Part shown: positions 1 through 64,000 of the stretch, piece by piece
Layout of the letters: every line of letters starts with the position of its first letter
How positions within the stretch are numbered: the first letter of the stretch is position 1
DNA from: Octopus sinensis
Lineage: Eukaryota
Direction: 5' to 3'
Assembly: GCF_006345805.1 (NCBI RefSeq)
Contig: NC_042997.1
Location: forward strand, 78,368,001-78,432,000
Length of the DNA stretch: 64,000 nt
Program-made: the position numbers and the translations under genes
Notes under the pieces: generated by a model
What the model saw: the letters and a program-made list of their open reading frames with translations, nothing else
Databases searched by the model: none
What the model was told of the DNA's origin: nothing

Positions 1-53
1 TATCGGACCGATTTCAGGGCTAGCTTATAACAGCCCTCCCTTCGTCAGTGATA
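1..53 (-). ncRNA. Hammerhead motif in the inverted copy, cut off by the window edge at the predicted cleavage nucleotide
   Basis: Minus strand reads TATCA-CTGACGA(48->42)-AGGG..CCCT-GAAA-TCGGTCCGA-TA. The 3' strand of stem I lies outside the window. Confidence 0.6.
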
Positions 54-413
54 CATGTGGCAAAAGAAATAAATGAGATACTATTAATGGTTAATGGACA
101 ATATGTCCAATTTTTCGGCATATTTGGCATTGAAAATTTTTTCGTTTGCCCTTATTTATGAATTGTTTATTTTTTTAATATGCTGGCCATTGATAAAATT
201 TTTTTGGGAAAAGAATTTTTATCGAAAAAATATAGGCGTTCACTTCCGGACTCTTTCACTCTGTGAGAGCATCAGTTCAAATCGCACGTGTCCCGAATGG
301 GCTGGAGTATTTCTATTTTGGATGTATCTGGGGTACTTAATTGTGCTCATGACTTAGTATTTGCTTCTTCCATGGGTATGAGTAAGTATCTCATTTATTT
401 CTTTTGCCACATG

Positions 414-471
414 TGTCACTGACGAAGGGAGGGCTGTTATAAGCTAACCCTGAAATCGGTCCGATATGGTA
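414..471 (+). ncRNA. Type I hammerhead ribozyme motif, 454-bp family copy 1
   Basis: TGTCA(414-418)-CTGACGA(419-425)-AGGG..CCCT stem II-GAAA(452-455)-palindromic TCGGTCCGA stem III-TA(465-466)-TGGTA. Stem I is 5 bp with two G-U pairs. Confidence 0.75.
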
Positions 472-867
472 ATAATGGAATTTTAAAGAAATTTCTGTCG
501 CGACCTTTTTTCGAGTAGCGTGCGGATTGTAAAAAAATTAATGGTTAATGGATAATATGTACAATTTTTCGGCATATTTGGCATTGAAAATTTTTTCGTT
601 TGCCCTTATTTATGAATTGTTTATTTTTTTAATATGCTGGCCATTGATAAAATTTTTTTGGGAAAAGAATTTTTATCGAAAAAATATAGGCGTTCACTTC
701 CGGACTCTTTCACTCTGTGAGAGCATCAGTTCAAATCGCACGTGTCCCGAATGGGCTGGAGTATTTCTATTTTGGATGTATCTGGGGTACTTAATTGTGC
801 TCATGACTTAGTATTTGCTTCTTCCATGGGTATGAGTAAGTATCTCATTTATTTCTTTTGCCACATG

Positions 868-925
868 TGTCACTGACGAAGGGAGGGCTGTTATAAGCTA
901 ACCCTGAAATCGGTCCGATATGGTA
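868..925 (+). ncRNA. Type I hammerhead ribozyme motif, 454-bp family copy 2
   Basis: Same motif as 414-471 shifted by 454 bp (CTGACGA at 873-879). Confidence 0.75.
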
Positions 926-1098
926 ATAATGGAATTTTAAAGAAATTTCTGTCGCGACCTTTTTTCGAGTAGCGTGCGGATTGTAAAAAAATTAATGGTT
1001 AATGGATAATATGTACAATTTTTCGGCATATTTGGCATTGAAAATTTTTTCGTTTGCCCTTATTTATGAATTATATATATATATATATATATATATAT

Positions 1099-2810
1099 TC
1101 GTATGGAGGTTTGTATGCATGTGTTTACTAGTATGTTTTTGTGTTTGTGCATGAATACATTTTATGTTTTATGTCTATATGTGTATATACATGTATATGA
1201 ATGTGTGTATGCATATGTATATGTGTATGTGTATGAATTCAAGTATATGTATGTATATATATATAGTCTTATATGAATACGTACTCCTTTATTTTAATTG
1301 AATCTTCTCTTACACTTAAACCCTTGTATGTGCATGTATGCATGTGCGTGTTGTGTATGCGTGTGACTGTATATCCTCGCGTGTTGTGTATCTGCGTCTT
1401 TTCACTTGTCAATTTCTAATAATTTTCTCCTTCATATATTCGTTTTTGCTCCTATTTTTTCTGGTTGTCTCCCCTGCCCCGGGCTAGTTTTCGAGTAAGG
1501 TAACTATCTTGAATACACCGACCGGTTCTGTCTATGATTGATGCTTTTTCTTTGTTCAGTTGTCTTTGGGTTTTTTCTACTTGTATGTAAATTTTTACTT
1601 AAATATTGTAACTGTTGCGTTATATTCTATTATACACATGTGACCTTGTTTACATTATACTTCGTCTCGACCTTCGATTTAAGGTTTTTCCTCGATTTTT
1701 TATAATATGATGAATTTATATTGAATTCATTTATTTTGTTTATTTTGTTTATCGCATGCTTAAGACCGTTATTTGAAAGGACCAATGAAACAAATCCATA
1801 TTTAATGGTGTATCATCCTTTAACTAGTTTTGATCATATCGTTATTTCTGTTCTATTTTAACAAAAGTGTCCGACGAACGGGAATGTGAAACTCAGAGTA
1901 ACAGCTTTTATTATATTTCTGCTGCTTTTAAATAAAGTATATATTATATATATATCGTATGGAGGTTTGTATGCATGTGTTTACTAGTATGTTTTTGTGT
2001 TTGTGCATGAATACATTTTATGTTTTATGTCTATATGTGTATATACATGTATATGAATGTGTGTATGCATATGTATATGTGTATGTGTATGAATTCAAGT
2101 ATATGTATGTATATATATATAGTCTTATATGAATACGTACTCCTTTATTTTAATTGAATCTTCTCTTACACTTAAACCCTTGTATGTGCATGTATGCATG
2201 TGCGTGTTGTGTATGCGTGTGACTGTATATCCTCGCGTGTTGTGTATCTGCGTCTTTTCACTTGTCAATTTCTAATAATTTTCTCCTTCATATATTCGTT
2301 TTTGCTCCTATTTTTTCTGGTTGTCTCCCCTGCCCCGGGCTAGTTTTCGAGTAAGGTAACTATCTTGAATACACCGACCGGTTCTGTCTATGATTGATGC
2401 TTTTTCTTTGTTCAGTTGTCTTTGGGTTTTTTCTACTTGTATGTAAATTTTTACTTAAATATTGTAACTGTTGCGTTATATTCTATTATACACATGTGAC
2501 CTTGTTTACATTATACTTCGTCTCGACCTTCGATTTAAGGTTTTTCCTCGATTTTTTATAATATGATGAATTTATATTGAATTCATTTATTTTGTTTATT
2601 TTGTTTATCGCATGCTTAAGACCGTTATTTGAAAGGACCAATGAAACAAATCCATATTTAATGGTGTATCATCCTTTAACTAGTTTTGATCATATCGTTA
2701 TTTCTGTTCTATTTTAACAAAAGTGTCCGACGAACGGGAATGTGAAACTCAGAGTAACAGCTTTTATTATATTTCTGCTGCTTTTAAATAAAGTATATAT
2801 ATATATATAT
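1099..2810 (+). repeat. 856-bp tandem duplication (1099-1954, 1955-2810) of a Penelope pLTR-like unit
   Basis: Two essentially identical copies separated by a short (TA)n. Each ends with a hammerhead-like motif followed by AATAAAG. Confidence 0.85.
1863..1909 (+). ncRNA. Minimal type I hammerhead-like motif with U4C core (second copy about 2719-2765)
   Basis: CCGACGA(1871-1877)-ACG-GGAA-TGT-GAAA(1888-1891)-CTCAGAG palindrome-TA-ACAGCTTTT. Stem I is imperfect. Confidence 0.55.
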
Positions 2811-2859
2811 AATGTATTGGATGAATACACGCACATGTATGACTAGTACAGATTAGCGA

Positions 2860-3490
2860 GTGGAGAAAACTGGTAACTGCAAACAAGGGTGTGAATACAT
2901 ATAAGCATGTAAAAACAAATGTATAATTGAGCAAATAAGCAGATTGGTGAAAGACTAAATTGGTATGCAGGTGCATACGGCTTTTTCTGCAACGTGGAAA
3001 CGAAATCTTCCAGGTTATCTCCATCTCTTCAGTGTTATGCAGGGATGAACAGACAAGACTTGGATAATGGATGTGCCCCTTGGCTTCTTCAGAGGATATA
3101 TAGTGCTGAATGTATATGTAATCCAACGTGAAATTTTTTTAAACGGATATAACTTTTAATGTATAAATTAATATTTTACAAATTATTTACCTAGGGTATT
3201 TTGACTCTGTCCTTTAGAAGCTATTTTTGATTTAAGGTTTCTTTCGATTTATAATAAGATGATTTTATACCGAATTTTGTTCATCGCATGCAACCGGTCA
3301 TTGTAAAAACCGTTAGTTGAAAGAACGAATGAAACAAAACCATTTTCAAATGTGTATCCATTAAACTAATTGAATATGCTTTCTTATAACTCTATTTTTG
3401 TTCCATTTTAAACAAAACTGTCCGACAAACGGGAACGTGAAACTTTGAGTAATAGTTTTTGTGATATTTTTGCTGCTTTTTAATAAAGCA
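2860..3490 (+). mobile_element. Older Penelope-like 3' end: possible decayed GIY-YIG remnant followed by a pLTR related to the 856-bp unit, with a degenerate hammerhead at 3414-3459
   Basis: About 3200-3490 aligns by eye with about 1640-1935. Motif AAAACTGT-CCGACAA-ACG GGAA CGT-GAAA-CTTTGAG-TA-ATAGTTTT has an 8-bp stem I. The upstream frameshifted peptide KGV.YI*ACKNKCIIEQISRLVKD is only weakly GIY-YIG-like. Confidence 0.5.
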
Positions 3491-3544
3491 TATTACTCTG
3501 CCTCTGCTATTCGAGTACTATTTTTTTCCACCTTGTTTCGTATT

Positions 3545-3678
3545 TATGCGCTTGCTCTGGTATATATATACGTATATGTATATATATATGTAATGTGTGT
3601 AGGTATATGTATACATATATTTATATATATATGTATGTATATATATTTATATGTATGTATATATATGTATATATATAC

Positions 3679-3752
<74 letters not shown>

Positions 3753-3790
3753 CATATATATAGAGAGGGAGAGACATAGATAGATAGATA
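3545..3790. repeat. (TA)n/(TATG)n/(GATA)n microsatellite
   Basis: Read directly from the sequence. Confidence 0.95.
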
Positions 3791-3794
3791 GATA

Positions 3795-4510
3795 AAACAT
3801 ACTTGAAAGAGGATGCGTGGTGTTCAATCATGTAATAATGTAAATAATATATATATGCATATATATATACATATACATACGTATATGTACATACTTACAT
3901 CTAAACGTATATATATATATATGCATATGTGGACATAGCGCATCAGGAAACGTGGACAACAAAAAGTATGAAGCACGAGTTCATGGAACATGAACTATTC
4001 TTTCGAACAACGAAAGACACAAATGGAAAACAAAACAAACAACATAAAAAACAACCCTTCATCAGTTGTTGGTTGTTTCTCTAGTCTCGTATTTCGATCA
4101 TTTAGCAAAGCAAATTGAGGATTTTGCGGAGGGTCAAAATATGTAAAACAAATAGGACAGTGTAAACAAACAGGAAGGGCTACTAAGCCTAAACGAGGTT
4201 GTAGTGGCGAACGCGTAAATCAATCTAGGACAGGAGACAAGCAAGAACACGTCTTCCTTGTTCCGGGTACAACGGAGAGGAGGAAAGAAAGATGGCCGAT
4301 GGTCACGTGGGAGCCACGTGAGCAACGGAGGAGGAGTGAGAGAGAGAGAGAGAGTGACAGAGTAATAGGAGAGAATAGTGGAAGAAGAGAAAGTAAAAGA
4401 ATAAGAGAGAGAAAGAGAGAAAATGGAAGGGTAAAAAGATCGTAAAGAGGGCGCATCAGAATTAAGATAAAATTTCTTGGAAGAGAATGCGTGGAGTTCA
4501 ATCATATAAT
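3795..4510 (-). mobile_element. Unclassified element with an approximately 55-bp terminal direct repeat (period 674 bp), flanked by microsatellites
   Basis: aagaggatgcgtggtgttcaatcatgtaataatgtaaataat (~3807-3848) matches aagagaatgcgtggagttcaatcatataataatataaataat (~4481-4522). A minus-strand CTGATGA (4065->4059) and GAAA (4004->4001) are present but pair poorly. Confidence 0.5.
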
Positions 4511-4532
4511 AATATAAATAATATATATATAA

Positions 4533-4592
<60 letters not shown>

Positions 4593-4656
4593 TATTATAT
4601 ATATAATATATATATAATATATATATATATATAAATATATATATATATGTGTGTAT

Positions 4657-4700
<44 letters not shown>

Positions 4701-4854
4701 TATATATAATATAAATATATATATATATAAATATAAATATATATTATATATATATATATATATTATATATATATAAATATATATATAAATATAAATATAT
4801 ATATAATATAAATATATATAATAATATAAATATATATATATAAATATAAATATA

Positions 4855-4908
<54 letters not shown>

Positions 4909-5030
4909 AATATGTACATATGTATACATGCATATATATATATATATTATTTATATTATTATTATTATTATATATATATACACGAATATATATATATGTA
5001 TATATGTATATATATGTATATATAGATATA
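4505..5030. repeat. Long (TA)n-type low-complexity tract
   Basis: About 400 bp that is almost entirely A/T, followed by degenerate (TA/TG)n. Confidence 0.95.
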
Positions 5031-5179
5031 GGCTCTATGGTAAGTAGCTTGCTTACTGCTTACCTGCTTCTAGGTTCAGTCTCACTCCGTAGCACCTTGG
5101 GCAAATGTCTTCTACTGTAGCCTGGGGCCGACTAAAGCCTTGCGTGTGGATTTGGTAAACGGAAACTGAAAGTAGCCTT

Positions 5180-5181
<2 letters not shown>
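5028..5181 (+). mobile_element. tRNA-derived SINE family A, 5' half
   Basis: ggttcagtctcact..caccttgggcaaatgtcttctact..ggaaactgaaag is shared with 5575-5742(-), 29235-29383 and 35944-36100. Confidence 0.8.
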
Positions 5182-5214
<33 letters not shown>

Positions 5215-5227
5215 GTGTGTGTGTATG

Positions 5228-5268
<41 letters not shown>

Positions 5269-5285
5269 TATATATACTCTCACTC

Positions 5286-5488
5286 TTTACTCTTTTACTC
5301 GTTTCAGTCATTTGACTGCGGCCATGCTGGAGCACCGCCTTTAGTCGAGCAAATCGACCCCAGGACTTATTCTTTGTAACCCTAGTACTTATTCTACTGG
5401 TCCCTATTGCCGAACTGCTAAGTTACGGGGACGTAAACATACCAGCATCGGTTGTCAAGCGATGTTGGGGGAACAAACACAGACACAC

Positions 5489-5574
<86 letters not shown>

Positions 5575-5742
5575 CATCCGACGGGCTTCTTTCAGTTTCC
5601 GTCTACCAAATCCACTCACAAGGCTTTGGTTGGCCAGGGGATATAGTAGAAGACATTTGCCCAAATTGTCACGCAGTGGGACTGAACCAATCCGGACCAT
5701 GTGGCTAATAAGCAAGCTACTCACCACACAGCCACTCCTGCG
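5286..5742 (-). mobile_element. SINE family A, full-length copy with internal (CA)n(TA)n
   Basis: Head 5742->5575, microsatellite, then tail 5490->5286. The layout matches 35944-36335. Confidence 0.8.
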
Positions 5743-5744
5743 CC

Positions 5745-5808
<64 letters not shown>

Positions 5809-5814
5809 TATATA

Positions 5815-6920
5815 AACTTAGATATGTTTCGACCAAAGATTGGTCCAGGCCATGTCTAACTTAATAGCACCACCTGATAGGATTATTCGTATCCTGTTTA
5901 AGTCAGGTTTTGTTTATGGTCCTTTCAAGTAGTGAGTTTTTGTTGGAATCTTTGAAGGAATCTTTGAAGGAATCTATCCAGACTCCGTTTAAAATTGATG
6001 GGATCCTTTTCCTCTTTGATCTCTTTTGGGACAATGTTAAATAGGGCAGGGCCTGTTGAGGAAAAGAAATTATGTTGCAGTGTACATGTATGCTGTGATC
6101 TTGAATTGGGCAGGGGACGTATGGCCCGTGGTCCTAGTCTTGGATGAACCTTGAAGCTAATGTTCAGTTCGTTTGGGCAAAGTTGGCGGTATATTCTCCA
6201 CATCGTACAAATGATGTACCGCTCACGGCAACGCTGGAGAGAGTAAAGTTTCAAGGCTTTAAGGCGATCCCAATAATCGAGAGCAGCCATGCCTTCAATT
6301 CGTTTAGTGAGTGCCCTCTGGGGTGATTCAGTCCTCGAGATGTTTTGTCTTGTATGGGGAGACCACAGTGGGCAGCAGTATTCGAGGTGTGGCCGAACAA
6401 AGAAGGAGAAAAGTGGTATGATGACACCTTGTTCTCTGGACCGGAAAGTTCTTAAGATCCAGGAACTCATCCTACGAGCTATATCGACCTTCTTGTTGAT
6501 GTGTGCACTCCAACTGAGATCGTCATCAACAATTACACCCAGGTCTCTGATATTGTTAGAGGCTGTGAGCGGTTCCCCTGAAGGAAGAGAGTATGGCTGT
6601 TTTAGTGAGGAATTTCTTCCAAAATGCATCAGCTCAAATTTTCCCTCGTTCAGTTGCATTTTGTTTCTGTATGCCCATTGACTCACCGCATATAGATCAG
6701 ACTGGAGTTGAGTTTGGTCTGCTTCTTCATTGACGATTTGCTGGAGCTTAGTGTCATCAGCAAATATTTTCACTTTGCAGCAATGTACGACACTGGAAAG
6801 GTCGTTTATGTAAATTATGAAGAGTAGCTGACCCAAGACAGTCCCCTGGGGGACACCGATGGTGACTTTTGCTGGGCTTGAGTGGACTCCATCAACTACA
6901 ACATGTTGTGTTCATATATG
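5815..6920 (-). mobile_element. 5'-truncated CR1/L2-group LINE (RT C-terminal half plus 3' UTR)
   Basis: ORF 5925-6836: GVPQGTVLGQLLFIIYINDL, FADDTKL, RDLGVIVD, VRPHLEYCCPLWSP. Confidence 0.9.
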
Positions 6921-7139
6921 TCTGCATTAAGTATGAATATATCTGTTGTAATTTCTTAACATTGGTTGAGGAACTGTAACATTCAATATAGAACATTATT
7001 ATGTTTATTGATATATATATTGATTTATATTATTTATATTATTATGTATGTGTATATGTGTATATATATAAGGATATGAGTATATATGCACTCATATTTA
7101 TATTTATATGTAAATGATTTTTGGCTATGTACTCATACT

Positions 7140-7271
7140 TACATTAGAATCTCCGAAGAGGCCGTAAGATATTCTTGTTAATGTCTCATTTATACCTGCA
7201 ATATATGGCTAATATAGGTTAAATGATACATACCTATCTGCATGGCCGAAACAGCTGTCAGTTATAATGTA
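7140..7271 (+). ncRNA. Type I hammerhead-like motif with U4C core and an 80-nt insertion in stem II, inside a solo pLTR-like segment (~6990-7390)
   Basis: TACATTAGAATCT-CCGAAGA(7153-7159)-GGCC..GGCC-GAAA(7248-7251)-CAGCTG palindrome-TC(7258-7259)-AGTTATAATGTA. Stem I is about 12 bp and imperfect. AATAAAG follows near 7380. Confidence 0.6.
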
Positions 7272-7450
7272 TATGTATTTTTATATCTTGTTATATTTAT
7301 GTAGTTATATCTCATTATATTGATTGTAATTATTGTACTGTATTAATGTCTAATCTTAATGCTCTTGTGTAGTGTTTTAATAAAGTATATGATTCGGTAT
7401 TATCTGTTAGTTGATGAATGATTTAGATATATTTCTCCATTTTCTCATTT

Positions 7451-7494
<44 letters not shown>

Positions 7495-7615
7495 TAGTAA
7501 TGGTGAGTCAACCAAAGTATGAAAGAGACCTCGATATTATGTAAATAGAGGAATTTATCTGTAATATAATATTATTCGGTTGTCGTAATAAAACTCCGAG
7601 GCAATCATATATATA

Positions 7616-8965
7616 TCACCTTGATCACCTTGACCAACCAGTCTGTCAAGCGTCCATTTTACACCGCTGGTCACAGCACGCTGTCCACTCCTCTATGGAT
7701 CGCGCCTTTCTCATCCACGTGATCCCAATCGTCCTCCTGAAATCGTAACTCCACCGTCGTGGAGGCCTTCTGGGTGGTCATTTCCGCTCGCGCGGGTACC
7801 ACTCGACAACTGCGCGGATCCACCCATTATCGGTGAGCCGGGCGACGTGTCCAGCTCATCTAAACTTGCTGCGTGTATACTCTGCGATGACATCCCTCAC
7901 GCCGGACTTCTTTCTGATAATCTCACTACTGATGTGCTCTCTCAACGAGATACCAAGCATTGACCTTTCCATGGCTCTTTGAGCCATTACCAGTCTCTGC
8001 TCTTCTCTCTTTGTAGTAGCCCATGTTTCACTACCATATAACATTGCAGGTAGAACTGTACTGTTGATGAGGTTGGCGCGGGTGGTCCTGTCCAACTTTC
8101 CCTTGAGCACATTCCTTATGCCATTAAACGCCTTCCATCCGGCCCTTACTCTCTGTGAGATCTCCTTTTCGATATCTCGGCACATATTCACTTTGAGGCA
8201 TACCGGATGGAGAAGCTCTTGAAGGTCACAGAGGAAAAGAAGAACTACCGACCCATATGCCTGCTGTCTCACGTGTACAAGCTGCTTACAAAGATAATGC
8301 TGAACAGGTTATCACGTCATCTCGACGAACAACCGAGGGAACAAGCCGGCTTCCGGAAGAACTACAGCACGATGGGCCATATATTTACTCTAACACAACT
8401 GCTTGAGCGAGCGAATGAGTACAAGCTGCCTCTTTGCGTTGCGTTTGTAGACTATGAGAAGGCCTTCGATAGCGTCGAAACCAACGCAGTGCTGAACTCG
8501 CTGCAGAGGCAAGGAGTCGAGGCGCAATATGTGCAACTGCTCAGGAAGGCAAATTCCGGATGCACCACCGACATAGCTCTACTGTCATCACCCGTACGTG
8601 TGCCGGTCGAGAAGGGAGTAAAGCAAGGAGATACGATCTCCCCAAAACTTTTCACCGCATGTCTCGAACAGATCATTAGAGGCATCGAATGGCAAGGCGG
8701 TGTCAACATCAATGGCGAGCTCCTCACCCACCACCGTTTCGCTGATGGCATCGTACTCATCGCTGAAACCACGGATCAGCTTCAGACCATGCTGACGGAT
8801 CTTGACATCAAAAGCTCTGCAGTAGGTCTCAAGATGCACCGCATGAAAACGCAGTTCATGCGGTCAGACAACGTACCAACAGGTCGAATGGTGATCAGCA
8901 GTGATGAAATAGAGGAGGTAAAGGAATATGTCTACCTGGGACAGGAAGTGAATATGTGCCGAGAT

Positions 8966-8968
<3 letters not shown>
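7616..8968. mobile_element. RTE-clade LINE with inverted 5' portion: 3' half on minus (8188->7616), RT core on plus (~8205-8968)
   Basis: Plus: NYRPICLLS, EQAGFR, FVDYEKAFDSV, GVKQGDTISPKLF, RFADGIVL, YVYLG. Minus: LPAMLYGSETW, RWAGHVAR, with a (tcaaggtga)2 3' tail. Confidence 0.9.
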
Positions 8969-9043
<75 letters not shown>

Positions 9044-9047
<4 letters not shown>

Positions 9048-9638
9048 TAATTAAGGGTTCAGCAACGATTTGCCTCGCCACACAGCGAATTTAGAAATAG
9101 CAGTCAAAAAGTTTTGGCTATTCTTTCTACTTAAAAGGGAGATCCCAGTTAAAAACCAAAGCACTTAAAAAACAAACGACTCAGGTGAAAGAGAAAGAAA
9201 TGACGAAAATCATTCTATATTAAGTTACCTACGGACGCACGTTTCGGAATTAAGTCATTGCAGAGCATAAAAATTAAATAATTATGTCTTACCTGATTAT
9301 AATTATTTAATTTTTATGCTCTGCAATTACTTAATTCCGAAACGTGCGTCCGTAGGTAACTTAATATAGAATGATTTTCGTCATTTCTTTCTCTTTTACC
9401 TGCGTCGTTTGTTTTTTAAGTGCTTTGGTTTTACTGGGATCTCCCTTTTAAGTAGAAAGAATAGCCAAAACTTTTTGACTGGTATTTCTAAATCCAGTGT
9501 GTGGTGAGGCAAATCGTTGCTGAACCCTTAATTACTTAGTATTACTTAAACCTTCCTTGAATGGGTCTTTTACATGCCGAACTCTGCTTGGTGAAATTAA
9601 TGATTATTTCTAAATTAATTAATTTCACCCTTTATTAT

Positions 9639-9640
<2 letters not shown>
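9044..9640. mobile_element. Fold-back element: about 242-bp inverted arms (9044-9285 / 9299-9538) plus a single 100-bp tail (9539-9640); Penelope pLTR-like
   Basis: The arms are reverse complements with several mismatches. The right arm carries CCGAAACGTGCGTC, the 3' half of a hammerhead. The tail belongs to the same family as 41935-42035 and 46363-46460. Confidence 0.85.
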
Positions 9641-9683
<43 letters not shown>

Positions 9684-9765
9684 CATACATACATACATGC
9701 ATACATACATATATAAATATATATATATATATACACATACATACATACATACATACATACACACA

Positions 9766-9801
<36 letters not shown>

Positions 9802-9862
9802 TGTATGTATGTATGTATGCATGTATGTACGTATGTACATATATATATGTATTTTAACACAT

Positions 9863-9974
9863 AAATACTGAACAGTATTAAGGATAAAATCCTTTTTAAG
9901 AGCAGAAAAGTTTGCCGGCAAATTTCTCTGCTCTTAAAAAGAATTTTATCCTTTATATATACAGTTCAGTGTTT
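9863..9974. repeat. About 110-bp imperfect palindrome (MITE-like hairpin)
   Basis: aggataaaatcctttttaagagcaga / tctgctcttaaaaagaattttatcct around the centre tttgccggcaaa. Confidence 0.75.
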
Positions 9975-10200
9975 ACGTTTTGAAAACCAAATATATCTTT
10001 CTACTTGTTCTACAAAACATTTCAACGCTTCAAAAACAAACGTATGCTTCTTTACATATGATATAACACACACACACACACATATACCATTATTAATAAT
10101 AACAATTATTATTATTATATGACAAGAAAAGAATGAATGAGACCTCGGTATTATGTAAAATAGGGGAATTTATCAATAAATATATCTGACAATTAGTGTA

Positions 10201-10248
<48 letters not shown>

Positions 10249-10363
10249 AATACCAGCATATATATGCATGTGTATATATATATATGTATATACATATATA
10301 TATAGACACACACACACACATACATACATATATATATATATGTATATATATATATATTATATA

Positions 10364-10396
<33 letters not shown>

Positions 10397-10620
10397 ATAG
10401 CAACGATATTTTCGGCGTCAAATTGATAAGTCAAACATGACATTTGTTACATTTGAACAACGAATCGAGTGTAAAGCAGCTAAATCCGAAGTCTTAAATC
10501 TAACATTATTGCTTGTATTAATAAGTTGCTGTTTAAGGAGCGGAGCTAACAGAAATATCAACAAACAGGATAACATTTTTCGTTGTTATGGAGGGATTTA
10601 CACAGACAGACAGACAGACG

Positions 10621-10652
<32 letters not shown>

Positions 10653-11045
10653 AACATGTATGTATACATTTATTGTTATGATCGACTAATATTGCTGGAA
10701 CTACAAGCATAGAGCTATAGAGAAACCGACTCCACATATAGCGAGAGGATTGTTTTGATTACTGTATATTTACAATAATGAAGCGAATGAGAAAAGAAAT
10801 GAAATGTTTTGGCGAGAGAGGGGTGAGAGAGAGGAAGAGGGAGATGGCGAAGTAGAGGGAGAGAGTGAAGAGAGAAGAGAGAGGAAGGGAGAAAAGAAAG
10901 GAGAATTGTCAAAAGGGGAGAAATAAAGAGGGAAAATAAATGACAAAATATTTACAAAACGCTTTGTTTCTGTTCCCGATAACCCGCACCTTTATCCTCC
11001 TCTCTGTATCACCCATGTCCAGCAACTCCTCCTCCACCCCAACTT

Positions 11046-11083
<38 letters not shown>

Positions 11084-11191
11084 TGACAGTTGGTTTTTTG
11101 CTAATGAAATAGCCAACCGGCAAGTCTTTCTTTAATTCTTTAAATTTCTCACTTTTCCTTTTCTCTCTCTCCCTCTTTCTTTCTTTCTCTG

Positions 11192-11229
<38 letters not shown>

Positions 11230-12651
11230 TACCTTCCCCCCTCTCTCTCTCCCTCTCTCTCTCCACAACACAAATTAGCGACTCGGAACTGGTACGTTAT
11301 TTTGATTCTTCTTGTTTTCATCTTTCTAATTCTGTTCTTTTTTTCTTGTTTATTTTGTTACACTTTTATTTCATTTCCAACTCTTTTTCAACCCTTCTAT
11401 TATTTCTACCCCCTCTGCTAACCCCCAACAACCACCCACTACCACACGCGGCATCACCAACTGCAGACGCTGATGTGGTCACCATATACAGACTTAACAA
11501 CGCTCTTGTCTGCCTCACATATTACAACCATCTGGCACATTCTTCACATACTGATATAGTAGCACCTTTAGTTTTTCAGTGAGAGAGAATCAGTCAGTTA
11601 GAGATGAAGACAGACGAGCAGAAACCAAAGCAGGAAGTGAGGTGGTAAGGCGGAGAGGAAGATTAGATGCAAAAGAGAAAGTGGGAGAGAGAGAAATACA
11701 CCCACAAACACATACATTACCGCCCTTATACATGCGCACTCACACGCGTACTCACACGCGCAGTCACAAATAATTAAAGGAAAGAGGATGAAATACAAAT
11801 AGTACAAGCTTGCTATCAACAAATGAGCAACTTCAGTTTTGCAGCAAACTTGACTGGCAACATTCTCCGTTGTAGTTGCTTCATCAAGATCAGTGTAGGA
11901 AACTTATTACACTGACAGGATATGGTATTGTACTAAGCGTATATATTTATACACCTAATCAGTATAGCTGCCATTTAATATTTATATTCTGTAATGAACA
12001 CATGTCTCTTCAGTCAGTCTAAGAGATAGCATATCAGAATATACATACACTTCATGAACATTTTAATGACATTTCAACAGAAAAAAAATCATCGATTTTT
12101 TTTTACAAAATATACATTTATTTCTATATTTATCTACCAATTCATATATTTATACAGACAAATATTCATTTCTCGCACATTGCAATTTATTTACAGAAAA
12201 CGAAGAGGAAGATTATTCAACGGTGGAAATTAATATTTTCTGAAGTCTGAAAACTTTACACAGGACGACTATTCGTGTTACCATTCGAGATATTGGAAGT
12301 GACACTACATGAAATGAATTCTAAAGAACTATTACTAAACGAAATATGTTGAAATATTTTGAACAACTCAGACAACCTTCGATTTCTTTCCTTTTGTTAT
12401 GTTTTTGTCTTTGACTCTAAAACAGGACGGTACTTCTTTGGATTTTACCTGGAATGATTAGAAAACTCAGAGACGAGCCAAGTTCGCTGTCATCAAGCGG
12501 AGGTTTTCAGTTTAAACACTCTGTTTTGACTTGTTTTTGTTTTCATGTGCCCATGAATGTGTGAATTAATTTTTGCACTATTTTTGACTTTCCAATTCTA
12601 TTTTAAATTACATATATTTTATTTTGAGCTTTCTTACATATTTTACAAAAC

Positions 12652-14250
12652 ATGGAAAATGTTTCCAAAGATATTTTGATGGGACCATCTCCTGTCGGTG
12701 GAGATAGCGTGGAGTTTTGGAAATATCTAAAAGTATTACCAGTCATTACTCTAACTTTAATTACACTTATTGGTAACGGACTGGTCACTATAATGTTTAT
12801 TCGCTACAAACAACTTCGGAAATGTAAGAACATTTTCATTGTCAGCCTTGCATTTGCTGACTTTCTCATTGGATGTACGATGCCTGTTTACATACTTGAA
12901 GAACTAGGAGGAAGATTATGGTCAATACAAGGGCCTTTCTGCAGGGTGTTCCTCATGTTTCGATATTCATTGTTCTATATCTCTCTACTTAGTATCATGC
13001 TGATATCTGTAGATCGATGGTGGTCTATAAACCACCCATTTTCCTATCGAGTCCGTCAAAGCAGAAAACTTGCTCTCTGGTCTGTTTTGTTCAGCTGGGG
13101 ACTTAGCTTTGCTATTTATGCTCCACCAACACTTGGATGGAATGATGTCGACCATAGTAAAAACCAAGTAGTTGTCACACCAAAAACATTGTTTTCTATA
13201 TTATCATCTACCGTTGGACCAATTGCTTCTGAAACTACACCTTCACAACCTGTAATCTCCATTGATAGTACCCAAGTGACTTGCCATGCCCCATTTGAAA
13301 ATAATCTAATCTTCATTGCGTTGACTTCTATTATCTTATATTTGTTACCGTTACTAGCTTTGTGGATAATTAACGCTAGTATTTATTTTAAGATTAGTCA
13401 GCGGAAAGGAATGAAAATTCGACGATCTCTAAGCACATCGGACACTTTCTTCCTCAATTACCGAAAATCATCCTCAGAATCGGATACTATGGGGCAGCTG
13501 GAAGAGTTTCTTGACAACATGCTACCAAATATTCATCGGAAAGGAAGCAATGTTGGTGGTATGTTAATATGTGATGAAAAAAGAAACTCTTTTGTGGGTC
13601 CTTTATCAACGAGACGAAATCCACTAAGTCACTATGTATCGAATACCTCAGCATTCGCACAATATGCTCGAATCATTCAACATAAGAGACATGTTTCTTT
13701 CGATGCTACTGGAATGATGATGCCTGTTACAAAACAGAAGCGATACTCTATTATTGGGTTAACCAAGGGTGGAAGCACCAGTAGTAATAGCAGCAGCAGC
13801 AGTAGCGGTTCCTCCAGCTCCGGTAGCCGTAGTGGTTTGGCTCTGCGCCGTCAAAGTGATGATTTGGTTAAAGACATGTTCGTCAAACAGGACAAGAAAG
13901 CTGCCTGCTCGCTGGGCTTTCTTGTACTAGTTTTCACACTTTGTTGGACACCATACACCGTGTGCAGCATTTTGAGATCTGCCTACGGGAGTTGGTATAT
14001 ACCGTCTCTTGCTATGACAATAAGTTATTGGGTTCTCGCCACCAACTCTGCCATCAATCCTTTCCTTTATGGCCTCTGCAACAGTGACTTCCGTAAAGCA
14101 TTTAGGTCTTGGTGTAAAAATCGAAACTCTAAACAAAGACGCTTCGAAGAAGCTCTTCTTTATTATGGAATCCCACAAAATAATGAACCGGAAGTAATAC
14201 ATGAACAAACTTCTTCGACTCCGTCCCATGATTCCCGCAAAATTCCTTGA
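12652..14250 (+). CDS. Single-exon class A (rhodopsin-like) GPCR, aminergic-like (histamine H3/H4 or muscarinic-like), 532 aa
   Basis: Seven TMs with GN1.50, SLAFAD2.50, C3.25, DRW, W4.50, P5.50, KKAACSLG..CWTPY, YWVLATNSAINPFLY, helix 8 FRKAF, an N-terminal NVS sequon and a long Ser-rich ICL3. Confidence 0.95.
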   Translation: MENVSKDILMGPSPVGGDSVEFWKYLKVLPVITLTLITLIGNGLVTIMFIRYKQLRKCKNIFIVSLAFADFLIGCTMPVYILEELGGRLWSIQGPFCRVFLMFRYSLFYISLLSIMLISVDRWWSINHPFSYRVRQSRKLALWSVLFSWGLSFAIYAPPTLGWNDVDHSKNQVVVTPKTLFSILSSTVGPIASETTPSQPVISIDSTQVTCHAPFENNLIFIALTSIILYLLPLLALWIINASIYFKISQRKGMKIRRSLSTSDTFFLNYRKSSSESDTMGQLEEFLDNMLPNIHRKGSNVGGMLICDEKRNSFVGPLSTRRNPLSHYVSNTSAFAQYARIIQHKRHVSFDATGMMMPVTKQKRYSIIGLTKGGSTSSNSSSSSSGSSSSGSRSGLALRRQSDDLVKDMFVKQDKKAACSLGFLVLVFTLCWTPYTVCSILRSAYGSWYIPSLAMTISYWVLATNSAINPFLYGLCNSDFRKAFRSWCKNRNSKQRRFEEALLYYGIPQNNEPEVIHEQTSSTPSHDSRKIP

Positions 14251-15318
14251 GTGATTAAAAAAACGATAACAAGGAGGGAAACACATTTCTAAGCGCAAAT
14301 AATTTCTTACGGTTAGAGTTTAGGTGAGGTCATCCATCGCAGTAATATGGGACAGATCCTTTATTTAAATCGACCGAAAACCGCGAAGATATTGTTTGAA
14401 AATTCAATCTAAGAAATCAAATGAGCATTGTGACTGAAGCAAATAGAATTCCTACGTGCATTTTAAGAATTAAAATCAACGGATGTGCAAAAAGAATAAA
14501 AAGAGGTGAAGCCCAAATATCATGAAGTTTGGCATATACTTGTTAACTATATTTGGACAAATAAAACTACCAAAATGGGAACAAATCTGTTATCAACAGA
14601 TACCATGTGTTTTGGAACCATTAACCAAAAGAAATTAACTGACTCTAAAAAACAAAACTCTTTTTGTTTTGTTTTTGTTTTTGTTTATGTTTCGTATTCT
14701 TGTATTTTTCTTAACTTTTTCTTTTGTTATTGAAGAAAATCAAACTTTATATGAATGATTTTTTTCAAGTATGAATGGACAGTCCGATTTTCATCCCCAT
14801 TATCATCACTACAATTAACATTATTATATTGTTGTTGTTATATACATTTTTATACTGTCATGTTTATCATACTATCATAACTAACGTCTTCATTATCGCG
14901 GAAAAGCCGACATCATTTCCATCATTATCAATATTTATAGGCTTCTACTACTTTTGAAATCTTATTTATATTTCTAAGCATTTTACTCATATATTACCTT
15001 CACTTATGACGTCAGATGAGTTGTTGTCAATGTACTAAATATAGATTATATTCAATCTGGATGTCATTCCCGTGCGACAAAGTCAGAAACCACGCATAAA
15101 CGTGAAGTACACTTTTTTTAAAGCCTACACATAATCAATCTCATTAAGTCACGCAATGATACATTTATGCCCGCCTGACACGTGCGTAGACATATACACT
15201 ACAGCTAGAGACACCCACACACAAATGAACATCTGTGCGTGTGTGTATGTGCATGTACGAATGTATGTGTACATGTATGTGTATGCATGTGTATGTATAT
15301 ATATATATATATATATAT

Positions 15319-15362
<44 letters not shown>

Positions 15363-15519
15363 TATATATATATACACATGTATAATAACTACATAAAATA
15401 TATATGATATACATAATGTATATAATATATATATATACATAAATAGACACGCACGCATGTTGTTAATTGACTGATTGTGCTGAAAATATACAAGTACTGG
15501 TGAGGAGAAAACTGGCAGA

Positions 15520-15529
15520 CGGCTTGTTA

Positions 15530-15564
<35 letters not shown>

Positions 15565-16127
15565 TTATTATTATTATTATTATTATTATTGTATTATTAT
15601 TAACCCCCACCCCCCAAAAAAAAAATTAATTCATATGAACACTTATTAATTAAATCTACGCCATTGAGCCCATATAATTGTTACAGTGAAAATACAATGC
15701 CTTTTTTTTTCGCAATATAAAATCAATATAATATGCATGTGATTAATTTGTCACACGCAGCGTATTTCAATGAAGACGCAACATAAATATTCTTAATAGG
15801 AAGAAATGCCGTAAGTATTCTAACTCCCAATCTGATAATTATTTCTCTCTGTGAGGTATTTATTGATGCATACTGTAGATTATTACCCGGTAAATACATT
15901 ACTACACGGATCTGCAACTTAGTTTATTTGCCTGTTAAAACATATTTTAACCGAAATTGTTTAATAGATTTTTCAAAAGGCAAAACACACCTATTTCCAG
16001 TTTCTCTCCACAACAATGTCCCTATTTATAACTGAAAGAGATATCTTATTTATTTAAGTAAAATCATGGACATACTCGAGACGGTAGAGAAAGATTTTGA
16101 ATTTAGTCCAGTACCAGATCAAAAACG

Positions 16128-16186
<59 letters not shown>

Positions 16187-16218
16187 CATTAATTTTACTT
16201 AAATAAATAATAATAATA

Positions 16219-16293
<75 letters not shown>

Positions 16294-16295
16294 AC
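15520..16295. repeat. (ATT/TAA)n microsatellite blocks (~15520-15600, 16125-16295)
   Basis: Read directly from the sequence. Confidence 0.9.
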
Positions 16296-16626
16296 GCAGG
16301 CAATATTTATATCATGTATATAGTAAGGAACAAATTGAAACGAGATTTCTTATTTACATACCGTTATGCTGGTATATATGTGTGTATGTGTATGTGAGTG
16401 TGTACGAAAGGAGAAGACAAATGGTAATAAAAGAGAAAGAGAGAGAGATTAAAATTGTTGTTGGTCTTTCGTTGTATATAGTGTTGACAAATTGATTAAA
16501 ATATATACTTATAAATCCTAAGTATGTTTCTATAGTTGTAGATCCTGGTACGGGAAACAAACAGATGTATTACGAATGTATGTGCGCGTATGTATACATA
16601 CAAGAAAACACACACACACACATATT

Positions 16627-16733
<107 letters not shown>

Positions 16734-17221
16734 TATATATACATACATACATATATATATATGTATCTATGTATTTATATGCGCATGTATATATATATAT
16801 ATATACACAAGCACTCACATACTCTTTCACTTTTTCTCTCTCTCTCTCTCTCTCACACACACATACATGTATGTATATATATATATACTATAAACACTTT
16901 CTCGTACACACACATACAACACACACACACAGCTATTAATGTATTGTATACAAATGGTTGCTGTGAATTAGCAGTCTTAATAAGAAGCTATAATAATATC
17001 GACGAGTTCTTCCTGCCAGTTAACTTACTCCAATTGACCGTCCACTAACCATAGTTTTGTTTCTAGATCTACCAACATAACTAGCGCAAGCATCTCCGCT
17101 GTCACCATTACCTACAACAGCATTCATAGGTTTGGTAATACCAAACCTAAGCCATTATACCAAAGCCATTATAAAACGGCGAGTCGGCACAATCATTTGT
17201 ACGGCGAGCAAAATGCTTAAA

Positions 17222-17755
17222 TATATTTCATTATTAAAGATATTTCACATTCTGAGTTCAAATTCTGCGAGGTCGACTTTGCCTTTCATCCTTTTGGAGT
17301 CGATAAAATAAATACCAGATGAGCACTGGAGTCGATGTAAACGACTTATCCCTGCCTCAAAATTACTGGCCTTGTGCAAAAATTTGAAACCAACATGTAT
17401 TTATTATGCATGACCCAATAGAGAGACATACGAAAGATGTTCCATCCTGATTTGGAATCCTGCCGAGGTTAACTTCGTCCTTTCGCGGTCGATAAAATAA
17501 GTACCAGTCGAGTACTGGGGTCTGTGCAATCGACTAGACCTTTTTTCCAAATTTCAGTTCTTACACCAACAATTGAAAGGATGATTGTTGTTGCTCGTTT
17601 TATTGTTGTTTTGTTGCTTATGCTGTTGTTGTAATTGTTATTGTTGAGTCGTTACTGTGTTTATTGTTTTATATAGTGGATTGGCAGAATCGTTAGAGTA
17701 TCGGGCAAAATGTCTTAGGTATTTGTTCCGGTTTTTTACCTTCTGATAAGTGGTC
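17222..17755 (+). mobile_element. Cluster of decayed tRNA-derived SINE family B copies (17222-17392, 17450-17575, 17678-17755)
   Basis: ctgagttcaaatt..gaggtcgactttgcctttcatcc..gtcgataaaata..accag. Other copies at ~20080-20470, 44140-44345, 52940-53130, 56910-57130(-) and 59265-59400(-). Confidence 0.8.
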
Positions 17756-17804
17756 CTGTTGTCAAAAGATAACGTCCAGTCAGTAAATTTCTCTCTGATG
17801 TATT

Positions 17805-17990
17805 GTTGTTTAGCTCAAGGTCAATCCCGATGAAGGAAACCCATAATCAAAACCACTCAAGCTGAGACTATCCCGTCTTTTTCGTTATAAGACATAGTGA
17901 ATCTAGGTCAATATTATAACATGTGTATTTCCTAGGGATAGTTGACTTTTATTTCAAACAGATCGAGCGATCACGTTAGCTCTCTCATTG
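17805..17990 (+). mobile_element. Unclassified dispersed repeat (other copies ~36575-36785, 56310-56470, 59510-59610, 62455-62655)
   Basis: Shared ttgttgtt..ggtca..ctgat..atcaaa..attcca..gac(c)atccc..tatctagga..acatt..gagggagatttggctgctatttctagca pattern, aligned by eye. Confidence 0.6.
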
Positions 17991-20692
17991 TCTCATTAAA
18001 GTTTTGTTGTCGGTTGTTTCGTACCCCAAATTCCAAATCCCTCTCATTATTATTTAAGCCACCTTATTTGAGGCAATGAGCAACAAATAAATATATACGG
18101 TTCTTTACAAGAATTGCTCCTCAATTTTAACACTAGATCTCGGAACTAAGAAAAGAAACATTAAACTGCATCAAAGCGTTTCTATATTTATCCATTTCTG
18201 TAGATACATATGCATATTTTTGCTACTTTATATGCACACATTCACATGTGTATATGTGTAAATATATGTGCATGTATATATGTGTGTAAGTGTGTGCGTG
18301 TGTAGAGAGAGAGAGAGAGAGAGAGAGTAAGAGAGAAATAGACAGATACATACATACATACATACATACATACATACATACATACATACATACATACATA
18401 CATACATACATACAAACGTACCTCTCCTGCTCTGTTTATATTTGTCATACTTAAACTAGAATGTATTTGAAATATGTTATGAACAGACATGAGCAAGATC
18501 TGACTAATTATCAGATGTAGCATGGTGACTTAACACATTAATATGATTAAGAAAACATATAATAAGTATTTTAGCTATTTCAAAGGCAAATTTTCTTAAT
18601 TATCTTTGAAAGAAATCAAAATAGAATGCAATAGAAAGTAATCTAAGAGAGAAATCTAAAGTTCCTTATTTCACTATAAAAGTACTTTTTTCTCTCTATT
18701 TCTCATCGTCAAGCCCTCTCTCTCTTTCTCTTTTTTCTCTCTCTTTCATATTTCATTATAGCTATAGACTGATGTTGCATATTTACCGTAAATATATTTA
18801 ATGTATTTAATAATGTACAAAGTAAATTGAAACTTCGATTGGGTTTTGACCCTTACAAAATGCTATTTAACTTCAGTGTAGTCGCTAAAGCTCTTGTAAA
18901 AAATGTGAGCGCCACAATATCTTTCTCCTTCTTACAAGTCAGTCTTCTTTTTCTTCTCAAACTCCCAAGGCTATCCATACAATCAATATAATTACCAGTT
19001 GTTGCATAATGGCAGGTTCAACAGCCTCATTTATATTCCTAGTTGAAGACCATTGGCTTCATTTACATGTATCACCTGTGGGAAAGGCATATATACTTTA
19101 CAAAATCTATTTCATTCGGTGTGATTTCTGACTTTCTGTCTATCTAAGAAACAAGGGCATTTTATATAAATATTTTTCCAACACGCTTCTCCTTTTTGTT
19201 TGTTTATACTGTTTTGTATATATTCTGTCGTCTCAATTTGCTTACCGTTTATATGTATATTGGTAATTCTAGTATATGTAATTCCCCTCGAGGTGTTCTA
19301 TTTGGGAGCAAGTTTGAGCTAAGTTTACAGTTAAACGTAGTTAGTGTTAGAGTTCTATGTAAAATCAAAAACACAGGTTTGAAAATGAACAGCAACAATT
19401 CTGTTATCCTTACTTGCCCTGTATTAAAACTTGTTACGTTTTAAACGTATATATGTTTGTTTATGTGAGTGTCCACATAATTACGTACGTATAAAAGCAT
19501 GACATAAATATCCTAATGACAAAAATAAAAGCAAACAAGTGAACCACCTGAAGAAAATGTAAAAAATAAAGCAATTAACTGCAACAACAACAATAACAAC
19601 AGCAACAGCAACAAGCAATAAGAATAAGGTTTCTTTCATTGGGTACAGTTATTGTAATATAATAATAGCAACAATTATTGCACCAGCAACACAGCAGTAA
19701 CATTGTTTAGTTACGTCCATTTACGATCTGAGTTGAAAACTCGTCAACTTTGCCTTTTATTAATACTATCATCATCATCATCATCATCATCGTCGTCGTC
19801 GTCGTCGTCATCATCATCATCATCATCATCGTCATCATCGTCATCATCATCAATTTCATCGTCGTCATCAACATCATTTTTGTAACGCACGCTGTGATGT
19901 TCTATATATCCTGTGCATAAACTAAACGCAAACTATCTTGAAACTGTCCTCAGAAAAAAAGTAGATAATGCTCTTGAGAATTTAATAAGCTTCACAGCCT
20001 CCGTTACCACTCTCCCAAGAAACGTTAGGCCTTATGTCCACAACCTTTATTATATATATTTTTTATTGATAGAGAGTGCATAGATTAGCAGGATTCTCAG
20101 TGGTATGTAGCTTTGTCTCTTCATGCTCAGAAATCAAATCCCACCAATTCGACTTTACTTTTCAACCTTCCTGGATCGATAAAATATCTTCCAGTTATGC
20201 AGTAGAGGACATTAAGTCGGTGGTACTCTTCCTCCAAAGGTGTGACCTCGTGATTGCGCATATATACGAAATCATTATTATCATAGATGGTCGAATCAGT
20301 AAAACACTAGATAAAATGTCTTGCAGTATTTAATCACATCTATTTGCCCCTGGAGTTCAAATTCTATCAGTCTCATTTCAGTTCTGTAGTCGATAAAACG
20401 TACTAATCGAATACCGTGGTCGATTAAGTCAACTATCTTAATAACTCCGAGTGTGTGGTCTTCTGCTAAGGTTATACATCATTGTTATTATGAAGATCAG
20501 AATTGGCAATGTGCTTTTACAAAAACTCCTTTTGATATTAATTGCTTCCTTTCACCCTAGAGCTCAAAGCTCGGCAGCATGATAAAATAAATTTTGGCAT
20601 AGATTCATTCAGTTAGACTTTTGTCCCTATAATGTCAATAATCAAAATGATACACTGTTATTTTTTTTTCCATTTCCACATCTTCTAAAGCG

Positions 20693-20772
<80 letters not shown>

Positions 20773-23369
20773 GTTTCTTACTGCCACGGGGTCGACACAA
20801 CAAAGACAACCAGCTCCTAAAACAAAATTATTTGCTTCAAATAGTAATTGCCTTCAATGAAGTCACTAAAATTTGTATTAACTTTCTGACAGAAAAGAAG
20901 AGGTAATCATAGATAATTATTTCAATATATCGAACGTTTAGTGGGTCTTTTTATATGTTTTTTTTTCAAACAGGATACGAACGTCTAAAAAGTAAGTGGC
21001 ATTCTGTGATAAAAAAAATTTCATTATGAGACTTATGAGAATTTCAATGACTTTGCAGGATATTGCATTCGGGCTGTCGTTTAACACACAAATTTACTTA
21101 CAAAAAAAATGACAAAAATCTGGAAAAGGCAAAACGAGAGAAAATGTATACACTCACACACGCTCACACACAGACACACCCAAATATTTCCGAGATATTA
21201 ATGTTTATTTTTGTACCATGTCAAATTATTCACATTGTATACCATTAAAATATAAATCCTGAAAAAGGATATGAATTAACTGGCTTGTTAAAGTGTTGTT
21301 ACTTAATTTTTTTCTTATTTTGCTTTGTTGTTTATAATAATGCGGTGTATGTTAAGTAACCATTTCAGTAAAAGATAATGTTGTTACTAATATTGTAACT
21401 GTTGTTTCCTTATTACTAATATTATTACTACACAGTTAATTGTTTGATAGTCTTGGTTAAGCAACAGGAGAAAACTCTTCCATCTGCATTAATCTACTGC
21501 CGTCACTAATAACCATGTCTCGCATACAATAGGGGATTTGATCTAGAGTAATTAAATATTACTTTACCTTTGAATGATAGATATAAATACTTTGATTGGT
21601 TTGGAAGTGAAGTGGAGTCTATCCCGGTGGCTCCACCGCAGATCGTCTTAGATAGTCGAAGCTGATGGCAATCGATTCTTTTTTCAACTGCAGGAAAAAG
21701 TATGGAGTGGGGGATAACGTATGAAAGAATTAAAGAATAAAGGTAAGATTAAAATAATGGCATTTATTAGTGTTTCTCAACATTGAAAAGACAAACTTCA
21801 ATCGGGTAATTATCGAAGTGGTTGTTATAGTAGACAAAGCAACAAAATTAAAAGAAATGATTCGTGCTTGCTAAATGACATCAATGCAAAGTCTCAACAC
21901 AGTGATTCATATGGAAGGTACTTGAATATATTTATAGGTTGTACAGTTCAAAGATGTTATTTTCTTCAGTAGAAGTATTGAAAATGGAAAATACACATAC
22001 TTCCGATATGTTCGTTTGACCTTTCACGTCCACTTCTTATAGAAGTCATCAGCGGTGTTGGATTATCTTTCCAAATCCGGAGTCATGTATTAAACTTTAA
22101 CCTCATAAATACAATGCAAAATGTGTGCCACACTATATTTTCGCTTAAATGGTTTGTTATATTTTTCTATTTCGTAACTGGGATTAGCGAAAGTACAGCA
22201 GAATCTTAAAAAGTGACAGATATTGAAATATTCACAGAATTTTGCATTTTTCTTCGTAAATTATTTAGTACATGGACACTGGCATTTATAGGTTTATTCA
22301 CAACTAATTGCTACGACTTTATACAATTAAGGTTAGGCTAGTGAGATTCCCTGTTGTTTTCACGCATTTCGATGTATCTGAATTCATTAAATCCTGAAAC
22401 CTAACGAAACGTTCAATAGTTATATAACACCAATTGCTTAGGTTAGTAAGCTGTATTCATTTACAATTAGCGGTTGTAGACTTTTGAGAGCTAAGTGTAT
22501 ACTAAAGTATTAACGGATATATGAAATATTGCCCGTAAATCCGGTAGGTTAGCACAATATATTGTAGCATCTCTAAATATCAATCTGGAGCAAAAGAAAC
22601 ATCCTACAATACTATAGTAATAGTCTTATATACATGTTGTGGTTTGGTTGATTTACTTGAAAATGCAATATGGCATACATTTTATATAGGAATGATATCA
22701 GAAGAGAGATAAAAAAAGACGCTCGATTCCTGGTTTAAGCTGAAATTTTGTGTATCTCTTTAAATAGAGATTTAGTTTCGATCACATTTAAATATATGAA
22801 TTTGAAATATTTTGATACGTTCTAGTAGATATATCGTGTAAATAATATTGCTATGATGGTGATGGTTGTGAAAATCTATTATCCCAATTACAGATGTTAC
22901 AAACACTTCTAACCATCATAAAATTATTATTTGTGAGATATATTTCCTAAAATGTATTGGCTTACCCTAGTTGCATAGGTTTAAATGAGATCAATATTAA
23001 ATTTCTATTTAACAAGTTAGTAGAGGTGTGACAAAGAGTTACTCTCGCCCGTCCCTTCCTTTTTATTATAGCCTCTACTACCCACAGCCTATCAATAAAT
23101 GGTAGTAAGAACTTGGTTTCATTTTTATATGTCTATATGAATGGTTCTTAAATTTAGAAATATCAGCATTACACTCTCCGTCCCCCAAATATTAGTGAAT
23201 TAGTTTGCCACTCCTCTAAAGCTTGCACGTATGTAATTATTGTTTCTCCGCCATAGCGTTAGGCAAGTTTAGAACCATCTTTAATTTTGTGTTAAACATG
23301 ACAACTTGTTTGTCTCCTTTTTAATTCTTACAGCCCCACTTCTTATGAGAAACGGTGATCTACACGACT

Positions 23370-23920
23370 CTTGATGTGCTAACGGACTTGAAATATGCAG
23401 ATAGTACCAGCCTGATGTCTGACCACGTGAAATAAGCATGGGGGCTCTGAAGATTTTAGGCTAAATAACAGATGTCATCATTTATAAAATCGTCCCGGAT
23501 CATCCTTCACAAATAGCAAAGGGAAGCACTGCCTTGAAGGAAGTCAAAACCTTCAAATACCTGCAATCATCAGACAACTCGTAAGAGCAAAACATCAAAG
23601 TGAAGTGGACATGTGCATTGAAAGCTCTGACTGGCAAAACCAGTGTGTGTGGAACTCCACTTGCAACTTTAGAGACTGTTCTATTTTATGACCACGAATG
23701 CTTGACGCCAAAGCTTTTCCAGAAGACATCTCCAGGCGGGTACTCCACCAGAATGTTATGTACAGTACTTAATACCAAACAGAAAGAGCACTGTAGCAAG
23801 AAACATTAGTATAGTGGGTTACTAGGGTTAAGTGACATAATAGCAATGACAAGAATAAGATTAGTCAGTCACTGCCAGGGACACTGGGAACTTCCAGCCA
23901 GCTGGTGCTACTGGAGAAAA
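23370..23920 (+). mobile_element. Highly decayed RTE-type LINE fragment
   Basis: Frameshifted peptides LTDLKYADS, LKEVKTFKYL, VLFYDHECLT, GYSTRMLCTVLN, RIRLVSHC. Confidence 0.6.
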
Positions 23921-24075
23921 CACGTGTGTGTCAAAGTTCCATACTAACATAAATAGAAATGCTGAAAAAAAAATGTAGGAGTGAAAACCACTAGCAGGCT
24001 TGCAAGTTATATGGAGAACCGAGATGATTAGAGGAACCTCTGAAAAACTCCTCAAAGAATAAACTAGGTTTTTTA

Positions 24076-26252
24076 CAGTCATTTTCGTACATTTGTCGTT
24101 CAATTAGATAATCAGGTCATTCAAAGTCGCAAAATAATTAGCGCCATGAAGTTAGTCATTCAAATTCGTTTTTCAATCATTCAATTTCGCACTTCGGTCA
24201 AAGAATTTAGCATTTACATCATGCAAATTAAAATGCCCGTCGAGAACATTCAAGTAAGTCGGAATGAGAGGAAACGTCTTTTCGAGCATTCAAATTCGTT
24301 TCGGGACAATCTCACACTTCGTGCAATCAAATTAGAATGATAGCTGTTTTGGTTTTATCACATGACATTTGTTATCATAATCATGTGTTTTCATCCATTG
24401 TTTATGCTTTAAGCACTCTATCGTGTCCATGTCTTTCCTATGTATTCTTTTATTTTTGCATAGGTACATGTATTTATTAATCGCACTCCAGCATTATCAA
24501 TATTTTTAAAGAAACTCACAATTACAACAAATGCTCATTTTCTTTGATTTTGAATACATTATGTTGTTTAATATATCTTTTTGGGAAAAGTATATATTTC
24601 TTTGAATTTTGGATTTTTTCTTTCATCGGGGAAAGAGTGTTATGTACACTAAGGTAATTATTGATTTACAGTCTTGATAAGGAGAGTTCATTTGAGAGGA
24701 TTTAGCCGTCTATTTCCTGGCGGTCGAGGCATCTCGGAAGGTAAGTCTGGGTGTGTCTATACCAACGAACACAATCTTCTGGAGTGATAGCATGGATGTT
24801 ACACTTTGTGACCCGTTGTATAACGTGCTTCTTCAGCAGCTGCCCGGTCACCAACACCTTGCTGCAACTCAGCTTGAGCGAGGCCCCACTTGACAGCCGC
24901 CTTAAAGGCAGAATGCGCCATTTCTGTACAATTAAGAAACAGCGAGTTGGGAAGTAGGAGTTTCAGACTGATCTGTTGGTCGGCGTCAGCTGGGAGCTCG
25001 GCACGAACGAGTGGCCGCGTGTTGTTGTAGATCAAGTAGACGGATACATCCGCTGGGAACATGTCGGCACATGCTCGGACTGTCTCCGCCAAGAACTCCT
25101 CGAAAGAGTTTCATGTAACGGTATCGTTCGCAATGGAGAGGTGAACCAGGCCGATTTCTTCCGACACCGCGAAAGTGACGTTGCAGTTTTTCCCACGCTA
25201 ACTGTTAACAACCCGGCGAACAGGAACGCCTCAATGGGCTCGTCCAAAGACCACCTGGTCCAAATATTATACCCACATTCATCAATGAATGCGCAATGAC
25301 CCTCTTCCATGAACCAATGCGAGTACTCATAACGCTTTTACAGAGTTCTTGAGGCATTTCTTGCATCTGAGACGTCTTCGGCCAACTTCATAGTTATCAA
25401 CATCCCATCTAGAGCTCGTGAGATTGCAGACACAGAAACAGGTGGCTTTCCGGGTAATGCTTACTCTAAGTCCCTCTTCATCTGTTGACGGGTTGCGAGT
25501 GGGTTGGCATCAATAATCACCTGAAGCCCGGTTCGCATTTCCTCATCAACCTTAACGTGGTGGGCACCACTTCCGGGTAACTTGTGGTGCTTCCCAGGCC
25601 ATCGGTAGGTTGCTACTATGGATCGAGCAGTGCTCCTTTTAATACCAAGTGTATCTGCTAGTAGCAGGTAATCGGTTTGATGCCCCTCGAAGGCATCAGC
25701 TAGCTTTGCCTTTTCTGCGTCCGATATACGCATCTACCTTACGTGTAGCTCGATGATTACAAGTTGCTGTAAGAGAAAGGGACGTCATTTAAATACAACT
25801 GATACCGACCGGTTACGAATGTTGCAATGAAAAAGATTTTCGTGGACAGAAGAATCACGAAATTCATTTCTTCCTTGTAGCTATAACAACATGATAAAAT
25901 TTGCATGACAAAACACGTCATTTAAATTTATCATTTTTAATATTCATTTCTAAGAATGTGAGTAAGAACACACATATAAAATTAGTGCTAAATTGAATAA
26001 ACTTATTCCGAACTCGAATGCTCACGTGCGAATTTGAATGCTCGAAAAGACGCTTCCTCTCATTCCGACTTATTTGAATACTCTCGACGGGCATTTTAAT
26101 TTGAATGGTGTAAAAGCTAAATTCTTTGACCGAATTGCGAAATTGAATGATCGAAAAAGGAATTTGAATGACTAACGTCAAGGGGTTAGATTTTTTCGCG
26201 ACTTTGAATGACCCGATTATCAAATTGAATGACAAACGTATGAAAATGACTA
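24076..26252 (-). mobile_element. IS630-Tc1-mariner DNA transposon (DDE type) with about 225-bp TIRs and a frameshifted transposase
   Basis: TA|CAGTCATTTTC..GAAAATGACTA|TA. TIRs ~24076-24300 and ~26030-26252. HTH ORF 25461-25733, plus FIDECGYNIW and LIYNNTRP..LLPNSLFLNCTE. Confidence 0.9.
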
Positions 26253-27570
26253 TAATAAAATATTAATTAAAATAATCGAGTATCAAATTTAATATGTATT
26301 GGTGTTATTTAGCGCTACTCCATACTTATATAGGAGCTGATCTGGTGGAAAAGAAGACTCTATAAGGATAAATATTACAAAAGATCAATTAATTGTAACA
26401 TATCTAGGTAAATATATTGGTTGTAGAATAAAAGCTACATTTTTAATAAGTTAAGACTCTGATCAGATTCCTTTCCAAGATATAAGTTGCTAACTTGTTA
26501 AATAAGTGAAAAAGGGACAAAAAAAAAAGGTAAATCCCTACAAAACCGAAATTTATTTCTGGTCGACGTCTTGAAGTTTCCCCTATTAAATCAAGACAAG
26601 AGTATTTATAGACATCTTTAGATGTTTCTATGCTGAAATAAGACGTAGTCTCTAATGTACCAAAATGTTAACCCTTTGAAGAATTAATACTTATCGAAAA
26701 TTCGAAAATGCATTTACTTGTTAGAATAATATGGATATTGTTTTCTTTACACAAAACACAAGTGCTACATACTCTTAAGCAAGAAATTAGTACTTGTAAC
26801 AATTATGCTAATGACGCCACTGCAACCAAACTAAATCAAGCACTCCTATTTCTTCATTTGTTTCAGCTGTGGCAAAGCCTAGATTTCTCATTGCGTTATG
26901 GGTACGACAGTTAACCTACTTCCTTTTCAACCGGTAGTCACCTATTTCCTTACCAGAGAGAAAATTATAATATTCTTGAAGTATGACAAACAAAAAACGA
27001 AACTGGTCTATTTACAACTCAATGCTGTAGATAAAAAAAAAATGTTGAATCGCAACAAATCCGTTACTTACAATGCGACAATTTTGTTCCGTTCTAATTA
27101 ATGTTTAGGAAGTATGCAAGAAGGTAAATGTGAGGCAAACTGGCTAGAATATACTGCATGCATGAATAATTCATTTAGAATAGTTTTTCATGATTTTTAA
27201 AGAAATATTTACCGAATAAGTTAAGTTAATTGGCACTGTAAATATTTTTTTTCCAATGTCATTATGTTGCTATTTCCCGTAGTCTCTTAAAATTCGCCCT
27301 CAAACAGATCATATAAAGTTTCTGTTGATGATTCTCTATTGGCATAAACACAATATTTTATTTACTTAGTGGCGGTCGGTGACTGTAATGCTATGTCGAG
27401 CTCCTCCTAAGATGAGATTACATTTAAATTGTTAAACATTTTTATCACAGATAAAAATAACAAGCAAAGAAAGACTTCCTGTAATTTGGGATGCAAACTA
27501 GGAAGTAAAAGTGAAAGAGCGAGCATTGTTTGTGTGTGTGTGTGTGTATGTGTGCGTGCGCGTGTGTGTA

Positions 27571-27611
<41 letters not shown>

Positions 27612-27759
27612 AGAGGGGAGAAAGGAAATGCATGTATATATGTATATATATATATATATGAATATATATGTGAATATATATACACACATACACGCATGTA
27701 TGTTTCTATGTACGTTTATGCTTAAGATATATCATTCTTGTATGTACATACATACGTAC

Positions 27760-27870
27760 TACGTGCGTGCGTGTGTGCGTACGTGCGTGCGTGCGTGCGT
27801 ACGTGCGTGCGTGCGTACGTGCGTGCGTGCGTACGTGCGTGCGTGCGTGTGTGTGTGTGTGTGTGTGATA
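27760..27870. repeat. (CGTG/CGTA)n plus (TG)n alternating purine-pyrimidine tract
   Basis: Read directly from the sequence. Confidence 0.9.
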
Positions 27871-28354
27871 CTCATGTGAGTGGCGACAAACGTAAACACG
27901 TATGAATGTACTTTTAAAGCGTGATTACAAATGTAACATTTTCGAAAAGAAACAAAAGAGAGTAAGCGCTATATTTTGCATGCCATTTTTTATCAATAAA
28001 TTTAATTGTTGTATGTATTAGATCCTAAAAAGACGACTGCATATATATTCATAAAATCAGTCGAACGAGTTGGATGATGATCACTGCTCTTAAGGGAGTG
28101 TGACATGGAAAATTGAATGCCACCAATGTTATAAATAAGCTTTTTCCCAAGTGGCACATTTGTACTTGAAAATTAAAACGGTCTCCTTTGGTATATTAGT
28201 ACAGTATTTGCTTTCTGTGCTGCTAAAGTTTGAGTCAACGGCTGTAAACAATCAAGAACGGACTAGGGTTCCACTCATGATGTGTCTTTTGCATCTCAAC
28301 GTAATAATAATAGTTGTTGTTATTATTATTATTGTTGTTGTTGTAGTTGTTGTT

Positions 28355-28745
28355 ATTGTACCTATTTCTTCTCTCCATCTGTCCAAATCTTTTGGGATTG
28401 TTCCTAATGCGCCTATAGCTACAGGGATACATTTTGTTCGCACTTTCCATAGCCTCTGCATTTCTATGGCTTTGCTGTTTTCTCTATACCTCTCATATTT
28501 ACTTTCTCATCATTTGGGACTGTAAAGTCAAATGCCTGGCATTTTCTATTCTCTTTGTCTACTACTACTAAATCAGGCCTGCTAGCTTCTATTACTCTGT
28601 CAGTCTGAATATCAAAATCACACATTTTATATTTCTTTTTTTCTAACGTTTTACTAGATTTATATTCATACTATTTGATCAAACCTTAGTTTCCTACATA
28701 ACTCCATGTGTATTATTCTCCCAAGGTTGTCATGTATTTTCTATT
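28355..28745 (-). mobile_element. R4/Dong-clade LINE 3' fragment (restriction-like endonuclease domain)
   Basis: HDNLGRIIHMELC, DFDIQTDRVIEASRPDLVVVDK..FDFTVP and CIPVAIGALGTIPK, abutting (TAA/CAA)n. Confidence 0.8.
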
Positions 28746-28759
28746 ATTTTTATTACTAT

Positions 28760-29225
28760 CGAGTGAGAGAGCAGTGCATGCCCTCGAAGTGAGACTGGGG
28801 TACAAATACACGAATCATAACTACCCATCTGATAAGGGTATACCAGGTACATGCATCACAACCATATGTGCGCAACATGGTGATCTCATATCGAGATAAA
28901 CAACGCATGGCCTTGCAGGTGGGGTCCAGTTAGAATTTTCTCCAGGCCGAGTAGCCCATCCTGCTCAAAAGTTTCTTGAATAAAGATTGTTTGAGGATGA
29001 TGAATGAAACACCCATGTTTCCAGAGGTGAATTATTCAAATTCCAAATAATTCCTCCCAGTACATGGCTATGATGCACCCCCACTACTTCTGCTCATGAT
29101 CAGAGAAGCACATATCATCAGCTACTAAGAGACATGCTCAACTGGTTATGGTCGAGCAAGTGACAAGCAAATCTGTGGTATTGAGCAGAATATTTCCTGC
29201 AGCCCATCCTTTATACCAAGACAAA
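28760..29225. mobile_element. About 450-bp dispersed repeat, copy 1 (copy 2 at ~29830-30280), adjoining (ATT)n
   Basis: The two copies align from gagtgagagagcagtgcatg to gcccatcttttatac. Confidence 0.8.
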
Positions 29226-29234
29226 ATGTAGCTG

Positions 29235-29383
29235 TGTGATAAGTAGATTGCTTACGAACCACATGGTTCCGGGTTCAGTCTCACTGCGTGGCACCTTGGG
29301 CAACTGTCTTCTACTATAGCCTCGGGTCAACCAAAGCCTTGTGAGTGGATTTGGTAAACGGAAACTGAAAGAAGCCCGTCGTA
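29235..29383 (+). mobile_element. SINE family A, 5' half
   Basis: accacatggttccgggttcagtctcactgcgtggcaccttgggcaa..gaagcccgtcgt. Confidence 0.8.
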
Positions 29384-29750
29384 GTCCCCTTCACACCGTC
29401 ATCGTCATTAAGCACAACTTTCGTATTTCCCACTTCAAATCGTCGTAATTGTTCTATTCTTCTTTTTTCACTTTGATCCTGTTGTCACCCGGACACGCTA
29501 TGTCGGTTATCATGCATGTTCTTTCGTTTTTTAAAATTATTATTATTATTTTTCCATCTTTCTTCAAATTTTCTTCCATTTCTCGCCGAGTGTTTTCCGT
29601 ACACCTAGGGCAGAGAAGCTTATTGTATGCATACTCAGACTACACGCGGAAATCCACAGGTAAAATATGCATTTAAAAAAGTTAATAAATAAATAAATTC
29701 ATGAATGGATGTTGTTTTCACAGCGATAATGCTCTATTATTATTATTATT

Positions 29751-29807
<57 letters not shown>

Positions 29808-29829
29808 ATTGTTATTATTATTATCGTTA

Positions 29830-30280
29830 TTGAGTGAGAGAGCAGTGCATGTCATCATAGTAACACTGGGGTAAAATATGCGAAGCCCAGTATACCCATC
29901 ATGACTACCCGTCTGATAAGGATACACCAGGCACATGCATCACAACCATATGTGCGCGACATTGTGATCTCATATCAAGATAAACAGCGCATAACCTTGC
30001 AGGTGGGGCCCAGTTAGAATTTTCTTCTGATCGAGTAGCCCATCCTGCTCAAAAGGTCCCCGAATAAGGATTGTTTGAGGATGTTTCCAAAGGTGAAGTA
30101 TCCAAACCTCTAAGACTTCCTTTTAACACACGGCTATGATGCTCACTCACTACTTCTGTTCAAGATCAGAGATGCACACATCGTCAGCCACTAAGGGACA
30201 TGCTCAACTAGTTAAGGTCAAACAACTGACAAGCAAATCCGGGGTATTGAGCAGATTATTTGCTGTAGCACATCTTTTAC
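29830..30280. mobile_element. About 450-bp dispersed repeat, copy 2
   Basis: Homologous to 28760-29225 and flanked by (TTG/ATT)n and (CTA)n. Confidence 0.8.
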
Positions 30281-30295
30281 TACTACTACTACTAT

Positions 30296-30333
<38 letters not shown>

Positions 30334-30361
30334 TTATTATTATTATTATTATTATGAGTGG

Positions 30362-30745
30362 AGGCGCAATGGCCCAGTGGTTAGGGCAGCGGACTCGCTG
30401 TCATAGGATCGCGGTTTCGATTCCCAGACCGGGCGTTGTGAGTGTTTATTGAGCGAAAACACCTAAAAGCTCCACGACGCTCCGGCAGGGGATGGTGGTG
30501 ATCCCTGCTGTACTCTTTCACCACAACTTTCTCTCACTTTTACTTCCTGTTTCTGTTGTACCTGTACTTCAAAGGGCCGGCCTTGTCACTCTCTGTGTCA
30601 CGCTGAATATCCCCGAGAACTACGTTAAGGGTACACGTGTCTGTGGAGTGCTCAGCCACTTACACGTTAATTTCACGAGCAGGCTGTTCCGTTGATTCGG
30701 ATCAACCGGAACCCTCGTCGTCGTAATCGACGGAGTGCTTCCACA
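30362..30745 (+). mobile_element. tRNA-derived SINE family C
   Basis: A box TGGCCCAGTGG and B box GGTTTCGATTCC in a tRNA-like head, followed by an unrelated 300-bp body, so it is not a tRNA gene. Confidence 0.8.
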
Positions 30746-33700
30746 CATTATTATTATGATTATTATCATTATATGAAAACAGCTTATTTTGCTGGGTCCG
30801 CAGCCAGAAGAATAAGGTGACACCTGTTTACTGGACATATTTCAAGAACCCTGAGAAGAATTCTTGCAGTTCCAAGCAATGCTGATTTTTGTAGGTGTTC
30901 TACCTTCACACTTGCACCGATATTTTTCAGCCATGTTGGTAGTTGTGTGCTGATACTTCCAAGTGCACTAATTACTATTGGTATCATGTATACTCTCTTC
31001 AGTGACCAAAACTTTGTATATTCCACTTCAAATCGTCATAGTTGTTTATTGTTTCTTCTTTCACATTGATCCTGTTGTCACTGGCGCATGCTATGTCGAT
31101 TATCATACATGTTCTCTCTTTTTTACTCACCACAACAATGTCCAGTTTCCGACGTCTGGTCAGGTGATCGCACTGGATTTTGCAATTCTCATTTTCTGGA
31201 ATTTTCTCATGCCACGTCTTTGCTCTTTGTAGGCCATGATTTCCACAGAGCTCCCAATGGATCATTCTTACCCCATTGTCATAGCGTCTTTTGTATTCGT
31301 GTTGTGCCAATTTCGGGCATTCACATGTGCCATGCCGTTTCAACCCTCTCACCACACATTCTACATTTGTCGATATCGATAGTGTTGTCTATACTGCACT
31401 TCATATAATTGGTCCTTAGCATTTGTTCCTGAGCTCCGCATATGAGTGCTTCTATCTCTATCTTCAGGTCACTCCTCCTCATCCATAGCCACCGGTCCTC
31501 TATATCTGTCTTGGCGTTCACTTCTCTTGCAAACTGACCGTACATTTTCTTTTCCTTCCATGCTTTTTCGTTTTTGTTTCTTTTTGTTCATTTCTTGTTT
31601 AAAATTTTCTTTAGTTACACAGTTGTCAGTTTTGATGATGCTGGACTTCTTCATGTGTTTCACAGTGGCTCCACAGCATTTTTTCTATACCACCCTAAGC
31701 TGTTTTCCTCTGCTTCGATACAGTCCTCGCAACTGCTCAAACCTCTACCACCCTTTCTTTTGGACAAGTACAGCCTATCGGTGTCACTATTAGGGTGGAA
31801 GGATCCGTATGCTGTCAACATTTTTCTGGTCTTGGTATCCATTTTCTTCATTTCTTTCTTTTGCCATTTTATAACTCCCGCTCCATACAGAAGTGATGCT
31901 ATCACCCACGTATTAACTGTTTGGATTTTATTTTATCCAGTCACTTTTGAGTGCAACACCAACCTCAGCTATCGGAAATACTCCATCCTCAGTTCCTCTT
32001 TCATTTTATTCTCCATTATCTAGTTGAACTTTAGTACACCGAGGTATTTGCATCCTTTCGTTTCAATTTGCTTAATCAAGTCTATATTCGGTAATTCTAT
32101 CCGTGCTAGGCACTGTACTTTGTCTCTTTTTAGGCAGATTATTCCGCACTATTCCAATATCGTACTAAAACAGTGGACCGTGTTCACTAAGAAATCATTT
32201 GTGTCTCGTGTTCGCCATACAGTTTCAAATCATCCATGAAGAGGAGGTGGTTGACTGTTTGGGATTTTCCCTTTAGTTGGTACCCCAGGTTCATTTTCCT
32301 AAGTATCACGGTTAGGGGTATCATGCAGAGTATGAAAAGCAACGGAGATAGGCTATCAGCCTGGAAAATCCCTATTCTGATACCCAGGGTACCCAACCTT
32401 TATCCATAAGATGTCAGTTCAGTTTTCCATCCCACCATACTTCCCTTTAGGAAACACATTATATTCCTCGCAATTCCAAACAGATCTAAGCATTTGATGA
32501 TCCACGAATGTGAAATCATATCACAAGTTTGCGATAGTTAATCCAGACCATTCCCAGATCTGTTCTCCTTCGTTTACAATCTTGCATTATCATTATGTCT
32601 ATCAATAGTTGATCTTTCGCACCTCTGTATCTCCTTCTGCAGCCTTTTTGTTCCGGCAGTAATATATCATTCTCATCAAGAAATTTTTGCAGTTCTTCTG
32701 CAATTCCTCCTGACAATAACTTCCACTTTAATGGGAGGCAGGAGATTGGTCTGTAATTGTCAGCAGCATTTCCGTTTGATGCATCCTTCAGACACAAAAC
32801 CGTTCGTCAACCAGCCCGGATTTTTTTCCTCCATTGATAATGCATTAAATTGCTCTGCGATCAATTTATGTTAAATACTGAATTTTTGTATCCCAAATTC
32901 CTGTACACCATCAGGTCCCGCAGCTGTCCAATTGCTTATCTTTTGACTCATATTTCTGATAATGTCTTCTGTGAAGTGGATAGCTTCTTGTCGGGAATAA
33001 GAAGCTGTTTGCTTCAGTCTGTAGAGACATTCACATGTAGACTTATGTTGTTCTTGCTTACCTCATATCTTACCCCAGCTAAATCGACTTTCATCAGCAT
33101 TAGGGACTAATCTTTCACGTTTTTTATCGTCATTAATCTCTTGGTAAAATCTTTCCTGGTCGGTTCTATAAAATTTCGCTGATTTTACAACAATCTGTTT
33201 TGCTGGCATTACTTAATCCGTTGTTCAAACCTAGTTAGCTTTGCTTCTTTTGCATGTATGCGCTGCTTCAGTTCTTCAACTACAACATTCAGGCCTTTTG
33301 TATCTACACCATACTTCTTCCTAACATTTTCGAATTTCCATTCATTCTGAAGTTCTCCATTTCTTTTCCTGGCAAGTATTGACGCTACACTGTTCAAGGA
33401 GTTCATATCTTCTGAAATTCTCCTCTTCCATCACGGTTGTTTATTTTCTCGTCTATCCGTCGCTGTTCTGTTCTCAGTAGTTCTCAGTCCTATCCTTTCT
33501 GCCACAATCCTACTAGCAGCCTTGATAAGATTATTTGTTTGTGTGATGTTCTTTGTTTCAACGTGTCTCAGTAAATTATTGACCTTATTCGCCTCCTGAT
33601 TTAGCTTCCATTGGTTAGCCTTCTTAAAGTCGTACATAAATTCTGTCCCTTCTGTATTTAATAGATCCAAAATTCTGTCTATTATTAATCAATATTCATT

Positions 33701-34345
33701 GTTTGAGTAGTCACCGATCTCAATTCTTTCACAATTCACGGTATATATTCTTTCGAACAATTGTTCATTTCAGAAATTCTCCTCTTCCGCCACGGTTGTT
33801 TATTTCCTCTTCTATCCGTCTTTCATTTCTCGCATGCCCAGCCTCACCCGATATCCTTCTTTTAATAGCTTCTAGCTCCAATTCTGTTAACCATCCAATC
33901 CTTCGTATTGATCTTGCTTGGTCACACAATCTCTGTTCAATAATTTCGAACAGTTCCATTGCCATCCATTCACTGTGCATTCGTTTTCTGAAGTGCTCCG
34001 GTAGTAACACTCCATAGCCATCATGTTTACTTGTTTAATCCACTTATGTCTTGTAGTATGGCTAGCAGTTGCTGGATTACGACCGGGCCCACTCTACTAC
34101 ACAGTGGAACACTTGTCGCTTGTGGCACCTTCACCATTGGTTGCAGTCCCCTTCACACCGTCATCGTCATTTATTTTGCTTGGCATTGTAACTCGGGACA
34201 CCATCTCTATCAAGGTAGTCTGCCAAGGTAGCAAGGCCCTAGATCCCCACGTTTCGAACTCAGAGTGTTCCTTCTCCTAGGCTGCTTGCCATCCAAGGCT
34301 AACGAATACAACATACACGGTTATTTGAAGGCGCCAGTTACTCAC
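30746..34345 (-). mobile_element. Near full-length decayed R4/Dong-clade non-LTR retrotransposon (RT, Zn knuckle, REL endonuclease) with a (TAA)n tail
   Basis: [103 protein letters not shown], with many frameshifts. Confidence 0.92.
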
Positions 34346-34490
34346 CTTTTCCCACTCTTCTCCTGCTGGTTTGGCGAAATCATTTCATAAATAACCGAAA
34401 CCCTCGAATCAATCACTGTACACACACATACACACACACACACACACACATACACGTACACAGTCGAATATCTATGTATTTATGCATATA

Positions 34491-34600
34491 TGTACCCACA
34501 CGTGTCCGTGTGTATAGGTACACCATGATCTATACACACGTAGACGTTTGAGTGCGTATAGATCAGTGCGTACCTATACACGTGGACACGTGTGGTTACA
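34491..34600. repeat. About 110-bp imperfect hairpin
   Basis: tgtacccacacgtgtccgtgtgtataggtac..tgatctatac pairs with gtatagatca..gtacctatacacgtggacacgtgtggttaca. Confidence 0.75.
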
Positions 34601-35803
34601 TTTATACACAAATACATACATACATACATACATACATAAATACATACATAGATATGTTACTGTGTAAGTGTGTGTGTGTCCCCCACAAAGCAATGTGAAA
34701 ATATAACCCAAATTACAAGCCATAAATTGTCATTGGGGATGGGACTAAGGATAACCTTAGACAGCAACCCCAGAAACAAGGTAACGGGAACAAAACCTAG
34801 CATCATACAGCTGAAATAAGAAATGACAAAGAAAATAAACCAAAGAAAGCTGGATCTTCTAAACATTTGTTTCTGGCATAATTAGTCACTAAACTCTTTA
34901 CAACCATACTTCCATTACACAACATAACAACTACCAGTGCCATACATCATATAAACACATCAAACCTTTTCCCAAAATTAAGCACAAACGCAAAATTTGG
35001 GGGGAAAAGACAAATCACAATACTCAAGATGCAAACCTTCTACTTAGACCATGAGTATCACTCCTAATTTCTGTTAAATAACAGTAAAAAATAATAATGA
35101 AATAATGAAATGAAAAAGAATAAGCAAGATTCTTTAAAGACCAACACCTCTGTGGAATTCGAACTAAGGGCAGAAAGATCAATACAAAACAATGTAATAC
35201 ATCATCATTGATTAATACATTCCTATGTAGGCCCCAAAATCATTGCGAGAAACTATTAACAAACAACAAAGGTGAAGAAAAGGCACACTGCGTATAATTT
35301 GAGTGTACAATTCTCAAAATGAAAGACTCCTAGTCTCTTGACGAGCACTTTCAGTTGCAACAGTACATTCCAACCCTCCAACTCCCTATGATATGTTCAA
35401 ATATCTCCAAACACCAAGACGCATATCTAGCCCCAGATCTCTATTACAAGTCCAATTTCCTCCGAATATAACTACATATATGCATTCGTACAACGCTATT
35501 AGTACTTTATCACAAAACAAGGCGACTATTATATAGAACGTTGAATAAAATAACTCATTTTTTTAACTTATGTATATTCATGTATAGTTGCAAAGAGCTT
35601 TCCCTTAATCAACCCAGTTATAGTGAGTATACATACGCGCGCGTGCGCATGGAGCGATCGGAGGAGTGAGACAGAGAGGCATGTAGCGAGAAACCCAACT
35701 TTGATATTCATTTAGATATGTACTTTAAGCCATAATATGGATTTAGCGGACAGTATAATAGGGACACATTCACACACACACATACATAAACACACACATA
35801 CAT

Positions 35804-35943
<140 letters not shown>

Positions 35944-36099
35944 AGGCCGGGATGTGGCTGTGTGATAAGGTTACTTCGTAACCACATGGTTTTGTGTTCA
36001 GTCTCACAGCGTGGTACTTTGGGCAAGTGTCTTCTGCACTCGGGCCAACCATAGAGTTGTGAGCAGCTTTGGTAGACGGAAACTAAAAGAAGCCCGTCG

Positions 36100-36152
<53 letters not shown>

Positions 36153-36335
36153 CATTGCTTGACAACCGGTGTTGGCGTGTTTACTTCCCCGTAATTCAGC
36201 AGTTTGGCATAGGGCCGATAGAGTAAGTACTTGGTTTAGAAAAAATATATGTACTAGGGTCGATTCATTCGACTAAAAACTCTTCAAAGCGGTGCCCCAG
36301 CATGGCCGCAATCTAAAGACTGAAACAAGTAAAAG
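35944..36335 (+). mobile_element. SINE family A, full-length copy with internal (TA)n(TG)n
   Basis: Head, microsatellite and tail as in 5286-5742. Confidence 0.8.
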
Positions 36336-36529
36336 ATAATAGATAGCGAGAGAGAGGGGGGATACATACATGCATACATACATTATTATAATTGAGCTTA
36401 TGCTTGTCTATGCTTGTTACCAAAACAGTGTCAACCCTGCTAGTCACCATTCCCAAAACATTCCCAAAACAATTCCTATACCAACCACATCAATGAAGGA
36501 CTGAGGCAGAAAGTGCAAGAAAGAGAGAG

Positions 36530-36582
<53 letters not shown>

Positions 36583-37393
36583 CACTTCAAATCACACCTT
36601 GAGGTAAAGTATATATTGGATAAGAGTCCCTGATGTACAAACAGATGGGATGGTCACAGGTGAAATGCCTTTCATCATATGCGTGTTCGTTTAGAGCTGA
36701 CCTGAGACTAAATAATCACTGCCAAGTTTACTTCGAACTAGCGAATTAAACTTAGGGAGAAATTTGGCTGCTATTTCTAGCATCTAAAATTTTCTCAAAT
36801 CAAACTTTACTCTCTTAAATTAGAATAGTAAGAGAAAACTATCCGGTGGGAGGTGTTTCTCATAGTGTATGTATTTAGATAGGTATGCACGTATGTGTGA
36901 ACGTGAATATGTTTTATATGCAATTGATATATACACGTTTATATAGATACATACACATACACTTATACAACCACATGTGTATGATTATGTGCTTGTATGT
37001 GCGATAATATTTGGCTGCTTTGCAGATTAAATAGTTAGTACCAACCTGGTTTATATATTTCATCTTTCTATCTCTTTTCTCCACCTTTCTCTCTCTCTCT
37101 CTCACACTCTTTCTCTCTTTCTTTCGTGCGCGCGCACTTGATATTCCATTCTATCTTATACTCTTTCTCTAACCTTTCTCTCACTGTATCTCTTAGAACG
37201 AGAGATAAAGAGTGTGAAAGACAGAGAGTGATAATGAAGAGGAGTTTGTGTCTGTTGGGTGTGTGTATGGGTGCCTGTGTATACCTTTGTAGCGTTTTCC
37301 TTCCATCTTAATCATGCGCTATATGTCTTTCGCGCATGCAGTTACAGACGTACATAAAGAGAATGTGAGCAAAGGGTGAAGAGAAAGAAAAGA

Positions 37394-37424
<31 letters not shown>

Positions 37425-38047
37425 AATTATTATTCCCATGCATCGAAGAGAAAAAAGGTGCACAGCTGTTTTATATATTTAGCAAATTGGTTGCCACTCG
37501 TTTTTATCAAGGTGTTCTAAGGCTAACACAACGCCCCCTACCATCGAAGTAAACTAAATAAAGAAAGAAGAGAAAAACTAAATGAAACTAGATAACTATT
37601 AGAAACAAAAAACCTTTGCTTACAAATATAAAAAAAATAAAACGGGGAAAGTTATTAAGATGAAATGAGATGTCAGAGACCTCAGAATGACTGTATTCTC
37701 CTGCAGAGAAAGTGAAATATTTCCTTCTTGCACTTTGAGAATACTCACCTAAATTACCCTGCCTTCAATTAAGTCCCAATGGATATTTTAAAACCCATAA
37801 GTGAAGGAGAAGATAAATGCGTTTCTCCTGACAGAGAGAAATAAAGAGAAAGAGAATAAAATGTCTAGGTTTCATCTTACATAAACCTAGGAAAGTGAAC
37901 AGGCATACCTGCATTTGTGATGTGTATGCGCGTGTGTGTGCTGTTTGTGTGTATGTGTTTGTATATATGTATGCAGGTATATATGCAAATATGCTTACAT
38001 CTATATACGTATATATATATATATATACACACACATACACACACATG

Positions 38048-38081
<34 letters not shown>

Positions 38082-38629
38082 GGCAACCAAAAGTGTACGT
38101 ACGCCGATATATGTATAGGAAAAAAAACAAAAAATGGAACAAGAACGTAACAGGCGACAACAAAACATCCGGGCATTTAGACGATACAAAAAAGGACAGG
38201 AAAAAATTAGGATAGGTCATTCGGAGCTTTCTTTCGTCAGTCGAGTTCCAGATCTTTGCAGCAGTTTCGGCCGGTTACAATCGAGACTGCTCTAATCTGG
38301 CTGACCCAAGAAAATCTAAGCTAAGAGTACTAGATTCTTTGGAAGAAAGCAAGCGAATGCATACGAAAACAAGAACGAAAAGAACGGCGAAATGGTACAC
38401 AAATACAAATTAGAATGAATAGCCATTTTTCACAAAGAGATTATCAACTTATTACACTTTGTAGTTTATACAGCTATGGCCCAGCTAAATTGGTCGATCT
38501 GATTTACATAAGAGGGTATTTGTTGAGAAGTTGAAGCTTATCCATTCATTCGTCCTGCACTACACATTGTTTTTAGACAAGCTGAAATAATATATTATAT
38601 TATACTATATTATATTATATTATATTATA

Positions 38630-38675
<46 letters not shown>

Positions 38676-39844
38676 CATCCACTTCCGTCAAACTGGGAAA
38701 AGTATTGAAATTGTTATACAAGTGGGCTTTTTCTAGCCGTGAGTAGAAAATAAATGATCGATCTAACACGTTTCTAATTTTGTGAGATCTTTATTAAAAA
38801 AAAAGAATATCTGTCTTTTAGCCAGGGCATGCAAATTAGATTGATCAATTTGTCTGAGTCTGAGTTTGTATACAATATAAATTGTTAAAGCTACTACTCT
38901 CTCTCTGGTCAAAACACGAGCATTATTCCTACGCTAAAAGTGTAACGGAGACCAGTCCGATTTATGCTATTTTTTTTTCTTTCTACAGAGACATTAAACC
39001 AATGGTGAAAACACTTTTTTCGCTGTCTTTACACGAGATTAAAAAATTATGTTTATTGAAAATGGCTATAGATTTTAAATTATTCCAATTCGTTCTGCAA
39101 TCTTAATTATGCATCGAAATATATTCTTATACTTTGATACATTCACGATAATGATACTACATAATAATATATGCATAAACGGATATTTACTACCAAGCTA
39201 CTCTGGTAAAATAATTATAAACAGTGATTTACATCCGATTAGATAGAATCACTTGAATTCATCAAATTTATTAGTATAATTAATTTCAGTGAACTCTAAA
39301 TATAGAATCCAAAAGTCGACATCGGCAAAAATTGAACTGAAAGCTGGAGGATACCAATGTAGACACTGCAAAATATGTTGCATGATACAGTTAAGTTTGT
39401 GCCAAGTTTATTATTCTTCCGTATGTTAAAATAGCTACATGGTACCATACAGGTATGTTTTGATATGAACATGGAAGAACATACATATGGCAAGATACGC
39501 TTCGTAAGAAATAGTCAAAGTGAAATATGTATGTGTTAACATAACTACATAGTAAAATAACAATAAGGTAAAAGATACATCTTAAGAAGCAGAAATATTG
39601 CGATATGGTAAAATATGTATTTCCTCTAGGTTGGAGTGTAGGTGGATTGAGCCAGAAGCTTGTGCGAAGATAATTTCCTGTCGTGGAAATAAGTGCATTG
39701 TTACATACATATACATAATTATATAATACATATAATATCATATATACATAATATATATATACATATATAAAAAATATATAATTTATATATACATATGGTA
39801 TAATATATACATAATTATAATAAAATCTCTGATTGTGAACATAC

Positions 39845-39895
<51 letters not shown>

Positions 39896-40013
39896 CAATT
39901 AAGGAACGGCCATAATAGGCCATTCACCCACTAGAAATAACAGCCAAAGCTTCTACCGCAAATAAAGATTAATTCCGTAAACAGGAGAAAATTAAAAAAA
40001 CATTTACCCTGTA

Positions 40014-40120
40014 ATTTCTTGTACGGTATACCGTTTCATCCGCTGTTTAATGGCAAACCAACCTGATTAAATTAAATCAAGCCAATCTTCCATAAGCCCT
40101 CGGATTCTTCAGCAAGAAAT
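40014..40120 (-). ncRNA. Type I hammerhead ribozyme, 490-bp family copy 1
   Basis: Reverse complement of the motif at 41520-41626. Confidence 0.88.
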
Positions 40121-40505
40121 AGCTCAAGTCGGAGCAGATATATACACGAGGCACACCCAATCTTGCCAAGTCAATATCTGACCTAAAATTTTCAAATCGT
40201 CGCACTCGCGCCAAATTTATCGGCAGCAAATAAATATCAGCCGTCGATTCCATTACGGAATTAACCAAAAAATTCATAATTAATCAATATAGGGTGGCAA
40301 GGAAAATTTTGTAGAATTTTATTGCCACCAGCGGCCCAGCGGGAAAAAAATTAAATAGTCATAGACCATTTTTAAGTTCAACATTAACAATTAAGGAACG
40401 GCCATAATAGGCCATTCACCCACTAGAAATAACAGCCAAAGCTTCTACCGCAAATAAAGATTAATTCCGTAAACAGGAGAAAATTAAAAAAACATTTACC
40501 CTGTA

Positions 40506-40612
40506 ATTTCTTGTACGGTATACCGTTTCATCCGCTGTTTAATGGCAAACCAACCTGATTAAATTAAATCAAGCCAATCTTCCATAAGCCCTCGGATTCT
40601 TCAGCAAGAAAT
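40506..40612 (-). ncRNA. Type I hammerhead ribozyme, 490-bp family copy 2
   Basis: Reverse complement of the motif at 41520-41626. Confidence 0.88.
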
Positions 40613-40995
40613 AGCTCAAGTCGGAGCAGATATATACACGAGGCACACCAATCTTGCCAAGTCATATCTGACCTAAAATTTTCAAATCGTCGCACTCGCG
40701 CCAAATTTATCGGCAGCAAATAAATATCAGCCGTCGATTCCATTACGGAATTAACCAAAAAATTCATAATTAATCAATATAGGGTGGCAAGGAAAATTTT
40801 GTAGAATTTTATTGCCACCAGCGGCCCAGCGGGAAAAAAATTAAATAGTCATAGACCATTTTTAAGTTCAACATTAACAATTAAGGAACGGCCATAATAG
40901 GCCATTCACCCACTAGAAATAACAGCCAAAGCTTCTACCGCAAATAAAGATTAATTCCGTAAACAGGAGAAAATTAAAAAAAACATTACCCTGTA

Positions 40996-41102
40996 ATTTC
41001 TTGTACGGTATACCGTTTCATCCGCTGTTTAATGGCAAACCAACCTGATTAAATTAAATCAAGCCAATCTTCCATAAGCCCTCGGATTCTTCAGCAAGAA
41101 AT
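40996..41102 (-). ncRNA. Type I hammerhead ribozyme, 490-bp family copy 3
   Basis: Reverse complement of the motif at 41520-41626. Confidence 0.88.
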
Positions 41103-41519
41103 AGCTCAAGTCGGAGCAGATATATACACGAGGCACACCCAATCTTGCCAAGTCAATATCTGACCTAAAATTTTCAAATCGTCGCACTCGCGCCAAATTT
41201 ATCGGCAGCAAATAAATATCAGCCGTCGATTCCATTACGGAATTAACCAAAAAATTCATAATTAATCAATATAGGGTGGCAAGGAAAATTTTGTAGAATT
41301 TTATTGCCGCTGGTGGCAATAAAATTCTACAAAATTTTCCTTGCCACCCTATATTGATTAATTATGAATTTTTTGGTTATTCCGTAATGGAATCGACGGC
41401 TGATATTTATTTGCTGCCGATAAATTTGGCGCGAGTGCGACGATTTGAAAATTTTAGGTCAGATATTGACTTGGCAAGATTGGGTGTGCCTCGTGTATAT
41501 ATCTGCTCCGACTTGAGCT

Positions 41520-41626
41520 ATTTCTTGCTGAAGAATCCGAGGGCTTATGGAAGATTGGCTTGATTTAATTTAATCAGGTTGGTTTGCCATTAAACAGCGG
41601 ATGAAACGGTATACCGTACAAGAAAT
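41520..41626 (+). ncRNA. Type I hammerhead ribozyme, 490-bp family inverted copy
   Basis: ATTTCTTG(41520-27)-CTGAAGA(41528-34)-ATCCG..58 nt..CGGAT-GAAA(41603-06)-CGGTATACCG-TA(41617-18)-CAAGAAAT. Canonical core, perfect 8-bp stem I, 5-bp stem II, GUA cleavage triplet. Confidence 0.9.
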
Positions 41627-41849
41627 TACAGGGTAAATGTTTTTTTAATTTTCTCCTGTTTACGGAATTAATCTTATTTGCGGTAGAAGCTTTGGCTGTT
41701 ATTCTAGTGGGTGAATGGCCTATTATGGCCGTTCCTTAATTGTTAATGTTGAACTTAAAAATGGTCTATGACTATTTAATTTTTTTCCCGCTGGGCCGCT
41801 GGTGGCAATAAAATTCTACAAAATTTTCCTTGCCACCCTATATTGATTA

Positions 41850-41920
<71 letters not shown>

Positions 41921-41934
41921 ATATATATATATAT

Positions 41935-42127
41935 CCGTAATAATGAAGGGTGAAATTAATTAATTTGGAAAAATTATCAATTACACCAAGTAGTCTTCGG
42001 CATGTAAAAGCCTCATTCGAGGAAAATTTAAGTAATACTAAGCAATAAGGGTTTAGCAACGAGTTGCCTTACCACTAAATTCGGTATGTGGTAAGGCAAC
42101 TCGTTGCTAAACCCTTATTGCTTAGTA
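41935..42127. mobile_element. Fold-back element of the 9044 family: 100-bp tail plus 40-bp inverted arms (42036-42075 / 42088-42127), in (TA)n
   Basis: Tail aataatgaagggtgaaattaattaattt..ttaagtaa and perfect arms. Confidence 0.85.
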
Positions 42128-42161
<34 letters not shown>

Positions 42162-42174
42162 CATATATATATAT

Positions 42175-42423
42175 TTTAAATTAAGGATAATCTCTTAATA
42201 AGGGATCTTAACAAGAAATTATCGGGTAGTTAGCGTGAAAACCTCATAAAAGAAAAGAATTCGAAAATAATTTTTCTTTTGAACAAATTAATTATATCTA
42301 TATTGTATAGAGGGCATTATTACACATAAATGCCTCACACTAAGAGGGACAAAATTTTGGTAGTAATGACTTTGTCCCTCTTAGTGTGAGGCATTTATGT
42401 GTAATAATGCCCTCTATACAATA
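42175..42423. mobile_element. Fold-back element of a different family: about 125-bp tail plus 53-bp perfect arms (42301-42353 / 42371-42423), in (TA)n
   Basis: tattgtatagagggcattattacac..gggacaaa and its reverse complement. Confidence 0.8.
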
Positions 42424-42440
42424 CATATATATATATATAT

Positions 42441-43294
42441 ATGTATGTGATGGGTAAATTATCGCTATTTTATATTTTTTATTTCGCGCATATACATTGT
42501 TCGTTTTGGATTTTGCCGACTATACAGTATAGTAGGGTCAGTTGGGTACTGCCTGTGAGAGAAGCAGCTCCATGATGCTATTCAGTCTGTCAGAAATTTG
42601 GAAACGACATGCTATACTACTTTGCATTCGCGCCGGAAGCTCCAGTACGAATAGATTGTAAACTCACAGAGCAACAGTTGACGTGCCGTTCCCCCAAAAC
42701 ATGTACCGAGAGTGCTAAAAATCAAGCATCCAGTCAACATCATAGTGTTTGGAGTGGTCACTAGTAATGGCGACGTTATACGTCCATTAATCTCCCCACA
42801 CAGCCTCAGACTCAACACGGAGGCCTACATCAAGTGCCTGGAAGAGGTAGTGCTGCCCTGGGTCAAGAGGGTGGCTGCTCGAAGACCCTATGACAGACAA
42901 CAGGACTCTGCATCATGTCACACAAGCGGGAGAACCCAGTCATGGCTGTCAGACAATTTTTGCGGCCACATCAGTCCTAACTCCCCAGACTGCAACCCCC
43001 TTGATTATCATTTGTGGGGCGCAGTTGCGCGAGAGACCAACGAAACCCTTTGTAATACCGAAGAGGAACTGAAGGCAAGGATTATGACAGTATTCAATAA
43101 CTTAAACAATGAGACCGCCCAGAAGATTTGCAGGAGATTCCGAAGTTATCTGGCGGTCGAGATTGAAGCCAATGGCAATTTTATTGAATCATTACTATTT
43201 CAAGATATTTTTTATGTAATTTTGGTAAATATATCTATTAAAATGAGATCTCAGTGTTATTTTCATTTTTGTGTAATATAATCATCGCACCCTG
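42441..43294 (+). mobile_element. Internally deleted maT/DD37D-like (Tc1/mariner) transposon
   Basis: ORF 42712-43281: KHPVNIIVFGVV, QQDSASCH, PNSPDCNPLDY, ANGNFIE. Right end catcgcaccctg|TA; left TIR decayed. Confidence 0.85.
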
Positions 43295-43384
43295 TATATA
43301 GATAGATAGGTGCATGTATATACATATATGTATATATAAAAATACATACATACACTGTTGGCGATCTGTGTCGTAAAAGATACT

Positions 43385-44050
43385 TAGTGGTATATATACT
43401 GCCTTTATGTTGTTAATGTTATTTCTACAGAAATTATATCCAGCGCAGATTGTTTGCCACAACGTTTCGTATTGAGTCGTCAGATGTAAACAAACAATGA
43501 GACCAAACATAAAAATGGATAATGAGTGCTTATGCCATATTTCGTGGAGTTTTGGCTCTTCACCAGCACCCATCTAACTCACGCTCGCCGCCGAACACAT
43601 TGCTTATATAGCCACCGCATATAGTGGTGTTAAGTTATTGGCTGTACCAGTTTACATATTAAATGCATTCCTCGAGCTGGTATGTAAACATTAGTGACTT
43701 ATAGCCACGTGGTATTTCGTTATGCACCCATAATTTCTATAAAGTATATTAAATACTTTTATGAATCAACACCACGTATTACTGCGTTAGCAGTGCTCTT
43801 TACATTATTTTGTTAAGGTTATTTCTACAGAAATTATAGCCAGCACTGATTTTTTTGCTACAACGTTTCGTATCGAGACGTCAGAGCTGGCTATAATTTC
43901 TATAGAAATAACCTTAACAAAATAATGTAAAAGGCACTGCTAACGCAGTAGGACATGGTGGTGACTTATAAAAACATTTGATATACTTTATAGTGTATTA
44001 TGGTTGCATAACGAAATACTGCGTGCCTACAGGTCATTAATCTGCCTTTA
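43385..44050. repeat. Composite of a 400-bp-period direct repeat (43411 / 43811) and an inverted arm (~43690-43845 / ~43885-44050); older pLTR-like fold-back
   Basis: tgttaa.gttatttctacagaaattata..acaacgtttcgtat.gag.cgtcag occurs twice. The inverted arms are diverged. Confidence 0.7.
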
Positions 44051-44760
44051 TGTTATGAGTTCTTCCCTGCCTCTCGTTAATTAGCCCCCTCCCTCAAAAT
44101 TTCAGGCTTTGTGCCTATATGAAAAAGGGCTACTATTATTTTCTGTTGGCAGAATCCTTGGAATCGCGTTGACAAAATGTGTGTCGGTATTTCTTCGGGT
44201 TCTTTACATTCTGAGTTCAATTTCCGCCGGAGTCATCTTTGCCTTTCATCATTTTTACGTCTATAAAATAAATACCATTCGAGTTACTGCGGTCGATGTA
44301 ATTGACTAAACCCTCCTCTCAAAATTGCTAGACTTGTGCCAAAATATGAAATAATTATTATAATTATTTTATACACAAGTAACACTGTGACACATTTCCT
44401 TCATCAAATGTTAAAACATTTATATATCTTAAGGCAGTATTTCTCTCTTCCTCGTCGCCAAGTAATCTTTAATGTAAACAAAGAAAATCTTTTTACATTC
44501 TTCTGGCCCACGAAGTAGCACGCTTTAACTTTTTTCTTCTTTTATACTCGCAGCCCCACCTATCTCTCGCTCTCCACTGAGATGCGGCCATGTTTGAAGC
44601 AGTTGTTTGTTTTACTATTTGTTGAGTTCTTCCTTTCCAACGTTTTCTTTATATTATATATTCTTACTATATCCACGATGAAGTGGCTTCTGCTTCCCTC
44701 TACAGTTCGCTATTCACTGCTCTGATATTCCTCTCACATCTTGTAACATTCAAGAATACA

Positions 44761-45405
44761 CAAGGTGTGTTCAGAAAGTACACGACTATTTTTTTCCTCG
44801 CAAAACTAATGTCGCGGGGACAAGATCCTTTGAGTGGGAGGTGACGCCACCCCTCGTGTGCATACGGGAAAATTTTTGCGCATGTAGGCTGCATCCACAA
44901 GCCGGAATGAAGAGCCGATTAAGAAGTATCAGCGAATAGCCATGAACGACCGTCGTGTAACAATCCAGGAAATTGATCACGAAATGAGAAGCACATGCTC
45001 AGAGCATTCCGTTTTAGCGGGGTATTTATGCAGGCGGAGGGTATCGGCGAAACACATCCCCATGGTGCTAGAGGAGCATCAGAAGCAAATCCACATGAAA
45101 ATCGCTCAAGACGTTGAAATGTACAAACCACGATCCAGATTTCATGAGGACCATTATTACTGGTGATGAGACATGGGTATATGGTTTCGGCTCGATGCAT
45201 TAAGTCATCTTGCGTGAAAGCAAAAATCCGACGAGTGCGCACTATACCACTGAGCTCCAGGCGTAACAGCCAAGATCTGACTGGCGTGAAAATGTTCACA
45301 CATTCGCATAAAGGGTAGTATCACCTCCCGCCCAAAGGATTTTGCCCACACGGCATTAGATTTGACAAGGAAAAGTAAAATCGGATACTTTTTTAATGCA
45401 CCTAG
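44761..45405 (+). mobile_element. Internally deleted mariner (DD34D-type) derivative with long imperfect inverted ends
   Basis: NDRRVTIQEI..RRVSAKHIP and DPDFMRTIITGDETWVYGF. cctttgagtgggaggtgac..(~44828) pairs with atcacctcccgcccaaagg (~45340). Confidence 0.75.
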
Positions 45406-46144
45406 AAGTGGTCTAGCTGCAAAATCATATCTCACATCAACTGTGAGTACTTTATACTGCCATCCACGTGCAACAAATAGCCTGTATTTTAGTAGGTACT
45501 TCATGTCACGTACCAACTTCTATTTTCCTAGGGCATCCTCAATTCGAAAATGAGGTCATTTTTGATACGAAAGGCATAGCCTTGCGTATAAAAATGGACG
45601 GGGAAATTGTTATTGTAATATGACTGGGGGAAACAAGCTCGTTCTCCAAATCCACTTCTACTTTCCTGTTATTACCATCATTCAGTTATCTGACACTTAT
45701 TTTTCTGATAGCCACTATTTTTGCATTACTTCTTCTCGCATTCACGTGGAAAACAGTTAAGTGCATCTTCAGATTGTTTCTTATCACAACGTTGCGGCTG
45801 AACGACATTTTTTAGTAAATTAAGATATTCAAATCTTAGTTATTTTGTCAAGTATTTCCTGCCAGATACGAATTGCATTCTATGAGAACATGCTTCAATA
45901 AAGAATAGCTTCTATTTTGATGACAATTAGTCGTATCTCTGCTCCACCCCAACCTGTTTATCACTTACCAAGAAAAAATTCACATTTCAATATATAGGAA
46001 ACAGAGAAAAATACATTCACTGGCATTGCGAAAAGCTTGCTGAGCTGTGAAAGACTCGGTGAATGCAATTCAAACAACATTAAATCACTGTATATCATAC
46101 TAAACGAATGTGTACATTCATTCATATACATACACGCACACATA

Positions 46145-46246
<102 letters not shown>

Positions 46247-46326
46247 CAGACAGACAGATATATATATATATATATATATATATTGACTGCTATTTCCAGT
46301 AAATATTGGTGCATTGTTGTACCAGT

Positions 46327-46362
<36 letters not shown>

Positions 46363-46365
<3 letters not shown>

Positions 46366-46633
46366 ATAATGAAGGGTGAAATTAATTAATTTGGAATAAT
46401 TATCAATTACACCAAGTAGTCTTCGGCATGTAAAAGCCTCATTCGAGGAAATTTAAGTAATACTAAGCAATAAAGGGTTTAGCAACGAATTGCCTTACCA
46501 CATACCGAATTTAGAAATAGCAGTCAAAGAGTTATAGCTATTTCTGTAGAAGAAATAGCTATAACTCTTTGACTGCTATTTCTAAATTCGGTATGTGGTA
46601 AGGCAATTCGTTGCTAAACCCTTTATTGCTTAG

Positions 46634-46635
<2 letters not shown>
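46363..46635. mobile_element. Fold-back element of the 9044 family: 98-bp tail plus 85-bp perfect arms (46461-46545 / 46551-46635), in (TA)n
   Basis: Same tail as 41935. The arms are reverse complements around a 5-nt loop. Confidence 0.88.
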
Positions 46636-46728
<93 letters not shown>

Positions 46729-46737
46729 TATATATAT

Positions 46738-46820
<83 letters not shown>

Positions 46821-46829
46821 GTATATATA

Positions 46830-47540
46830 TATGTGTTATTTTGCTTCAGTGTTATTATTTTTTACCTTAATCTTAATCTTATTTCGGCCAGAGTTCTTTC
46901 GTCACACTCCTGTGACCGCATCAGTGGTCCTTTGTTTTCTTCTTACTTATTTGTGTCTCTCCTTACTAACCGTCAGCCATTTTCTATTTCTATTGTATGA
47001 CTTCATTTGCGCATGCTTATATCTCTATGTGCGTTTATGTTTATTTAGTGTGTGTGAGTGGGGGGATGCCTGTAATATTTGTATCTTCTGTTGATATATG
47101 TTTATGTAATTTGTATTTTGCTTTTGTTGTTTTTGTTTATGTTTATTCTTATTTTGTTCATGTGTTTACATCCACTTATTATTATCATTACATATGCTTG
47201 TATGTATGTATGTATGTATGTATGTATGTATGTATGTATGTATGTATGTATGTATGTATGTATGTATAACAACAATACTAGTAATAACAATAATAAATCG
47301 AATCGAAAAAAAAATATATATATATAGTTATTTATTTCTATTAGTTTATTTATCTGTGTATTTATTATGTTTTCAGGATCCTCTATCATCATATGTTGTG
47401 GTGTGTGTTAGTGCTCCATTCTAGTTTTCTATTCAGGCTAGGTTTATTTTCTATTATGTGTGTAGCTTCTGTAATTTGTCTAATTGTTGCATCTGATCTA
47501 TGTGTGGATAATATTTTAATTTCTATGTTATTGATTGATA
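46830..47540 (-). mobile_element. Penelope-like element 3' end: GIY-YIG C-terminal remnant followed by a pLTR with a degenerate hammerhead (46930->46886)
   Basis: ILSTHRSDATIRQITEATHIIENKPSLNRKLEW resembles PLE endonuclease C-termini. Motif GGACCA-CTGATGC-G-GTCAC AGGAGT GTGAC-GAAA-GAAC-TC-TGGCC. Confidence 0.65.
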
Positions 47541-47902
47541 GATAGATAGATATATATTCAGTCATTATGCGGATATATAAACCTCTTACATGGATAGTTT
47601 TATCCAAGATGCACTGGTTTAACATATTATATTTTGAAGATATAATTCTTCAATCAATGTATTATGCAAATATCAAATATTATTAAATTAGAAAATGGAG
47701 AGATGTAATGATAAAATAATTATGATAAAATAATTATAATAAAATAATTTTGTATTTTCTAAGATTTTGAGTGAAGTAACTTGAGGACAAAAAGTACATT
47801 GCGGAATTTACATGTGAATCAATTGAGGTACTGCAACAGACACACACACACACATATATATATATATATTATATATATATATATATATTATATATATATA
47901 TA

Positions 47903-48507
47903 TAATAGAAATATTAAAATTACTAAGTCTCTCTAAAAGAGAACAACGGCAGCGTTCCCGGAAAATATTAGTTATCGCCATACTAATATGGCATTCTTAT
48001 AAAAATAAGAATAAAGCTGACCGCTTATTAGCTCCATGAGGCCATCGCCTTAAGTTAGCTATTTGATACACAAACTGTATCCATATAATAAGCGGTCAGC
48101 TTTATTCTTATTTTTATAAGAATGCCATATTAGTATGGCGATAACTAATATTTTCCGGGAACGCTGCCGTTGTTCTCTTTTAGAGAGACTTAGTAATTTT
48201 AATATTTCTATTATTGAAAACAAGTGGATGTATTCCACCGAAGCTAGGTAAATAAAACCTTTGAACAGAGATTGTCAGAAGCGACACCTACTGGTTTGGC
48301 TACGCTGCATTGAAAAGGGGCAATACCCCGAAACGCGTCTGTAGCTGCCGGCCAAGTAGTGTGGAGCGACTGACCTCCCTTGTTCAAAGGTTATATGGAT
48401 ACAGTTTGTGTATCAAATAGCTAACTTAAGGCGATGGCCTCATGGAGCTAATAAGCGGTCAGCTTTATTCTTATTTTTATAAGAATGCCATATTAGTATG
48501 GCGATAA

Positions 48508-48515
<8 letters not shown>
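47903..48515. repeat. 363-bp monomer with partial tandem copy (48088-48450, 48451-48515) fused head-to-head to an inverted arm (47903-48087), in (TA)n
   Basis: ataagcggtcagc at 48088 and 48451. The left arm is the reverse complement of the sequence spanning the unit junction. Confidence 0.88.
48257..48392 (+). ncRNA. Degenerate type I hammerhead inside a long hairpin
   Basis: GCTGCA(48304-09)-TTGAAAA-GGGG CAATA CCCC-GAAA(48330-33)-CGCG-TC-TGTAGC. The outer AACCTTTGAACA pairs with TGTTCAAAGGTT. The core differs from CTGANGA at two positions. Confidence 0.6.
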
Positions 48516-48554
<39 letters not shown>

Positions 48555-48648
48555 TGATGTCCTGTTCTTATTGTATATTTTTTGTATTTTGTCCTCTCGT
48601 GTGTTTACATATTTTTCACTCGTTGGTGATGTCCTGTACTTGATGTAT

Positions 48649-48688
<40 letters not shown>

Positions 48689-49287
48689 AATTGTAGCACC
48701 TTAGACCAGATTCTGAAGTAGGAACTGTTGTTTGCCGAAATGTATCTAGGATTCGGTGGTTTGTCTGATATTTCAAGGATGTATATAGCGAGGTACCATT
48801 TCAATGTTATAGCTCCTTTTCTGTTTTAATTTCTTTCGGAATAACAACAATAAAAAAAAAGTTGTCGCAATGTTTTGTTATATGAGCTCGGTTCTCATAG
48901 ATGGCGTATAGTTCTGAGACCAAACTTGAACTTGATACCGTCGTCATTTGGACAGTATTAATGGAATATTTTCAAATTGTACAAATAATGTAGTGGTTCA
49001 TGGCAACGTTGTGGAGAATGAGGTTTAAGTTTTTTTGTGGTGATTGCACTAGTGAAAGCCAGTCACACTGTGTGAGCGCGCGTGTAGATTCTTCTCCAAT
49101 GAAGCAACTTACCTCTTGAAGAGTTTAGTTGATGAGATGGATTATGCTACATGTTTTTTTTTATCTGGCGCTTGTGCCAACCAAGTAAGCGTTGGTTAAA
49201 TAAGTTAACAATTTACGTGTGTGTATGTATGTGAGTAGACATCTATCTATCTATATGTCTGTCTTTCTATCTATCTATCTGTTTGTC

Positions 49288-49335
<48 letters not shown>

Positions 49336-50059
49336 TGTTTCTGTTTCTGCCTCTCTCTCACACTTTTTTCTTTGTGTATATATGTGTGTATGTGTGTGTG
49401 CGTGTGTATACATGCATATCTATACATATATATACAAACAGAAGATTGAGGGAGAGTAAGGAGTGTTATTTGAGATACCTACATACATACAAACATACAT
49501 ACATACACATTTGTCTGTCTGTATGTATGTATGCATGCATGAATTTAGCTATTTTTGTGTTTTATCCTCCCTGGCAAAGTTATTAACATTGGATACACAT
49601 GGGAAGCTTCACTAGCTTCACAAACTTAATGGCATAATCAGGTGGTTCAAAGTTATCTGAAATATGTGAGGCCCTACTGTATGTTTTGGAACAGATAGGA
49701 AAGGCTCTGTGATCACCAAGTGATTCAATTCTTGCTAATGATACGATTAAAGACTCGTATATAGGAAGCTAAACATTCTTTCCTAATATTATTTCTGTAT
49801 CATTTTACATATGAAAGAAAGCATTACTTCCGTTTTCTGTAACAGCACACACCTACACGCACGCATACAAAAAAAAAGCGATTTTATATATTCTGGCAAC
49901 ATTACATGATAATATATGAATCCAATAGCTTTTATTTTCGTGATAAATGAGGAATTCCAAGAGCAAGAGACATGCATCCAAACTAAAGGATTCTTAGAAA
50001 CCGCGCACTACTGAGGATGGATTCTTATATTCTTTATGAGAATTGTAAGTTATAGTAAC

Positions 50060-50460
50060 CCTTTCTACCAAAGGCACAAGGCCTCAAATCTGGTGAGAGG
50101 GGACTAGTCGATTACATCGACCTCAGTGTTTCACTGCTATTTAATTTATCGGTCCCGAGAGGATGGAAGGTAAAGTCGACCTCGGCGGAATCCGAACTCA
50201 GAACGTAGCGGCAGACGAAATACCTATTTCTTTACTGCCCACAAGGGGCTACACACAGAGGGGACAAACAAGGACAAACAAACGGGTTAAGTCGATTATA
50301 TCGACCCCAGGGCGTAACTGGTGCTTATTTAATCGACCCCGAAAGGATGAAAGGCAAAGTTGATCTCGGCGAAATTTGAACTCAGAACGTAGTAACGGGC
50401 GAAAAGTATTTCGTCCAGCAAGTAAACGATTCTGCTATCCCCCCTCCCCCCAAATTTCAA
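50060..50460 (-). mobile_element. Dimeric SINE family B copy
   Basis: Two gtcgacctcggcgga..actcagaacgta modules joined by the same linker as at 58440-58822. Confidence 0.8.
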
Positions 50461-50849
50461 GCCTCCTGCCTTTAGTAGTAAGGATTACTATTATTATGAA
50501 AAGTTTTTCTTAGGTAATTTCATGTTAGTCTCTAGCGCTGCTCCGTATTCCTGAGGTTGTGCGATATTATATTCTTATTTTTGTAAGAATTGGGAGGGTA
50601 TAGATTCCTCCGGTTTGTGTACTTCTCCAGTTTGTTTTGTTATAGGATTTAATTTCTTGTTTCTTGTTATATTAGTATATGTTCTGTTGTATGTGTAATA
50701 CGAGTTGTGCTCTTTTATTGGGCCTTAATCTTGTATCGTGCATACTGCTTGAGCTGTATTGTTTTATTTAGTTAGGTGCTTGTATAGGGTGACTAGTGTG
50801 TGAAAATTGTTCTAGTTGTGTAATTCTGTTGAATCGTTAGCCATTCTAT

Positions 50850-50935
50850 TGACTTAATAGTATAGTGCGCAAGATGTAGGCTGTTCCTAGCATAGCTACC
50901 TTTTGGATAATGTGTACTGTTGCTGTGATGCTTAT
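50850..50935 (-). mobile_element. R4/Dong-like REL C-terminal fragment
   Basis: TVHIIQKVAMLGTAYILRTIL resembles LQKSALLGTARIL of the 30746-34345 element. Confidence 0.55.
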
Positions 50936-52057
50936 TATTATTATTTCCATTTCACCTGACAGAGCTCTAGATTTCACTTGCCACGGTTAATTCTGTAAAA
51001 GCGAACAACAACCTGTTGTCAAGGACCTCACAGAGTCTCTTTCCGTGTACCAATCTCGGAATCCTCGAGATTCTATGACAAGCTCTCTATCACACTAGAC
51101 GGGGTTTATATGTATAATGTATATGGGTGTACGCATATATATATATATATATATATATATACTCATAGAGGAGGAGAGAAAAAGGCAAATATACAGATAG
51201 ACAGGTGGCTAGCTAGCATGTTAGATACATGGATAGATATAGATATATTGATCGATAGATGTATATTAACATACACATGTGTATGCGTGTATGTATACTT
51301 ATATCCCATAACAGATGCACGTCTATAAATATGCATTTGTGCATGTGTACGTCTGCAAACAAAATCAACCAAAATGTTCTCATAGACACCCACTCAACCA
51401 AACACAAAGACACTCACCACACAGCCACACAGTCTCATTTACAAACAAACTTACATAAATGTATACTACCAGACACAAACAGACAGGTTGTGCATGAGGT
51501 CGTTGAGAAGATCGCATTTCTCTGATGAAAAACTTTGAAAACAATTAATTAATTAATTAATTAAGGTATTATAGCGAGCAGCAAGCAAGTCATAAAAGTA
51601 TAATTGTTGGTTTCCCATTGGTTAAAATTACTGCCCATCTTTGAATTCTAAACTTTCGCCAAAGAGAATTCTTTCACGAAATACGGTTCTTAGAATTCAG
51701 GTATGAGCAGTTATAAAAACCCTCATTTCTTGAGAATTAATCAGTGATCGTTGGTTTTTACTAAACTCCACGACACTCATGCTAGTGATTTTTGGTTATC
51801 ACTAGACTTCACGACACTGTTCGTTGGTCGTAACTCTCTACGGCAAATTGCCTTACTTCTAAATGTACTGTAAATATTAATTGTAAATAAACAAACCAAT
51901 GTAGTAAATATTTTCTTTTTCTTCACTTCTTTCCAACCTGTTAATGAAATTTATTTCTGCAATTAAGAAACTGTTTTTTTTTTTTTATAGCAGTGAAAAA
52001 GAACACGAACTTATCTTCAACATACATGCACATTCAACATGTCCGTTAAGCGTTTTG

Positions 52058-52088
<31 letters not shown>

Positions 52089-54849
52089 TACGGCGTTTAT
52101 GTAGCTTGAGTTAAGATTTATATATAGTGATAACACTTATAATTAAGTTATAAGTGACGGGTTTATCAATATAGATTCTTACTCAAGAAATAAAATATAT
52201 TTTTTTATCTTTCCCAGTAGAAAGCATATAAATAAGATACAGCCGTCATAACAATCACACGGTTATAGTATATACAAATCAACCCCAACAAAATTGCATA
52301 TAATTACTGCCAAAAGTGGCCCTCAAGATATATGTGTTTGTCTGTGTGTGGGATATGAAATATTATTTAACTTATCAATGACTTGTCTTATTTCTAGGCT
52401 GTATATAAGAATATAATAGAATATAATATGCATACACATTTTCATATATGTGTGTGTCTGCATGTGTGTGTATGTGCGTGCTTGCATATGTATACATATA
52501 TCACACACCGATTGTTTTATTCTTTTACTCGTTTCAGCCATGCAACTGCGGTCATATACATACATACATACATACATACATACATACATACATACATAAC
52601 GTGTGATGATTATTTTCTTCATAACTTAGGGAATCTGATAAAGATTTGATTTGTTGTACCGAAACATTCTTAGATACACTGTGATTGTCGACCATGTGAT
52701 GTCATGATAACATTTACTTCATAACATTTTGACTAGGTGCGTCCCAGTTTATGTTATCTTTCCTATATCAAACACACCCTTTTATAATGCATTCTTATGT
52801 TGTCGTATAAAATAGCTATTCTGCAGCCTTCATCAAAGTACATACGAAACATTCTTCAATTAATTTATCCCAATTCAACTTCAACCTATGAAGACAAAAT
52901 ATATATATTTTGTAGTAGATGAACCGTAGAAAAGTATGGATTGGTGGGAGCGTTAGAGCACTAGACAGATGTAGTGCATTCCCCCAACTTTTTACGATCT
53001 GTGTTCAAATCCCGCCGAGGTCAACTTCACTTTTCGTCTTTTTGAGGTCGATATAAAGATACCACTCAAATGCAGGAGCCAATTTAATCGACTAAACCAT
53101 TCTCCAGTTCGACCTTGTATTTATGTTGGATATTTATTGTTGGTGGTATAAATTGTTATATATTTTACATTTATAACTTACAAAACGAATGAATGACAGA
53201 ATGGTCGCGAACAAAAAGCTGCAAACAAAACATTGATCAACAGAACTTAATGCAGATGGCTTATGCACTCTTCCATATATTTCTTTGTGCTATTAAAGAG
53301 ATACACATTGTACATGCTTATGAACATCCATTTATTCATCAATGTATAGGTAAATAAGATAACGTTTCCCAAAAAAATAACACCAAGTTATATTTGGTTT
53401 AATATAGAAGCTACAAAGCACCCTTACCAACGTTAGATATATCCTTAATTTATTAAATTGAAGCAGTTTGTCGGGTTTGTCTAGTGATCTACAGACGCCA
53501 GTGTATATAGACACTTGCAGTTAGATTACATCATTATCATGCTGAGAAAAATGTAATACATTTGCAGAAGTTAATCCCTAACCTGGTTTAGTCCGGACTT
53601 TGTACTCTGGGTGGAAGAATACGTTTCTGCTTATCAACATTAAAGAAAAAAAACAGGATGGCACAATTAATCGGTTAAACTACATTAGCGTGCATGAACA
53701 CATCTGTCTCGGCAGGAGCTGCTCTCAATGGGACGTGAGTAAAATGAGAATATTAGTTTCTTTACATAAATACATAATTACGTTACTAAATAGATGAGAG
53801 CACACACAAATACACGCTTCAAATACTTCCTCAAGAAGCAAGTAAATAGGTAAAACACAGGGGTGAAATGAAGACAAAAAATATTGAAGGAAGAAAAAGG
53901 TTATCTATTTATAAATATATAACAGTCTGTTAGTGGTTTCCTTAGTAATATAGGTTGAAATAAAAGAGAACTACAACTTCTTTTCTGATGGCATCGACCG
54001 TTTTTCGCAAATTTCTCATATTACCAAGCAAGAGAGTGAAAAATTAGCTTCAAAGACAATGCAATTATGAAGAAGAAGAGAAATGAAAAACAAAGCAATG
54101 TTTCAGCGGCATGAAAACACTGTCGTTTATTGAACATGATACGACACACAATATTAATGAAGAGAGTTACACAGTCAAAATAAAACGTCCACATCAAAAT
54201 TTTGCATTCATGTAAAAACAATACTGTTCAAAACAAATGGAGTGCATACAACAGGTATGCAAAAGAGCATGAAAATAATTCTTCGTTTTTTTTTTCTCTT
54301 TTTTTTTTAAATCTCATTTTTGGATTATAGATTATTTCCAAAAATCTTTGACTTAACAGCGCTGTTAAAAGTGAGTGTTGTTGTTCGAGATAAGCTCAAT
54401 AGGCATAGAAAACTGTGGGAGTGGTTTGTGTAGGGGGATGATACTGTTTTCTATGCATTTTTTCATTGACCGTCAATCGCTGGTTTGTAGCAATATATCG
54501 AATGGCTTTTAATGTGTGTTTGTATGGTGTATATACGCTAGCTATGAATGTCAAAGGAATTCTTTATCTTCAGAGAACGCGTGCTTTCTTTTGGCGAGCA
54601 AGGGTAGTAACCTTCCTATGTCAACTATGTAATAAAATGTGAGCAAAGATAAAGCTATAAAAATGTTTATATCAGTGTAGTTATACATAAATAAGTAAAG
54701 AAAGTTATGTTGAAATTATGAAAGCGTCTACGTGTGTTTTATTAAATGGTATAATGAGTTACCAGCAGTGTTTGATGGAATGAAAAACCGAAACGCTTCA
54801 GACCTTGAGTAAAGGAGTGCCTGTTAGTGAATTGAACCCGAGGACACTC

Positions 54850-55400
54850 CCTACCTGAATAGTCTCTCTCATTTATATTGCGAATCCCTAGCAGTAACTC
54901 TAATTGTGTCTATCCCGGGAGTTTTCTAGTTACTGGTAGTCCTCAGTGTTTCCGTGATCTTTTGGCTTGTGACGGTGGGACATACCCGTGGTGCTATTTT
55001 GCTCTTCCTTTCCTTTTCCTATTTATCCATTGAGCATTTTTGCTGTGTTGTTCTTGTTTACTCCATATTTTTCCTCAGTATGACTGAATCGCTGATGTTG
55101 TTGGCATGTTATTTATTGAGGGTTTTTTTCCTCTTGTTTAACTTTCTGTAAAATCTGTTCGAGTTTATTTTAGATTCTCTGTTTTCTTGGGAGAAGCGTT
55201 CACTTTTTTCGTACGGCTATATGCGGCACGTTTTTGATCCTAAGCCCTGCTAATTTTTTCTTTTACCTCCCAAGTATTTTCGATATTTTTTATGTTGAAT
55301 TGTTTTGGTATATAAGTCTTCTTTATATTTTTCATGTTTAATCCCTCTTTCTCTAATCCACAGAGTAGGGATAAGTCTTCCTTTTGTTTCTTAATTTTAT
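54850..55400 (-). mobile_element. Highly decayed R4/Dong-like LINE fragment (region upstream of RT)
   Basis: SNRFYRKLN..KNAQWI..N*KTPGIDTI (an NWKxPGxD-like motif) across frameshifts. Confidence 0.5.
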
Positions 55401-58400
55401 TTATGTTTTGTTTCCATTTTGGATTTGAGATTTAGCTGGGACTTTTCATCTTTTTATTATTATCTTATTACCTTTTTCATCTTATTATTGTTGCTGTTGT
55501 TGTTGTTGTTGCTGTATTTGCAAATGAACAGCATCGTTTTGGAGCACGTAAATTGTTATTGAACTTTGTTGTTTTGTAGAATGTAATTTTGTTTTTTGTT
55601 GTACCATTTTGTTATCAAGCCAACCAGCATTATCTGAAATGAGTCCGCTTTTTAAAATTGTTGTCCCTTCGGGACGAATGCTGGTGGTTATTTTTCTGGG
55701 TTTTTTTTTAAATATATATAGTGAGTTTCATGAATGTGGCAAAAAGACAATATGGCTTCTGAAATCCATGAAGCAGTTAGCTATTCGTGCAACCAATACA
55801 ATACTAATTTCCCAATTTTACTTGTAAACAGGGAATGTATAAACAATTATAGAAATGTCGATAACAACAATACTGAGGAAAATATCACAAATAAAAAGGT
55901 ATGTAAAAGTCTCGATCGAAACAACAACAACAAGCATGCAAAGAACAACAATGAGCATCAATGTATACAGCTCTTTATTTCAGCAAATAAAACTGACAAC
56001 TTCGGTCTTTATTATGACCTCCTTAACAAAATATAGACTTTATTAATACATGCCGAAGGGATGATAGAAGAATCTCTAAGTAAATGTGTAAATTTACTGA
56101 ATTCTTAGATAATAAATGAAACGCCATTTGCAGTTTAGGTGATGATAATGAATTTAAAGCATAGTGCATAAAAAACTATCTAAATCATTTTTAAAGTTAT
56201 ATAAGTCCGAATTGTATGTAAAAAGTAACTCATATGTCATTACCAACCATTAATTTATAATATAAATCGGATGTTTTATTTTACATCAATTTTGGGTGCT
56301 ATTACTTAGCTCCGTATCAACCCTGATCCATCATACCTATTATCAAAAGTATTCCAATCGTGAGGATCCCATCTTCTTTTCAGATATTGTGTATCTAGGA
56401 CTACATTATCTAATGTAACAGTAGAGAGTGATTCGAGGGAAAATTTTACTTACATTTCTAGCATATCGTGCTATCAAAGTTCACATCAGTTGTGAATATT
56501 TTGAGATTAATACGAAAACATCTTACATCAGACACCACATTCTAAATTGGTAACATAATAATAGAAAATGTTATCTCTGGATTTTCCAAACCCTGAATTT
56601 TTTGGAAGAGGGAATGGCAAATTACATTTATCTCTTCCTTTTTACTTACGTATGTGGAATAATTAGCTTCAAGCAGAAATCAAATCCGACTATAGAAATG
56701 CCTTAGCTCGATCTTATCACTTGAATAAAATTAAAATGAAAACTAAATTATTCGGCTGTTATCCAACTCCGGAAAGAAGAAAAAAACAGCCAAAGGACTG
56801 CTCTCGGTGCGATCTGAACTCAAAACGGAGGAACAATAATAACTGTGTATCATTGTATCCAACGATCTGATAATTCGAAAAATCTACCGTCGAAATGTTA
56901 TGGAATAGTATTAGTTTCAAATTTTGGCACAAGACCAGGAATTCTGAGGGAAAGGTTAAGTCGATTACATCGATCCTAGTGATCAACTGGTTCTAATTTT
57001 GTCAATCTCCAAAAGATATGAAAAACAAAGTCGACGTTGGAGGGATTTGATATCAAAACGTAAAGAAGGAGGAAATGCCGCTAAGCATTTTACTTGGCGC
57101 GGTAACTATTCTTCCAGCTCGCCGCCTTGAGTAATGAAATAATATTAACTTTTATTATGAACGATGATACCTGCTATCTTGTAAATAAATTGTTTTGTAA
57201 ACAGAATTCTATTAAATTACACTAGAAAACTTATTACTTTGTCAATATCTGGAATGTCAGCGTAATCTATTTTATATAAACTTAAACACTTGAGCCAAAC
57301 AGGCTGCTTCGTCTCAAGTAGCAGGAAATATTTTACGTTCTACATTCAGTTAAATAAACATCTATAAAGCAAAGAAGAAACCAAGTAATTAATTTATGTT
57401 TTGGGACCTTAGTGTGCCATAAGGAGGCAAAAGAGGTTGGCCAGTTAATACCAACAATCATTTGTAGTCGCCTTTTAAATTATTATAATTTGCACTAATT
57501 CTGTGAGCAAAAGGAAGCTGGTACTTATACACTTGTCTTCTGTTTTTTAACTAATACATCTTGAGTAGAATTGTACAGATCGCATAGTAATTTCAGTAAA
57601 CTCATATCAAATTTAATATTCTACAGTTTCAATTATTCATATTTATTTTATCTAATGTCCCATGGAAAATGTAATTTATTGTTGTCAGACATAGCTGAGA
57701 AATAGCTCATTAATAATACATACGTATCTAACACATATTCCCGTAACCTATATACAGATAGTACACGTGCGTAAAAACATTGTGCTTTCTCTTAATTTGG
57801 CAAACTGAAGTAACTGTAATCGAGAACAAAATCGCAACCATAAGTCCTTGTTTGACAGTATTTAACTTTTAGCAATTTTCCTCACTTGCAAATAAGGTGT
57901 CATCCGCAAAATACCCTGCAATATTAATACAATTCTCTTAAGTCGAAGCCAAATTCATCGCGTTAATAATGAGTAAATATTGATTAGTTTTGATTAACCA
58001 CAAGTCTTCAGAAATATTGGGGGAGAGGAAATAGAATATATATTTACAGAAATATATTTAACAAGTATAAGTAACAAACTTAATTGACTTTAACTACAAC
58101 CATTTAGGTCCATTTCATCAAAGCTTACCTAGGGACCAACAACAACATACGTAGTTACAGATCAGTTTCAATTGTCAGAAACATTGTATAGAGTAAACAA
58201 GTATTTCATTTCTGAGTACTGAAGAATTTTACCCAACTCCATTGCTATAACCTTTGACACTTTCATCAATACACCAAAGTCGACTAGAGATGAACGGTGA
58301 CTCTTTCGTTAATAATAATATTCAGTGTCAACATATATAGAATTTGGCTTGATTAATCGTAAAGATAGTTATTAATTAATGATATTATTAGGAAACTCCA

Positions 58401-58439
58401 ATAGCTTTATTTACTTCTTGTAAATAATTCTTTCTACTA

Positions 58440-58822
58440 TAAGCACAAGGTCTGAAATTTGGGGGTGGGGATAGTTGATTACATCGACCCCAGAACTCAA
58501 CTGGTGCTTAATTTATCGACCCCGAAAGGTAAAGTCGACTTCGGCGGAATTTGAACTCAGATCGTAACGGAAGACGAAATAGACGAAATACTTATTTCTT
58601 TACTACCCACACTAAACACAGAGAGGACAAACAAGGCCAGACAAACGGGTTAAGTCGATTATATCGACCCTAGTGCGTAACTGGTACTTATTTAATCGAC
58701 CCCGAAAGAATGAAAGGCAAGGTCGACCTCGGCGGAATTTGAACTCAGAACGTGGTGGCAGACGAAATACCGCAAAGCATTTCGTCCGCGTGCTATCGTT
58801 TCTGCCAACTCGCCGCCTTCAC
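58440..58822 (-). mobile_element. Dimeric SINE family B copy
   Basis: tRNA-like head aaggcggcgagttggcagaaacgatagc.. at 58822->58760 and a duplicated module. Confidence 0.82.
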
Positions 58823-61578
58823 TTCTTGTGAATAATAATATATAAAACTGAATGTTTACTCTGCTTTTGCATTCTTTCAGATTTATAAGCCATTTTGCTT
58901 TGTGAAATGACCGAATTGACAATGTACTAAGGTTATTAATTGGTAGGTTCTTAGTTCGCATCAATTGCAGTCGCATCATAACCAGTCAGCCTCAACTCAA
59001 CAGGGTCTCGGAAATAAATGCACGTCGTTGTAGGTCAGTACGAAACCTAAACTATTTTGTTTTTTAAAACCAACTCATTTTGAATTATAACATTTAATTA
59101 CAAAGAAACAAAGGAATAGAAAAATAAAACAAAAAGAGAAAATTATTTTCATTCCAGGTTGAATCGATTTCACATCTCTTAACCAATGCCCTTTACTAAG
59201 AAAGAAAATAATTATGAGATGTCGTATCTAGCCAAAAAGAACATATTTCCATTACCAAAATGTTATTGGTTCCAAATTTTTGCACAATGCCAGCAATTTC
59301 GGAGAGGGGATAAGTCAATAAAATCGACCCCAGTTTTCAACTGGCACCAAAGGGATGAAAGACTAAGTAGACTTCGGCAGAATTTTACAGATAGATGAAA
59401 TGCAACTAAGCTCGTAGCGATAGAATTGGGTATTTCAGTACTCAGAAATGAAATACTTGTTAACTTTATACTGTGTTTCTGACTATTGAAACAATGATCT
59501 GTAACTACGTATGTTGTTGTTGGTCCCTTGATGAAGTGGACCTATTATCAAAGACATTCTAATTGTCACAATCCCATTTCCCCTGCCATACTGTATCTAC
59601 GAGTACATTTGAAGCTCAGTGCCGATTGTATAAAAATCATTTAGTCGTATTTGGAATGATATAGATCAACGTTGGTTGTAATCATACTGCCAAGTTGTTG
59701 AAATAAAGTAACTCAATGCTAATTGTAATAAGATCTTAAAATTGTTTGTGAAGTCGCACCTAGGTGATGATTGTAATGAAACAGCCTGGCGGTAGTTGTA
59801 ATAACACAATTGAAGACGTGGTTGTTATGCCACGAGTCAGTGGCATTGAAAAGAAACCTCAGCAGTTGCTTCAATTATATAACTCAGTGCTGATTGTAAT
59901 GGAACAGCTTTGTGGAAGAGGCATTGTTAACAATGAAAGAAACAATAACAAGAAATAAAAAAATAACTTGGTTTTCCTGGATTACCAAAATCAATAATCT
60001 TAAATTTCACACTTTTTAATGATGTGATGAAATATAACGAATGCCAAAAACATTGCATCTTTTCAAGATTTTTCGTGATTTGTGCGACATTACTTCTTAT
60101 ATATTTGATTGTTTTGATCATGTTTAATTCTACGGGGGACGAATATACACCTCCATTCATAAATTTCTTTACGGAAAACTTTCAAACAAGTTATTGATAT
60201 TATACCATTTCTTCCACTTTGTCACTTCTAAAATAATGGTTTCTCATATTAAAATACACATCTCATGTAAGTAATATAGCCTTAATATTCCATTGAGTGA
60301 TGCATCTCGAAGGCCAAATTATGTGTCATATAATCACTACAGCAATATGAAAGACATCTTTAGATTCCAACCATTTTCCCTGTCAATTTTGCCGCACTTA
60401 CCCATCTAAGGACAATAATAGACTAACTGATAAGGGAACGATATAATCAATTTAGTCGACCATGTTATACTCTATTCTTATCTTATTAACTTCTGGAAAA
60501 CTAAGTCAAAAAGTGTCAGTCGATTACTATAGATTATTGAAACCAGTGGAGGTTTGCGATATCCATTCAGGCTCTTTATAGTCTGACATTGTGACAACAC
60601 TGCTGCCAAACTCTATTGGTTCTAATGCGGCAATCATTCCTTTAGACATCAGTAGTGTAAGAATAAGAGACTTGTCGGTATGGGTAAATTCTAGTCTTGC
60701 ACTAAAAAAGCCTTACTCAAATCTGAAAATATATCTAACCAAATCTGTCCGGCGGATGCTCTTCTTAACTGAAATGGGCAAGATTTAGTAACATAACCCA
60801 AGTACATATCTGGTACTATGATGAAAAACAAAATCTACAATGGCTGGTTTTGAACTCACAACGTAAAAGAATGTAACTACATAACATAGGGAATGTAATC
60901 CAGCAATCTGCTTTCTACCGCTCTACTTTCTGGTCAGTTAGAAATAACACTTTCCAGATAAATCTAAATAACTGTTTTATTATTGTGAATTCAAAGCAAA
61001 CAAATATTTCATATTGTTGTAAAGGATATCCTTTGTTAGGGTCTTATGTAGATATGGATATGTTTCTTTTGTAAATATATAATCTGTGATAGGTTATATG
61101 TCAGCCAATCATCTCTAAGAAATGTTAAATATGTCTTGGTAAATTAAAAAGCAGAAAGATTCTTCTTCCAAGTTATTTATTCTTTAAAATATGTCAAAAT
61201 GTTCCTTTTGTTCCTTCTTAGATATTAAATTCATAATATGATTGGTTGGCTAGTTATTAGCATGTTTTCTCTAGAACAATAAAGTTATGTTTAAACATTC
61301 TTTTTGTTGCTTTATGAAAGCCGGATATGTTAGCAACAGAAACAAGTAAATGCAGAAAAGAAATTCTCTACTGACATCTTTAGAAATTTCTAATTTGTCC
61401 GCGACCGTTGCTCAGACATTCTCAAGCGGAAAACGCCTTGATGAAGTAACACGGATATGATTATTTGTCTAATAACCTGCCAATAACTAAGTTCATAGAA
61501 ACATAAAATCTTCAGTAAGATGATTAAAGAGGGTTGACATGACATAATTGAATGTATACTTGAAATGATAGCGGCTAA

Positions 61579-62021
61579 TCTATATATATAAAACTGCGGT
61601 GCAGTTTAACCAAATTCGGGTATCTTATAGTCGTGATTCATATCGAGCCCGTCTGAGTATTAGCGCGCGTCTATGATGAGTCTACGATTTTAAAAATAAT
61701 TTAACATCATTTTTTATTCCACTTTAATGCATAACTTTTCGTGTGTCGATAGCGGCGGAGTCACACCTGCACCTGTTTGCTTCTCCCCCTTCTTCCCTCC
61801 CTCGTGAAGCTGTGGGGAAGGGAGTGTAAGGAAATCAACGTCGTAAAGCGTTGTCAAGGAGACCAGCGTTCCTTTAGAACAACGACTTCATGGCTTGAAG
61901 ACACCAAAACAGAAATGGCTAAGAAAGCCCGAATTGGCATCTATAAGGGAAGTAACTCTCTAAAAATGCTTATATAGTTATTTCCCTTACAAACCCGAGC
62001 AACGCCGGGCGATACTGCTAG
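61579..62021 (+). mobile_element. Non-autonomous Helitron, 443 bp
   Basis: A|TCTATATATATAAAA start, subterminal hairpin CCCG-AGCAACGC-CGGG (61994-62009), CTAG|T end, no TSD. Confidence 0.88.
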
Positions 62022-64000
62022 TTTCATATAAATTTTCAAAACCATAAAATGACGAATATGAACGATTATAGTGATAGCTCAGCTGAAGCTATTTGAAAGT
62101 ATATCAACACTTTCAGTTCATGAAATATTAAAGTAAATCGCCAGTCAAACTAAAGAAAGTTATGATAAATATACTTCGGATAGAAAAACATCTAATTGAA
62201 CACATACTTTCGATCTTTTACATTTAACTTTCACTTACATGGGTGTTTAGTCAATAAGTATCCATAATATATTGGGACTGGTTCACTCTTCCAAGTCCAC
62301 CCACCACCAGCTCAAAATTATCTTGAACCTCATAAAGTAAAAGAAACAATGCGATAATGAAGGAATAGCTTAGTAGCAAACGATAGTTAGCAAAATTGAT
62401 CATTCATCAAATATAGCTCATTTCTTTCCTTTTCTTACTGCAGTTGTCGTTGCTGATGTTTATTTCCACACCAGTCCTAATCGAGCAGAAGTATGATGAA
62501 AAGCATTCCAATTATAATCACTTCACCCTTTTAAGAGTATATGGAACTACATTTCTAATGTATTCTTTCCTTCTTTAAGACGGTAGGATACACTTTGAGA
62601 GAGATTTAATTGCTACTTCTATCAGGTTGAGCAACCACATAGAAGCTCCCATGTGGTCAAAATTCTTATGTTGCAGTCTTCTTACGAGTCCCCTGTAGAA
62701 CACTATAGTTAAAATATCCACTGATTATACAGTCCGAACGGTGGAGGGACGTGACTGCCTGACGAAACTCTACATACGAGGCGCCATAGCTCTGTCTATG
62801 TCTCATCCACGACCGTAGCTCTACCAAACGAATAAGTTGTGAAAAAGCGTGTCTAACAAAGGTACCCCACCTCCAGTAAGCGTAAACGTAAGCGTTCCAT
62901 TCTGGTCAGCCATGAACCAGAATAATGCACAACAGTCAGGCAGTAGTAGAATACGGATGTGATGTCATTTATTACCTCCATCCGAACCTTCTGGGTCGTT
63001 TTCCTCTGGGTGAGACTCTTCCCAATATTTGTCAAATTGGGAGTCTGAACCAAATCAAACACCGAGCAGTTTAACTTTTCCTTTCGTCCAGCTTTTATTT
63101 AATTTTATTTAATTTTTGCTTTTATTTAATTTTTGCTTCAGTCATGGCCTCGTACTCTTTTAGCGCAATGCTAACTCAGTGTTTTTATAAAGTGACAATA
63201 TTACAGTGACGTAGTCCGTATATGCAAACACGGATCTTCCGCATTCTAGTTCGCAAGGGATGACCTTCGAAGTCACCAACTTCTATAGCTGTGACTCCGG
63301 AGTCAGCACGTACAGAAAGAGAAGGGAGTGGGTATCCATGACGTAGTGAACACATGATACTAAACAGTTCCGATTAGATGGCCATTTACTTTAACCACCA
63401 AGGAAATGTCAGTGTACATTGCTTCTGAAGATGGGCTCAAAACTAGTTGCCTTGAAAACAGTCAATAAGTATTGATGGCCGACCCTACTGAAAGATTTCG
63501 TTTGATCTAACTTGACCATACCGAGAGCCGTGGCACGGTATGGAGGAACGTAGTAAAATCTACCTACGTCTCCGACGCTGTACCCCAAGCAGTTGAGCAA
63601 AACGCCACTGAAAAGCCACGTACATCTGCTTGAGATCGAGCACCACACGTCCATCCCGGCCCATCAAAGACTGTAATGTGACTTTGCCGCCTCGTTATGC
63701 CTCAATCAGGACCACAAGAACGGTTTTCGTTTCCTCGTGTCTTAGACCACACTCCCCAACTTTGATATTGCAACCTTCATGCTTCGCGTTGAAATATTTG
63801 TCAAGGGTTCCCTTCGAGCACGTCAGTCACGATACATTTCCTTAGTGCTTCTTCTACATTCCTAATTAGATCCCACTCCCGTTAAACTTCTGTACTACTA
63901 CTTCCTTATTGCACCTTATCAACTCTTATTCAATACCCTTTTTCAGGGCTAACCACCAATTGTTGTTAACGATTGACTCCCATAACCGCCTGCTTGACTA

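What the first reader, a model, noticed from the sequence alone, without database searches (positions are those of the whole stretch)
12961..14040. Aminergic-type GPCR with the amine-binding Asp3.32 reversed to Arg
Seen: counting from C3.25 and R3.50, position 3.32 is Arg104 (CGA, 12961-63), in the context LMFRY where H3 receptors have LVVDY. CGA differs from either Asp codon at all three bases, so it is not a single read error. Position 7.43 is Ala463 (Tyr in muscarinic, Trp in H3) and 5.46 is Leu229 (Glu in H3/H4). Activation motifs (D2.50, DRW, CWxP, NPxxY) are intact. Established: D3.32 anchors the amine in aminergic receptors. Inference: a functional receptor repurposed for an anionic ligand such as a carboxylate, amino acid or lipid, possibly sensory or neuromodulatory.
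Basis: partly seen in the sequence, partly recalled or inferred. Interest (0 to 1): 0.75.

Follow-up and report, generated by a model that had tools for sequence, protein, structure and literature searches.

The report
Mollusc orphan receptor with reversed anchor
An intact octopus receptor gene that looks like a histamine or acetylcholine receptor carries a positive arginine where such receptors always have the negative aspartate that holds the amine; the swap is conserved across molluscs, so this is probably an unstudied receptor family for a non-amine, possibly acidic, signal.

Summary
ORF 12652..14250 (+) is a single-exon, 532-aa class A GPCR. Arg104 (CGA, 12961-63) sits at position 3.32. 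D2.50, DRW, CWTP and NPFLY are intact.

The gene is not a one-off or an error:
- The protein is identical in two Octopus assemblies.
- The Argonauta orthologue (89% identity) gives dN/dS 0.056 and keeps Arg with a different codon (CGG).
- A third cephalopod has Lys (AAA).

R3.32 defines a mollusc-wide clade covering chiton, bivalves, gastropods and cephalopods: 36 R and 1 K among 39 members. None of the 112 nearest aminergic receptors has R; 108 have D. Clade bootstrap is 90-95%. An annelid relative has Glu. The closest outgroup is H3/H4-like, weakly supported at 41%.

R3.32 is the only pocket residue that discriminates the clade. The other pocket positions vary among paralogues, which mirrors the role of D3.32 in amine receptors.

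The ligand is inferred, not shown. An anionic or zwitterionic small molecule is my leading guess (about 0.4). Non-canonical amine binding, a peptide ligand and ligand-independent activity remain open. I found no prior description, and automated names for clade members are inconsistent. I call it a new variant of a known kind, of moderate to high interest.

The parts
12652..14250 (+). Complete single-exon CDS (532 aa plus stop) of a class A GPCR, an orphan aminergic-like receptor of the mollusc R3.32/DRWW clade
   Evidence: ORF. Pfam 7tm_1 E=1.1e-45 over residues 41-473. Identical protein in two Octopus assemblies. The 532-aa Argonauta orthologue has the same length. dN/dS 0.056.
12940..12942 (+). 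Cys97 (3.25), the TM3 cysteine expected to pair with the ECL2 Cys211
   Evidence: Invariant C97 and nearly invariant C211 in the clade alignments.
12961..12963 (+). Arg104 (CGA) at position 3.32, the site of the amine-anchoring Asp in aminergic receptors
   Evidence: Invariant in the 25 full-length clade members. R36/K1/L2 in 39 mollusc members against D108 of 112 in the background. CGG in Argonauta and AAA (Lys) in a third cephalopod.
13012..13023 (+). DRWW (3.49-3.52), the family-specific form of the DRY motif
   Evidence: W3.51 is in 100% of the clade and 0% of the 112 background receptors. WW occurs in 42 of the 52 clade sequences tabulated, of which 48 have letters at these two positions.
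13336..13338 (+). Leu229 at 5.46 (Glu in H3/H4 and in 16 of 39 clade members)
13426..13842 (+). Long third intracellular loop (residues 259-397), predicted disordered, with conserved Ser/Arg motifs at its edges and a Ser-rich low-complexity run
   Evidence: pLDDT below 50 for residues 259-397. KIRRSLS, RKSSS and R(R/K)QSDDLV..QDKKAA are conserved in the clade consensus.
13942..13953 (+). CWTP (6.47-6.50) toggle-switch motif
   Evidence: C431, W432 and P434 are nearly invariant or invariant.
14038..14040 (+). Ala463 at 7.43 (Tyr or Trp in 108 of 112 nearest aminergic receptors)
14056..14070 (+). NPFLY (7.49-7.53) activation motif

Best explanation
Shown: the gene encodes a working class A G protein-coupled receptor. 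It belongs to an ancient, mollusc-wide orphan clade inside the aminergic-type receptor radiation, nearest to the histamine H3/H4-like and muscarinic branches. The clade's hallmark is a cationic residue, Arg and rarely Lys, at position 3.32, where amine receptors have the Asp that pairs with the ligand's ammonium group. The residues that normally surround that ammonium are also replaced: W3.28 by F/Y, Y/W7.43 by A/L/V, and C/S3.36, T/N3.37 and G/C7.42 by bulkier hydrophobic residues. In the octopus protein none of the deep-pocket positions tabulated here is acidic (the nearest acidic residues are E83/E84 at the extracellular end of TM2).

Inferred: the receptor does not bind a classical monoamine or acetylcholine in the canonical way. 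It uses the guanidinium of R104 as the fixed anchor for a negatively charged or strongly H-bond-accepting group (carboxylate, phosphate or sulfate) of a small endogenous ligand. The variable pocket positions (3.33, 5.46, 6.51, 6.52, 6.55, 7.35, 7.39) would tune which member of that ligand class each paralogue recognises. Where E5.46 is retained, as in most non-cephalopod members, a zwitterionic ligand such as an amino acid or an amino-acid conjugate of an amine would fit best. Signalling would then run through the intact D2.50 / DRW / CWxP / NPxxY machinery and a long ICL3 rich in Ser and Arg.

My confidence that this is a functional member of a conserved R3.32 clade is about 0.9. My confidence in the anionic or zwitterionic ligand part is about 0.4.
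For: - The ORF is intact with all activation motifs.
- The closest sequences and folds are H3R, M2/M3/M5 and 5-HT7. The AF2 TM core has pLDDT of about 90.
- Purifying selection is strong. Octopus versus Argonauta gives dN/dS 0.056 with dS 1.08, and 0.028 in the 7TM core. R104 is kept by a synonymous change, CGA to CGG.
- Against a third cephalopod, synonymous sites are saturated (pS 0.875) while pN is 0.19, and 3.32 is Lys (AAA), so the charge is conserved.
- The clade is well supported. The mollusc R clade has 90% NJ bootstrap on the HMM-guided alignment and 95.5% on the MAFFT alignment. The wider DRW(W) family has 94.5% and 92.5%.
- All named members are molluscs from four classes.
- R3.32 is the only pocket position with at least 80% conservation in the clade and at most 15% in the background.
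- The other pocket positions vary among paralogues while R stays at 36 of 39. This mirrors D108 of 112 in the aminergic background.
- No acidic residue lies at any deep-pocket position tabulated for octopus.
Against: - No ligand, binding or signalling data exist; the ligand charge is pure inference.
- Loss of D3.32 does not by itself abolish amine responses. Schistosome SmGPR-1 and SmGPR-2 have N3.32 and respond to histamine (PMC3289605). Teleost TAARs bind amines through D5.42 (PMC4695389, listed).
- 16 of 39 clade members keep E5.46 and 24 of 39 have E2.63, either of which could hold an amine.
- Cationic 3.32 also occurs in peptide and chemokine receptors: GnRHR K3.32 and CXCR1/2 K3.32.
- Side-chain orientation of R104 could not be measured because model coordinates are not exposed.
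- Expression of the octopus gene was not tested.
- The sister-group placement is weak (41%).
Confidence: 0.42

Rival explanations
1. The receptor still recognises a biogenic amine, such as histamine or another cationic transmitter. Binding would use a non-canonical acidic site: E5.46 in most clade members, or E2.63/E2.64 at the top of TM2 in octopus. R3.32 would play a structural or selectivity role.
For: - SmGPR-1 and SmGPR-2 with N3.32 respond to histamine.
- Non-classical amine recognition via TM5 occurs in teleost TAARs (PMC4695389).
- E5.46 is present in 16 of 39 clade members and Q in 10.
- E2.63 is present in 24 of 39 clade members against 2% acidic residues in the background.
- The nearest outgroup is H3/H4-like with E5.46.
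- A bivalve preprint counts several 'HSR3' genes by orthology. Whether these belong to this clade was not verified.
Against: - A full charge reversal at the amine site should repel an ammonium group; N3.32 is neutral, R is not.
- The cephalopod proteins have L5.46 and no acidic residue at any deep-pocket position tabulated.
- W3.28 and Y/W7.43 around the ammonium site are lost throughout the clade.
Confidence: 0.2
2. It is a receptor for a neuropeptide or another larger ligand. The cationic 3.32 would contact a backbone carbonyl, an acidic side chain or a C-terminal carboxylate of the peptide, as Lys3.32 does in GnRH receptors.
For: - K3.32 is a ligand or structural contact in GnRHR and in CXCR1/2 (papers listed).
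- ECL2 is long (residues about 166-216) and poorly predicted.
- Molluscs have acidic neuropeptides (own knowledge).
Against: - All close relatives by sequence and fold are small-molecule aminergic receptors.
- The N-terminus is short, about 24 residues.
- The fixed-anchor, variable-surround pattern resembles small-molecule receptor families.
- No peptide-receptor family appears among the best 150 profile hits by pocket fingerprint.
Confidence: 0.15
3. The receptor is ligand-independent or self-activated. The guanidinium of R3.32 would occupy the site of the ligand's ammonium as a built-in cation, pairing with E5.46 where it is present. The receptor would then signal constitutively or be regulated only from inside the cell, through its phosphorylatable ICL3.
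For: - The geometry is plausible. In H3/H4 receptors histamine bridges D3.32 and E5.46 (established knowledge), and R3.32 plus E5.46 coexist in 16 of 39 members.
- ICL3 carries strongly conserved RRSLS and RKSSS motifs.
- Genuinely ligand-less orphans are known, for example BRS3 (PMC6422423, listed).
Against: - The putative partner E5.46 is not conserved: Q, L or M in 16 of 39 members and L in all three cephalopods.
- The extracellular-facing pocket residues vary between paralogues yet are conserved between octopus and Argonauta. That suggests ligand-driven tuning rather than a closed pocket.
Confidence: 0.1
4. It is a sequencing or assembly error, or a decaying pseudogene, so R104 has no functional meaning.
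For: The third cephalopod copy (L004) carries one 1-nt frameshift in TM5. No direct expression data exist for octopus.
Against: - The CDS is identical in two independent Octopus assemblies.
- The 532-aa ORF is intact in Octopus and Argonauta.
- dN/dS is 0.056.
- R/K3.32 is conserved across four mollusc classes.
- CGA differs from the Asp codons at three bases.
Confidence: 0.01

Closest known systems
Histamine H3/H4 receptors (class A, aminergic)
   Same: - Best solved-structure match by sequence (H3R E=1.6e-36) and by fold (7f61, 8yuu; TM-score normalised by target length 0.81-0.86).
- Shared Y3.33, Y6.51 and T6.52.
- E5.46 is kept in many clade members.
- The nearest outgroup in the NJ trees is H3/H4-like.
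- NCBI names the Argonauta orthologue 'histamine H3 receptor-like'.
   Different: - R in place of D3.32.
- A/L/V in place of W7.43.
- F/Y in place of W3.28.
- L in place of E5.46 in cephalopods.
- DRWW in place of DRF/DRY.
- Only about 22% identity.
- The sister relationship has only 41% bootstrap.
Muscarinic acetylcholine receptors
   Same: Second-best sequence and fold matches (M5, M3, M2, M4). Both have a long ICL3. Several clade members are auto-named 'muscarinic M3/M4/M5-like'.
   Different: It lacks D3.32 and the tyrosine lid (Y3.33 is present, but N6.52, Y7.39 and Y7.43 are not all present). It has S6.55 and A7.43.
Schistosome SmGPR clade (amine-like receptors with N3.32)
   Same: A lineage-restricted lophotrochozoan clade of aminergic-like receptors that has lost the canonical D3.32 (PMC3289605).
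   Different: SmGPR has neutral Asn, not a cationic residue, and is reported only from schistosomes. Members respond to histamine or dopamine. SmGPR-type sequences were not identified among the hits examined, and their relationship to this clade was not tested directly.
Teleost clade III TAARs with non-classical amine recognition
   Same: Aminergic-type receptors that lost D3.32 and moved the charged anchor elsewhere (PMC4695389).
   Different: TAARs still bind amines through an acidic residue (D5.42), and they form expanded olfactory families. Here 3.32 is positively charged and the gene is single-copy in cephalopods.
Carboxylate-sensing class A GPCRs (HCA1-3, SUCNR1, FFAR1-4, GPR35)
   Same: The proposed working principle is the same: a pocket arginine pairs with a ligand carboxylate (established knowledge, recalled, not tested here).
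   Different: No detectable specific sequence relationship. Their anchoring arginines sit at other positions (3.29, 3.36, 5.39, 7.35, 7.39; from memory). None is derived from the aminergic branch.
GnRH receptor and CXCR1/CXCR2 (Lys3.32)
   Same: A cationic residue at 3.32 that contacts the ligand or forms an intra-receptor salt bridge (papers listed).
   Different: These are peptide and chemokine receptors from distant class A branches. In CXCR1 the partner is E7.39, whereas here 7.39 is Y or F.

Membership tests
Class A (rhodopsin-like) GPCR | Seven-helix fold matching the 7tm_1 profile | tested here: met
   Pfam PF00001 E=1.1e-45 over profile positions 1-260 of 260. The AF2 model has 7 TM helices plus helix 8, with core pLDDT about 90.
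Class A (rhodopsin-like) GPCR | Activation micro-switches D2.50, D/ERY-type motif, CWxP and NPxxY, plus the TM3-ECL2 cysteine pair | tested here: met
   D70, DRW 121-123, CWTP 431-434, NPFLY 469-473, and C97 with C211.
Aminergic receptor family (monoamine, histamine, muscarinic) | Closest relatives by sequence and structure are aminergic receptors | tested here: met
   The top 60 PDB sequence hits and the top 50 Foldseek hits are all aminergic. Below the clade itself, the profile search runs into H3/H4-, H1-, muscarinic- and monoamine-like fingerprints.
Aminergic receptor family (monoamine, histamine, muscarinic) | Asp at 3.32 as counter-ion for the ligand amine | tested here: not met
   R104 in octopus. 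The column is D in 108 of 112 background receptors and D in 0 of 39 clade members.
Aminergic receptor family (monoamine, histamine, muscarinic) | Conserved residues around the ammonium site (W3.28, Y/W7.43, aromatic 6.51/6.52, W6.48) | tested here: not met
   F3.28 and A7.43 replace them. W6.48 and Y6.51 are kept, and 6.52 is T as in H3/H4. In the clade 3.28 is never W, and 7.43 is L, A or V in 32 of 39.
Aminergic receptor family (monoamine, histamine, muscarinic) | Activation by a biogenic amine or acetylcholine | not testable with these tools
   Needs a cell-based assay.
Histamine H3/H4 receptor orthologue | D3.32, E5.46 and W7.43 triad | tested here: not met
   R104, L229 and A463 in octopus.
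Histamine H3/H4 receptor orthologue | Groups inside the H3/H4 clade in a phylogeny | tested here: inconclusive
   The DRW family is a separate clade (92-94% bootstrap). H3/H4-like receptors are its nearest neighbours with only 41% support. The trees are NJ only, and the background sequences are unnamed.
Mollusc R3.32/DRWW orphan clade (defined in this report) | Cationic 3.32, W3.51-W3.52, and the ICL3 edge motifs KIRRSLS and R(R/K)QSDDLV..QDKKAA | tested here: met
   All are present in the window protein. They are invariant or nearly invariant in alignments A1 and A2.
Carboxylate/anion-sensing class A GPCRs (HCA, SUCNR1, FFAR, GPR35) | Homology to those families | tested here: not met
   None appears among the top 60 PDB sequence hits or the top 50 fold hits. 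The resemblance is functional and hypothetical only.
Carboxylate/anion-sensing class A GPCRs (HCA, SUCNR1, FFAR, GPR35) | Activation by an anionic metabolite that depends on a pocket arginine | not testable with these tools
   Needs ligand screening and R104 mutants.

The most novel reading that the evidence does not exclude
Molluscs possess a previously unrecognised small-molecule transmitter or metabolite signalling system. Its receptors would be a charge-mirrored offshoot of the aminergic receptors: a family of paralogues that all use Arg3.32 to hold the acidic group of a ligand class, just as amine receptors use Asp3.32 to hold the amine. Candidate ligands are amino acids, D-amino acids, imidazole-acetate or urocanate-type histidine metabolites, and the gamma-glutamyl conjugates of amines that molluscan nervous tissue makes. 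Paralogue-specific pocket residues would select the individual ligand. Octopus keeps a single copy.
Probability: 0.3. Interest if true: 0.8.

Novelty: new variant of a known kind. Interest (0 to 1): 0.58.

Why it matters
D3.32 is the textbook determinant of amine recognition. It is routinely used to classify invertebrate receptors and to transfer ligand names by homology.

A whole clade, at least as old as the mollusc crown group, has replaced it with a conserved cationic residue. This shows that annotations such as 'histamine H3-like', 'muscarinic M5-like', '5-HT1A-like' and 'tyramine Ser-2-like' are unreliable for these genes. Counts of histaminergic or cholinergic receptors in molluscs, including cephalopod neurobiology and bivalve developmental studies, may be inflated.

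It also gives a sharply defined deorphanisation target: one gene in octopus, with a clear mutational test at R104. Success could reveal a new transmitter or metabolite signal in animals with large nervous systems. It would also be a natural example of how a GPCR pocket switches ligand charge.

Tried and rejected
- **Read error or pseudogene.** Rejected on identical assemblies, dN/dS and clade conservation.
- **Octopus-specific novelty.** Rejected, because R3.32 is present in chiton, bivalves and gastropods.
- **Membership of the schistosome SmGPR clade.** Considered because of its lost D3.32. That clade has Asn and is reported as schistosome-only. Its relationship to this clade was not tested directly.
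- **A conserved acidic partner for R3.32 (internal salt bridge).** None is conserved in the deep pocket. E5.46 occurs in only 16 of 39 members, and E2.63 in 24 of 39, at the helix end.
- **Expression evidence.** Orthologues occur on short Logan contigs, but I could not tell RNA from DNA runs, so this is not counted as evidence.
- **More annelid relatives, to fix the ancestral state.** A search seeded with the Owenia protein returned only 7 proteins with E of 1e-30 or better and no further named non-mollusc family member. The taxa of P0113, P0028, P0117 and P0121 remain unknown.
- **Literature.** Seven full-text searches found no description of an R3.32 aminergic-like clade. The library is incomplete, so absence is not proof.
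- **Rfam scan of the window.** No hits.
- **Sensory chemoreceptor idea.** No lineage-specific expansion was seen in cephalopods. The Pfam Srsx and Srx hits are weak side-hits of 7tm_1.
Full report
**1. What is in the sequence**

The window holds one long ORF at 12652..14250 on the + strand: 532 aa, ATG to stop, no introns. It matches Pfam 7tm_1 over the full profile with E=1.1e-45.

- C97 (TGC, 12940) is 3.25.
- R104 (CGA, 12961-63) lies in LMFRY.
- D121-R122-W123 fixes R122 as 3.50, so 104 is 3.32.
- L229 is 5.46, with P233 as 5.50.
- CWTP is at 431-434.
- A463 (14038-40) is 7.43.
- NPFLY is at 469-473.
- D70 is 2.50.

The ungapped HMMER alignment to human H3R puts R104 opposite the Asp of LVVDY, L229 opposite E5.46 and A463 opposite W7.43.

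**2. Source and reality of the gene**

The CDS and its flanks are 100% identical to GCA_006345805.1, record CM016859.1. The CDS differs by 2 nt, with the same protein, from GCA_951406725.2. From memory, these are Octopus sinensis and O. vulgaris assemblies.

Argonauta hians has a 532-aa orthologue with 89% identity, which NCBI names 'histamine H3 receptor-like'. Nei-Gojobori estimates for Octopus versus Argonauta are dS 1.08, dN 0.060 and dN/dS 0.056. The 7TM core gives 0.028 and the loops and termini 0.089. Codon 104 is CGA in one and CGG in the other, a synonymous change.

A third, more distant cephalopod copy sits on an ENA contig (L004). It is about 72-75% identical and has AAA (Lys) at 3.32. 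Synonymous sites against the octopods are saturated (pS 0.875) while pN is 0.19. It carries a single 1-nt frameshift in TM5, which may be an assembly error or a recent lesion.

The gene is therefore real, old and constrained, and the positive charge at 3.32 is what is conserved.

**3. The family**

The homology search found about 35 relatives at 33-47% identity, then a sharp drop to ordinary aminergic receptors at E of about 1e-22. Their automated names are inconsistent: H3-like, M3/M4/M5-like, 5-HT1A-like, tyramine Ser-2-like, 'No18'.

In the alignment of 25 full-length members, R104 is invariant, as are D121, R122 and W123.

A profile search of 1.84 billion representatives gave a clear step. 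Family members score 649 down to about 260 bits. Below that lies a plateau near 240 bits of receptors with H3/H4-like, H1-like, muscarinic and monoamine pocket fingerprints.

Across the 156 sequences with good 7TM coverage, position 3.32 reads as follows:
- 39 mollusc clade members: R 36, K 1, L 2.
- 112 background receptors: D 108, R 0.

Named clade members come from Polyplacophora (Liolophura), Bivalvia, Gastropoda and Cephalopoda.

The closest non-mollusc relative with a name is an Owenia fusiformis (annelid) protein with Glu at 3.32. A small outer group of unknown taxa has K, F or S.

NJ trees with 200 bootstraps gave these supports:

| Grouping | HMM-guided alignment | MAFFT alignment |
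|---|---|---|
| Whole DRW(W) family | 94.5% | 92.5% |
| Mollusc R clade | 90% | 95.5% |
| H3/H4-like receptors as nearest outgroup | about 41% | about 41% |

Parsimony suggests an acidic residue at 3.32 in the ancestor and a switch to a basic residue on the mollusc stem. A path by single-base steps exists (GAA to AAA to AGA to CGA), but no reconstruction was run.

**4. The pocket**

I screened for positions at least 80% conserved in the clade and at most 15% shared with the background. Only six turned up: R3.32, S3.42, W3.51, an ICL2 Phe, G7.54 and a helix-8 Trp. R3.32 is the only one in the ligand pocket.

Other changes around the amine site:
- W3.28 becomes Y or F; it is never W in the clade.
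- Y/W7.43 becomes L, A or V.
- C/S3.36 becomes L or F.
- T/N3.37 becomes Y or F.
- G/C7.42 becomes L.

The remaining pocket positions vary between paralogues: 3.33 is Y/H/Q/C/D, 5.46 is E/Q/L/M, 6.51 is H/Y/F, and 6.52, 6.55, 7.35 and 7.39 also vary. Between Octopus and Argonauta they are identical.

A fixed charged anchor with a variable surround is the pattern seen for D3.32 in amine receptors, with the sign reversed.

None of the deep-pocket positions tabulated for the octopus protein is acidic. E83 and E84 (2.63 and 2.64) lie at the extracellular end of TM2.

The AF2 model is confident in the helices (pLDDT about 90) and disordered in ECL2 (167-208) and ICL3 (259-397). Its best structural matches are H3R, M2, M5, beta-1 and H1.

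**5. Mechanism**

Shown: this is an intact, selected class A receptor of a conserved mollusc clade with a cationic 3.32 and intact activation switches.

Inferred, at about 0.4: R104 anchors an anionic group of a small ligand. Where E5.46 is retained, a zwitterion would fit. Gamma-glutamyl-histamine, which Aplysia CNS produces (Stein and Weinreich 1983, as cited in PMC4472778), and simple amino acids are worth testing. These are only candidates.

Rivals:
- Non-canonical amine binding, about 0.2. SmGPR receptors with N3.32 respond to histamine, and teleost TAARs use D5.42.
- A peptide ligand, about 0.15. K3.32 occurs in GnRHR and CXCR1/2.
- Ligand-independent signalling with R3.32 as a built-in cation, about 0.1.
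- Artefact or pseudogene, about 0.01.

**6. Comparison and novelty**

The protein works like, and descends from, aminergic receptors. It fails the family's defining pocket tests: D3.32 and the conserved W3.28 and Y/W7.43 around the ammonium site. It should therefore not be filed as a histamine, muscarinic or monoamine receptor.

It has no homology to the known carboxylate-sensing class A receptors. Any resemblance there would be in principle only.

Seven literature searches found no description of this clade. A 2026 bivalve preprint counts several 'HSR3' receptors by orthology. These may or may not include clade members, and I could not check.

Verdict: a new variant of a known kind.

Interest is 0.58. 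A GPCR specialist would find a conserved charge reversal at 3.32 across a phylum noteworthy, and the question is directly testable. No function has been demonstrated yet.

Noticed in passing
L004:4220-6005 (ENA ERZ21867824, ctg117965l): A third cephalopod orthologue has Lys (AAA) at 3.32 in LMFKY. Its reading frame is broken by a single 1-nt insertion in TM5. Both halves are otherwise intact and highly conserved. It could be an assembly error or a very recent pseudogene, and the species is unknown.
   Followed up: partly
P0128, P0129, P0131, P0144 (Elysia chlorotica, Elysia marginata and Plakobranchus ocellatus; P0129 has no name): A divergent subgroup (the three named members are sacoglossan sea slugs) keeps R3.32 but has D or E next to it at 3.33. 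It has also lost D2.50 (Gly) and has ERW or KRW in place of DRW, so the sodium-site and activation core are altered.
   Followed up: no
P0033 (Saccostrea echinata), P0114 (unnamed; its cluster has 202 Logan members), P0029: These clade members have Arg in place of the toggle-switch Trp6.48 while keeping R3.32. P0114's cluster is very abundant in public run assemblies on contigs of 2-4 kb.
   Followed up: no
window 13414-13434 and 13846-13905: The ICL3 edges carry motifs conserved across the whole mollusc clade: KIRRSLS (a basic-Ser kinase-type site), then RKSSS, and R(R/K)QSDDLVKD..V.QDKKAA leading into TM6. A Ser-rich low-complexity run (residues about 376-394) lies between them.
   Followed up: partly
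window 5925-6836 (-) and 7856-9046 (both strands): Fragments of reverse transcriptase from non-LTR or retroelement copies lie about 3.6 kb upstream of the receptor gene. Pfam RVT_1 scores 4.7e-31 for 8207-9046 (+). For 5925-6836 (-) the hit is weak, 4.6e-4 and below the curated cut-off.
   Followed up: partly
window 83-1072 and 39891-41308: Two long-period tandem repeats at 99% identity: 454 bp x 2.2 copies and 490 bp x 2.9 copies.
   Followed up: no
window 3561-3762, 4504-5030, 16622-16805, 46634-46832: Long (TA)n and (ATAT)n microsatellites. They generate the spurious 'YIYIYI' ORFs seen in the ORF lists.
   Followed up: no
window 42712-43281 (+): A 189-aa ORF looks by eye like the C-terminal part of a Tc1/mariner-type transposase. 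It had no Pfam hit at E of 0.001 or better, so this is unsupported.
   Followed up: partly
Annotation of P0002, P0004, P0005, P0013, P0015, P0016, P0024, P0025, P0110, P0131, P0144: Members of one orthologous clade carry at least seven different automated names: H3-like, H1, M3/M4/M5-like, 5-HT1A(-like), tyramine Ser-2-like, TAAR2 and 'No18'. This warns against ligand assignment by best hit.
   Followed up: yes
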